DNA of 64,000 nucleotides, taken from assembly GCF_964194025.1 (NCBI RefSeq), contig NC_134468.1, forward strand, positions 40,920,001 to 40,984,000. Direction: 5' to 3'. Shown here one piece after another: positions 1-64,000 of the stretch. The notes beneath the pieces were generated by a model that worked only from the letters and a program-made list of their open reading frames with translations, did not search any database and was not told the origin of the DNA. Source of the stretch: Convolutriloba macropyga (taxonomy: Eukaryota). Positions within the stretch are counted from its first letter, which is position 1, and every line of letters starts with the position of its first letter. Position numbers and translations under genes: made by a program.

Positions 1-2106
1 GTCCAAAAAACACAATTGATTTTTTATTTCCAAATTATTTGCCATATTTTGTTCATTTTTGTTAGTTCATTTGTTATTTTTATTTGTTTTTTTTTTCAAA
101 AAATTATTGCTGCTAATTATCTTTGTTCTTTTTAAAGCTATAGAAATTGGCATGTTTAAATGAATAAGTGCTTTTTTCTCAATTGTGTAAGACCATTTGC
201 GTTGTAGTTAACAGGAAGGTTTAAAGTCATGAAATCAATGAGTTAGTGAGAGTCGCATTTTCTTTCTTGCCTTTTTTTTGCTTGAATGGTTTTCCAGAAT
301 TTGTCCTGCTGTGCTTACAAATTGCTCAAACCGATTGATCCGTTTCATCTACTTTTGCCGCTTGTCTAAATTCATTTTCACTTCTACGTGCCATTTAACT
401 CCTTCCTTTTTACCATTACACCGTTTGGTGGATTTTGCAAAAAAAATCATTGAGAAAAAATGAAATACTTCTGTCCCGGGGATGATGTAAGAAATGATTA
501 TGCCAAATATTAAAAAACGATTAAATTTCCAGTATTTTGCTTTTCTAACGCGAAGTGTTACGGCTACGAACAGCTTGAGTGTCTGAGGTTTTTCACTGAA
601 TACACGTAATGTGCAGCCGCTGTTATTTAAATGATTTTGGGTTCATTTTCGATTATCTAGATGCAACACGAAAACTTAATCGAATTATTAGAACAATTTT
701 AACTTTCACAGCTATTTTTACCAATTTTTGTGACTAATATGTTTTAGCTAAGAGTATGAAATACAGTTGAATGTGAATCAGAGATCATCAATTTGATTTT
801 AGAATTATGAAAAAAAACTTCAATTTCTCAACAAGTTTTAGAAAAAAAATCAGATTGAGCGCAATCAAAACCGTCAATATTGCACAAAAAATTTATATGA
901 TTCGTGTTTAGTTGCACAACGTTTTTGCAAAATTTTTTCAGTAATATCTATTATATTTTAAGTGCAACTAAGTAATTCGTAAGTGTCGATTACAAATTTT
1001 TTTTGGTTCTTCTGAAAACTCAATTATTTTCCCTGTTATTTCTGTTTTGATTTTCAGCTAAACAACTTTTTCTTTGCAGCAGCTTAATAAAATAAAGTTT
1101 GGTGCTAAATTAAGCGTTTCTGAAATATCATTTTCGATGTGCTGATTTGATATATGTTATGCTTTCAAATGCGAATGGGGGAACATTCTGTGCCACGCAC
1201 AGAATAAGTGAGCTTTCTTGCTGCCATTTTAAACTTATTTTTGATTAAATTTGTTATTTTTTATTTGTTATTTCAAAATTTATCGCTTATTTGTTGTTTT
1301 TGTCAATTGTGTTACTTTTACACTGCACAGAATTGTCTAACTCGCACTCAGACTATTTTACTTTTGTTGAAGGCTTTCAAAAGGACAAAATTTGAAAGCC
1401 ACAACAGCTAGTTTCCAATCTGCAAGAGGCAAGTCTTCGAGAAAAAAACCGGCCAGGAGCGATTGATAAAAAGTGCTACAATTTGTCGAGGACATTCTGC
1501 CATCTAAATAGCTAAGCAGTTTACCTGCAATCGATCTCCTGTTTCGACATTTTCCGTGTTAGTTTTTATCAAACAATGCCAGGGAAAAGTGTGATTTTAG
1601 CGCGTATGCCCCCTGAGTACGTCAAGCATCTCAACTTAAATATCACGCATGGCCTATTATTTATACACTCAACATTTTTTAAAAAAAAGTTAGCCCCCAG
1701 TAGTTTTAGAAGTGAAAGAGAAAGAACCAATATTTGATGAGAAAAAACTGCAACTTTTAGCAACTGTTTAGGAAAATTGTAATTGTTTACAGTACTCCTA
1801 CCGGACGCTACTGCTCTTGGCTAATTATGTGATTTTGACGTAAAACGCAACGCTACGTCACCAGATATCTCGATGTCAAATTGATGAACTCCGTCGAAAC
1901 ATTAAAAAAAAGTTGCATGAAATCACGAGCAAATCAGATCGTGCTCTTCTATGTTTAAATCAAATGCAATCGCACTCAAAGTTGAACATCACACTCTAAG
2001 ACAATTTTCTTTTTGCTGTTAAAATTTTAATGGACCTCATCAACTTGATCATGGAACTTCAACTAAGCCACTATTTCATTTTTCTCGGTTTTGAGTGCAG
2101 AGAAAG

Positions 2107-5100
2107 AACAAGGATGCTCGTTAATGTGCGTTCGCACATGATGTTCCGACTCGAGCTCATCTACATTTTCGACTTAATTGTCAACCTAATGATGAGATAA
2201 TTAAAAATAGACGTTTGAATTTTAAAAAATCGTTACAAAATCGAACTAATAAAGGAGTTGCATAACACCATGTCTCAATACAGCGCTCATAAGGTCTGCC
2301 ATTAGAAAGACTACGAGAAAGTAAACAACAGAATAAGCAAAAACAAAAATTTTTCAGCGGATATGATAAAAAGAAGAGTAAAAGAAACACAAATAAGTTT
2401 TAAAAAAATTGGATGGAACTTCTAAAGGATGAGAAAATAAAGTTGACGAAAAGAACAAAAACTGAAAAGTAAAAAATTTTTTAGAACGAACAAAATCGTA
2501 AACTTTACTACTATTCACTATAAACTGAGTTCTTTGGCAACATCATTCATTGAATCCGCAATTAGAAGCCTATGCGACCAGTTAGCATTTTACGACTACA
2601 TGAAGAATTTAAAAAAAAAGGCAAAAACAGCAAATTTAAAAAAAATTGAGCGCGGAAAAGTGTCGAACGAAGCCAAGAAGAAAAAAAATAGTAAAAAATT
2701 TTGCAATCTCAAACAAATCTTTAGCAGCGATGGGGTTCTTCTAATTTTTAACAATATGACTTCAAAAAATCAACAAGTGTGATCAAATATAATTAAACCA
2801 CGAAATTTTTGAGAAAACCCGTTATATCAACTCCGTTAAATTGAATGGCTCTGACCGGAAGACAAAAAATCCACTACGTTATGCCTTAATGAGGAAGCAA
2901 GGATGTTTATCAATCATAAGTCAATAAAAGGACATCACAATAAGTCTTATGATTATGAAAACAACAACTAGTATATGAAAAAAAACGAAAATTCAGTAGA
3001 AAATTCACAGAAGAAAGTGTCGAAGCCATTTAAACCAAACGCGTTTCTCTGAACTCTTTACCTATGATTCTTTGGACGTGTTTCATAAGCCAATGTGAGC
3101 TATCAATATTAGGATTATGTGATAAGATTTCAAAAGGATCCAAAGTTACAGAAAATAATCCGAAACTTTTTTTTTGACATTATGAGAACTCGTGGCATCG
3201 AAGTCATAAAACAAGTATTTAGCAGATAAAACCGTTTCCTAGAGTATTTTTTGATGCAGTAAAAAAGAGAGTCGCCCTGTCATTACTGAGATTAACTTAT
3301 AGTTCATGAAAAATGTTTTAAGTGGTTAGTGTCCAAAAATGTTTTTTTTTTTAGTCTTAATAGCCACTAAATTCCATAGCTCTCAAAGGAAATCAATAAA
3401 TACGCAATGTTATGCCTCAAAAAGGAGATAAAGAAGTTTATCATTCTTAGGTAATCAATAAGAGGTCAAAATAAGTCTTATGATTATGAAAACAACAACA
3501 AAAGTAGGAAAAAACCAAAATTTCTGTGGAAATGTGCAGGAAAGTGTCAAAGCCATTTAAACCAAAAACTTTTCTCTGCAAACCTTATCAAGGATCCAAT
3601 GAACGCCTTTTTTAAGTCACTGAGAACTATCAATATTAAGTTAGGAAGGTAAAATTTCAAAGGAAACCAAAGTTACAAAAAAAAATTAGAAAATTTTTTT
3701 AAAAAATTTTGAAATCTCGAGTCCTCGAAGTCATAAAATCAGTATTTAGAAGACAAAACCACTCTCAAGATTCATCTTAGTTGCAATAGAAAAAAAGGAG
3801 ATCATATCATTACTGATACTGACATAAGGTTCGAGAAAACAAGTTTAAGGTTAGTTACTGTCCAAAAAAATTTCTAAAAAATAATTTATTAAAGTCTCAA
3901 CAGCCATTAAATTCCAAAGCTTTCAACGGAAGTAAAAAAAATACACTACAGAATTTATGCCCCAGAACAGGATGTTTATCATCAAAATTTTAGCAATAGG
4001 ACATTACAACAAGTCCTATGTTTATGAAAACGACGTTAAAAACCGGCAAAAACAAAAAAACAGCGGAAATTTGAGAAGAAAGTGTCGAAGTCATTTAAAC
4101 CATATTTTTTTCTCTGAAAAACTTCATCTAGGATCCATTGGAGGTCTTTATTAAGCCAATGGGGACTGCCAATACAATTAGGTAAGATTTCAAAAGGAAC
4201 CAATATTTAAAAATATCCAAATTTTTTTTTCGAAATTACGAAAACTCGTATTATCGAAGTCATTAAAGCATTAGTTAGCAGATAAAACCGCTTACCAGAT
4301 TAGTTTTGAATGCAGTACAAATGATTGAGGTCCTGTCTCCTGTCCTTACTGAAACTGACTTACTTTTCATGAAAATATGTTTAGAAATGTTTATTGTTCA
4401 AAAAAAAGTTTTCGAAATTTTTTTTAATCTTGACAGCCATTAGCTGTCCACTCAAAACACTATAATGGTTTACCTATTACACATTAGAAAGGAGATTGCA
4501 CTTTTAGTCAGCGAGTTTATGCCATTAGGCTCCCAAAATTTAGGTACATCTCAAAGAGAAAATCAATATTTCATTAAAAACTTCGAAAACTCAAAGTCGA
4601 AGACAAAAAAAAAACATGAGCGTTTCCTTGAAGCTGAACTTTTCGTTCATTGGTTATCATGTGACTGTAAATGAGATTTGTCATTGAAGGAAACTAGACA
4701 TGAAAAAGACTAGTCTCTAAGTGACTAAAAAGAACAATGAATATAGGAAAAGTTTCTAAAATAAACAGCTCTCAAATTGAATTCGTGTTTTTTTTATAGT
4801 AAATTTTTTCACGAGACCAGAAATAGCTATTTTATTGGTCTTCTGGTAACACAAAATTGTTTCATTTTTTAATGTGAAATGTAATTTTGAAATAATATTT
4901 TCTATAGAAAAGCCTTAAATTGAACAAAAATTACGCTAAAAGTGAACAAAATCATGCAAATATCACGTGTTCACACAAAACTTTAAACCTCAACAACTCC
5001 TCGAAATACACGAAATTCACAAAAATCTTTTCAATTTCAAATTCTACGCTGGACGAGCTTTTTAATGATACCACTCACATTTCTCTACGATGAATATATC

Positions 5101-5176
5101 GATCGGCCAAAATTGACTGAACAAAAAAACCCATTTGAGTATATAGTTCCTCCCCCCACAAGTGGGCTCGGAACAA
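2107..5176 (-). mobile_element. Non-autonomous Helentron/DINE-1-like element, copy 1 (~3.07 kb)
   Basis: One end has AACAAGG...AATGTGCG-TT-CGCACAT hairpin plus GTTCCGAC; the other has CCCAC-AA-GTGGG plus the inverted subTIR TCGGAACAA. No TSD, T-rich ends. Confidence 0.8.
2800..4445. repeat. Three ~535-bp tandem units (trimers of a ~175-bp monomer) inside Helentron-like copy 1
   Basis: AAAGTGTCGAAGCCATTTAAACC recurs near 3014, 3541 and 4079; related GAAGTCAT/AGCCAT cores recur every ~175 bp. Confidence 0.8.
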
Positions 5177-5606
5177 CTAGCGTCGGGTGCAGAAGTACTG
5201 TGAAGTACTTGTGCAGAAATTTTGAACAAAAAGAGTCTCAAGTTAGCATAATTTTAGACCAAAAACTGTTTTTTTCAAGTATTTAGTTAAACTATCGGTT
5301 GCCAAACTTTATTTTCATTTTCGTTATAGTACATCATTATGTCAAATAATGGCTCGTAATTAATGGCCGACATAAGCGGAGAAGATCCGAAAATGCATCC
5401 TCAATACGGGATCTTTTCATTATAACTCTCTGAAAATGTAGCCTTCATTATCGTTTAGTAATGAAGGGGAATTGGCTCTAGCTTCGATGACGAGCACCAA
5501 GCTTGGCAATTCCATTAGAAAATATTACAAATTTTGTTTCTGTAAACTTCCGCAACAAATATAGAATTTAAAGCGTTAAAAAGACATTTGCCTTTAATTC
5601 ACTCAC

Positions 5607-5907
5607 TTTTAAACTTTAACAAAAAGTTGTCATCACTGCGTTCTTCTACGGTATCTATCCGACTAAATGCTGGCACTGCACTGTTTCGTTTGGAAGGCAC
5701 GCTTTCATCGAGCAAGACGTCGACTGACTTGTAAACAGACACTTTTGGGATCGTTTCAAATGTGGAATTGGACACGTAAGCCACACTCGTGATAGAAAGA
5801 ACTGTGAGGACTAGAAGTGAGAGTATTCTTCCAGGCGGTTGTATCCATTTGGTCAATTTCACCAGCAGATGAACTGAAGGTTTTATTTTGTCCTCGTGTT
5901 TGTTCAT
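5607..5907 (-). CDS. Candidate first coding exon of a type II membrane protein (unidentified)
   Basis: ATG at 5907, one hydrophobic stretch (ILSLLVLTVLSITSVAYV), consensus donor A|GTGAGT at 5601-5606. No convincing downstream exon found. Confidence 0.3.
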
Positions 5908-8900
5908 TGGCGATGTTTTAAAGTTTCAGTTGTACGAACACTTACATTAATTCATTCACAGTGGTGCGCGTCCGGTCACGTGATCAAAGGGATCGCTCTT
6001 CCACCACCTATAACGATCAGAAAAATGTTTTCAATTGTAGCGAGCAAAAAACATCTTGAAAGCAGATTGCGCATAAACTTATTACTAAAATTAAAAATTG
6101 AAGTAGTCGCTGAAACTTTTTTTAGACACTTACATAAACCAACGTCTTATTCAGTTTTTGCAAATATCCTTTCGACTAGAATGATTTACATGATAGCATA
6201 AAAATTTAATTCCCACTAAATTGAGTGGGGTAGAAGAGAACATATTCAACTTCATTTATTGTCCGTTTTTTTTTTACTCGCAAAAAGTCTTTTGAAATGA
6301 CCTCAGTCTGCATTTGTTTAGCAAGTCTGAAAAGACTATAAAAAGTTTACTAAATTATTATCAAAAGCTTTAAAGACCTTAATCATATTCGCATAACAAC
6401 TCACTGCACGTCTTATACAATTCCTTGAAAAGAAAATATTGTTCCTCAATTTTTTATTAAAGTCAGTTGTAAACAGTTTTTCTCGTGCCAAAGCTTTAAA
6501 TTCCAAGGCTATAATTGCCAGTGATTTTAAAACTTGTAATCATGGAGAGAAGGATTAGGATTTGCAAATACTGTCTGACTCAGCGCTTGCATGAGTTTTT
6601 TGCTGATAAGCATCTTTTCATTCTTTGTTTTTCAATATATGCTTTATTCATTTTTTTACTTTTATAAATTTCCACAGAAATTTTATCTTCCACTCCCCTT
6701 TTTCACCTCTTTCATCATGATCCTGAAGTTACAACAAGCGCGATATCTGATTTTAAATTTAAAAATATTACTTCTGTTCAAGTGTTGAAAAGGAAAACTT
6801 CCTATAAGAAGCATATTGTTGAAGCTGAGTGAAATGAATGAACAACCGCATTGAAAAGCAAATTAAACAGTAGTTGGAAAAGCTAAGCAACCAAAAGACA
6901 TTGCTTCATTCTAATCAGAGAACCATCGATTGCCTCCCGCCTGTCAACATAACTAACTGTTATTATCGTGATTATCATCATGAAGTGCAAATCATAATCA
7001 TATTGGAACTACCTCACATAACACCAAATAAGTATTGTGACTTTTGTAGGACTTATAAAATTTTATACCAGTTTGCATAGGATTCTGATAGATACGAATT
7101 CCTTCGTCAGCACAAAACATTCGGCAACTGTTCTACACAGTTAGGAGACTTTCCATGACAACAAGTTCACAGTGACAAGAATTTATTAAAAATCTTTGTC
7201 CGTCGACATCCTTGTCTAGGGTCAATCGATGATGCAATTTTGACACGTAAATTTAGCTGACTAGCACTAGAAAAAAAGATTGAGAAACCGCCAAAAATCG
7301 GTTGAAAGGCACAAAATCTGTGTTATCATTTTGACATAAAGTGCGTTTTGATGTACAATTCTTGAGCGGTATATTACTTGTATACCTATTCTGTTTCATT
7401 AACGCATCTTATTGATTGTACATCATAATTTGATTTGCAGAAAGTGATTAACGTTGCTATTCTCAATCTTTCCATATGAGCAACAAATTTTCTAAATGAA
7501 GGAATTTTTTTAGGAAGTACGGAGTCAGTTTACTTTACTGTTTTCTAGCGAAGCTGAGCCTAGGTTCATACTGGGTTCACTAAAACCAAGTGTGTGAATC
7601 CAAATACGAAATCAAGACCTTAGTTTTCAATTGAAGAATTTTGGGTATCATTTGTTAAACTTACGTATTGACACCTTGCACAACATTAGCCAAGTTATAG
7701 CGCTAAAACTCTGTGGTTTGATGTTTCTCTCATTTGACTTTTCGTCTGAGTAATTAATAAAACTTTGTAAAGTATTTAAATTGTCGGAATTATTAGATTA
7801 TTTTAAGCAAAAGATTTTTGATATTGAACTAATTGATAATTAAATATGAAGTAATGCATCTGCAAAATTGTGGATAAAAAGCTCATAAACTGCGACAACG
7901 TATTTTTCGGACAGAATTGTGACAGCTGAAACGATCTGCGTAAAATTCCAGAGTGGTTGATAGGAGAATAACTGTTACACAAAATTTTTCTCAAATTTTT
8001 TCCTCGAAGTGTCTTTATAACAAACTACTCTTTTTAATTGAATTTTTTCCAAAAATTTTATTTGAGTTTGTCAAGTAATAGGTCAATTCTGAAAACGTCA
8101 AAACCCTCACTGCTCAAAAAGCTTGACTGCGAAAAAACAGTTTTATTATGAACGGTTCTTAGCTTGAATGCTTGAAAAAAATTTTGAACGTTAGTTATAG
8201 TTATTGTTTTAGTCATACGTTCTTATTTTTACGTTTCACACGTACTTTAGGTATAAAAACTGATTAATGGATGCAAATAAAGATGACTTCAAAAAGTTTT
8301 CTTTCAAGTAATTGATAGCAAGAACACTCTCAACTACGACCAAACTCAGTATGTTATCTTTCACAAAATTTGGTTGGCAGTTAACGTGACCTAAAGGTCA
8401 AAAAATGAGCCTTGTAAAGTGTATGTTAAAAACCAAGTTTTTACTAAAGAGACTCGCACAAGCTGGCGCCTTTTCATAGCTGATGATAATGATCAGTATG
8501 AATATTATAAAACATAGCTGGCGGGTTGCCAGAAAATAGCCGTAAAAGCACCGTAGATCTGCAATCTCAAAAAAAAAACAGTAAAAAATACAGACCAAAA
8601 AATAATCTTTTCTTTGGAGGCGGAGATGTTATATCTTGATTAAGAATCTGTATAAGCTACTGCTGCCTCTATCAGCTGCTTTTAAGTAACCTTCATCTAG
8701 AGCAACAAATTCACTTGACCATATCTTTTCGAATTAACGTAAATAAAAGTAAATTTCAATTTGAGGAAGTCATTTTTGAGAGTGAGGTAAGTCATGTGTC
8801 ACCAAAAATTTGATCAGGCGAATAAACAAAAAACTCGCTCCATTAAAAGCGAAAATTGACGTCATGCATGCGTTTCAGTTGAAATTTTATGAACGAATGA

Positions 8901-8989
8901 ACAAAAAGTGGTTGTGACGTTATATGGTCGTAACAAAAGCCTTGACGATGAAATAAAAAAACATAGCAGGTCAACTCCTAAAGCACAAA

Positions 8990-10030
8990 TAAAAGAATTG
9001 TATTAATTTATGTTTTGACAATCACTAAATCTTGTTTAAAAGGCAAATGAGAGATGTAAGTGATGAGAATAAGCGATAAAACAACACCAGAACAACAGAA
9101 ACAAGCAAGCGTAAAAACTAAACTATTATTTTTTAAAATGACAAGATCAACCAAAAAACTGCTATAAACTCAAAATGCCAACTGTATTCCTCTTTTTCTC
9201 ATTATCAAACTGCCAGTAAATGTCGATGAGTTCTCTCACTAATAATATTAAATAATAAGACAAAAATAACCAAAAATTTAAATAAAACTTGTGGAAACAT
9301 TTTGAAAACGCATAGTATAAAAGTCACAGAACGCAACAGCTACTGGAGGATACAGTTACACCAATTATTTGAGTACTCAAAAACCGCCTCTGAGACCTGT
9401 CATCAATGACATTAAGCGATAAGACAGCAAAAAGTAAAACAATTACCAGCAAAACTAAAACAATACATAACTAAAAAAAAACAAACAAGCGTATAAGTCA
9501 CAAAAAACAATAGCTATGAACTGAAATGACTTGCTTTATTTGAAACATTTTAGCAACCAATGAGACTTGTTGATAATGAAACTAAGTTAAGACGAGAAAA
9601 TTGGAAAGAAAATTCGCATAACTCAAAAAATACGATAATTAATATTAAAAATAATTAGTGTCAAAGTCATAGAAAGAACTAGGTTTGAACAAAAACGAAT
9701 AAATCAAAAAACCTAACCCCTAGTGGCAGCATCAGAGACCTGTCGCCAACCAGATCAAACGATAAGACAGCAAAAAGTACTACAATTACATGCAGAACTC
9801 AAAAATTCACTCAAAACTTTTGAAAAAAATCAGTGACGAAGTCATGAAAACCACTAGCTATTAGCTCGAGCCATTAATTAGGTTATTTTTTGCCGTACTA
9901 GCAATCAATCAGACCAGTCAATGATGATACCAAGTTATAAGACAACAGAAACAAGGGGGCGAAAATCTATCTAAAATTCAATGATATTTTATATTAACAA
10001 ATAGTGGCAAAGGCATGAAAAGTTAAAGCT
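8990..10030. repeat. Degenerate ~172-bp tandem repeat (~6 units)
   Basis: GAGACCTGTC...AAGCGATAAGACAGC-like blocks near 9050, 9392, 9562, 9735, 9911; AAGTCAT-like cores near 9320, 9495, 9665, 9840, 10010. Confidence 0.7.
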
Positions 10031-11044
10031 GCCCCTTAAAGAATTCAAAAAAGGCAAATAGGAACATTTAGAAACTATATGTACCGTCTGAAAAGCTCTG
10101 AAGAAGAGAAAATTCTTGTGAAGTCAATTTGACGCACCAGAAAAAAACTCATCTCAAAAACTGCCAAATTGTTCAAACAGCAGTTTCTCACTCCACTTTA
10201 ACGACATTTTGAAAAAGTCACGCCTCAAACCTACTTGGTTCTCGCTCCCTTTACTATTTTAAGGTGGTCAAAATTACCACTCTTCTTTGACTTCTCACTG
10301 ACGTGAAAAGCCGAAGAATGCGTGAACAGATCTTTAAAAAAAGACAGCGCACCAATACAATTCAAATTCTTTGAATTGTATAAAACCAAGAGAAGGCCAA
10401 TAATCGCCCCAGCTATCGCTGTGCGGCTATGATTAAAGGAAAAAACATAACAAAATAAAGTCTAGAAAATTGCCCTCGAATAACTAGTGTGGGCTTGAAT
10501 CTATTGCAGCCGGCGTCACTCGGAAGGTGGACTAAATTCATTAAGGCGGCTAAAAATGACGTCCTTAGAAGTTGTTATATACCACTATAACCAATAATAA
10601 AATCTATTGTTAAAAACTACAACTTTCAGTTGTGAACTGCGACGAATTGAGTTCAGCTGCAGACACTTATGTATCAGCGAGGTATTTAGATCACAAAAAT
10701 TGAAAAAGTCAGGGGCTTAAAAGTCACTCGATAGTCAAAATGGTCAAGCAAAATTTTTGCCTACAAAAGACCAAAACGTTTACATTAATTGCTTCAAAAA
10801 TTGTTTGCTGTTTGTTTAGCTCTTTTTTTCCATGTCAGAGTTTTCTTTTATACACAAAGAGGCTCTCTTTTAGCAACCAAGCTGGGCCTAAATGAGAGAG
10901 CTACTTGCAAAGACAGCGTTTCGTCGTAGGCATCAATTAAAATCTCATTTTTGGTTCTGCGTTACCTGTCGGATAGCATGTCATGTCACCTTAAAAAAGT
11001 CTATTTAATCAGATAGAAAAGCATTGTAACATATGGCTTAAAAA

Positions 11045-11126
11045 ATATATGTTAATGATCAAAAATTTCTGACATATAATGATCAAAAATTTCTGAATAT
11101 ATGTTAATGATCAAAAATTTCTGACA
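11045..11126. repeat. Short tandem triplication (24-28 bp)
   Basis: TAATGATCAAAAATTTCTGA three times in tandem. Confidence 0.85.
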
Positions 11127-14100
11127 TCTGCCAATAAAATTATTCCTTAAACTTCTTTTAACATGCAATAAAAGGGAGTAAACAAGACATTTTTTCAGCT
11201 TTCCGATCTGGAGACGGCAGTGTCAGCTCATACCGAAACTGATTAACTTTTGAAACGAAGCTATAGAAATTGGAAAAAGCTCTGAACTTTGCGCAGATAA
11301 AACCATTACCTTTCCAGGTTGAGGTTCTCCCAATCTAATCATCAGACCCATCCAGACAAACCCATTACCATGATAAGCTGCTTCCCATTTTCAAAAGTCG
11401 TAAAATCAAGTCGTAAACTAGTCTTTTTAACTGGTCATAAAATCTTTATCAAAATTTCTTTTATCATAACTGTGGTACAGAAAGTCGGGAAACTTTAATC
11501 AGTGACGCCAAATGGTTAAATATTTAGCCACTTCTTTCTCAGTTGAGCCTGCATTTTGGGGGAGGGGCGTAGACAAATAGCGAATATATTTGTAGCTCTT
11601 TAACAGACCTTTTTTGTGAAAATTAAGGAAACCAACGAGAGCATGGTCAAATATTTGAGCATCTAATCTGAGATAAAGAGAATAGCTTCGGAATCTATTG
11701 ATACATAAACATTAAATTAATGTAATCAGAATTCTTCTAGCTCTAGCAAAAAATACCACCAAAAAGAGCAAATAACCTAGATAAATAACGTTTGGGTGTC
11801 TTGATCACTATTTTTCTTACTCTCAAGTTTTCCTGATAGCGTTGGAAAATAATTGCTAAAATATTTTCCCTTTTTCAGAGTGATAGGTCAAATTGTACGT
11901 CATTCGAATGATTCTTACCCGATTCCGTTTCAAAATTTACTATCCTTCTCTTGCAGCTTTAGTTTAGCATACGAACTGATATTTAACGTGTAATGAACAG
12001 ATTCACGATGCATTAAAAGTATTCATATATCTGAAAGACGAATAAAATAGTCAGTCACCCTGCAGAAGATTCTAACAATTAAGATCCGTGAGCGAGTGAA
12101 ATTTAGTGCCAGTTGTTTTAAGTTCTGTAGTTTTATCTCAGAAATTTCATCCTTGAAATCCAAATTTATTCATATCGATTCTAACTTATGTATCAGTTGC
12201 TGAAATTTGTATTCTTCATAGTTCATGAAGGTTTATCATTAAGTTTTGTATGAACCGTCTGGTTTCAGCATTAGACGTACTGTTAATAATTGAAATGTTG
12301 TCTTTGATATAAACTAGGAATTTAACTATAAATCTTATTTTTTTATGATTTCCCAAAAAATTGCAGAAATTGTCAATTTTCAAGCAAGAAAAATTAGCTT
12401 CTTTTAAACATAACCAACTAACGTCAGGCGAATTCTCTCAAACGACTAGCGAGTCGTTAAACTCTAAGACCTGCCCTTCATAGCATGGGTTTACGTCTCC
12501 AAGTAGGTTTCTGTGAATCGCATACTTGGAGACTAGTGAGCTCAAAGGCTCTAAGAAAACGTTATTACCTCCGAGGGCTTCTTGTTTATCCCGTTTTTGA
12601 GGACCAAAAGTACAAAAAAATCAGTCAAGAAAAAAATTGCAAGCAAAGGCCAATTGAGTGATGTAATTGTTACAAACTTTGCTTGCAAGAAATTATTTAT
12701 ATTAAATGGTTGTCAATCGACTTGTGCATGTTGCGTTCAGTCATCAATATGGACAAAATTTCGCTTGATTTAGTTTTTTTTCATACCCTTTCAGATATTA
12801 TACGCTTCTAAGAACTTGGAAAGCGTTTAAAGTCTTGATCACTACTTCTCCAGTGACAAACACGTCTCGGGTTGGCTTATCAGTGTTGATCAGTTCCTAT
12901 TTTGTATTTCGAGACTTGCCAAAAACTTCTAAAACAAAAAAAATATTTCCTTAAAAACTACTCATAAGGTCAACACTCAACATATGCATTGTGCTACTGT
13001 CTGAGAGTTTTTTTGGGTTGAATAATGACTATCGGAAAATCGTTATGAGAATGGAGTTTTAATCATAGAAGTAATTTTTCGATGCCGCTCACCAGCATTT
13101 GCAAAATCACGGTAATTGTCACAATCGTTTTTGATGTTTCGACAAAACGTCATGAGTTACTAGCCAGTTGAATGATTACTCTCTCAATTTTTTTGAAAAA
13201 ATCCAGAAGGATCAAAAAGAACCCATAATAGCAGCTCAGTCAACTCAGCAGTTCATGGCCATTAAAGTTATGTGCGTCCTCGGCGTCCAATTAATCTGGA
13301 TTCCAGTTTACCAGAAATGGCTTTTGGCAAAAGTTTTTATTTATGCGTGCCTGAATCAACATAAGAGGAAAATGCAATCTAAGAAAATCTCATGTTATAA
13401 GAACAATCAATTGAATGCTTTTCCAGATATCGGCCATATTTTGCATTTGTTTTTGCGATTGACAGGATTTCAGATCCTTTTTTAAAAACCCGATGCCGTT
13501 GGGGGCCTAACTTTAAAGTGTATTTTGTTTTTGTAGTGTGCTTTTAAAATTGCTAGCTGTTAACTTAACACCTGAACAAAGAAGAAAAAAATTGAAGCAA
13601 GCAATTGCCTGTGAAAATATATATAAAAAGGGGAAAAATTGAAAGTAAAATTGCTTTGCATGTTTTTCACGTAAAATGTTTCGTCTGTCGTCAACTTCCT
13701 AACGTTTTTTTTCTTCGTCAGTTAAATTTTCAGGTATTAACTTAAAAAACTTAATTACTTAAAAACTGTTGACGGCACTTCATGAAAGTTGTAACTCCAA
13801 CGAGGATAACTGAATTTGAACCACCCCTCATTTTGTTCAAATTGATAAAAAAAACAGTGTGGTTATATTCTAGACAACCTATCAAATTGAGACAAATTCG
13901 CCCTACTGTATCTATTCGCTTCAATAAAATGTTGCAATTTTCTTACTTTTAAAGATTACCTGGCCACTCTAGGATCAAAGACACGTTTTATCGAGAAATT
14001 GAGGTCAAAAATTTGTTATAGAATTAATTTACATTAGACTAAGAGATCATAATTGCATCATAAATAGCACACTTTCTGTAAGTTTCTCGGTTAACAGGTT

Positions 14101-15317
14101 TATTGTGGTTGGGTAATCAAAAAATTCCGGCTCTCAGAGAATTTGAAGAAAACAATTCAGATGTTCCAATTTTTCTCTGTCGGATTTTCACAGGAATCTT
14201 TATGTAGGGACAAAAAAGGCCATACCTTGTGATTTTTGATGGAGTTGGGTTGTAAAATTAGGGGAAAGTATGCAGTTTAATTGCATTTCCATAACGATCA
14301 ACCAAATTGCATATTTTACTTTGATTTAAAAGGTGAAGTAGGAACAAGTATAATTGATTGCGATACTTTCAGTATGGTGCTCTGCTGGTGATGGAAAAGA
14401 ACACTATACTGCAACTTTTAAAATGCGAGTAAGTACTGAGAGAGGGAATTCTAGACTGGGAAAATAAGCAGCGGTAAAAAACAACAAAACAAAACCAGCA
14501 AACAAAGCAACGCTGCGAAAACTGATGATAGCGATGAAACATAAGCAGCGAGTGACTATACCAAAGCCTGTGTGCGGGAGGAAAAACACCTTTGCAAATA
14601 AGGCGCTTTCTCATATGCGTTGAGATATATAGAATTCTATATTCTCTCCTCTCATTTCTATATGTATATATAGAACTATATGCTTACATGTATAGAGACG
14701 TACATATAGATATATACGCACTTTGTTAATGACTAGAATAAAATATACAGGCAATGAATTATACAAATCAACAAATGGATTTTACAATCACAGGAACCGA
14801 AATGTCATTTTAGTGGTCACGCTTCGGCTTTCTCACCAGGAAGTAATATAACTTTAAGGCAAACCAAGCATAAAAATTCAATTAAAAAACAATTCGTCTT
14901 TCAAATAAGGAAATGAAATGAAATGAAATAAAATGATAAAGACAAAAACACCACGCGCAATCAAAATATTGTAATGCACACATTTATAAGCCAGCTCTAA
15001 TACGGGTACCTTTAGATAAAAAGTACATTTGTTTTTATTTGTTAGTAAAGATAGTTATTTTTTATCATACATTCCTAGTTATTTCCAATATTGCTTTCCT
15101 TAATAAATATTTCTCAGCTCTCTATGTTCATTTATGTGGTCCACGGAGCGTGAAATATATTTTTGTTTTATTTTTCCGATCATCTAGATAACAATTTTGC
15201 AATACTGAGTAAATTCTGATTATCAATCTTTTCCCTCTTGTTTGTGTATTTGAAGTACTTGGTAAATATAGATAAGGTTCCCCTGTCCTCCTGGAAAAGT
15301 GAGAGACTAGGGCCAAA

Positions 15318-15340
15318 GGGGTGGGGTTAGAGGGGAGGGG
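15318..15340 (+). other. G-quadruplex motif
   Basis: GGGG-T-GGGG-TTAGA-GGGG-A-GGGG. Confidence 0.7.
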
Positions 15341-15819
15341 TTCTGCTGTGAGGAAGTGAAATGGTTGATATGGTGTGTGTGGATAATTTGGGCAACTTAT
15401 TGAATTTGGTTTAAAGCGCCGTAAAGTAATTTATACGGTGGTATGTAAAAATAAAATGTTTCGATTACGCAAAATGCGCATTGCTAACCGCAAAGTGGAT
15501 TAAAAATGGAGTTCGATGCAAAGAAAATGAACCATTCGTCAAATCAACTACCAACTCTAGAAAATGAAGAAAATTAAACCATAGGTGGATATCCTTCCAG
15601 GATGAGGTGCGCGACCCATCTAGCTCTGATCAGACGGTCTCGGGTCGAAGAACACAGGCGCATGAGGTACCAGAGCATCCAGACCAAAATAGGTTCTGGT
15701 CAGATCGACTTAAGTAGCTCACAAGGGGTACCCAGGCTCCGGTGTCCGCTCCAAATTGTCCTGATCAGACCATTTCGAGCGCACACTTGACCATTTTGCG
15801 CCCAAAATAACAGGGCAAC

Positions 15820-16065
15820 TTCGAGCGCAAGAGCGCGCTTGAGTCTGATCAGAGGTAGATTTAAGCGCATTTGAGTCTGATCATAACCGATTTCTTGCAC
15901 AATTGATTCTGATCACAACCAGTTTTGAGCGCACTTGAGTCTGATCATAAACGGCTTCGAGCGCAACTGGGTCTGATCATAAGTGGCTTCAAGTGCAAGT
16001 GGGTCTGATCATAAACGACTTCAAGCGCAACAGGCTTTGATGCTAAGCGGTTTTAACGCAAGTGG
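15820..16065. repeat. 32-bp minisatellite (~7 units)
   Basis: TCTGATCA at 15844, 15876, 15908, 15940, 15972, 16004 (exact 32-bp period), with GAGCGCA cores. Confidence 0.85.
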
Positions 16066-19000
16066 GCGCAAACGCAAGAGCATTATTTTTTCTTTCTGTT
16101 TGTTTACTGAGAAATGTTTGCTCTGCCAAGAGGCAACAAGAAGCAGCGTTCTGATGAGAGACTCATCTAAAGTCCTATGACTCTAGTCAGAACAAAGGTG
16201 TCCAGCTGATAGCAAGGGGTCCCATTTAGATGAATTTAATTAACTGTAGATCAATACGTTTCTCATGGAAAGTAGTATAATTTCATCCATTGAGTAAAAA
16301 AATATTTACTAGACGAAATTGGGTTAGGCAATCGAGTGTCAAGCTGACTTAGGTCATGCGTCGGGGGTACCCAGACTGACAGGTTCACAAACTGAAGAGC
16401 AATTGACATGGTTTAACTTTTTCATAAAAATTATGCAATACTCTGCACAAAACTGCTGTGAATTCATCAATCAAAAAATTATAAAATTTATGTCAACAAC
16501 ATAGCACATATGTATTCTCTAGCGTATATTTCTGGTCTCATAAAATAAAACAGTCTCGCCTCCGATTCATTTTTAATTTTTTCAGGCGATTGGTTAATTT
16601 CTGCGACTTGAGTTGTTGGATTGATCAAAATTTCCGTTTGATTTTATATCACACTTTTCAGACTCTGGAAAAAACATTAATGCAAACTAAAGGCTCTGAA
16701 AAGAAAGACTATTCAGACAAAAGACAGAGCTCGGATTCGATTACCCAGATAGTAGAATAGATTTTAGACTTGGTTGCTGAGTAATGATGAAGAAAATCTG
16801 CGCCTCCGAGTCGACCTGATGAACGTTATGGGGATGAAAGCGCATCTCAACCTGGGCAGCAGAAAAATAACAGAAATTGTGGACAGATCCAGAAAGTTTT
16901 CAGAAAAAACAAGCTGCAAAAGAACGCTGAAGAATATATAAAATTTTGGTCAAAACCGAGTCCTATGTTTAAGGAAAGTATTTTTTGAAAAATCATGGGA
17001 ACAAAAAATCAGTCTTTGTTTTGATAAAATTATTGCAGGTCCATTATTGAGCAATTAGGAGGGAATTTGAGAAACAGCGAGCAAAATTGAAGATAGAAGT
17101 GGGTTTTTAACCAAAATAGATACCTGAATCTAGAAAACTTTCCGCAGTTGTCTTTCGTTCATATTAGAGTGATTCCGGTTTCCGAATTCGCGGAACAAAG
17201 AATTTAGAAAAAGGAGAATTTTTTCTCTTAGGACGCCAATTTTCACTTATTTTGGAAGAATTGATTTTCCAAAGAAGTGACTGGTTTCTGCAAACACGAG
17301 GAGAAATGTGTTTCTTGCGCAAAAAACTACGTTTACATTTCGCACCTGAGATAAGCAGTTTTAACGAAACAAAAAGGTGATTTGGCATACTAATTTTTGG
17401 TGGTTTTGTTTTTAATGTTTTTTTAGTTTTAAACTAACACGCGCGAAAAATTTGATAGTTCTGAAATTCATCTATGAGACAGTTGTTAAAAATTATGTTC
17501 TCAGAGACAAACTACTGAGATTCTGAAATCCTTTATCACAAAACTTCAAGCAAATATCTATCCAAAATACCTTCAAAAAGTTGTTGTCTCTGTCCAACAT
17601 CAGCTTTCTAAGTTAGATTGTTAATTATATTTTTAAAGTTTGATTTATTAATCTAGGTTAACAATGATTGACAAAACTAGAGCCATAAAGACTTTCCCAA
17701 AAGTTGTTCAGTTTCTTGAAGACTTTCCGAAAAGTTGTTCAGTTTCAAAAGTTGCCTGAAGTCCAATTTTATGAACCATTTTAATGACAAATGCAAAACT
17801 GTACAACTGTATTGAGTAAGAAGAGCACTAAACATACAAAACGGAATGAAACAAAATATTTTTTGGCAGGCCATAAAATCGTTTCAGTTTTTTGAGACCA
17901 ACACAGAGCTTTTTGAGACCTTTTTTTCATTCGCTTAGCCCCATGTTAATCGTTCTAGACTACTGTGTTGAAATAAAAAAAAATATTTCGTTTTTAAACC
18001 CGTGAGAATGTCTATGGTTTTTTAATAAATTTTTAACTCGCAAAAAAAGTATTTTATACGATCTTTTGCTATTCTCATTCAAAAAGGTACTATAAGACAT
18101 ATGTAGAATACAATAGATTAAAAAAACTTGGAACAAAACTTCAGAAACAATTTCGAGGATATATGTAGAATAACAGATCATATAGTTGGTTTATGTATAC
18201 TTAAGTATATCGTTGTTCTGCAAGACATAAAATATACCATTTTTCCCAATTCAAACAAAAATTCAGGCGATGGTTGTCTGAGAGGTAAAGACATGTGTAA
18301 GCATAGTTGTGGTAAGGGTTTAGCAGTGACAAAGTTTTATCAGAGTAAAAAGTATCAGAAGATCTTTGTTTCAGCTTTTGAATCAATCACATCTTTGACA
18401 TGAGAAACAGAATTCGATCCAAATACATGTAACAAATATGCTACTAGAAAAATAAGATGTTTTCGTAAGGACTTTGCTAAAAAAATATATTGTAGCCTTC
18501 GAATCCCTGGTTTTTATTAATAAATAGTTGGACAATTCAATTATCTTGATAAACACATTTTGCAGAAAAACGCGGACACAAAAAAATAGAAATTATTCTT
18601 CTAACTATTTCGAACTGGTCAAATTATTTGTTACTGAAAGATGCTGATTACTTAAATCTAGGAAAAAAATAAACACCAAAAACAGATGAGCTAATTCAAA
18701 AGAAAATAAGTTTACCGGCTTCATTTTTGTTTCAACTGGTTTTATTGAGAGTTGCATAAACATAGTGAATCAATTCATTGAGGTTTTAGTCAGGGAATTT
18801 CATTATCAATTCTATACATCAAAGAAAACAGCTGCAACAAAAGCTCTCAAAACATCCTTTTTTAACTTTGAATGCCGGTATTACAAAAATACTTTTGTAA
18901 GTGGGTTGCTCTTTTTGTTATTTCAAACAAAGAACGGACGAAGAATAACAAAAACATTAGTCAGACTTTGAAGGACCACAATATAAATGAAAAGCCAAAA

Positions 19001-19558
19001 CTACTCACACATTCTGAATTAAAATAGGTGGAATATTAAATTTATAATGTCGAACCGAATGCTAAATTAGGTTTTTCTGATATTTGTAATAGTTTAGAAA
19101 GAAGCAATAACAGCAAAAATGAAAGGTCTAAACTGCAGATGCAAAATTCGTTTAGTTTAAGATTTTTCTCAAAGTCGGCCATATTATCAATCAATTCACT
19201 GCGTTTTTATTTTAAAAAGGAGCAAAACTTATAAACGATATGGACGTAAAATTCGCTCTGCATAGCTTCAAATTCAATTGATTACTGAGAATTGAAACGG
19301 TTTTTCAATACTTCTGCTTTAATTCCTCTTTTACTTTCTGCGGTGGGTGACATCTTAAGCTTGCGTCCCTATCAAAAACGAAAATAGACCATATGGTTAA
19401 TTTCCCATTTCGGAATCCATTTTGTGGAGAAGAGGTCCAATCTTCAGCCACCTAATTCCATAAAATTGAAAAATGGCGACGAAGCTTGTCCAACCGAAAT
19501 TGCTTCAGTTAATTTTGCCTCCAATTGAAGCATGAGCGCTGAACAAGTTTCGGATAAA

Positions 19559-22220
19559 TGTTCCGACCCCCACTTTAGTGGGGAGGGAGGAATTATATAC
19601 TCAACTGGGTTTTTTTGTTCAGTCAATTTTGGCCGACCGATATATTCATCGTAGAGAATTGTGAGTGGTATCATTAAAAAGCCCGTCCAGCGTAGAATAT
19701 GGAATTAAAAATATTTTTTTTTAATTTCGTTATATAGAGCAAGTTATCGTGGTTTAAATTTTTGTAAATACTAGAATTAATACCGTTTTTTACAGAATTA
19801 ACTCGATAATTATACAAAAAGAAATCTTTTTTTTTTCAATATTTGAAGAATTCCATTCAACAATTGGTCTAATTCGCAAATAACTGGAACACTTGGTCGG
19901 TTTCCTGGGAGCGCAAAAAATCAGAGAGAGGTTGGATAATATTGTTGAACTCTTATAATCAGAGACTTTTTCGTTTTTATTTTGATGCTGCCTTTTTTCT
20001 AAATATTTTGCTTTTGTTTTTTCAATGATAATTACTGACATTTTTTTTATTCACGACTCCGTTAAAGACAGCTCCGATTTACGTAAATTTGAGGCCAAAT
20101 GTAGATACAAACTGTTTTCAGAGAACCAAAGGGTTTTTATGGCTTTGAGGAAGAGTTTTAGTAAAATTTAACTGAATTCTTGTCTTTTGCCTTCAATTGT
20201 TACTCCTTTGGCAGTCTGATTTTTAAGTTTAACCACTCGGAGATCTAAATCTCTTCCTCGAGAGGTGCAAGTGAACTTTTTCTATTCAATCGTTTGTTAC
20301 CTAATGTCTCTTATATTCTTGAATGTATTTGTTTTTAGGAAATTTGAGATTTTTTGAACTTGTCATTTTTTTATTACTTTAGTCAACGTTTTGCTTATTC
20401 TCAGTAAGTACAGGTCAATCTTTCCCCCTAATAGGATAAAAACTTATTTAGTGGCCGATTGGTTTAAGAGAAGGTCTTCTTGCTTTTGTTACTTCGAGTT
20501 TTCATACAAAATGTTCTGATTTTTGTGCTTAATTGCGCAAATTTGCTGTTGTTTTTGTTTCTTTTGTAAAATGTTACACTTTTTAAAAATCTAACAGAAA
20601 AAATTTGTCAAATTTTGACACTGAACATAATTTTTGTTTTCATAACATATGGTCAGAAGGGCTGCGACACCGTTCTCTGGCAGAAATTGGTAGAGTTTTT
20701 TGTTTTTGTCCTATATTTGTTATTGATTTTTTTTGTCATATGCCACATATTGTGTAATTAAAGCGGCCTACTCAAGATAAACAAGTGAATTTAAATAACT
20801 CATATTGTTAAAAAACTAATGGTTGTTTTCAATTTCGATATAAATTTCTAAAAAAGAGTAATGGTGTTCTTCAACTTAGCCCTTTTTGTTCTGGTTCGCG
20901 TTTTTTTCCGTATTTTACAATGTTGTACCATTTTGGTAAATTAGCCTCATTATTTAGAGATCAATTTAATGTTTTGCTGAATCAAACAATAACTTTTCTG
21001 TTGTTTAAACTTTTTAAATGATGTCTTCAGAGCTTAGAAAATAAACGCAATTGGCGATATTATATTCTCGCGGTTAATATCTTGTGGTTAATCGCAGTTA
21101 AATTTAAGGGCCTCAAAACAGTGGTTTAGTAAAGTTGTTGGGGAAACTTATTAGTTCAACTTGTATTTAATATGATTTTATAGTCTTATGATTTAGCCTC
21201 ATTAAAAACCGTCGCAATTAGTTTTGCAAGTAGTTGTTTTAAATAAAAAGTTGTTTTCAATTTTTCCGAGTTGTTTTAAATAAAACAAGAGATAGATTTT
21301 TGAGATCTGTCAATTTTGATTCTGTTAAATTGTAGCTAAGCATCTCTATATACAATTCACATCATTTATCTTTTGAAATACATTTTGCTCTCTATAAAGG
21401 TTTTATTTTCCTCAAATTGTCTTTCTTCTTGGAACAACCAGTTTTCATAAAATCAATTTTCGTGAGTTTTGCAAATTTGCCCCTTTTTTGTAGGTTTTTG
21501 TTTTCTTTTTACAGTAATGAGCGTCATTTGACCAATAAATGTTGTCACCTGCAAAAAATGCAAACGAAGATTTTAATTGTTTTTAGTGATCAGCTTAATA
21601 ATTAATTGATTGGGGGGACATCGTTTTCGTGCAAAATTTTTCGTGCAAATTTTTCGTTTTTGCCTGTATTTGTCGTTTTTTTTTGTGGTCGTTTGACATA
21701 TCCTGGATAATGAAAGGCCTCAGTCGCTCTCTATTGAGGTATAAAAGACACTCTCAATGGTTTCATGCGTAATGTTTCTAATCAGTTCGAATTTAATTCT
21801 TTTTAAAAAAAGCAATGTTTTAATAAAGTTCTGCCACTGTTGCCAAGTTGCATTGAGGAAAAGTTCCATTTTTTGTTCCAAAAATCAACGGTTATTCTTC
21901 TTAGTATAATTTTTATCTGATGCCATTTTGATTTGGTTATTAGTGGTTTTCAAAAAATGGACAAGGAGTTTTGGTAATAATTAATATTTGTAACAATTGG
22001 ATTTTTTTGCCGCCCTTTCTTGTAGTCATATTATGGTAGCCACAGGTCTCATAGGCCCTCTAGAGTATATTGTTTTTTTCTTTTAGTAGTTTGTTGAACG
22101 ATATGTTGATAGGTTAATTGTTTTATCTCTTCCTCATTTGGTAGACAATTAAGTGAAAAATGTAGATGAGCGGGGTCGGAACTTAATGTGCGAACGCACA
22201 TTACCGAGCCTCCTTGTTTT
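19559..22220 (+). mobile_element. Non-autonomous Helentron/DINE-1-like element, copy 2 (~2.66 kb)
   Basis: 5' TGTTCCGACCCCCACTTTAGTGGGG; 3' GGGGTCGGAAC-TT-AATGTGCG-AA-CGCACATT-ACCGAGCCTCCTTGTTTT (11-bp subTIR plus terminal hairpin). Confidence 0.85.
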
Positions 22221-25200
22221 GTTTGTAAAGTTTTCGATTTTAAAAAATCCTTTTCAATCAGTAATTCTCTCGATCGCAAATTGGCGAATAATTCACGGTG
22301 CCTCTCTCATTGGTGAGTTTCAAATGCAGTTTATATAACACAATTTTAAATCACTTTTTAGGTAAAATTTTTATTGAATGAGAGTACTGAAGGTATATCC
22401 CTGGTCGATTAGATTTGGTCAGAAATCTTAGCTCAACGCACAAGACATAAACAAAGTTGGTTATCTGTTAATTACTTCTTTTTCAAATAATTAATTGAGA
22501 CAATCACTCAACTTAGCGCAGCTAGTATCTAGCTTATTAACTATGAGTAATAATATCAACCAACTAACGTCGCGCGAAGTGCTCTCAAATGACTGGCGAG
22601 TGATTCGCCTCTGCGGTTTAGAGATGCTAACAATGGGGGAGCGAGACGCGTGTCCAAATCGGCAGGTGGCGGAGGGTGGACAGTAAGAGTGTAAGAGGCG
22701 TGGTGGGGGCATGAGGGTCGGAGTCAAAATTTAAGTCTCAGAACGGTCCTTCCAACCATAAATTTGTCCGCTCAAAATTGTTTTGGTGAATCGCATACTT
22801 AGAGACTAATAAATCGTAAGGGTCATAGAGAGCTGATTGGTAAATTATTGACTTCGAAGCCTAACGCATTTATTAAGTTTTTGAGGATAAAAGATAGAAA
22901 TGTTTAGACAAAAAATTGGTCTAACGAAAAAATGCATAAAAATGCATAAAAATATTTACTGACATTTTTTTTTATTCACGACTCCGTTAAAGACAGCTCC
23001 GATTTACGTAAATTTGAGGCCAAATGTAGATACAAACTGTTTTCAGGGAACCAAAGGGTTTTTATGGCTTTGAGAAAGAGTTTTAGTAAAATTTAACTGA
23101 ATTCTTTTCTTTTGCCTTCAATTGTTACTCCTTTGGCAGTCTGATTTTTAAGTTTAACAACTCGGAGATCTAAATCTCTTCCTCGAGAGTTGCAAGTGAA
23201 CTTTTTCTATTCAATCGTTTGATACCTAATGTCTCTTATATTCTTGAATGTATTTGTTTTTAGGAAATTTGAGATTTTTTGAACTTGTAATTTTTTTATT
23301 ACTTTAGTCAACGTTTTGCTTATTCTCAGTAAGTACAGGTCAATCTTTTCTCCTAATAGAATAAAAACTTATTTAGTTGCCGATTGGTTTAAGTGAAGGT
23401 CTTCTGGCTTTTGTTACTTCGAGTTTTCATACAAAATGTTCTGATTTTTGTGCTTAATTGCGCAAATTTGCTGTTGTTTTTGTTTCTTTTGTAAAATGTT
23501 ACATTTATTAACAATCTAACTGAAAAAATTTGTTAAATTTTGACACTGAACATAATTTTTGTTTTCATAACATATGGTCTGAAGGGCTGCGACACCGTTC
23601 TCTGGCAGAAATTGGTAAAGTTTTTTGTTTTTGTCCTATATTTGTTATTGATTTTTTTTGTCATATGCCACATATTGTGTAATTAAAGCGGCCTACTCAA
23701 GATAAACAAGTGAATTTAAATAACTCATATTGTTAAAAAACTAATGGTTGTTTTGAATTTCGATATAAATTTCTAAAAAAGAGTAATGGTGTTCTTCAAC
23801 TTAGCCCTTTTTGTTCTGGTTCGCGTTTTTTTCCGTATTTTACAATGTTGTACCATTTTGGTAAATTAGCCTCATTATTTAGAGATCAATTTAATGTTTT
23901 GTTGAATCAAACAATAACTTTTCTGTTGTTTAAACTTTTTAAATGATGTCTTCAGAGCTTAGAAAATAAACGCAATTGGAGATATTATATTCTCGCGGTT
24001 AATATCTTGTGGTTAATCGCGGTTAAATTTAATGGCCTCAAAACAGTGGTTTAGTAAAGTTGTTGGGGAAACTTATTAGTTCAACTTGTATTTAATATGA
24101 TTTTATAGTCTTATGATTTAGCCTCATTAAAAACAGTCGCAATTAGTTTTCCAAGTAGTTGTTTTAAATAAAAAGTTGTTTTCAATTTTTCCGAGTTGTT
24201 TTAAATAAAACAAGAGATAGATTTTTGAGATCTGTCAATTTTGATTCTGTTAAATTGTAGCTAAGCATCTCTATATACAATTCACATCATTTATCTTTTG
24301 AAATACATTTTGCTTTCTATAAAGGTTTTATTTTCCTCAAATTGTCTTTCTTCTTGGAACAACCAGTTTTCATAAAATCAATTTTCGTGAGTTTTGCAAA
24401 TTTGCCCCTTTTTTGTAGGTTTTTGTTTTCTTTTTACAGTAATGAGCGTCATTTGACCTATAAATGTTGTCACCTGCAAAAAATGCAAACGAAGATTTTA
24501 ATTGTTTTTAGTGATCAGCTTAATATTTAATTGATTGGGGGGACATCGTTTTCGTGCAAAATTTTTCGTGCAAATTTTTCGTTTTTGCCTGTATTTGTCG
24601 TTTTTTTTGTGGTCGTTTGACATATCCTGGATAATGAAAGGCCTCAGTCGCTCTCTATTGAGGTATAAAAGACACTCTCAATGGTTTCATGCGTAATGTT
24701 TCTAATCAGTTCGAATTTAATTCTTTTTAAAAAAAGCAATGTTTTAATAAAGTTCTGCCACTGTTGCCAAGTTGCATTGAGGAAAAGTTCCATTTTTTGT
24801 TCCAAAAATCAACGGTTATTCTTCTTAGTATAATTTTTATCTGATGCCATTTTGATTTGGTTATTAGTGGTTTTCAAAAAATGGACAAGGAGTTTTGGTA
24901 ATAATTAATATTTGTAACAATTGGATTTTTTTGCCGCCCTTTCTTGTAGTCATATTATGGTAGCCACAGGTCTCATAGGCCCTCTAGAGTATATTGTTTT
25001 TTTCTTTTAGTAGTTTGTTGAACGATATGTTGATAGGTTAATTGTTTTATCTCTTCCTCATTTGGTAGACAATTAAGTGAAAAACGTAGATGAGCGGGGT
25101 CGGAACTTAATGTGCGAACGCACATTACCGAGCCTCCTTGTTTTGTTTGTACAGTTTTCTATTTTAAAAAATCCTTTTCAATCAGTAATTCTCTCGATCG

Positions 25201-25866
25201 CAAATTGGCGAATAATTCACGGTGCCTCTCTCATTGGTGAGTTTCAAATGCAGTTTATATAACACAATTTTTCAACACTTTTTAAGACAAATTTTTATTG
25301 AATGAGAGTACTGAAGGTATATCCCTGGTCGATTAGATTTGGTCAGAAATCTTAGCTCAACGAACAAGACACAAACAATGTTGGTTATCTGTTAATTACT
25401 TCTTTTTCAAATAATTAATTGAGACAATCACTCAACTTAGCGCAGCTAGTATCTAGCTTATTAACTATGAGTAATAATATCAACCAACTAACGTCGCGCG
25501 AAGTGCTCTCAAATGACTGGCGAGTGATTCGCCTCTGCGGTTTAGAGATGCTAACAATGGGGGAGCGAGACGCGTGTCCAAATCGGCAGGTGGCGGAGGG
25601 TGGACAGTAAGAGTGTAAGAGGCGTGGTGGGGGCATGAGGGTCGGAGTCAAAATTTAAGTCTCAGAACGGTCCTTCGAACCATAAATTTGTCCACTCAAA
25701 ATTGTTTTGGTGAATCGTATACTTAGAGACTAATAAATCGTAAGGGTCATAGAGAGCTGATTGGTCAATTATTGACTTCGAAGCCTAACGCATTTTTTAA
25801 GTTTTTGAGGATAAAAGATAGAAATGTTTAGACAAAAAAATGGTCTAACGAAAAAATGCATAAAAA
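20032..25866. repeat. Recent ~2.92-kb tandem duplication
   Basis: TTACTGACATTTT... at 20032 and 22956; duplicated ORF pairs offset by 2924-2925 bp; scattered substitutions only. Confidence 0.95.
22956..25144 (+). mobile_element. Duplicated 3' part of Helentron-like copy 2 (no 5' end)
   Basis: Near-identical to 20032-22220, including subTIR and hairpin at 25096-25144. Confidence 0.85.
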
Positions 25867-27245
25867 GACAACAAGATTAATATAATTTCTACAAACATCA
25901 TTGAGAGCTATTAAACATAATTTACTGGCAACGGGCAAAGTGCTCTCAAACGACCGACGAGTTGTTAGGTTAGCCAGAAGCTAGCAACGGTTTAGGGAGA
26001 CTGGCTTTAGCTTCGTGAATCGTTGGGTGGGGGGAACGCTATGGGTTTTGGGGCAACAATTTACAGGGGGTGGATATTGGGGCAGGTGGTGAAAAGTGCT
26101 TTGGGCGTTGATGCCGGGGAATGTTCAGGGGAGGGTTTATAAAGGGGCCATGCGGGGATCAAACTCTAGGAAACACCTCTCACACTATGAATTCATGTCT
26201 CCAAATAACTTTCGGTGACTTAGCGTACTTCGAGTGTAATAAACAGGAAGGCTTTAATAGAGCCCAATGTCCCGGAATGCTACCTGTTTATCCCGTATAT
26301 GTGGACAGAAATTCAAAACGGTGAGACCAAAAATTGGTTAAGCAAAAAATTGTATCAAAAATTTGCTAAAAAATGTGTTTGAGAACAATTGACAAGATGT
26401 CTTAAGTTTTAGAATAAACTTTTAAACTTTTTAACTTTATTGCTAAACTCTGATTTTTTAAAGTTGATCAGTTGTCAACTGCCAAGTTGTTTCTTTTTCA
26501 GAGTATATTTGAAGTCAGATTAGCCTACAGAATAAAACAAGGTAAGTCTGACATCCATATTTTATGTGCATCCTTTTAAAAATGATTACCAATTTTGTGG
26601 ATGAGAATTAAGTACAACACAATGTTTCATAAACTGAACTGAGTAATTTTAGTAAAGGCAACTGAACTATTTTACGGAGATTATACTTTTGTCACAATGA
26701 GAACAAATTGACTTTGATTTTTTACTAGGATATTAGTATAAACAGCGCAATTTGCTTGAAATATACATGCAAAGATTTCATAAAACATAACCAACTAACA
26801 TTGGACAAATTTATCTCTAACGACTAGCAAGTGGTTGGTTTCGGTAGTAACCAGCTGTGTCTCAAGAGATGTTAGTATTGGGGGGGGGGGGGGGTTGGAT
26901 GAGGAGAAGGGGGTCTAAACCTCCAGGTGGAGGAGGGTAGACTGGGTGCATTTTGGGGGTGGGCTAATTGAGTGGGGGTGACTGGGGGAGGCGGTTGACG
27001 GGGGGGGGGGGGCTTTCACTCCATGAAGTTGTCTCTTCAAAAAAGCTCTGGTGAATCGCATTCTTCGAGTCTGGTCAGGCGTGCGTGAGGTTCTGAAAGA
27101 ACTTAATGCCCTCCGGGCGTTACCTGTTTATCTTGTTTTTGAGGACAGAAAGTCAAATAGGTCGGAAGAAAAATAGATCAAGAAATTGCCTTAATAAGAC
27201 CACATGGCCAATACATTTGCTTCAAATTTTGTTTGAGAGCAATTA
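25465..27245. repeat. Cluster of ~450-bp repeat units with G-rich cores (other copies at 12405-12690 and 22545-22945)
   Basis: Shared left block AAACATAACCAACTAAC...CTCTCAAACGACTAGCGAGT (12407, 22552, 25476, 25913, 26782) and right block GGTGAATCGCATACTT...TTTTTGAGGA (12513, 22785, 25709, 26214, 27050). Confidence 0.7.
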
Positions 27246-27690
27246 AACATGAAACCCAGCCCAAAATGGAACTTGGAATTGCTTGGAGTTTTTTTGTTAG
27301 GTAAGCAATTTTTGCTTGATAAAAACAATTTTTGAGAAGAAAACTTAAAAAGACTTTTCTTTTGCCCAAACTCTTTCCTTTTAATTTAGCCAGCTATTCA
27401 AAATTAAACTCATTTCGTTTATGTGCATATAACCTCATTGCACTTGCTATATTTATTTAGTTCAATCTTGTCTAACAAATTTTGTTCCGTTCACTGCAAA
27501 TATTTTTTTCTGAATTAGTGAATTAGTAAGTATTAGTTTAGTATACGTACTTCGATTTTTTATAAGCAAAATTGAACTTGATATACACCGTCAATTCTTG
27601 TTTAAACAAAAGCAAAGGCGCGTCCTCTCACGCAGTTTATCACCATAATTTCAGTAAAAATATTTTCTCGATTTATTACTCCGAAACATT

Positions 27691-27940
27691 AAAGAAAAAC
27701 TAACAAGATCCTTTTCTTGGGAATAAAAAAAATGAAAAAAGCGACTTGATCGAGGACTATTTTATAATAGTTAATTATCTATTAGACTGTTTTAGTGTTA
27801 ATTATCATGCCAAGCATATTGCATGATAATTAACACTAAAACAGTCTAATAGATAATTAACTATTATAAAATAGTCCTCGATCAAGTCGCTTTTTTCATT
27901 TTTTTTATTCCCAAGAAAAGGATCTTGTTAGTTTTTCTTT
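27691..27940. repeat. Perfect palindrome, 120-bp arms, 10-bp spacer
   Basis: 27691-27810 is the exact reverse complement of 27821-27940 (checked in 10-base blocks); spacer CAAGCATATT. Confidence 0.97.
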
Positions 27941-28339
27941 TAGGTCTTTTTGTATATCGGTTCAAAATCAAGAATCTGTCGAGAAATCTATTTCAAGCAT
28001 TTTGACCATTAAACAAAAAACGTTATCAGGGGTCCAATTAGAACACTCTTCAAGTAGGTTCGAAAAAAATTGATTCAAAGAAAAAAACTTTTTAGACCAC
28101 TTTTCATCTATTGGTTCACTTTAACAGAAGTGCCGTTCTGCCAGCTATTATAATACGAGACATGTTAAAATTGTGTGTCAATATAATAAACGCGCGAAAA
28201 CTTTATTTATCTGCATATAAATTTATTAATTGACAGATATAGGTTCAAACAGATAAATTTTCGGATCCAAACTTTTGTGTACATATCTTGAAAAATTTTG
28301 CAAGACTCTCCCTTGATAAGCGTCCTGTGCGAGAATCCG

Positions 28340-29083
28340 GATAGATCTTGCAATATAACTCTCTGAAATTCGACTAGCGGTGTCATTCTCGGATCGACTC
28401 TGTTTTCTTAGGAATTTTTCATTTCTTCGACAAAGATGTAAATCGGCCAAAATTGGCTGAACAAAGCAAAAGTCGGGCTTTTGTTCTTAGCCGCAAAATT
28501 TGAGACGTTTGGAAGAGTAATGGCAATATAATGTGAAAGATAAAAATAACTAGCAGTGAATCACAAAATAACAGCCTTTTTCTCAACATTCATTTACAAA
28601 ACAAAGTTTTTTCTGAAAAAAAACATTTATTTGTTCCAACCTCTCTTGAGGGGGTGGAATTATATACTCAACTGGGTTTCTTTTGTTCGAACAAATTTGA
28701 CCGATAGATCTTGATAGATCTTGCAATATAACAGTCTGAAATCCAACTAGAGATGGAATTCTCGGATTGACTGTTTTCTTAGGAATTTTTCATTTCTTCG
28801 ACAAAGATGTTAATCGGCCAAAATTGGATGAACAAAGCAAAAGTCGGGCTTCCTAAAAATTCTTAGCCGCAAAATTTGAGAGGTTTGGAAGAGTAATGGC
28901 AATATAATGTGAAAGATAAAAATAACTGGCAGTGAATAACAAAATAACAGCCTTTTTCTCAACATTGATTTACAGAACAAAGTTTTTTTTTCTGAAAAAA
29001 ACATATATTTGTTCCGACCTCTCTTGGGGGTGGAACTATATACTCAACTGGGTTTCTTTTGTTCGGACAATTTTGACCGATCG
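28340..29083. repeat. ~370-bp tandem duplication including the 5' tip of Helentron-like copy 3
   Basis: ATAGATCTTGCAATATAAC... at 28341 and 28714; the element 5' end appears at both 28631 and 29008. Confidence 0.88.
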
Positions 29084-31604
29084 ATATATTCATCCTAGAT
29101 AGTTGTGAGTGGTATAATTGAAAAGCCCGTCCAGCGTAGAATATGGAATTAAAAATATTTTTTTTAATTTCGTTATATAGAGCAAGTTATCGTGGTTTAA
29201 ATTTTTGTAAAAACTAGAACGATTTCAGTTATTTTATTCACATTTTCGGGAATTTTTGCCTAAAATTTTGTCAATTTTTGTTTAATTTTGTAGAAATTGT
29301 TAACAATAGTACTGTTGATTTCTTTTAAAGACAAAAAATTAATGTTGACTGTTTTTATTTAATTTTTTAGGCTGAAAACATTGGTTAAATAATTTAAAAT
29401 TCAACCTGTTTAATCAAAAATGCCCAAAAGAAGCTTATTTAGTCCACTTTGTTTAAATTTACCGGAAGTACACATACAAAAAACAACTAACTCAACCATT
29501 GTAAACTATAGGAGGGAGCTAGTCCTACTTCTACTTCCAATGAGAGTACTCTGGAATTAAAATTTCCCTTTTTCTGCTAACTTTATTCTTTGATTATCAA
29601 AAACGCAGCATTTAATTTCGATTTTTTAATTAACAAATGATCTAGATCCATAGCATTCGAAAGAATTGAGTGTTATTAATGGATGAACAGCAATAGCAGG
29701 GCTGGTTTTGGTCCATTCTTGGACTGTTACAATCCAAAAACAATTCGGATTGTAATCAGTCGGTCTTTTTTAAAAGAAAATTGATCTTTTTTAGGTTTGT
29801 TAGAAAAAGAACAATTCAAGTCAAAGCTTAGTGTTGATAGGTCCAATTGGCTTTATAAGCAGTTCAATGTTGATGTATCTAGTTTCTTTACACGAGAGAT
29901 TTTGGTCATTTTGACTTTTAGAAATGTTTGGTTTTTAAATAAACGTTGACTTATTGAACTTTACTACATTTATTTTCTTAATTTGGTTGCTTGTAGCTTA
30001 GTGTCAGCGAAGAAAGAACGCTTCCTCTTCCTTTTGTTCTACTGAAATAAAATTTAATCTTTTTTGTTATTCAAAATTTTTGTGTTAAGTTATGATTTTC
30101 TGGCTTTGGTACTACTAGGTTTCACAATTTTTTTGACTTTTTGAGAATTGGCCAATTTTTGTACGTTTTTTTTCTGGTTTATGTCACACTATCACAATCT
30201 TGACAGTTCACATATCACATTATTGGCGTTCAAAAAAAGTACAATTGATAATATAAAACTTTTGATAGGCATAGATTTTTTTAACATTTTTCTCTAACTG
30301 TCGTTTTACTTTCTCTTTTTAGTCGTATGACTTTTCCTAGGTTTTGACAGGTCTCGTTAGCTATTTCTGGAAAAACATATGAGCCTTTTTTTATTTGAGT
30401 AGATAGCTGATGATTCTCATGCCTTTCAAAACATTTTTTTAACTTTTTTCTTTTTTTCCTTTTGTTACCTAGTATCGATTATTACACTCATATATGACAT
30501 TATGATTGCCAAGAGGAGGTTCAACTGTAAAATTTCTAATGTTTTTAATGATCTCGTTATGAATTTACTGGCTTCGACATAGGTTTTTCACTGGAGAAAT
30601 TAAACTAAATTTTTGATTTTTGTCTAAAATTGACACTCTTTCTGTAGACGTTACACATACTCTGAATAATTACAGGCCTCAAGGCCTTCCTTTGGACAAT
30701 AAAACTAATCTATTTAATGATTTTATTTTGTAGCTAATGACTTTCATATTTTTGAAAATAACTGTTTTTGAAAAATATGAAAGTATTACTTATTTTGCTT
30801 TTCTTTTCTTTTTGTCTACTTATTTCCTTTTTTCATTACAGAGAGCATGTATACCACATTATTTGAGCTCAATGAAAGCTCGATTGAACATAATTTGAGG
30901 GACAAAATTTGCTTTTACCGCTTCGACAGCGATTTCTTGCAAATTTTATTTGAACTTTTGTTTGTTGTCTCTTTTTGTTGTTCTTTTTGTAACAGCATGA
31001 AAAATTCACTGAAGACAATTTTTAATGCCCTCCTATAGAGGCATATGTGATCATAAAAATGTTGGTTGTTTTCGTTCGCTATCTATTGGTTTTCACTACT
31101 TTGAAACTATTTTCTTAAAAAAACTTGAGCCAATTTTTTCAGTTTTTTCTGTCAAAACTTTTGTTTTTTGTTCTTTTTTGTCTAATTATTACCGAGCCTT
31201 ATTATGGAGTGGTCCCATATCTTCTCGTGTGAACTTGTTGTTTTGTTTAGTTTCAGTTCTATCTGATCTAGCTATTTTGACCTTGCTAATAAGTTTTTTT
31301 AAAAAAAAATGGACATAAAGTTTTGGATGCAATTATTGTTTGTTGTTATTGGTGTTTGATTTTCTTGTTCGTCTTGACTTGGTTTTTTAGTAATGGCTGG
31401 TTTCATCAATCTAATGCGGCATTTTTTACTCAACTGAGTTATCTACGTTGGAGGCAATCTTTTTATTCATACACATTTTTTTGAAAACTTGAATTTTTGG
31501 GGTTTTCTCTCTGTTCCTCATTTGGTAGATTTTTATGCCAAAAATGCGGATGAGTGGAGTCGGAACTTTGTGTGCGAACGCACATTACCGAGCCGTGTTT
31601 TGTT
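29008..31604 (+). mobile_element. Non-autonomous Helentron/DINE-1-like element, copy 3 (~2.6 kb)
   Basis: 5' TTTGTTCCGACCTCTCTTGGGGG; 3' GGAGTCGGAAC...TGTGCGAACGCACA...CCGAGCC...TTGTT; first ~200 bp nearly identical to copy 2. Confidence 0.82.
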
Positions 31605-32639
31605 ATGATTTCAATGAGCTTTTTGCAATGAGAAAAGTTCAATGAGGTGTATATTTCATAAAATTTTCTAAGAACAGTAAAATCATAGCAATTTATTATA
31701 GAAGAGATTCCTGTACATATATGATGGAACTGAACACTTGAATAATAAACCGATAAAATTCAATTCATCATTTCTTCAGAAGATAATTTGTCGAATTATT
31801 ATAGTAATAATGACCATTATAACCAATACTAGAAGTAACTTGCTCAGACTTGAAATAAAACTCATAATAGTTCGTTTTTGAGTGGTGACAACAAAGCTTT
31901 CGTTTGCTGGTTTACAGATAGCGCCATACAATCGTCTGTGCTGTTTAAAGTGAGATGTGAAATTTAGAAATTTAGCTCGATAGAAGGCTTGATTGACTCT
32001 TGATATGCAAATAAGCAATGCAATCCACCCTCGCTCTCCTCTGTTCGTTAATTGGTTGTGGTTATTAAGAGGGAATCCTCTGCTCATTGGGAAAATGAGG
32101 CGGTAGATGGGAAGCAATGTGGCATCTCGAAATCGAATTGGGTAAATCAATTAACTCCCCCTTTGCAATCAATTAACTGCCCGTAGCTATAAATGGCTGT
32201 CGTGGTAAGTGAAATCAAGAAATTATGTTGTAGGCTATGTTGTAAAATAGGATGCCATTCAAGGCTGTTGTAGAAATAATGCACAATGAAAGTGAGGTTT
32301 AGTACAAGAATGCCGACATTTCAGTTAGTTTGCCACGCCAAAAAGGTTCGAGTTATATTTGAAATATCCGAACTGATGGCACTCAATGCGTTAAAATTGA
32401 CCCAGATTCTTGAATTGCGAGTTTCTTCTATCTAGTTTCACGCTCTGGTGCAATTTTATAGCGCGTTTACCGCAAATCTGATGCAAAAAAAAATTGATAC
32501 GAAAATCTTTCCATAGTGTTTCAAGAAAAATCGTCTTGTCAAGATCTGGTGCGGTATTTTTGCAAAAGCTGTCAATATCTTGCATAACACGGCATGGTGT
32601 ATCAAGTTTTACTTCACTGGGTATCCAATGACAATTTCA

Positions 32640-34870
32640 ATTAGACCTCAATTAAAGAAAATCAACAATAAAGTTAGGCTCGATCACTAATTTTGAAAGT
32701 TGATCAAGCAAGAAGTCATTATTTCATACTTTTTCAAGCGTCCCACTTCTTTTCAAGATTTCACATTTCATATCACACTAGACTTTGAACTTAATCAGTT
32801 TTTCGCTCACTTTTCACACTTGTCTCGAAAAGTTCAACTTTATAAAATGGTATAAAAGGAGCAATCAACTGAGCAAACTTCTTGGAAAAAATACTTGAAA
32901 GCCTTAAGGCAAGTTTCTTGGAAAATTTTATTGGAAGCCCAATTTTTTCTCATGAGACAAAGCATACAATTTTCAAAAACTATTAAAGCAGATAATTGAA
33001 AACAGGAAACAGTCACATAATATGACAACTTCGGCAACGAGGACTTTTTTAAGGTCTATAATTGAGTCGATATAAAGAAAAATTTTTATAAATTGCTCGT
33101 TTTTAAAAAACCACAAATATTGACGATGAGAGTGACACAATAGAGCCGGCTGACGACCTCTGCGATCCATTCGCTCCTACAATAATATCAAAAAATTCAA
33201 AAATTTTATTTGGGTTGAACGAGTATTCAATTGTTGGATTGATTCGCTGCACGAGAATTGCAATGTTACAATAAATTTAAATTGAATTCTCTCCGAGTTT
33301 TGAACAGCAAAATCTAGGTCTAAATAAATTAGAATATAGTTCTGGGGAGCCTTCGGCAATTCGAGCTCAGCCTCGGGTGCATTGAGCTGTAATTGCCTTA
33401 GGCTTCCAAGAACTATACTCTAACATATACTTAATTATTTAATTGTTTATCGATCCGGTGTTGTGCATCTATCGCAACCTCAAGAAAACAAAGAACTTTC
33501 ATTAAACGAAGTGACTCCGTTGCAAAGGCTTGAATATACGGGTCAGTTGTACCCGCAACAATAGCTGAGATTAAAAATATCTGTTGCTATGTGAACAACT
33601 AAGAAAGAATATTACCAGAGTTAGAAAACCCAGGGTACGATTTCATCGGTCATTATAACTTCAAGGCAGAGAACTTAGTGTTAAAGATTGAACTTGGACC
33701 TAAAGAAATGATAGACTTTTTTGCCTTCAACTTATTGTCCTATGGGAAATTAAGTCTAGGAAAAAATAAACTTGAAAATCTAATTCTTGACACTTGAATC
33801 AAATCGCTATAAATAATCTACTGCTTCGCTATCGGAGACGGTAATGTTTGGTTTATTTCAACACCTGTATTTTTCAAAAAGGAAACTTTTTCTCACTAGT
33901 GTGTTACTAGTGTGTTAAGTGTAATTTACACTTAACTTCAATTTCAATTGAAATTCAACACATTCGTACCCTTTGGTTCTCTAAAAACTTTAAAACAAAA
34001 TTTTAGTCCACCTCGGGCCATGTGTTCAGCACTTTTGCTCAAGCGCCTTCGTATCAGGGTGCTGAGTCCCTTGGACCACTAAATGTTGTTCTAACATCTA
34101 CTTAGACCTCAACTTCGCTATTAAAAATCAACCACTAACTTCGACAGTTCTAACAAAAAGTGAGGTCTTCATACTTTTCAAGAGTTCACGTTCGATATCA
34201 CTCTATATTTCGAACTTAATCAGTTCTACGGTCACATTACACACCGTATCGCAGAAATCAATCAGGCGAAATCGTTAGAAAAAACAATCAACTGAGATTG
34301 ATTCTTGGATTCTTGAAAAAAATTTCGGGTGGCTTAAATGATGTTTTTAGAAATTTTGTTGGAAGCGAAAATTATCTCGAGAGAAAAAGCATTCAGTTTT
34401 CAAAGATAATCCGGGTGGAGAGTTAGAATTGCAAAAAAGTTCATAGAAAAAACAGCTTGGAAAGAGGATTTTTTTAAGTTCTATAATTCGTTCGAAGTAA
34501 AATCATATTATGCTCATTTTCTCAAAAAGAAAAAGTAACATTGAGAGTGACTCAAACAACTTAACAGTTGCAATTTGGAAGGAAAATTGGCTTTATCTGG
34601 CATGCAGAAAGATCATGAAGAACTAGAAACAGGAGGGAAAAACATACAAAATTAATCCAAAGAAAAAACTGGTTGGTGAAAAAGGACTCATTTGCAATAT
34701 GAAGAATTGCAATGTTACTGTAAAACTCAATTGAATTCTCTCCCTAAAATTTAAACAAGAAATTTGGGTTCCAAATAAGTTAAAGTATATTTATGGGAAG
34801 CCGTCGGCAATTTGAGCTCAGCATAAGTCGCATGAGCCCTCAGCTCGAGCTCCAATGGCCTTAGATTTTC
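32640..34870. repeat. Two diverged ~770-bp direct repeats (32640-33423, 34102-34870), the first ending in a long hairpin
   Basis: Collinear blocks TTAGACCTCAA, TTCATACTTTT, GAACTTAATCAGTT, CAATCAACTGAG, GAATTGCAATGTTAC, CGGCAATT.GAGCTCAGC occur in both copies. Confidence 0.7.
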
Positions 34871-35874
34871 CGAATCTTTTTCGTTTGTGCATTCCAGCTT
34901 AGTGGCTGCATGTTATTTGCAATCACCAGAGGCACGTGCTGTATTTTTAGATCATGAGTTAACTATGTAAAGACACGTGCTCTGTAACTGGGGATGCAAA
35001 ACGTACTGGGGGCACAAACGGCAAAAACGCCATAATTTTCCAGAACTTTACTCTAAACTGCAATTGTTACCGCCATCGCGAAGTTTTTAAACTTCGAGGC
35101 AATTCCGAGTTCTTAATTAAAAATGAGATAGCGATAAATAAAAGTTAAAAAGAAAAATTAATGCCCGTTTAACTTAAGAACACGATGGCGTTTTTGCCAG
35201 CGTCTTGGGCACAAGGCATTGGGGTGACTCCGACTTTCGTTCCAACATACTTAGAGAATCAAAAGGTAAAAGATAGTCGCTTTATGTCGACACGTGAGAG
35301 AAAAAAGCAACTATGTTCAGCAAGCAAAATTAAACATAAGAAGTCAACTTTGTGGGAAGCAAATATATCTACTGGATACGTTTTTTCTCATGAGACTGAG
35401 AACTATTGGACTACGTTGAGCTGCCTCAAAAATTTTGTGCCTGACTTTTTTTCACTTAATTCTCGAACGACTTTGTCGTATTTTTTTTACAGAACACGTA
35501 TTTATAGATCACGAGTAAAACATTGTGGAAAAATATACCACGAGCGTTGAGGTGGAGTGCAAATAATATGCAGCCTAAGCTGGGGGGCACAAACGGACAA
35601 TATCCTTTATTTTAAGTTAGTTCTCAAGGGTCACCAAAGCAATCAGTGCATACTATCAATTTTTTTGCTTGCACAATTTTCGCAGATCATTATAATTTTC
35701 GTTGGCGAGAAGAGAGTAGAGTAAAAAAAGTCTAAACCCAAAGCAAAGTTTTGCTACTATTTCCTTTTTCCGTAGTACCCATCAAGTTTTTAATCAGGTA
35801 AGATATCCAACTCTTACCGCAGCGAGAGTTGCAGTATAGTATTAGTTACGTAACTGTAATTGAATGACAACCAA

Positions 35875-38800
35875 TTGTTCTGACCCCCACTTAAGTGGGG
35901 AGGGAGGAACTATATTATCAAACGGTTTTTTTTGTTCAGAGAATTTTGGCCGATCGATATATTTATGGTACAGCGCTGTGAGTGGTATCATTACAAAGCC
36001 CATCCAGCGTAAAAAATGGAAATAAAAAGATTTTTTTGACATTCGCTTTTTTAATGAGTTAACGAAAATTAAAGTTCTGTGAATAATAGAATTATTTCCG
36101 TTGTTTTTATTCACATTTTCCGGAATTTTTGCCTTGATTTTTGTCTGTATGGCTAAAAAATGTTAAAAACGTTATAAAAAACCTCTTGTTGGTTTGTTTT
36201 CTGAACTTAAACGAGTGTTGACGAACCTTCATCTAATTAATATTCTGGCTCAAACTTTTGGAACCATTTTCAAAAAATCAGCTTTTTTTTCATAAAGATT
36301 GCAAGAAATAAGCTTCTGCAGTCATATCTGCTAAAATTTACCGGTAGCGAACACCTGAAAAGTGATGACACAAATTGAATCGCCTCAAGCGAGATGCAAC
36401 ATACGTCTCTGCTTTCATTGAAAGGTTTCTGGGTTTGAAATGTGACCGGTTTTTAGCTAATATAACTCGATAATTATACATACAGCTTAAATTTTATCTG
36501 ATAATTGAGTTATTTGTCAAATTAAATATATCCATTAAACTGAAAACCATTGCATGTTCTTAGGGAACGAAAAGTAATGGCCAGGCTGGATTCGGTCTGA
36601 CCTTTGATTCTCACATAAAAAAAATCCGGATTGTAATCAGTGGCTGTCTTCTTTCTAAAAAAAAATTATTGCCTTTTTATGCTCTTTTCAGAAAAGAACA
36701 TTTTCACCTCTCACTATTTCCATCTCTAATTGGCTTCAGAAGCAATTGCCTAGTGGTGTTTTTACTATTTTAGTCGAAAGCTTTTTGTCGTTTTGGCTCT
36801 TGAAACCATTTGTTTTCAAAGTAAACAATGAATTATAGAGCTTGGCCACTTTTTTTCCCTTGTCATGGTCAACTTTTAGCTTAGTTTCAGCAACGAGACC
36901 ACGCAAGTTCTAGCTAATTAGAATTTAATATCTTTTCTGGCTTTGGGCTTTCAAAAATTGTTTTCTGTCTTCGATACTACAAGTTTCTCAAAAAACTCTG
37001 ATTTTTGGACATTTGCCCGTTTATCCTTTTCTGGTTATGTCACATTATCAAATTAGTGATTAGCCACTTATCTCTTCATTGTTGTTCAAAACTTAGGCTA
37101 TAAAGAACATATAACATTTTCAGGAAATGATTACTGTTTTAGCGGATTCGACACCGCTTTGTAGAAGAATTTAATGCAATTTTTTCACTTTGTCTTTAAT
37201 TGCCTTTCTATTGTAGTCGTATGAAAATTTCTGAATATAAAGAAATTTCAATGCCTTGTTGTGGAAGAAAAAATGGGTCTTTCTTCTGATTTAGTAGTTA
37301 GCTGATGGTTTTCATGACTTAGAAGATAATTTTCTCAAGAGATGTAAAGGAATCTTTTGTTTTACTTTTTCATCTTATGCTCTTTTTGTTTATTTGTTAC
37401 CTAATCTCATTAATCATAAATCAGAAATTACAACCTAAAGTTAAAAAAGCGCAGTATGAGATATCTTTTTCTAAATTGAAAAGATAATGGTTTCAACTGC
37501 TTCGACAACGGTTTTTAGCAAAAAAAAATTTTTTTTTTGATTTTTGACTGTAATTAAAGAAATTTTTTTACATATGACAAACGTTGTGTAGTGCCAGCGC
37601 CCAGTGGCTTCTTTAGTAGACTAAACAAAAATATTCAAATGTTTCTCGCATATCATCATTCATCTTTTTACTGTTGACAAGTTTTCACAAATTTAAAAGT
37701 AATTGTTTTAAAAAAAAAGTTATTTTTTGCGTATCTTTTGTTTTTTTTTGTTTCCAAGTCGCAAATTTATTGGACGCATATTACTTTTTCAAGATTGAAG
37801 TAAAATGCAATTGAATTAACTAACTTTTTACTGAAATTATGATCTTAACGGCTTCGACACGGTGTTTACCGAAAGAAAAATTAAATCATTTTTCGGTTTT
37901 TGTCTGTTTGATTTTCTTTTCGTTCACATATGACAAATATTGATTGACGACATGTTTCAATGGTTTTTCATTAGACGCATTATTTGATCTCAGCTGATGA
38001 TTTCAATTGGTAGCAGATGGTTTTCATGACTTTGGGTAATATTGTTTTCAAATAAAACTTGTATTTCTTGACATTCCATCTTCTGTACTTTTTGTCTATT
38101 TTCGTTAATTACCAATTCTTGTTATTTACACGTCACACTTCACAAATTTGGCGTCTGAAAAAGGCGCTGTTGAACATATCTAAAGTTTTCAGCGAAATGA
38201 TTATGGTTATAACGAGTATAACATCAGTTTTTCGAATTTTTTTATTTTTGATTTTTGCCTGTATTTAAAATTATTTTTTGTTAACGCATGACATTATCTG
38301 AAGAATTACAGATCTCAAGGGCTTCTATTGGACGAATAAATGAAGCTGTCTAACAATTTTAGTTTAATGCTGATTATTTTGTTATTTTTGAAAGTAAGTG
38401 TTTTAAAAAATTAATTTTCAATTTTGCATCTTCTGTTGTTTATTGCCTATTGTTGTCTATTGTTATTATTCACAGGTCACATACCACATTGATGGCATGA
38501 AGTGGAAGCGATATTTAATGGAGCTAATATTATAAATGATGTCTTTATGATTTTAACGGCTACGACAGGTTTTTCGAAAGATATTTGTTTTTTTTTGTCT
38601 GTACTGACGTTCTTTTTGTAAACGTAGGTAGCACATAATCTGATGAAAAAAGTCTCCATGGCCGCGTTTAGAAAATTATACAACTTAAACTTAATTATGT
38701 GTTCAATTTATAGCTACCAATTTTCATTACTTTTAAATTAAATGTTTTCTAAAATACAGTTGTTGTTTTCACTTTCCTCTTTTATTGTCTGCTTGTTAGT

Positions 38801-39577
38801 CTCATTCATGAGTGGTCACATATCATTTTACTGGAGTTCAAAAAATGTCTAAACAAGCGTTTTTCAGGCTTCGAAACCGACCTTCTTAGGCTTCTTCAGA
38901 ACGGTTTCTACACCGTTTCGTCTTAGTAAAAAATTTTTTTTTAGTTTTTGTTTTTCTGTATTTGTTTTTTTTTGTAGTCGCATGAAAAAAATCTTAATAA
39001 TGTCAGATCTCAATGTATTATCCAAAGGAGTTATAAGTGTTTGTAATACGAACGTATTCAATGGTTCCACTTCATGTCTAATGGCTTTGTTTACTATTTG
39101 TTTAACCAATTGTTTCCAAATACTATGAGCGTAAATTTTAAGTTAGCCGCTTTTGTTGTTTCTGTCTTTTTGTTGCAGAGTCTCATTAAGGACCAGTTCC
39201 AAATCTTTTATAGTGCTGAACAATGAACTCGTCATTTGTTCAGTTTTGGTTTTAACTGACGTTATTTAGTATTTGTTATTAATTTTTGTACAAATAGAAA
39301 TTGAGTTTTGGATGTCGCTAATGTTTGATTTTGTTGTTTGTCTTGTCTCGTATTCTCAATAATGGCAAATCTCCACGGCCCTCTAAAGCGGTGTTTTTTG
39401 AAGTTCCAATGAGTTTCTTTGATTGGAATTGAATTTTTATGCATACACCATTTATTAATACTGGAGCTTTTGAAAGTTTTCTATCCCTTCCCCATTTGTT
39501 ACACAATTAAGCCGAAAATGTGGTTGAGAGGGGTCGGAACATTATGTGCGAACGCACATTACTGAGCCTCCTTGTTT
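35875..39577 (+). mobile_element. Non-autonomous Helentron/DINE-1-like element, copy 4 (~3.7 kb)
   Basis: 5' TTGTTCTGACCCCCACTTAAGTGGGG; 3' GGGGTCGGAAC...ATGTGCGAACGCACAT...GAGCCTCCTTGTTT; longer because of more internal ~350-bp repeats. Confidence 0.85.
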
Positions 39578-40512
39578 AAAATATTATATCGTTTTCGCTT
39601 ATGACTCCCAGCTTAGTGGGTAATATTATTTGCACTCATCTCCCCCTGACGCACTCTAGTTTTCATGCCCGTTTGCTGATGCCGCAGCGCAAAATTCTCA
39701 ATTTCTAAATCTTCCAATAGAAATCTCGAATTCAAAAATCGTAAGCGTTCATAATTAACACACGGATTGATTAATTCAGCGTTAACACGTTAACTCAGCT
39801 TTGATGTTCGCTTAGCGGGTTTTTGATATTTTATCGTTTGATTTGAGGGCAACGATATCTGATACCTGATTAGCAAAAATAGGTGAAAATTGTGTAGGTC
39901 GAGGAACAGTATTTTAGTAAAAAAAAATTTGAAGCCAATAGTGATCTTTGCTGAACAGATCTTTGCTGAACACCGTGATCTTAGTTTTATAGAATTTTCG
40001 TTTTGATGGGTCGATTTCCAACATATATAAAATGTTTTGGGTTTTTTTCTCAAAATAGAAAAAGAAATAGTTTACCTGAAAGTTCTGGCGTAGATTATTC
40101 CTCAACAAATCCAACAAATTGTGCTCTATTACTATAAAATTTGCCTATGTCATAGTTTTTATCTCCAAAGCAAAAAATACTGTTGAAAAATCAATATTTT
40201 ATGAGTTGCTAATGCTATACATGTAAGCCATAAAAGTGAAATAAATCATATTTCCTTTTTCAACTCCCGCTATTTTTAAGCGGGCTCAGCGAGGAATTAA
40301 AGATGACAGGAAATCAGGGAATCTGCTGGACAAAGTTTGAAAGGAATATATAATGTTCTGTTTCGTTGACCCTATTTTTTGTTACTTTAATGAAACATTT
40401 TGGGTCAACTACTGAAAAAAAGGCCTTGTGTTTTCCTTTTCAATCATAAATGAAAATTGTAATAGCTTATAAATTTAATGTATTATATTGCTTTAGTATT
40501 AGTGAAAATATA

Positions 40513-40930
40513 CCCCTGGACGAGAGAGAATGACTATCATGTATGATTTTGCAAGATTCTTGCAAAAGTTGAATATCTTTAGACAAAATTTCTTCCCACA
40601 AAATTCAGAAGAATTTTTGACAAATTTTTGACAAATTCGGACAAAAGGTGATTGGCTGTCTTGTAAAATACTTGCAAATTCCTTTCAGCTCCGATGCACT
40701 CGTGTTGATACTTCTGTGCGTATTATTCTTCGTTGAGCGCATTGAAATCTTTGAAATGGTCGCATATATCCGAGTTATTTTAACGTAGTAATTTATTAAT
40801 CTTGTAAGAACGTTATGTTTTAATATCTTACAATATTTTTGAGAGAATCTGACAAGATAAATACTTTTGTCTTATTTATTTTGAAAGATTCTGTGGAAAG
40901 TATTGTAAGATCTTACACGATAACCATTCT
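40513..40930. mobile_element. Degenerate MITE with TCTTGCAAGA-rich inverted ends
   Basis: Left AGAATGACTATCATGTATGATTTTGCAA matches the reverse complement of the right end (AGAATGGTTATCGTGTAAGATCTTACAA); the outermost right terminus is missing. Confidence 0.5.
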
Positions 40931-40999
40931 AATGGCCCCAAACTTGCTACAATAAGCGATAGTTGTTTTTGGATGATTTCCCAATAAGCCTAATCTCTA

Positions 41000-42198
41000 C
41001 ACACTAAAAAAAGTTCAGGTAATTTTACCTTTACGCAGTTAAGGTAAACCTTTGTTAAGATAAAATTACGGTAACAATTACCTTAACTTTACCTTAACTT
41101 GAGTTAAGATAAAAAATTACCTGAACTGTGTTAAGGTAAAATTACCTTAACTTACCTTAAATTTTTTTTAACTTTCTGCAGTACATAATTGTATATTTTT
41201 AATAAAATTACCAAACGAAATGTTGAAGTTTATTACAAGAGCTTTACAATGATAATTATATGAAGCAATTTGAGCTAATATTTGTTGACCTACACTACAT
41301 CAAATACCAAAAAAAATTTCAGCGAGTGCTCAAAAAAACTCAAAAAAGCAGTAACGCACCAATTTTGCAAAAATTGGCATTTTTATTTTTCACACGCCTT
41401 TGTTCGTGTAAAAACTGCTCACAAACCGATGTCGAGTGGTACCGGTGCATTAAAAAAGGTCCAAAACAGCTTTTTTTAAGGAAACATAAATACTCGATTT
41501 TTCACTTTCAATTGATCCTAGAATGGGTTCGCCAAAACGCACCATTGGTATAGATTTACATATATGGTTGAAAAGTTTCAAAGAAACTAAAGATGCTCAT
41601 GAACAAGCTAAGACTTTTTCCCCAGTCGACTATGTACATAGGGTTTACCTTAATTTTTCAGGTAATTTTACCTGAAAATTTTTTACCTAAACCGGTTCAG
41701 GTAGTTTTGCCTTACTGAACTTTACCTTAACACACGTTAACGCACCTTAATTTTACCTTAAATTCCTTAGTGTTTACCTGAAATTTACCTGAAAAATTAA
41801 GGGGGCACCACCTGAACTTTTACCTTAACATACCTTAACTTACTATAAAAACACCTTAAATTTTTACCTCAATTTTTAAGGTAAATTCACCTTAACTAAT
41901 ATAGTTTACCTTAAAAGTTCAGGTTAAATTTAAGGTATTTTTAAGGTAAATTTCAGGTATTTATTCAGGTACTTTTACCTTAAATTTTAAGGTAATTTTT
42001 GCGCGTTTTTCAGGTAAGTTTAGGTAATTTTACCTTACCTGTTCAGGTGTGTTTTTCAGGTAAATTCAAGATATGTTCAGGTAAAACTTCAGGTGGTGCC
42101 CCCTTAATTTTTCAGGCAATTTTCAGGTAAAGTTGAGGTAAGTTAAGGTAAGTTAAGGTATTTTTTCAGGTAAATTTACCTGAACTTTATTTAGTGTG
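41000..42198. mobile_element. Non-autonomous DNA transposon with CACAC termini and subterminal repeats (CMC/EnSpm-like)
   Basis: TIR CACACTAAAAAAAGTTCAGGTAA / TTACCTGAACTTTATTTAGTGTG flanked by TA on both sides; dozens of TTACCT(T/G)AA motifs in both orientations; unrelated ~450-bp segment at 41181-41637. Confidence 0.8.
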
Positions 42199-43365
42199 TA
42201 AATGGTTGTTGATGCGAAATGAATTTATTAGTAAGCTGTATTTAGTAAGCATGAGTTAATTTGCATATTACTCGCCTAAACCTTCACATTTGCGTTCTCA
42301 TTATTGGAAATGTAAAATTAATCAACATTTTTTAAGCCTTTCATTCCAAATGCTTGTATATTTCAAAATTTATACCGGATACCTAAACGCTAGGTTCCAG
42401 CACCATTTGGGATCATCCTACGGACTCGGGAGGTTAGATATTGTTAAGATCTCCTTTCGGATTGGCACAGTCACTTCATCATTTTGAAACAGGCACTCAG
42501 ACTGGATTCTCAAAGCCTTTCTGCTGAATTGTAAAATCCCAAATTTCTGAAACATTGCACTTCAAGAGTATCTTAAGTTGTTTAAACGCAATTTATCTTC
42601 AGTAAAACAAAATAGAGGCTATTGGGTTAGTGCAGTCTAAACTTCTATCAATGCGCCAAAATTAAGTCTGAGCAGCTCATGGTCATACGTTTGTAGTAAA
42701 TAATTGGCGACTACTATTCTAATATACAGGCTCTTTATACTTGTTCCAGTTTTAACAATTACAACGAAAACATCTTATCTGAGCGGTGACGACTTACTAT
42801 CCCAAAAACAAAAATAGTGCGCAAGTGGAAAAATAAATCACATACAAAAAAACACGCAGTAGACAGGAATTAATTAAAAAACCGCTGTTCACGAGCATAA
42901 TTTTCATGCAGTTAAATACTACTCAAAAGTTTGGACTAGCCAGTGCAAACAGAGACAAAAACAGATTACTGACAACACAAAAAAGCAAAAGGTCCTTAGG
43001 TTGATTCAGTTCTGGTTTGCTCTGCCCTATAGGATATTGAATCTTTTGGGATATTGAAACTTAAACCTATGCGATTTTGAAGCTTTTTGGTTTGTACCCC
43101 CTCGGTATGTTATGCTCCCCAATTACAAAACACTTGTCATTACATGATAAAGTTGTGTAAAAATATGGCACGTTCGTCTGTGGTGCAAATAAAATGCAAC
43201 CAATAGGTTGGCACAAAACCAGAAAAGATCCGGGAATTTCTTAACAGTTTACTGGTAAAATCATGTATAACAGACGTTTAAAAGTTCCCACTTCTTGGTT
43301 TGTAAAGTAGATAATACTTTAAGGGTTGTATTCAATGCTGAAATAAAAAAACCTCTTCTCAGGAC

Positions 43366-43500
43366 AAAATTCGGCTGTAACTTACAATTGGTCTTGTTTG
43401 GTTCAATATCTCGAGTCCTAGAAAAAACTGACACTAATTTTTTTCGATAAATAAAGATATTGAATCAAACAAGATCAGCTGCAAGTTACAGCCAAATTTT
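43366..43500. repeat. Imperfect inverted repeat, 46-bp arms
   Basis: 43366-43411 pairs with 43455-43500 with about 6 mismatches. Confidence 0.75.
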
Positions 43501-44370
43501 ACAGTGAACTTCAGACTAGCTCAGAAGTTGCAATCATTTTTGACAAATTCACTGAGTCCTCATTGCAAATTAGATGAAAATACCAAAAATTGAGTACCAA
43601 TGTTTCCAAAAACTCACACAGTCCGATTAATATCACTACAGAAATTCTGAACAACAAAATCATACATCACAAAAATGTTTTTTTTCTATTTTTCAGTTAA
43701 ATTTCTGTGAGCTCTGAAGTACTTAAATTAATACAAATTCCTCTAAGTTCTACGTAAAAAAACTTTACCTTTGGCATCATTCTTAACTATAAGAATCGCC
43801 ATTGGCATGAAAATTTTTCATATTAGGCGTTTTCAAAAAGTTTTTCAAAACAGGCACCATTGTTGACAAAGTTTGCTTTTGAGATCTCCCAAAGTAAATT
43901 CAATATTAAACAGCTGATAATTTAAGAAATTTTTATTCTTAGCTGCAAACTTTTAGTTTCCATCGTCAGCTGATAAAAACTTTGAGAATTTTCAGACTTG
44001 AGTTTTGTTGTGTTTAGTTGGTGAGAAAAAAAATGTTCTCTAGCAGGCTTAATTTTGTTCAGGCAAAAAATTCGGAGATCTTTAAAAACTAACATTGCAA
44101 CAACCAAAATTAAGCTGGCATCTTGTGATACATAACTAATCTTCATTTCACGCTGCGTTAAGTTAATATCAAATCTGTTGCAGGTATTTTTGTTGGTTTT
44201 CAGTTGGTTGTTTCATCCTTTATAGGCATTACCTCGTGCATTTTGGAACAGATCTACAAAGACACTATTTCTAAAGCGTCAGCACAACCTGGGAGAAAAT
44301 GCAATACACCAGAAGATGCTAACTCTCAAATAAATATCGAAACCTGAATGAAATCGGCATCACGCTGGGT

Positions 44371-45466
44371 TCAAACAGAATGAAAATCTGTTCTTTTTTG
44401 TTGTTCAGTGTAAGGGCAAAATGTGGTCCTATCATTCGTAGTAAATTTCATACTTGACCTTCTGACTACATTAGAAGTTTGGCGTCCCATTGCAGAAGCT
44501 TTCATCTTGATTCTCAGCATAGCGTTCGATTGCAATGCGTTTGTAACTAGTAAACAATCAAAGGGCTGATCAATAAAATTTTTTCACCAAAATTTAATTA
44601 GCCAAACAAGGATTGTCATCACAGAAACAAGGAGAAATCGACACATCGAGATGCGTTCACCGCAAAACAGATGACACGACTAAATGTGCCGTGCATTCTC
44701 TAAGGAAAAGGTTGAACCTTGTCATGCCACTGACCTAGTATCTAAATGAACCTTGGGACACTTAAGCGAGAGCAGAATAAAATTCGACTTAATACTTCTC
44801 TTGCCAAAAATTAACGGAGCTTACAACCAGATTAATTCTCCACCAACAAAGCCTTCCAGATTTCATACCGAAATTGGTGTGTCAATCAGGAACCACAAAT
44901 TTTCCGATTTTGCTTTTTTCGGTTGTCAACACACAAAACAAAAAGCATTACTCGTGGCCAGTGGCATTTAATGTCACATTTTCGGCCTGCAAAACAATTT
45001 TGCTAGATATGGCTAAAAACCTTAAGAGACTAAAGGTCAAACAAATATTCAAACAAAAGTGTAATCTGTTGAATAGGATACCCAAAATAACAGCTCAGAA
45101 AATTATCACCAAGGTTTTGAATATAACCACCAGTTTAATTCCAACTATAATAGTTCGGCTGAGTATATCGTGGCAACAATAGTGAATGACAAATACAATG
45201 CAATCAGTACACGACAATGACAAACAGAAATGAAAATTTGAAAATCTAATCCATTTGGGTAGCGCGTGAAGCATTGTGGGCAACTTTATTGGCAGTGCTG
45301 ATTGTGAACAAATCTACATTGGCTTGTTGGACTGATTGCTTTGGCAACTTTTAACTAAAGGATTTCTCAATTGAACCATTTACAAACCAAGGGTCCGATC
45401 GTACTCCAGCCGGTAGTTAAATTCAGAATGCCTAGAGTCCATTGTCTTACCCAAGGCCTCAACCAT
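44371..45466 (-). pseudogene. Possible decayed single-exon class A GPCR-like gene
   Basis: A mostly single frame with several stops reads ...SALPIKLPTML...SNFHFCLSLSCTDCIVFV...AVILGILFNRL...; a shifted frame gives ERISMCRFLLVSVMTILVWLI. These resemble TM1, TM2 (SLxxxD), TM3 (DRY position) and TM6. Confidence 0.3.
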
Positions 45467-46442
45467 CTTCAAGGTTGAGACCAATTTAGAAAACTAAGAC
45501 CGACATTGGTCAAAGCAACTTCACATTCTCCAATTAATTCCATTAACAATAATTATAATCAATGCCAGTAAACATTAAGGCAGACCAGTTAAGGGCTCCT
45601 TTTACAGCCGTAAAGTATAAAGAGTTAGAACTACTTATTTCTACGCGCGAAGTAGGCTCACCTATATCTCTCAGACTAACCGACTCAGTAAAACACTGAA
45701 GATATATTTCAATTATAACGGTGGTTTTAAAGAATTACACCGGAGTCAGAGATGCGCACATCGTGCAACTACTCTATTAGACTGACTATAGTTATTGGAG
45801 TTCTCTCTATATATAAGAGAATAGTCTCTTCTCAGTCTCTGATTAGATGAATTTATATATCCAGTATTTCTACTGCTACAACATCAGAGCCGCTAAACGT
45901 TTCCATAATTAGTCATTCATGTTTGAGGGCGCAAAACGCAAACAGTGCAATCAACGTTTCATAAAATGTTTTGTCCTGAGCATCATTGAGGGCGAAGGTT
46001 TCCATCAAACCTGCGGGACTGATTAAAATACGAGTTTTCCAAATTGTTCAACAAATCAAATGTTGAAAATTTGACGAATTGTTTGGCTCAATGCTTCATC
46101 TCATCTCTTTAAGAGCTGTTACTGTTAAAAAAGACAAAAGGATCAAAACAGCACTAAATTTTAAAAATCTGAACAAATTGATTGAAGAAATATGAAACAA
46201 CCGCCAAATGTGGCTAAGCTGGTTGATTAAACCTCTCATTCCTTAAAAGATTCGGCCTTTAAAAAAAACTACTTATGTTTCGACAATTGATCTCATATAT
46301 GTCCACATTCAATAAAACCGCCTACAGCCGATTAAACAAATATGCCTACAGTCGATAGGCCTACAGCCGATTAGGCATCTTGAAATTAGCATCTTATAGA
46401 ACGTCTCTTCCATCATTTGTATCTCAATTAACATTTTTCAAC

Positions 46443-46613
46443 TATTCGAGCTAGATAACGTCTAAGACTCGAACTACAGAAAACGGTAAAAGAACAATCT
46501 TTATTCAAGATAACAATACGTATAGTACTCTTTATTTTTCAACAATAAGCTCTTATTAGATCACACGTAACAATCCTCAGTTCGTTCGTACACATAAGAT
46601 ATCTAAAGTAACA
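46443..46613 (-). repeat. 3' LTR (171 bp shared with the 5' LTR)
   Basis: Direct repeat of 56120-56290; abuts TSD TCAAC at 46438-46442. Confidence 0.92.
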
Positions 46614-46815
46614 CTGGCGGCAAAAAAAGCTAGACAGGACCTATTTGGCCTTGCTTTGGCCTTAAAGTTAAACCATTCAATGCGTTTTGTTAGTCTAATA
46701 ATTTTATATCTAAGTCATCTTAGTCTAAATCGGGCTAGTTTAGCTGAAAACCGCTCTCAAACGGTTCGTTGCTCAAGGCACATGTATTAGAATACGGATT
46801 TTGCTTCGTACGGTT

Positions 46816-46888
46816 CGACATGGTTGGGGTTCGAACCACCGGTCTTTAGATTGAGAGTACAGTACTATACTAACTGCGCTATGGTTAC
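46816..46888 (-). ncRNA. tRNA-derived sequence with Pol III A and B boxes (degenerate, not a functional tRNA)
   Basis: A box TAGCGCAGTTAG (46870-46881) and B box GGTTCGAACCC (46827-46837) start 44 nt apart, the tRNA spacing; CT-CTC-AA sits at the anticodon-loop position; acceptor and anticodon stems pair poorly. Confidence 0.6.
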
Positions 46889-46938
46889 TTGTTTAGTTAC
46901 AAATACAATTTAAACTTAAACTCGTTCACATTTCTCGC

Positions 46939-49900
46939 TTAAATTTCTTGCTCGCTTACATTTGTGTTCACAACATCCTCCGGCCTCGAAAGTGGTGTAG
47001 CAAAAACTTGAATTAATTTAACAACGGGTCTGGCATAGTTACCGGGCTTAGTCCTTATTTCGGCGGAACGGGCAAAGCCGTCATCACCAAGGCGAAGTTT
47101 TTCGATACGTCCTAGAGGAAAATGGCCTCGGGGAGATGAGTCTTCGGCAAGTCATACCAGATCTCCTGTTTTTAGCTCATCTGAGGCAGATTTTGACCAT
47201 TTACTGCGGCGATTCAGAGCCGGTACGTACTCATCCAACCATCGTTTCCAAATTGAGTCGACATATTATTGGAAAAGGACGTACCGCTTTCTGTGATAAA
47301 AGTCTTCACTTTCAACTAATGAACCTAGGACGGAGCATACTAGGACGGAACCCGAGAAGGAAATGATTTGGAGTAATTGTGTCCATTTCTGGTGGATCAT
47401 TGCTTACAGAATTGAGCGGCCGGTTGTTGAGTGTCATTTCAGCTAGACAGAATGTTGTTTGAAGCACCTCGTCAGTCAATCGGGGGTTACCGAGAACAGC
47501 GTAGAATGTCCGGTTGACACTCCTTACATGAGTTCCCACGAACCACCATGATGAGGGGAAGATGGAGGGTTAAAAAGCCACTTAATACCTTTCTGTGACA
47601 TTTTGCTTGCAATCGTTCGCTGGTTTAAAGCTTTAAAACAAGCTGACAACTCTTTCTCTGCACCATTAAAAATTGTTCCATGGTCTGACCATAGAACTTG
47701 CGGTGTTCCTATTCGTGCGATGAATATTTCTATCCCCATAACACAAGAGCTGGTCTCCATAGAATTTACTACCTCAATATGGAGAGCTCGATTTGTAAGG
47801 AACGTTAAAAGGAACCCCCAGTGCTTCTCAATTGAACGCTGGACGGCGACATAGAACGGTCCGAAGTAACCTATCCCTGAGATGAAGAAAGGGGGATTAC
47901 CATGGGACAGACGCCCGACTGGTAGATCCGCCATCATTGGCTTCACTGTGTCTGCACTACGCTTCCGACATAAAATACAATTGTGCTTGATTGACGTCAA
48001 AGCGGGACGAAGCCTGATGATAGCAAAACAGCGCTGGATGAAAGCTCGTAAGAATTCAACACCTTCGTGGTGGTGTTCCTGGTGTTCCTTCAAAAGAAAC
48101 ATTTTTACTGCAGAATGGCGGCTATCTAAAATAATGGGGTGTTTGAGGTCATAGTCAGCCTCGACTAAACGTTTCAATCAGCCGGTTGATCTAATCAAGG
48201 CATTTGGGCCAATGAAGGGCGAAAGTGGTGCAATGCGACTCTTCTTGTTAATTTGTTTACCATCAAAAAGAAGTTTTTGTTCAACTGGGAATGATTCCAA
48301 CTGCATGAGAAACTGAAGCTTAGGTTCAGCTACTCGAAGTTCATCAGGATTGCAAATAATGCGGTCTGGTGTACGATATGAAGCATGTTTAGGGAGTATA
48401 CGGAGGAGATAGGCTGAAATTCGAACTAGCTTGCTGAAAGAACTGTACCTATCGAAGTCAAATATTTTTTCAGGTTGCGTTGTATTGACGGCAAACGCCA
48501 CTTCTGGCTCAGTTTCATCCTTTTGTGAATTGTACGTGCATGGTTTTGTTTGAAGGCTAATCCTTGTGCTAATCCTTTGAATCTCTAATCCTTGTGCTGG
48601 GTTGAAAAGGGAAGTGAGAAGTCAACAAAAAGCTTGGCCCTGTTAACCAACTGCTTGCTCGTAGGTTTTCAGCTGACATGCCTCTAGTTCCAGCATCTGC
48701 TGGGCTGTCTGCAATTGACACATGGAACCATTGATCAACTGTTGTTGACACTAGAATTTCAGAAACGCTGTTAGCAGCAAATATAGATTGCTTGTCAAGT
48801 GAACCCAGCCACTGTAGGACAGTGGCGCTATCAGTCCACGTAAAGACTCTGCTCAGAGGAATTGTTAGGGCTTTAGTTATGTCAACTTTCAATGGTGTCG
48901 CCAGGAGGACGGCCTGTAGTTCTAGTTTAGGAACTGTTAAACACTTCATGGGGGCAACCCTCGCTTTTCCAAGAACAAAAGCAATTTCGGTGCGTTCTTG
49001 ACTTTCTGATTTTACTTTGGCCCTGAGAAAGGCAATTGAACTAAAGACATCTTGAGAGCTGTCTCCGAAAACATGAAGCTCCAACTGATCGAAAGCTCCG
49101 GAGAAGAAACCTCTCGGGATACTTAGGTTGCATAATTTAGGCAGATCTGAACTCCAGATCTTGAACCTATTCATCATTTCAATGGGCAATGTGTTATCCC
49201 AGTTTTGGCCACTCAGTCTCCAAATGTCCTTCAACAAAAGTCGAGCAGTAACCGTGAATGGCGCGACCAACCCTATGGGGTCGAAGACTTTTGCTACTAG
49301 GCTGAGGACTAAGCGTTGCGTGACTTTGTTGCTTTCGTCGCACTTCGTGCCTCGACTAACGACTAAGGTATCCTTTCGATGTTCCCATTTTAGACTCAGA
49401 ACATGTGAAGAAGCTTCTTCATCAGAAACTAGAATAACTTTAGGTAGGCAAAATTGATAATTGTTTTCAATTTCATCGAGCAATTGTGGTGTGTTACTAA
49501 TAAATTTTGTTAGCTTGAGTCCTCCTAACTTCAATAACTCAACTAAATTTTTGGTTCTTCTTAGTGTTTCGTGTGGTGTTTCTAGAGAATCCAAATAGTC
49601 GTCCATATAGAACTTATCTACTACTGCTTGTGCAGCATCGGGGAACTTACGAATGTTGTCTTTTGCTGTTTTCTGAAGCGCAAAATTCGCGCAAGTTGGC
49701 AAACCCTTCGAACCGAATATATTTCGGCTATATTGCTATACCATCAATTCTGATGATGGGTCCTCCCGTCACAAAAAGTTGAGGCAGGGCTGGTCGGCAA
49801 GTGGGACGCCCACTTGAAGGAACATACCTTCGATATCGGCGGAGACGGCATACTTATGCTGACTAAAACGGATGAGAGTAAGGATGAGACGCTGGAGTAG

Positions 49901-52439
49901 GTCAGGGCAAGTTAGTAACGATTTGTTTAAGGAATTTCCGTGGAATTGTGCAGCGCCGTTCAATACCCTTCTAATTTTTCCAGGTTTATTTGGTTTATTA
50001 CAGGGTGATGTGGTAAGTACCACTCACGCTTCGATCGTTGACTGAGATCTTTTGGGTTTTCTATCCGAAAAACGTAGCCTTTCTCGACATCATCACTTAT
50101 ATTCTTTGAATATTTAGACCGAAGTTCTTCGTCCTTAGAAAGCCTTTTCTCGAGGGACTTTAGGTGCAAGAGCGCTGAGTAATAGTTGTTTGGTAAGTCG
50201 AGGTCGTCATTAGCCCAAAGCATTCCAACTTGATCTCTTTCACCATCGTGATCGTGCGTCGTCGTTTTCTCTAAGATTTCGACTGCTCTGCGGTCTGCTG
50301 ATGACCTTGAATTGACTTCTTTCATTGCACCGTAAGACTCCAATTCGTACCAGGTTCTTAACTGTTCTACTAAATCTTGTTCTGGCTCAATAATAGCTTT
50401 GAAGCAGGACGAAACGAAATTAGAGCTTGAAGGCAATGGACCACTCAACACCCATCCTATTGGTAGACGGACGGCAACGGGTGTGCCTTTTGATTCACTT
50501 TCAGGATACTTAATCGGGCGGATGGCGTGGTAAACGTCCTGGCCTAGAATCATTTCGATATTCGAATAGCTACACCGAACGGGATCGAGAGCAGTCAAGT
50601 ACGGGTAGGTTTCTTGCAAATGGGGAACGTCCACTATATCAGAACCAAAGTTTAAGTTCTCCCTAGTATATGGACTAGCTTGGCAGCATCTGAGAGATTC
50701 TGAGAATCTATTGCACATCTGAATTGTCCTATCCAGTCGTGCCACAAAAGTGGGTCTATATTGTAATTGGCAAGGTTCGATTTAGGCAAAAGATTCAGAC
50801 GACTAGAATTTATCGCGTCAGCCAAATCTTTCACATTGAATGACTGATTTGTTTGAGGTATTTGTGCTTCGGGGTGAGGCGATAAAGCCTTTGACGGGTA
50901 TATGGGCATCGTTGGTTGATGAGAAAGAGGCGTTGGAGCTTCATGTTTTTGCAAAGGTGCTGACGATGGTTTATTTGGCTGATTTACCATGATAGCTGTT
51001 GAGAAGGGGTTTTGATGATAAAAAGTTGTACCACCACTCGAAAACGATGCCACAGGTTGGATCATATTTGAGTTTGACATTTGTGCATTCACTTGGGAAA
51101 CTGACTGGGCTACAGTATCTAAAGTTGGCGTTTGCCAAAGCTTTAAATTTGGTAAGAGGTGGCTTGCCATTGGATAATAATTTTGACGATGGTTCGGAAT
51201 TGGGTTATGTCTACTGTGAACGTGTGCATTTTGATTCTGAGTGTTCAACGGTTGGCTTAAGACAACATTCGAGTTGCTTGTTTTAGCAACAACATTTTGA
51301 TTGTTTGTGCTCTGATTCGCAAAAATTGGGATGTTTGTGCGTGGACTTAGCATTATATTGTTTTTTATGTGCGCTGCTCGGGTCTGTTGTCGTTCAGAGT
51401 TATTGGCATCATTTGACGTCAGATTCGACGCTCCACCCTGGGCAGAAAGATGGTTAGGTCTAACGGCATTGTCCGAAAAATTAACAGCTACTTGAATGTT
51501 CTCATTGTCTGATTGCGGATTTTCCTCAGGTTACTGCGCGTCATTTTTTCCCAAAGAAAGGAAGTATGATACCCCTCTGAATGTTCGGACGAAGCTATCA
51601 TTAGTATTAGCCAATTGTGAATGATCGTGGAAACCTCCTAATGAAGCTTGCGGGACTTGAGTAATGTCTGTTAGGGATGGACCAATCTGCACGTCATTAT
51701 ATTGCAAACTTTCAATTGGTACATGATGTCTTGATCTGCTAAGGAGTGGATTGATCTCCATCTGTGGAGCACCAATTCCTGGATTAGCAGCTCCTAAATT
51801 TCGTGGTTCTTCTGAAGGCATTGTTTCGATCGCAGCAGGCATTGTATTATTGGGGTTTGTATTGTTTACACAATCAGTTACGCGCTCAACAGTATCGATA
51901 CGGTTTGAGGTCAGTTGCTCGTCAAATTTGTTACCGAGGCTTTCATTCGAGGAATCCATCGCCTCGAGCTCGTCCATTTTGGCTTCAAAAAAACTTTTTC
52001 TGTTTTCTTCGCTTATTGTGTTCAGCTCTAGTTGATGCTTTTGTTGAGCCCGTTTTAAATTATTTTCGCTTTCTTTTTCTACCTCTTCTCGATTGAAATT
52101 TGCTATTAGGCGTTTTTGACTTGATGCCATCGAATTCGTCTTTGTAACTCTACTCGACGTTTTCCTCTGAGTTTTGCTTGTACTTTGGGGTTCTGTTAGT
52201 GACTCTATGTATTGGCGCGCCCTTATCACATACTTATCATGTGTTTTGCTAGCTTCCTTCAAACAGAGTTCCAAGTCCTCGGTGATTTGTGCTTTGTTAG
52301 GGTGTCGGGCGGCTAGCTTCATTAACTGGTCATTTCGTGCAGCGCCTTCAATGGCTTCATCTATGCCTCTGTAAACTTCGTTTACGTTTAGTTAGGCTTT
52401 AGATCTTGCTTCAATCAATTTTGTTACTTGGGCTTCCAT
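46939..52439 (-). pseudogene. BEL/Pao gag-pol polyprotein, disrupted by stops, frameshifts and an internal deletion
   Basis: Gag start MEAQVTKLIEARSKA* at 52439; gag core LPKSNLANYNIDPLLWHDWIGQF; protease C-end ILGQDVY; RT WYLPHHPV, ADIEGMFLQV, FYMDDYLDS; RNase H VFGDSS, ARVAPMK..TVPKLELQA, WTDS; integrase H-H...CILC, GIGYFGPF, WSDHGTIF, SPHHGGSWE; C-terminal SPRGHFPLGRI...RPVVKL. Split over at least 8 ORF fragments. Confidence 0.93.
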
Positions 52440-52688
52440 CCTTGGAACTGTTTTAAAATTGACCTTCTTTTAGAATGAACACTTATCCACTCAACAATTT
52501 TAGAATACAATATTCAACTATGGGAATACAATTTGAGGGTTAACGCTTTCTCGAAGCGATCAGGGACGTAAGCGATGTGTTTCGTTTGTGAGATAATGTT
52601 TTAAGATTAACGAGGAAGGCCGACGAGCTCAATTGAACAGCACCGCCACTAACCAGGAGGAATTCACTACCGAGCTATAGCCTTGCAG

Positions 52689-53318
52689 TTAAGCTAGCCA
52701 CGGCTCGAGAGCGGAATCCTCCAAGAGAGCAGCAACCCTGTTAGCCCGAGCTTTTCGACGTCGCTGGTTCAGTCTCTTCAGACGCGTTTTCTTAATGAGA
52801 CGATTAAGGTCGAAGCTCTAGAATCTTACAATTGTTAGGGACTCGATCTCAAAAGAGAAAGTTGGATGCAATTGTGTGAATTCGTTTACAACTGCTGGGT
52901 CTTTTGCTTTGCGTTTTGAAGGCAAATCTTTCAAGACGTGGACTACAACGAAATCTGTTTGTTTAAGTGCTGCAAAGATATCGGGAGCTCCTTGCCGGGG
53001 GCAGTAGACCAGTGCGCTTATTTTGTTCTTAACAAAATTAAACTCCTTAATCAACCCTTGTGCGGATAATGGGCTATGATTGTTATTGTGATGAGGCGTT
53101 AAACTATTATTTATGGCGTCGTGCCAAATATTAACTTTGTCTGCGTGTGGGTACTCAACGCTTAACTTATACTGCACAGTTTTCTTCTGCTTGAAAGCTT
53201 TGAAGCTCAAGCCAGGCTCGGCAATGGAAGATTTTACGTGACGGGAGTACTGAGGTTCATGCAATTTGCCTATTGTTCGACTGAGGGAGCTAGGACTGAG
53301 GGAGCTAGAACAGAGCAT
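52689..53318 (-). pseudogene. Extra ORF upstream of gag, SGNH/GDSL esterase-like fold with basic C-terminal tail (one in-frame TAG at 52818-52820)
   Basis: Motif order LCSSSL, AEPGLS, IWHDAINNS, QLHP parallels SGNH blocks I, II, III and V. The frame continues past the TAG as SFDLNRLIKKTRLKRLNQRRRKARANR...WLA*. Fold assignment is by motif resemblance only. Confidence 0.55.
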
Positions 53319-53365
53319 TTGCTTTTATTTTCACTGGTCAAAAAGAGTTATTGACGATAACTTTG

Positions 53366-54312
53366 TTTTCGGTTAGTGAACACTAGGAAAATTTTCGGCC
53401 TATTGAACACACGAAAAAATTTTCAGCTAATTGAACACTAGGAAAGTTTTCGGCTAATTGAACACTCGAAAAGTTTTCGGCTAATTGAAAACTCGGAAAT
53501 TTTTTCGGCTTATGCACACTAAGAAATCTTTCGGCTAAATGAACACTCAAAAATTTTCGGCTAATTGAAGACTACGAAATTTTTCGGCTCAATAAACAAT
53601 CGAAAATTTTTCGGCTAATTGAACACTTGATAATTTTTCGGCTAATTGAACACTCGAAAAATTTTCGGCTAACTGAACACTTGAGAAATTTTCGGCTAAC
53701 TGAACACTCAAAAAAATTTCGGCTAATTGAACACTTGAGAATTTTTTGGCTAATTGAACACTCGAAAATTTTTCGGCTAATTGAAAACTCGAAAACTTTT
53801 CGGCTAATTGAATACTCGAAAACTTTTCGGCTAATTGAACACTTGAAAATTTTTCGGCTAATTGAAAACTCGAAAAAATTTCGGCTAATTGAACCTTTGA
53901 AAAATTTTCGGCTAATTGAGCACCTAAGGTTATTCGGCTAATTGAGCACTCAAATTTATTCGGCTAATTGAGCACCCAATTTATTCGGCTAATTGAGCAC
54001 CCAAAGTTATTCGGCTAATTGAGCACCCAAGTTATTCGGCTAATTGAGCACCCAAAGTTATTCGGCTAATTGAGCACCCAAAGTTTTTCGGCTAATTGAG
54101 CACTCAAAGTTATTCGGCTAATTGAGCAGCCAAGTTATTCGGCTAATTGAGCACCCAAAGTTATTCCGCTTATTCAGCACTCAAAGTTGATTGGATAATT
54201 GAGCACTCAAAGTTATTCGGCAAGTTGAGCACCCAAGTTATTCGGCTAATTGAGCACTCAAAGTTGTTCGGCTAATTGAGCACGCAAGTGATTCGGCTAA
54301 TTGAGCACTCAA
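53366..54312. repeat. 25-27-bp minisatellite (~36 units) in the retrotransposon 5' leader
   Basis: Units TTTTCGGCTAATTGAACACTCGAAAAA to ~53915, then GTTATTCGGCTAATTGAGCACCCAAA. Confidence 0.95.
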
Positions 54313-54489
54313 TTTTTTTTTCGATTACTTGTGTCTAAGTTGGGGGTCCGCCGCCAGTGTGGATATAGGTAGCACCAGTTAGAAATAGAGTTTACTTAGA
54401 AGTTTAGAATGTTGAAGACTAAGGTTTTGCCTAACAGTTTTTTTTCCACACTTCCCTGCCCCAAATAACACCGGTCGAACAAACGTCCA

Positions 54490-56060
54490 ATCCACTGTGT
54501 GCCAGAAGACCAAAAACTGTCACTGCCTTAGCCCCTTTTCGCTACAACACCAATAGCAGTCACTAACCCGAGCTCTGTGCACCAGAAGTACTAATAGTAG
54601 TCACTGACCCAGCCTCTGTGCGCCAGAACTTCCAATAGTAGTCACTGACCCAGCCTCTGTGCACCAGAAGTACCAATAGTAGTCACAGACCGAGCCTCTG
54701 TGCGCCAGAAGTTCCAATAATTGCCACTGAACCAGACTCTGCGTGCCAAAAGTACCAATAGTAGTCACAGACCGAGCCTCTGTGCGCCAGAAGTTCCAAT
54801 AATTGCCACTGAGCCAGACTCTGCGTGCCAAAAGTACCAATAGTATTCCCTGACCGAGCCTCTGTGCGCCAGTATTTCCAATAGTTGCCACTGAGCCAGC
54901 CTCTGTGTGCCAGAAGTTCCAAGAATCGCCACTGAACCAGACTACGCGTGCCAAAAGTACCAATAGCAGTCACTAACCCGAGCTCTGTGCACCAGAAGTA
55001 CTAATAGTAGTCACTGACCCAGCCTCTGTGCGCCAGAACTTCCAATAGTAATCACTGACCCGGCCTCTTTGCACCAGAAGTACCAATAGTAGTCACAGAC
55101 CGAGCCTCTGTGCGCCAGAAGTTCCAATAATTGCCACTGAACCAGACTCTGCGTGCCAAAAGTACCAATAGTATTCACTGACCGAGCCTCTGTGCGCCAG
55201 TAGTTCCAATAGTTGCCACTGAGCCAGCCTCTGTGTGCCAGAAGTTCCAAGAATCGCCACTGAACCAGCCTCTGTGTGCCAGAAGGTCCAATAGTAGTCA
55301 CTGACCCAGCTTCTGTGTACCAGAAGTACCAATAGTAGTCACTGACCGAGCCTCTGTGCGCCAGAAGTTCCAATAGTTGCCACTGAACCAGTCTCTGTGT
55401 GCCAAAAGTACCAATAGTAGTCACTGACCGAGCCTTTGTGCGCCAGAAGTTCTAATCGTTGCCACTGAACCAACCTCTGTGTGCCAAAAGTACCAATAGT
55501 AGTCACTGACCGAGCCTCTGAGCGCCAGAAGTTCCAATAGTTGCCACTGAACCAGCCTCTGTGTGCCAAAAGTACCAATAGTAGTCACTGACCGAGCCTC
55601 TGTGCGCCAGAAGTTCCAATAGTTGCCACTAAACCAGCCTCTGTGTGCCAAATGTGTCAATAGTAGTCACTGCCCGAGCCTTTGTGCGCCAGAAGTTCCA
55701 ATAGTTGCCACTGAATCAGCCTCTGTGTGCCAAAAGTACCAATAGTAGTCACTGACCGAGCCCCTGTGCGCCAGAAGTTCCAATAGTTGCCACTGAACCA
55801 GCCTCTGTGTGCCAAAAGTACCAATAGTAGTCACTGACCGAGCCTCTGTGCGCCAGAAGTTCCAATAGTTGCCACTGAACCAGCCTCTGTGTGCAGTACC
55901 AATAGTAGTCACTGACCGAGCCTCTGTGCGCCAGAAGTTCCAATAGTTGCCATTGAACCAGCCTCTGTGTGCCAAAAGAACCATTAGTAGTCACTGACCC
56001 AGCCTCTGTGCGCCAGAAGTTCCAATAGTTGTCACTAAACCAGCCTCTTTGCGCCGGAAG
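54490..56060. repeat. 41-bp minisatellite (~38 units, 82-bp dimer) in the retrotransposon 5' leader
   Basis: Alternating CCAATAGTAGTCACTGACCGAGCCTCTGTGCGCCAGAAGTT and CCAATAGTTGCCACTGAACCAGCCTCTGTGTGCCAAAAGTA; a variant block at 54551 recurs at 54961 (410-bp period). Confidence 0.95.
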
Positions 56061-56098
56061 ATGACGCAAATCGGACGATGTAATCCTTAACCCGATTA

Positions 56099-56116
56099 CT
56101 TTCACTTAGTGGACCA
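56099..56116 (-). promoter_or_regulatory. Primer-binding site, possibly tRNA-Tyr type
   Basis: TGGTCCACTAAGTGAAAG begins 3 nt inside the 5' LTR boundary. TGG-T-CC implies a primer with A73 and G72, the eukaryotic tRNA-Tyr identity. The remainder does not match a tRNA I recognise. Confidence 0.55.
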
Positions 56117-56119
56117 AAA

Positions 56120-56290
56120 TATTCGAGCTAGATATCGTCTAAGACTCGAACTACAGAAAACGGTAAAAGAACAATCTTTATTCAAGATAACAATACGTAT
56201 AGTACTCTATATTTTTCAACAATAGGCTCTTATTAGATCACACATAACAATCCTCAGTTCGTTCGTACACATAAGATATCTAAAGTAACA
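56120..56290 (-). repeat. 5' LTR (171 bp)
   Basis: Minus strand reads TGTTACTTT...CTCGAATA; abuts the TSD; differs from 46443-46613 at 4 positions. Confidence 0.92.
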
Positions 56291-59200
56291 TCAACCAATT
56301 AACACTAGTACACTAGTTAACATGCTAAAAATGTTTTGCCCTATAAATGTTTTCAAGGTCTTGCTTTTTTTGTTTTCGTACAATCATCGCTCTTGCTATG
56401 TGAAACTCATCATAATATCAATTACAACAACAGCGAGGCGAGATCACTTGAATCGCATGCAGGCACTCTCGTCACAAACTCGGCACATAAAGCAGCGAGA
56501 TTGACATTGAATACAAATATGTCTGTACAATCCAAACCCACAACGCGAGCGAGCTAATAGCAAAGCGCATCTTCAACTTAAAGAACGCAGCTTACAGAAA
56601 ATGACCCATTGTTTACCTTTAAAAAAATTCTGCCAAAAATACCCATTTTTGATGTTGTTTCTAAAATATTTCAAAACAAGCCTCATGTAGCCTCTCGGAC
56701 AAAGAAAGGTGCGGCACTGAAAAAATACAAGATAGATAGTTAGAAAATAACGAAAGTTAGGTACAAAATAACAATTATTTACAAATATCGAAAGAGATCA
56801 TATTTCATTTACATTTATTGTGATTTGATCATATGATCAATAGAATGCTATCCCTGCAGCGCTATTGAAACGGCTCTAAAATCATAACTTTTACAAAGAA
56901 CTTTGAACAACATAAAACGTGTACTGCCATGAAACAAAGAATTCAAAATGATATCGGAGTACCAGTATAAAAAATACGAAGCAATATATTTCTTCGCCAC
57001 TAAAGACAGATTTTCCAAGTATATAAACCGAGAAATATATGACTAAGCTACTGATCATGGTTAGTTGAGTTGTTGTCGAGATAATGTCTAGTGAGCAAAA
57101 CATCTTCTCACCAAGAGCCCCTAGGAGTATTTAACGCTCCGTCGTCAATTTCTCATTCTCAAGGTGAGAAACAATAAATTGTAACTAGCTCATTTTCTTT
57201 TGAAAGTCTTGCATAGTCTGTTACGGCGATAGCCGAGGTCTAATCTCGGCTATTACTGCGTTGATTTACATGCTGAACAGTGGAGGTAAAATCAAATCAA
57301 TATTTCGCAAATTTCCGGCTAGCTGAGCCTCAGGAAAACATGGGCACTCTGACAGTACCATCCTTTTCACAAATTTTCCTCTATTTGCATTATCGGAATT
57401 TCTTTAAATCGAACAATTCTGTAACCTTGACAAACTAAGGGCTAAAAATTTGTTGAAAACGGCTCAGAAACAAATGAAAACCCCCATAAGGTCCTCAGTT
57501 GCACTTATTTGGCCTAACGGGGTCTTTTTAGCTTCTGGCATCGTTTCATATCATTTTTCAACGATCCCGTGAAAAGGGGCCAAAAGCAATTCTGAAAGTG
57601 TGACACGTTACAACATTTTTAAAAGTTTAAGTTTTCACTCAAAATTTTTTGAAAGAATGCTTTTGACTTGGGAATCAGTTTGCACGTGTTACCCGAGTCT
57701 TTTGCAAGACTTGCAAGATTGTAAGACTTTTAATCAGACTTCCCTAATAACCGAAAATGAAATAAGTCTTGCATTGAAACATGCGTAGTTTTTATTTAGA
57801 CTTAAAATTTGGTAATGGGAAATGTCGTGAGGGTTTTTCCTAAACATTTTTTTTTCTATCAATTATCAACATACAACCAATGTTAGACGGGTCTTTTTGA
57901 GCATTTGAGATTTCAAGAGTCCAATTATGGGGCACTGTGGGGCGATTGCCCACAATTATGACCGGATAGGGTCACGTCTGATTTCGCCATCGGTAAACGT
58001 TTTGTTCGGACTCGAAAATAACAGGAGATCTTGAATTGCGGTAAAAACTTGATTTTCCTGGAAGCGCAGAAGAAAATGCTGCAAAATATGAACGTTTAAA
58101 AAAATCTTGATCGAAAATAGTCAGAACAGTTTTATTTGCAACTTAATAAAGAGAATACAAATATCATGCGTACTCGCAAACTTGGCAAAGGTTGTATTTT
58201 GATTTGAAAAAAACTTTTAGTGCCATTTGAATCGAAACCAAAAGTTCATGAATTGTGAAAAACTGAAAAAAAATTTTATGTTCGGCGATTGGTGTAGTAA
58301 GCCTTTAGAAACTCATATTTCAATTCGATTTCTAAATTGATTCGTTTTGGATTCATCAAATCAAATATCTTATTTAGAGATAATACGCATAGTATGACAA
58401 AAATACAACGAAAACCTTTGCTGAATATTTGATAAAAGTTACAGCGTAAAAACTCCTGGTTTCAATGCACTCCAAACTCAACTGTTCCAAATCAGCCGCG
58501 ACCATAAATAGGATTTGATAAAGGAAAAAGTATACATAATACCAAAACTCTCAGGATGCAACATCTAAATGCAAGATATTTGCATTTTGCTAAAAATCTT
58601 GTTGCCACAAAAAAGTCTGCGCAATTTTGCTTTTTTTTCGAGCGAAAAGCTGACCAGCCCGCAAAACATTTTTTTTCACTACAATCTCTGCCAAGTGAAC
58701 TGAAATTTGTTAACATTATTCGGCATTAAGTAAATGCGAAATAATATACAAAAAATGTCAGGCAAATTTTCGTTCTGAATTTGTAATACTTTCAACTCAA
58801 AGACCTGTTTCTTTGCAACTAGCAGATCTCCTCATTAGTTTTATTACTTGGAGCCACTCCAAGCAGCCAACAAGATTAGCACAATCAGTAGTAATAAAAA
58901 ACATATCACGATAGCAAAACGTCGAAAATATAGAGAAGAAAAAGTTCAACTATTACGAAATTTTTTTTTAACTTTTTGCAGAATATTCAAAAAATTTGCT
59001 ACGTTTACAAATAATGCCCATATAGTTCTTTTTTCTGTATTATATAATCAGTATGATTTAAAAAACAAGTAATGATTAAAAAACGAAATAGGCATGGCGA
59101 CTTGGTAGGGGGAGTCAGTATTTGTCTATATTAAATGGTTTTGTTCTATCAGAAATAAGAAAACCGAAAAGCCAGCCAATAAGCAAGAAAAAAAATAAGT

Positions 59201-59329
59201 CAACAAAGGACAGAACTTTTGAAATTAACAACTTGTACTAATTTAGAAATCAAATGTGAGAAACTTGTACAAAAATTGCACAAGAAAAACCCAGAAACTT
59301 TCTATTTTGGTTTTCTTTCTAGTTTTTGA

Positions 59330-59610
59330 ATCAATCAGTAGCATTAGAAAAGGCGGTGAAAACATAAAGCTCAGTCTCAGAAGACGCTATCGAGGCTTAC
59401 ATTGCACATTCTATAGATTTCAATCCAAAGTGAGACACACAATGCGGTAGACCATGGACAAATTTGTTAATGAAAGATCTTGATTAGTTGATGATGACCA
59501 AAAAGCAAGCAGAGGTGGAAAATTTATTTTAACGATAGAGAGTGCATCAAAATACAACCAGAAGGCGACGTTGCTTAGATTACACGAATGTATGTATGTT
59601 GAATGCATTA
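59330..59610 (+). mobile_element. Possible 3' relic of an RTE-like non-LTR retrotransposon
   Basis: Interrupted frame ...QCGRPWTNLLMKDLD*LMMTKKQAEVE resembles the GRPxxTW...DL...EAE C-terminus of such elements; followed by (TGTA)n-like tail. Confidence 0.28.
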
Positions 59611-59907
59611 ACCCATTTTAAGAAAATACGTACACGAATGCACAATCATGCATACAAAAGTGAGTGTATGTTGAATGCGAGAAGCCAGTCACATTAAAGA
59701 TGACGCCTAGTTTATTTAGAAAAAGAAATCTTAAAAGAAACTAAATCTCTAAAGCAAACCTCACAACTTACTTCTACCCGAATCAACAGCTAGAAAGTTA
59801 GCTATAATGTAAAAAAAACAGTTGATTTGACAATGTCTCTTGAGCAAATTAGAGTTTCCCTACAGACAAAAATTCTAGTTAGAAATTTTTAAAAATAACT
59901 GAACATA

Positions 59908-60107
59908 NNNNNNNNNNNNNNNNNNNNNNNNNNNNNNNNNNNNNNNNNNNNNNNNNNNNNNNNNNNNNNNNNNNNNNNNNNNNNNNNNNNNNNNNNNNNN
60001 NNNNNNNNNNNNNNNNNNNNNNNNNNNNNNNNNNNNNNNNNNNNNNNNNNNNNNNNNNNNNNNNNNNNNNNNNNNNNNNNNNNNNNNNNNNNNNNNNNNN
60101 NNNNNNN
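59908..60107. other. Assembly gap (200 N)
   Basis: Run of exactly 200 N, the form of an arbitrary scaffolding gap. Confidence 0.99.
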
Positions 60108-60600
60108 ATTTCAACAAAATATAGCTAACTTTGAGAAAAACTACCAAGAAAGTGAGCAAGAATAGTGAAAATCACTTAAGTGTTCACAGACTTCAAACCA
60201 CCATAACTCTTCATAAAAGAGGAAGTTCGAAAAACCCTCCAAATAAAATATTGTTTGTTCAACGGGCTTTCTGATGATACCACGCATTTTTCTCTACTAT
60301 GTCATCCGGTCAAAACTAACTGAAAAAAAAAAGAAACGGGTTGGGCAAAGAGTCACCCCTCTCACTAATGTGAGGCGGACCAAAAATTATTATGCAAGAT
60401 CCAGCTCGAGTTGACCAGTTTATGTCTGCTCATAAGGTTAACGAAAAGATACTGATAGTTTGTGAAAATATACTCTCTCTGTAGTCTTGAAATGTAAACA
60501 GTGAATGCTTGGTTTTGTAAAAAAATGTAATGGAAATAGAAGGCATTAATTCATTTGGGAAATACAATTTAGTTCAATTGTGATCCTCAACTTTGCTAAC

Positions 60601-60958
60601 TTAGGCATTGTGATAATGGCTCAGTGTTCTAGCAGATGGGTCAGTTTGTTCACCACACCACTTGGGCATCCAATGGTAAGGTGTCAGGTGACTTTGGTCT
60701 GGGTAAAACTCCTCAAACTTCTTCCTATAGTAAAATGCTTCTTTGGTTTTCGGCGTGTTGTAAGGATACAGATCCGAGGCAATTGAAAATTCAGCATCTG
60801 AGATCTGATTTTCGAGGTGTTCCTTCAAAATGCTGAACCAAGATCTCTCCTGAGGTGATACACCGTCACTGCATGCCTCCTTCCTTCGCCACAATATCTC
60901 ATCTGGGATCAAGTTGAGGTTGTCAAATGCTTTCCGGAGTGTGTATTTCTCCATATTG
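60601..60958 (-). CDS. ASNS: Asparagine synthetase (glutamine-hydrolysing), terminal coding exon
   Basis: Translates NMEKYTLRKAFDNLNLIPDEILWRRKEACSDGVS...YPYNTPKTKEAFYYRKKFEEFYP...HYWMPKW...TDPSARTLSHYHNA*, collinear with the animal ASNS C-terminus. Acceptor ...tttag at 60959-60960, stop TAA at 60601-60603. Phase-2 join with the upstream exon (AA|C = Asn) keeps frame. Confidence 0.95.
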
Positions 60959-61496
60959 CTAAACATAAATGATAAAAAGTTTGCTTTCTGGAAAGAATAT
61001 CAACTGTCTCAGTTCAAAAGTGACTTCAAGAGTACACTTAAAAACTATAAATGATGAGAATATCAAACTGGAAAAAAAAATTTCGGATGGAAACCGAGGA
61101 TGAAGTCCTAGACGGAAGCAACCTCTGATCAGACAACCTTGGAGAGCACAAATGTGTAACGTGCCCCGAATTACATAGTCTAGAAATCTGTACGAAAGTC
61201 TGGACAATGCCATAGAACTTGTCTAATTAAAAACTTGTTTAACCTCTCCGTCTTTTCAATTCTTTCAGACCGTTACTTGCATTATTTGTACGAATATCTG
61301 AGCTTAGTTTAATCTGCATAAGCATTCGCTCACACAGAACAAATGTAATTCATACTTGATAACAAGGGTATTAGAGTAGTGATGAGATCGCAAGCATCCC
61401 AAAAAATGTCAAAAATCCAAAATATTGGCACTATAATATTGACAAGAGTTTATTACCCTAAAAGTTTTTGAGGACAATTATTCTGATTTTGTTTAC

Positions 61497-61728
61497 TTGA
61501 TTGGTTTCTTTTCCTCATTTGGCAGCTGTAGGTAGGTATGAACAAAGTAGTGATCCAAAAAGGGAACCCTGAGCTCCAATCCATGCGCAGCTGTGGTTCT
61601 GTCTGCCCTGAGTACATCAAACAGATAGAGGTCATTGAGCAGTCTGATTGACTCCTCGTATGCCTCCCGGTCAGAGGGTGCGTTGAAGAAGTATATGTAG
61701 CCCTGAGTCACTTCATCCGAACCCTCGC
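61497..61728 (-). CDS. ASNS: Asparagine synthetase, penultimate coding exon
   Basis: Translates [19 protein letters not shown]...[27 protein letters not shown], the hallmark synthetase-domain motifs. Acceptor tacAG at 61729-61730, donor GTaaac at 61495-61496; the 538-bp GT-AG intron 60959-61496 follows. Upstream exons lie beyond the window. Confidence 0.95.
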
Positions 61729-61754
61729 CTGTATTTCATGTGAATGTAGTTTTT

Positions 61755-64000
61755 AAACAAGGAGGCTCGGTAATGTGCTATCGCACATATGGTTCCGACC
61801 GCGCTCATCCATAATTTTGGCATAATTTTCTACCAAATGAGGAACAGATAGAAAAACCTAAAAGTTATTTTGGGACTCCCAAAAAACAAAAAAAAACAAG
61901 TGCATGAACGAAAAGATAGCCTCCAAAGCAAGTAAGTCAGTGGAGTAAAAAAGGATGCACTAGATTGATGAGATATGCCAATATTAAGAAAGCAAGTAAA
62001 AACGGATGCACTAGATTGATGAGATATGCCAATATTAAGAAAGCAAGTTAAGACGAACAGCAAAATCAAACAAAAACAACAAACAATAATTACATCAAAA
62101 ACTTTGTCCGTTTTAAAAAACAAAACTAAATAACAAAGTCAACATACCGTCAGATAAAGCTGAAACTAAACAAAATAACTTATAAATCAACATAAGAGAT
62201 ATGGGACCAGTCCATAAAGAGTTTTGGTAACAATTAAACAAAAAGAACAAAAACAGTAAAGTTAAAAAAATTAACTTATTTCTTTGTTTTAGAACAATTA
62301 AATTCAAATTAATGAAGACCATTAGAAATCAATTAAAAAATCCCAGTTTACCATTACCAATGCTTCTATAGTAGGGCATTAAGATCTGTCTTTATTCAAA
62401 TTTTTACGCGGCTAAAAACAACAACAAAAAGACCACAAACAAAAATTAAATTAAAACTTGCCAGAAAAACCAATCGAAGCCGTAAAGCCATAATTTGGCA
62501 CCCAAAGTATATTGGATTGCGCCTTCCTCAAACGCCGATAATGTAGTATGTGAGACTAGGTTTTATTTTATTAATGTGACTCGGTAACAAGTAGACAAAA
62601 GGAAAAAAGAACAAAAGTAAGTAGTACCTTTGATTTTTTTTCGATACAAAATTTTTTTTAAGGTCATGAAAGCCATTAATTACAAAAGTAAATCATTAAA
62701 TAGGTTCTCTTATTCGTCTAGAAAAAGCTCCAGAGACCTGCAATTATGAAAGAAGCCCTTTCGTCTACAAAAAGAACGTCAAATATGACAAAAATCAAAC
62801 TAATTTACTTTTATTTTGTGAAAAACTGGTGTCGAAGCCAGTAAGGTCCTACTGAATTCTTTGAAAATATTAGATTTTGTGACACTAATCCCCTTTGACA
62901 CCTTCCCTTGACACCAATAACGTCATATTTGACCTGTAATTAACGACACTTGGTAACAAAGAGACAATAAGAAAACAAAATTGCGAAGTTGGAAAGTTTT
63001 TTTTATTTTGGAACACAATTGTTTTCAAAGTCATCAAAGCCATCGGCTATCTACTGATATCAGAATATCGGTCCATCAGGCTGATCTATTTTGTCATGAA
63101 AAGCCAACGAAACTTCTCATTATATAGGAGATTTCATGCGACTAAAACGACAAAGTAAAAACGACAGTTAGACAAAATTAAAAAAAATTCAACCAAATTC
63201 TTCAAGAAAAAAGTGTCGAGGCCGTTTAAACGATAATCAATATCTTTAGAAGTTCTAATATTCTTATTTGAGCCTTATTTGTATCGCCAATTTTGTGATA
63301 TAAGAACTTTCAATAATGCGATAATGTGACAAAACTGGAAAAAATAAAAAACTGGCAGATATCTAAATATGAAAAAAATCTGAAATCTAGTAGGGTCAAA
63401 GCCAGAAAACAATAATTTAAGACCTAAACCGCCATAGAATCTTATTTTTTAATCAGAAGAAAGAAGAAAAATTCTTTTTTGCTGACACTAAGCTACAAGT
63501 TGACCAAGTTAAAAAAAAAAGTAGAGGACAATTTCATCAAGCAAATGTTTATTTAAAAATTACTTATGTTTATAAGGCAGAACGACCATTAACTTTCAAG
63601 TAATAAACTAAAGACATTAACTTGGAGCTGCTCAGGAAGCAATTTGGACCTATCATTCTGGAGCTTTGATTTGATATGTTCTGTTCTTTAATTAACATAA
63701 AAAAGATCAACTTTTTTTTAAAAAAAGACCGACTGATTACCATCCGATTTTTTTTTGGATTGTAACAGTCCAAGATTGGTCCAAAACTAGCCCTGCTAAG
63801 GCTTACCGTCCATTAGGAACACTTAATTTTTAAGTTATAATTGTAGATTATTTGTTAGTTAAAACTCAAAAATAAATTCAGCGTTTTTGATAATCAACGT
63901 GTAAAGTTAGCAAAACGAAAAGTTTTAATTACAGAGCACTCTCAACAGAAGTTGAAGTAGAAATAGCCCCTTTTGAGTCTACAAAGGTTGTTTTAGTGTT
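61755..64000 (-). mobile_element. Non-autonomous Helentron/DINE-1-like element, copy 5, in an ASNS intron, truncated by the window end
   Basis: AAACAAGGAGGCTCGGTAATGTGC..CGCACAT..GTTCCGACC at 61755-61800; the interior is the reverse complement of the copy 3 interior (63700-63800 vs 29690-29790). Confidence 0.82.

Follow-up and report, generated by a model that had tools for sequence, protein, structure and literature searches.

Nested accessory modules in a BEL/Pao retrotransposon lineage of Convolutriloba macropyga: a predicted SGNH-fold gene, a tRNA-derived U3 cassette and leader arrays

The element at positions 46443-56290 raises the question of whether an extra open reading frame (ORF), two tandem arrays and a tRNA-like RNA polymerase III (Pol III) cassette belong to a BEL/Pao retrotransposon as one travelling unit, or whether they form a layered set of additions. 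The window is a 64,000-nt stretch of the Convolutriloba macropyga genome (GCF_964194025.1, contig NC_134468.1, 40,920,001-40,984,000, forward strand), and all coordinates are positions within it. An initial annotation, made from the sequence alone, proposed a candidate undescribed system whose modules travel together between 171-bp LTRs.

Anatomy of the element and its relatives

The features of the window copy are as follows (TSD, target-site duplication; PBS, primer-binding site).

46438..46442, no strand: left TSD copy, 5 bp, TCAAC (+ strand), flanking both element ends
46443..46975, minus: 3' LTR, full extent, 533 bp; sibling 5' flanks match from 46975 onward
46500..46505, minus: AATAAA, likely poly(A) signal near the LTR end; position common to families A and B
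46614..46633, minus: pyrimidine run and CAG, 5' of an internal TGTTAC; nearly identical in families A and B
46702..46708, minus: TATA-like box TATAAAA, LTR position ~267, 3' of the cassette; position common to families A and B
46815..46888, minus: tRNA-derived cassette in U3 (A box 46870-46881, B box 46828-46837), stems degraded
46939..52439, minus: BEL/Pao gag-pol, disrupted; from open pieces, PF05380, YMDD and HHCC-like motifs and sibling comparison
46976..46987, minus: polypurine tract (PPT), a purine run immediately 5' of the LTR start in window and siblings
52818..53318, minus: accessory ORF, stand-alone, predicted SGNH/GDSL-hydrolase fold, upstream of gag; disrupted in the window copy
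53366..54283, minus: 26/27-bp array, 34.7 copies, invariant core with TAATTG (TRF bounds)
54284..54549, minus: spacer between the arrays, kept in 12/12 siblings
54550..56060, minus: 41-bp array (82-bp dimer), 37 copies (TRF bounds)
56106..56116, minus: PBS for host tRNA-Tyr, 9/11 bases matching in the window
56120..56290, minus: 5' LTR, final 171 bp only, without cassette or TATA
56291..56295, no strand: right TSD copy, TCAAC (+ strand), identical to the left copy

The identification as a minus-strand BEL/Pao element with a TSD holds: TCAAC is present at both flanks, gag-pol is of BEL type (PF05380, E 1.5e-37, Pfam), and the domain order gag-PR-RT-RH-IN lies between LTRs together with PBS, PPT and TSD. 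The window copy is decayed and defective. Its gag-pol consists of nine open pieces with stops and frameshifts between them, the translations retaining YMDD and HHCC-like motifs, and ~1.15 kb of gag is missing near 50680. In siblings the missing segment bears zinc knuckles (one or two CX2CX3-4HX4C motifs in 4/4 siblings checked, with no third knuckle by this pattern). A related-family copy matches DUF1759 (BEL gag, E 4.7e-14), and carrier elements are 8.5-16.5 kb long, gag-pol included.

The annotated 171-bp repeat does occur at both ends (167/171 identical), but the real LTR is ~585 bp: the 5' and 3' repeats match across 565-591 bp in 8/8 siblings compared end to end, which rules out a 171-bp LTR with an internal cassette. 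Given this sibling LTR length, the cassette belongs to U3 of both LTRs and is not a separate module between pol and LTR, as had been proposed; its A and B boxes at tRNA spacing stand. The window 3' LTR is ~50 bp shorter than sibling LTRs (a 50-bp gap in the alignment), and the 5' LTR is without its first ~410 bp, a 171-bp form unique to this copy. This short 5' LTR begins at the internal TGTTAC, with which family D LTRs also start. The sequence of the CAG/TGTTAC stretch would suit a 3' splice site or an att-like site inside the LTR, a role it may have. The TATA-like box sits in a block that is 86% identical between families A and B.

The layout of cassette, arrays and ORF is a family trait. 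Both arrays, the spacer and the ORF are found in 12/12 sibling insertions examined, with clear, differing TSDs of 5-6 bp in 6/8, and the cassette is present in 10/10 siblings whose retrieved stretch extended to the 3' LTR and in 9/9 sibling 5' LTRs. The modules thus recur in independent insertions, the check suggested with the initial annotation, and secondary insertion into a single copy is ruled out by the layout shared among all 12.

The claim of one travelling unit is not supported, as the modules are nested among more distant relatives. All 10 of these loci, at 41-74% identity, sit upstream of BEL pol pieces, and of the four BEL families seen (A to D), all have the ORF, three the cassette and two the arrays: families C and D carry the ORF without these arrays, and family D is also without the cassette. 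More distant members of the ORF family precede APE/RT ORFs of LINE-type elements in the host genome, again without these arrays. An unrelated BEL of the genome was checked for the ORF, and its 5' part was not found. The named BEL/Pao clades are Pao, BEL, Tas, Suzu, Sinbad, Dan and Flow; the RT tree comprises copies from the host genome only and reads ((A,B),C),D, which is compatible with nested gain. As the branch joining (A,B) to C is supported at only 85/74 and no LTR can be aligned between C and A/B, the cassette may have been gained twice. Family D is the most numerous among the matches listed; thus, neither the cassette nor the arrays are needed for success.

The accessory gene

The extra ORF was correctly placed ahead of gag-pol. 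It has 166 codons in the window (early stop, first motif lost) versus 207 in siblings. A splice acceptor 5' of the ORF is seen in the window and is rejected, not being conserved in siblings; a longer fused form is absent among 8000 candidates, a weak negative. The protein has no match in Pfam, PDB sequences or Atlas; with no SGNH hit there, it has no link by sequence to known transposon esterases. Its structure model (pLDDT 94.5) predicts an SGNH/GDSL-hydrolase fold: the best structural match has Z 11.0 and rmsd 3.8 over 155 aligned residues, nearly all of the top 50 matches are of this fold, the best Foldseek E is 5.9e-4, and a further fold comparison agrees. The ZfL2-1 structure is absent among the fold matches listed.

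The ORF alignment conserves Ser8 (81/89), Gly34 (79/92), Asn68 (76/92) and His149 (87/92), along with His64 (87/92) and N69 (87/92), the SGNH blocks being assigned by motif order and secondary structure rather than atom-level superposition. The Ser, Gly, Asn and His are kept across proteins 25-41% identical to the first. The triad Asp of a DxxH motif is not found three residues before His149, where position 146 usually holds R, K or S, and block III has the sequence HDxINN instead of HxGxND; thus, catalysis is uncertain. A distant acid, the conserved D65 or E155, could substitute for the triad Asp. The last 40 residues are rich in K+R (32% vs. 15%). Families A and B share 74-80% amino-acid identity in this ORF, with saturated synonymous sites (pS 0.81-0.83); judged from these alignments, the ORF is under purifying selection.

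The ORF has ~2,200 candidate copies, which would be annotated as unknown host genes; clustered at 50% identity, the family comes to 394 clusters. A quick tree groups the six in-genome BEL-borne ORFs at SH-aLRT 96; this SGNH tree, which has long branches and is rooted at its midpoint, neither rejects a single clade (p-AU 0.455) nor establishes one.

Primer, cassette, arrays and their interpretation

The PBS pairs over 11 bases, without a bulge, with the 3' end of a host tRNA-Tyr whose gene contains an intron, and 11/11 bases match in 5/8 siblings; a first pattern search for a canonical tRNA-Tyr end had given no match. As the PBS fits this host tRNA, the cassette is not the primer. Self-priming, in which the LTR-encoded tRNA-like RNA would prime the element's own reverse transcription, is rejected as highly improbable: the family C cassette end can pair with ~10 PBS bases and one bulge, but the family B end pairs with only five and the family A end with none, and Kojima saw no such pairing in Helenus (PMC10886601).

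The A-box/B-box pair at tRNA spacing occurs once in the window versus zero times in 100 shuffles, and the first T4 run lies ~135 nt from the window cassette start. In families A and B both boxes are canonical, at a spacing of 43-44 bp, and a similar pair is present in family C. Between A and B the boxes are kept, while the cassette interior is ~65% alike versus 86-87% for the downstream U3. Neither ARAGORN nor Rfam calls a tRNA in the window cassette, relaxed ARAGORN returns only noise, and the cassettes of the families examined score below the Rfam tRNA cut-off or not at all (family B, 20 bits; cut-off, 29 bits), unlike functional tRNA genes. Parent-tRNA scores, from a partial tRNA set, are scattered over Lys, Gln, Arg and Ala. 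Inspection covered 24 cassette loci, 12 from the 51 family A matches and 12 from the 74 of family C; all are in LTRs, with no free SINE or TRIM bearing the cassette among them, and no LTR pair <2.5 kb apart is found among the 51 family A matches.

Both leader arrays are as first described. The spacer, given as 180 bp, is present, but measures 266 bp by TRF bounds and ~180 bp when degenerate units are counted. The 41-bp array ranges from 8 to 183 copies in siblings and is replaced by an 81-bp array in family B, while the 26/27-bp array is 84% identical between families A and B; its core columns are invariant in 26 and 21 units, which were chosen by that core. The 26-bp unit forms 399 exact dimers in the assembly. 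Contig depth suggested a free satellite of this unit, a candidate rejected as 13/14 loci among the first 100 dimers listed adjoin ORF or LTR matches.

The favored reading, which we consider probable with some reserve, is that a BEL/Pao lineage gained three modules stepwise; the anatomy, family-wide presence, nested distribution, fold, selection and primer match are observed, and every function and the direction of capture are inferred. The earliest gain would be the ~207-aa stand-alone SGNH-fold gene upstream of gag, most likely from a pool of LINE-borne esterase-fold ORFs in the same host, with retention by selection. Its protein may act like the esterase of LINE ORF1p, as a slow Ser-His esterase or lipid binder, and the basic tail may tie element RNA or the particle to membranes, akin to a retroviral matrix domain. 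A tRNA-derived type-2 Pol III promoter (A and B boxes) would have come later, in U3 ~130 bp upstream of the TATA-like box. T runs within 90-135 nt mean that the cassette cannot make genomic RNA; its most likely role is to hold the LTR promoter open, or to shield it, as a TFIIIC/Pol III site, a short RNA being a by-product. The tandem leader arrays would be the latest gain, expanding and shrinking by slippage and probably supplying repeated factor-binding sites. A broader proposal, speculative and rather improbable as a whole, is that a Pfam-invisible family of stand-alone SGNH-fold proteins (the 394 clusters) is an accessory module common to LINEs, BEL/Pao and a helicase-bearing element across this group of hosts, working either by a Ser-His dyad or as an RNA/membrane tether, and that coding BELs use the captured U3 tRNA promoter as a working Pol III unit.

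Other readings concern single modules. The OSK domain of Oskar binds RNA, and it is among the fold matches of the accessory ORF (Z 9.0, rmsd 3.7, 145 aligned). This domain is described as non-catalytic (PMC3905857), and the ORF may likewise encode a non-catalytic RNA-binding SGNH protein for packaging, localization or anti-silencing, with the arrays as its binding sites. The missing triad Asp and the strongly basic tail fit such a role, as does the folding of the 26/27-bp units slightly better than shuffles (z -1.9 to -2.4), although such z-scores are inflated for tandem repeats. The role is nonetheless rather unlikely, as the Ser, Gly, Asn and His kept in divergent proteins fit retained chemistry, and the ORF also occurs where the arrays do not, in families C and D and on LINE-type elements.

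For the cassette and arrays, a passenger origin is possible, if somewhat unlikely: a SINE head or tRNA fragment would have landed in an ancestral LTR, and the arrays would be functionless slippage products. In its favor, SINE insertion into LTRs is Kojima's proposal for how such sequences arose (PMC10886601), the arrays differ widely in copy number, family D is without both modules, and the U3 behind the cassette is better conserved than the cassette itself. By contrast, the canonical boxes have kept their spacing in A and B, with a similar pair in C, despite saturated synonymous sites, the 26/27-bp array is well conserved between A and B, and the 24 loci include no free cassette. That the cassette yields a functional small Pol III RNA (a decoy, tRNA mimic or small-RNA precursor), by analogy with the U3 miRNA cassette of foamy virus (PMC7693620), is still less likely. 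The family C cassette has a CCA end followed by a T9 run and folds to a closed multi-stem shape, and that of family B also has a CCA end; however, the family A cassette lacks both a CCA end and a stable fold (z -0.25), family B gives z +1.16 and family C only -1.76, the interior diverges faster than the flanking U3, and Rfam scores are below the cut-off or absent.

Within one genome, families that have the U3 cassette and the arrays can be set against relatives that do not, a natural comparison for asking whether a coding LTR element benefits from a tRNA-derived promoter; going by published work, such promoters are expected chiefly in short non-coding elements. If coding BELs do use the captured promoter as a working Pol III unit, they would be the first LTR elements of the Helenus type to encode proteins, and TRIMs of that kind may have arisen by this route. 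For the esterase accessory module, reported so far in LINEs, Penelope-like elements and LTR elements of rotifers, BEL/Pao is a further carrier, in which its new position and small single-domain protein make a simple object for asking what retroelement esterases do.

Comparison with known retroelements

Each part has precedent in other mobile elements, but we found none of the parts reported from BEL/Pao. The literature already has both esterase-fold accessory ORFs and tRNA-like LTR sequences, in other retroelements (PMC3905857, PMC5408684, PMC10886601), so 'undescribed system' is an overstatement. A BEL/Pao element with an SGNH ORF or tRNA-like U3 was not found in the literature covered, to which Repbase, Dfam, subscription papers and supplements, any of which could hold one, are external; the words 'esterase' and 'lipase' are absent from the main text of PMC3118150. 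In the ICTV profile of Belpaoviridae the genes are limited to gag, pol and env-like ones, and the primers to tRNA-Arg or -Gly (PMC8742986). The element shares with this profile LTRs of 0.2-1.2 kb, PBS, PPT, PR-RT-RH-IN order, PF05380 and DUF1759, and a length of ~10 kb (PMC8742986), and differs in the SGNH-fold ORF 5' of gag, the tRNA-Tyr primer, the tRNA-derived promoter in U3 and the two leader arrays.

SGNH esterases are known from the ORF1p of non-LTR elements (ZfL2-1; also CR1, RTEX and Penelope), where a coiled coil precedes the domain; the ZfL2-1 esterase binds liposomes and has slow turnover (PMC3905857). The accessory ORF resembles ZfL2-1-type ORF1p in its predicted fold, its position 5' of pol, its conserved Ser/Gly/Asn/His and its basic motifs. 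H64/N68 may correspond to the transposon-specific H191/N195 of ZfL2-1 (a His that precedes the block III Asn by four residues), matched by spacing only; an equivalent of S228 was not located in the ORF. Unlike the ORF1p esterase, the ORF is stand-alone, without coiled coil, triad Asp or detectable sequence match, and is carried by an LTR element.

The Vesta elements are gypsy-like. A GDSL ORF3 is found in these LTR elements of bdelloid rotifers and in Athena/Terminon elements (PMC5408684). Like this ORF3, the accessory ORF is an SGNH/GDSL ORF on an LTR retrotransposon, common to unrelated retroelement classes of one host. The rotifer gene is ORF3 of a non-BEL lineage and has its catalytic residues intact, while the ORF described here lies 5' of gag in BEL/Pao (PMC5408684). 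The Gypsy elements Ogre and Burro likewise combine extra ORFs with tandem repeats in an LTR element, but belong to another superfamily, and the functions of these ORFs are different or unknown (PMC6431247).

The U3 cassette compares most directly with the Helenus, Cassandra and Ajax TRIMs, which are non-coding, 311-1263 bp long, thought to be transcribed by Pol III and mobilized by Gypsy or Copia; 'not a few' Repbase LTRs also hold tRNA-like parts (PMC10886601). Shared features are a tRNA-derived LTR sequence, conserved A and B boxes, a degraded structure and no role as primer. The BEL elements have the LTR A/B boxes of Helenus (TRIMp3), but are not short, non-coding or non-autonomous; by contrast with these TRIMs, they are 9-11 kb long, code for protein and have a TATA-like box and T runs 3' of the cassette. 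The foamy virus cassette is a dumbbell pri-miRNA of demonstrated function, whereas that of the BEL elements is putative, tRNA-derived and not conserved in structure; both would place a Pol III unit in the U3 of an LTR element with coding capacity (PMC7693620).

A BEL/Pao family with leader arrays and an accessory ORF

The BEL/Pao element of the window is a decayed member of family A, one of four BEL families of this genome (A to D) that carry an extra ORF:

46443-56290, minus strand, LTR element with identical 5-base flanks at both ends

The pol part matches the Pao domain (PF05380, E 1.5e-37). Tandem arrays of a 41-bp unit (37 copies) and a 27-bp unit (34.7 copies) are detected by TRF, and the extra ORF (166 codons) is placed between these arrays and gag. 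The copy is dead, because gag-pol is broken into nine open pieces and ~1.15 kb of gag is missing compared to siblings, in which this segment bears zinc knuckles (4/4 checked). Elsewhere in the window are a 32-bp array (15832-16031) and, immediately left of the element, a repeat of very high copy number by contig depth (45500-45900).

When the LTR end was used as query against the 1.18-Gb genome, 40 of 100 candidates were scored matches, and 12 of these loci were taken as siblings. The order PBS, 41-bp array, spacer, 26/27-bp array, extra ORF and BEL pol is identical in all 12, and a tRNA-derived A-box/B-box cassette is present in the 10 siblings whose fetched stretch extends to the 3' end. In siblings compared end to end, LTR pairs are 92.8-97.6% identical, and TSDs (5-6 bp) are clear and mutually different in six of eight. 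Thus, the modules are common to independent insertions, as the initial annotation had asked, and the layout is a trait of the family. Array size varies among siblings from 8 to 183 units (41-bp) and from 18 to 66 units (26/27-bp). In one sibling (L015-L016, G000:C1:37673150-37690150 of the host genome), the 41-bp array has grown to 183 copies (7.5 kb); in another (L026-L027), the array-spacer-array block is present three times. At L157, L158, L168 and L179-L180, LTR plus leader stand in tandem at 2-3.6 kb spacing, with no coding parts between two LTRs.

The terminal repeat of the eight siblings is 565-591 bp, begins right after the polypurine tract and encloses the cassette, which is present in 9/9 sibling 5' LTRs. 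The LTR was thus not the 171 bp initially annotated, and the cassette is part of the LTR rather than an internal module preceding it. The window 5' LTR, though TSD-bounded, consists of only the final 171 bp, with 167 identical positions between the two ends of the element. Its first bases are an internal TGTTAC, with which family D LTRs also open; this suggests that the copy may have integrated at an internal att-like site. A shortened 5' LTR is also noted in one family B copy. Before the TGTTAC where the window 5' LTR starts (46614-46633 and 56290) are a conserved branch-point-like CTAAC, a pyrimidine run and CAG; the CTAAC is conserved, yet lost from the window copy. Candidate readings of this motif include a splice or trans-splice acceptor and a relic LTR end.

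Fold and distribution of the accessory ORF

The extra ORF spans 207 codons in siblings, with 2248 first-look candidates in the genome and relatives in 394 clusters (50% identity) of a public library. None of 10 clusters looked up is named, and Pfam, PDB-sequence and Atlas searches gave no match. A structure model built from 92 natural relatives (pLDDT 94.5) matches SGNH/GDSL hydrolases by Foldseek (best E 5.9e-4) and by VIA structure comparison (best Z 11.0, rmsd 3.8, 155 residues), where almost all of the 50 best rows share this fold; the non-catalytic Oskar domain is also matched (Z 9.0). Conserved residues include Ser8, Gly34, His64, Asn68/69 and His149; a triad-type Asp three residues ahead of His149 is absent. 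Lys and Arg together make up 32% of the C-terminal 40 residues. Family A and B proteins share 74-80% identity although synonymous sites are saturated (pS 0.81-0.83), so the extra ORF is maintained by selection.

At 10 loci chosen from the lower part of 150 extra-ORF matches, the ORF is upstream of BEL pol pieces (10/10), adding families B, C and D. The RT tree of copies of this genome reads ((A,B) 99/99, C) 85/74, D. The cassette is present in family B, together with a 26-bp array that is 84% identical to its family A counterpart and an 81-bp array where family A has the 41-bp array. The family C cassette ends in CCA followed by a T9 run, and arrays are absent; family D is without cassette or arrays. 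The modules, therefore, do not travel as one unit, as had been proposed, and were acquired stepwise. Among family D loci (L053-L062), the PBS varies from copy to copy, and two of five copies reside in trinucleotide microsatellites.

BEL genes are absent at 10 loci chosen from 140 matches to a more distant ORF member. Long downstream ORFs occur at seven of these; the four translated are all LINE-type endonuclease/RT ORFs (Pfam confirms one), and one is preceded by a PHD-like ORF recognised by eye. We take these carriers to be CR1/L2 elements. At L137-L154 (host genome), L125, L128 and L132, the SGNH-fold ORF forms a separate first ORF, followed by PHD-like and endonuclease/RT ORFs; in several, a single in-frame stop between the latter two may be read through. 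Of 14 metagenome loci, two repeat this LINE-like arrangement of paired long ORFs and one has a BEL-like gag start. Metagenome locus L134, with a PIF1 helicase and GIY-YIG ORF (2-2425) upstream of a distant SGNH-family ORF (3768-4175), is possibly a Helitron-like element. In a quick 16-row ORF tree, the six BEL-borne ORFs from this genome form a group (support 96), and their union in one clade with the two closest metagenome rows is neither rejected (p-AU 0.455) nor demonstrated; a 43-row quick tree decides these branches neither way. Capture of the extra ORF from a LINE is likely, though unproven.

Primer and U3 cassette

The PBS is complementary over 11 bases to the 3' end of an intron-bearing host tRNA-Tyr from a tandem cluster; therefore, the cassette is ruled out as primer. 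In the cluster (G000:C11:1424000-1552000, L065-L092) are >70 intron-bearing tRNA-Tyr-like genes, whose unusual acceptor stem is the one matched by the PBS, and further tRNA types are likewise clustered in tandem. The PBS of sibling L004 (G000:C1:37689707) resembles the commoner tRNA-Tyr end, not the clustered variant, and this copy is possibly primed by another tRNA-Tyr allele.

The window has a single A-box/B-box pair with the spacing of a tRNA, against 0 in 100 shuffles. Each of the 24 cassette loci inspected lies within an LTR, in some cases a solo LTR. The window cassette is not recognised as a tRNA by ARAGORN or Rfam; by Rfam, the family B cassette scores 20 bits (cut-off, 29) and that of family C has no tRNA match. 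Folding z-scores are -0.25 (A), +1.16 (B) and -1.76 (C). The boxes are retained in families A and B at 43-44 bp spacing, while similarity is 65% over the 100-column block that contains most of the cassette and 86-87% over the U3 that follows, where a TATA-like box lies. A retained promoter or TFIIIC site fits this pattern better than a structured RNA does. The first T runs behind the cassette are at 135 (A), 143 (B) and 86 nt (C); thus, Pol III could not produce the genomic RNA. Beside a family B copy, L043 (G000:C12) is a 402-bp tandem repeat whose own tRNA-like A/B-box sequence has no relation to the LTR cassette.

Proposed mechanism and known relatives

Host Pol II would transcribe the element from the TATA-like box, and host tRNA-Tyr would prime reverse transcription. 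The U3 boxes most likely attract TFIIIC/Pol III and may shield or aid the LTR promoter. The arrays probably serve as repeated binding sites; the 26/27-bp unit has an invariant TAATTG core, which presumably resembles a homeodomain site. The SGNH protein would be produced separately and may tether RNA or particles to membranes, perhaps with slow esterase activity, by analogy to the ZfL2-1 esterase, where such behaviour is demonstrated (PMC3905857, in excerpt).

The ICTV profile of the BEL/Pao family lists gag, pol and env-like genes only (PMC8742986). No BEL/Pao element with these parts was found by literature searches outside Repbase, Dfam and supplements, or by a term search of PMC3118150. The BEL/Pao lineage that the element represents is real, and has an unusual accessory gene under selection and a U3 module of tRNA origin. 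To call it an undescribed system, as first suggested, would be too strong, as every module has precedent in other elements, including the LINE esterases. GDSL ORF3s are carried by rotifer LTR elements and by Penelope-like elements (PMC5408684, in excerpt). Helenus TRIMs are short, non-coding elements whose LTRs likewise hold tRNA-derived boxes, and tRNA-like parts are noted in other Repbase LTRs (PMC10886601, in excerpt). Ogre and Burro share the combination of extra ORFs and tandem repeats (PMC6431247, in excerpt), and foamy virus has a Pol III cassette in U3 (PMC7693620, in excerpt).
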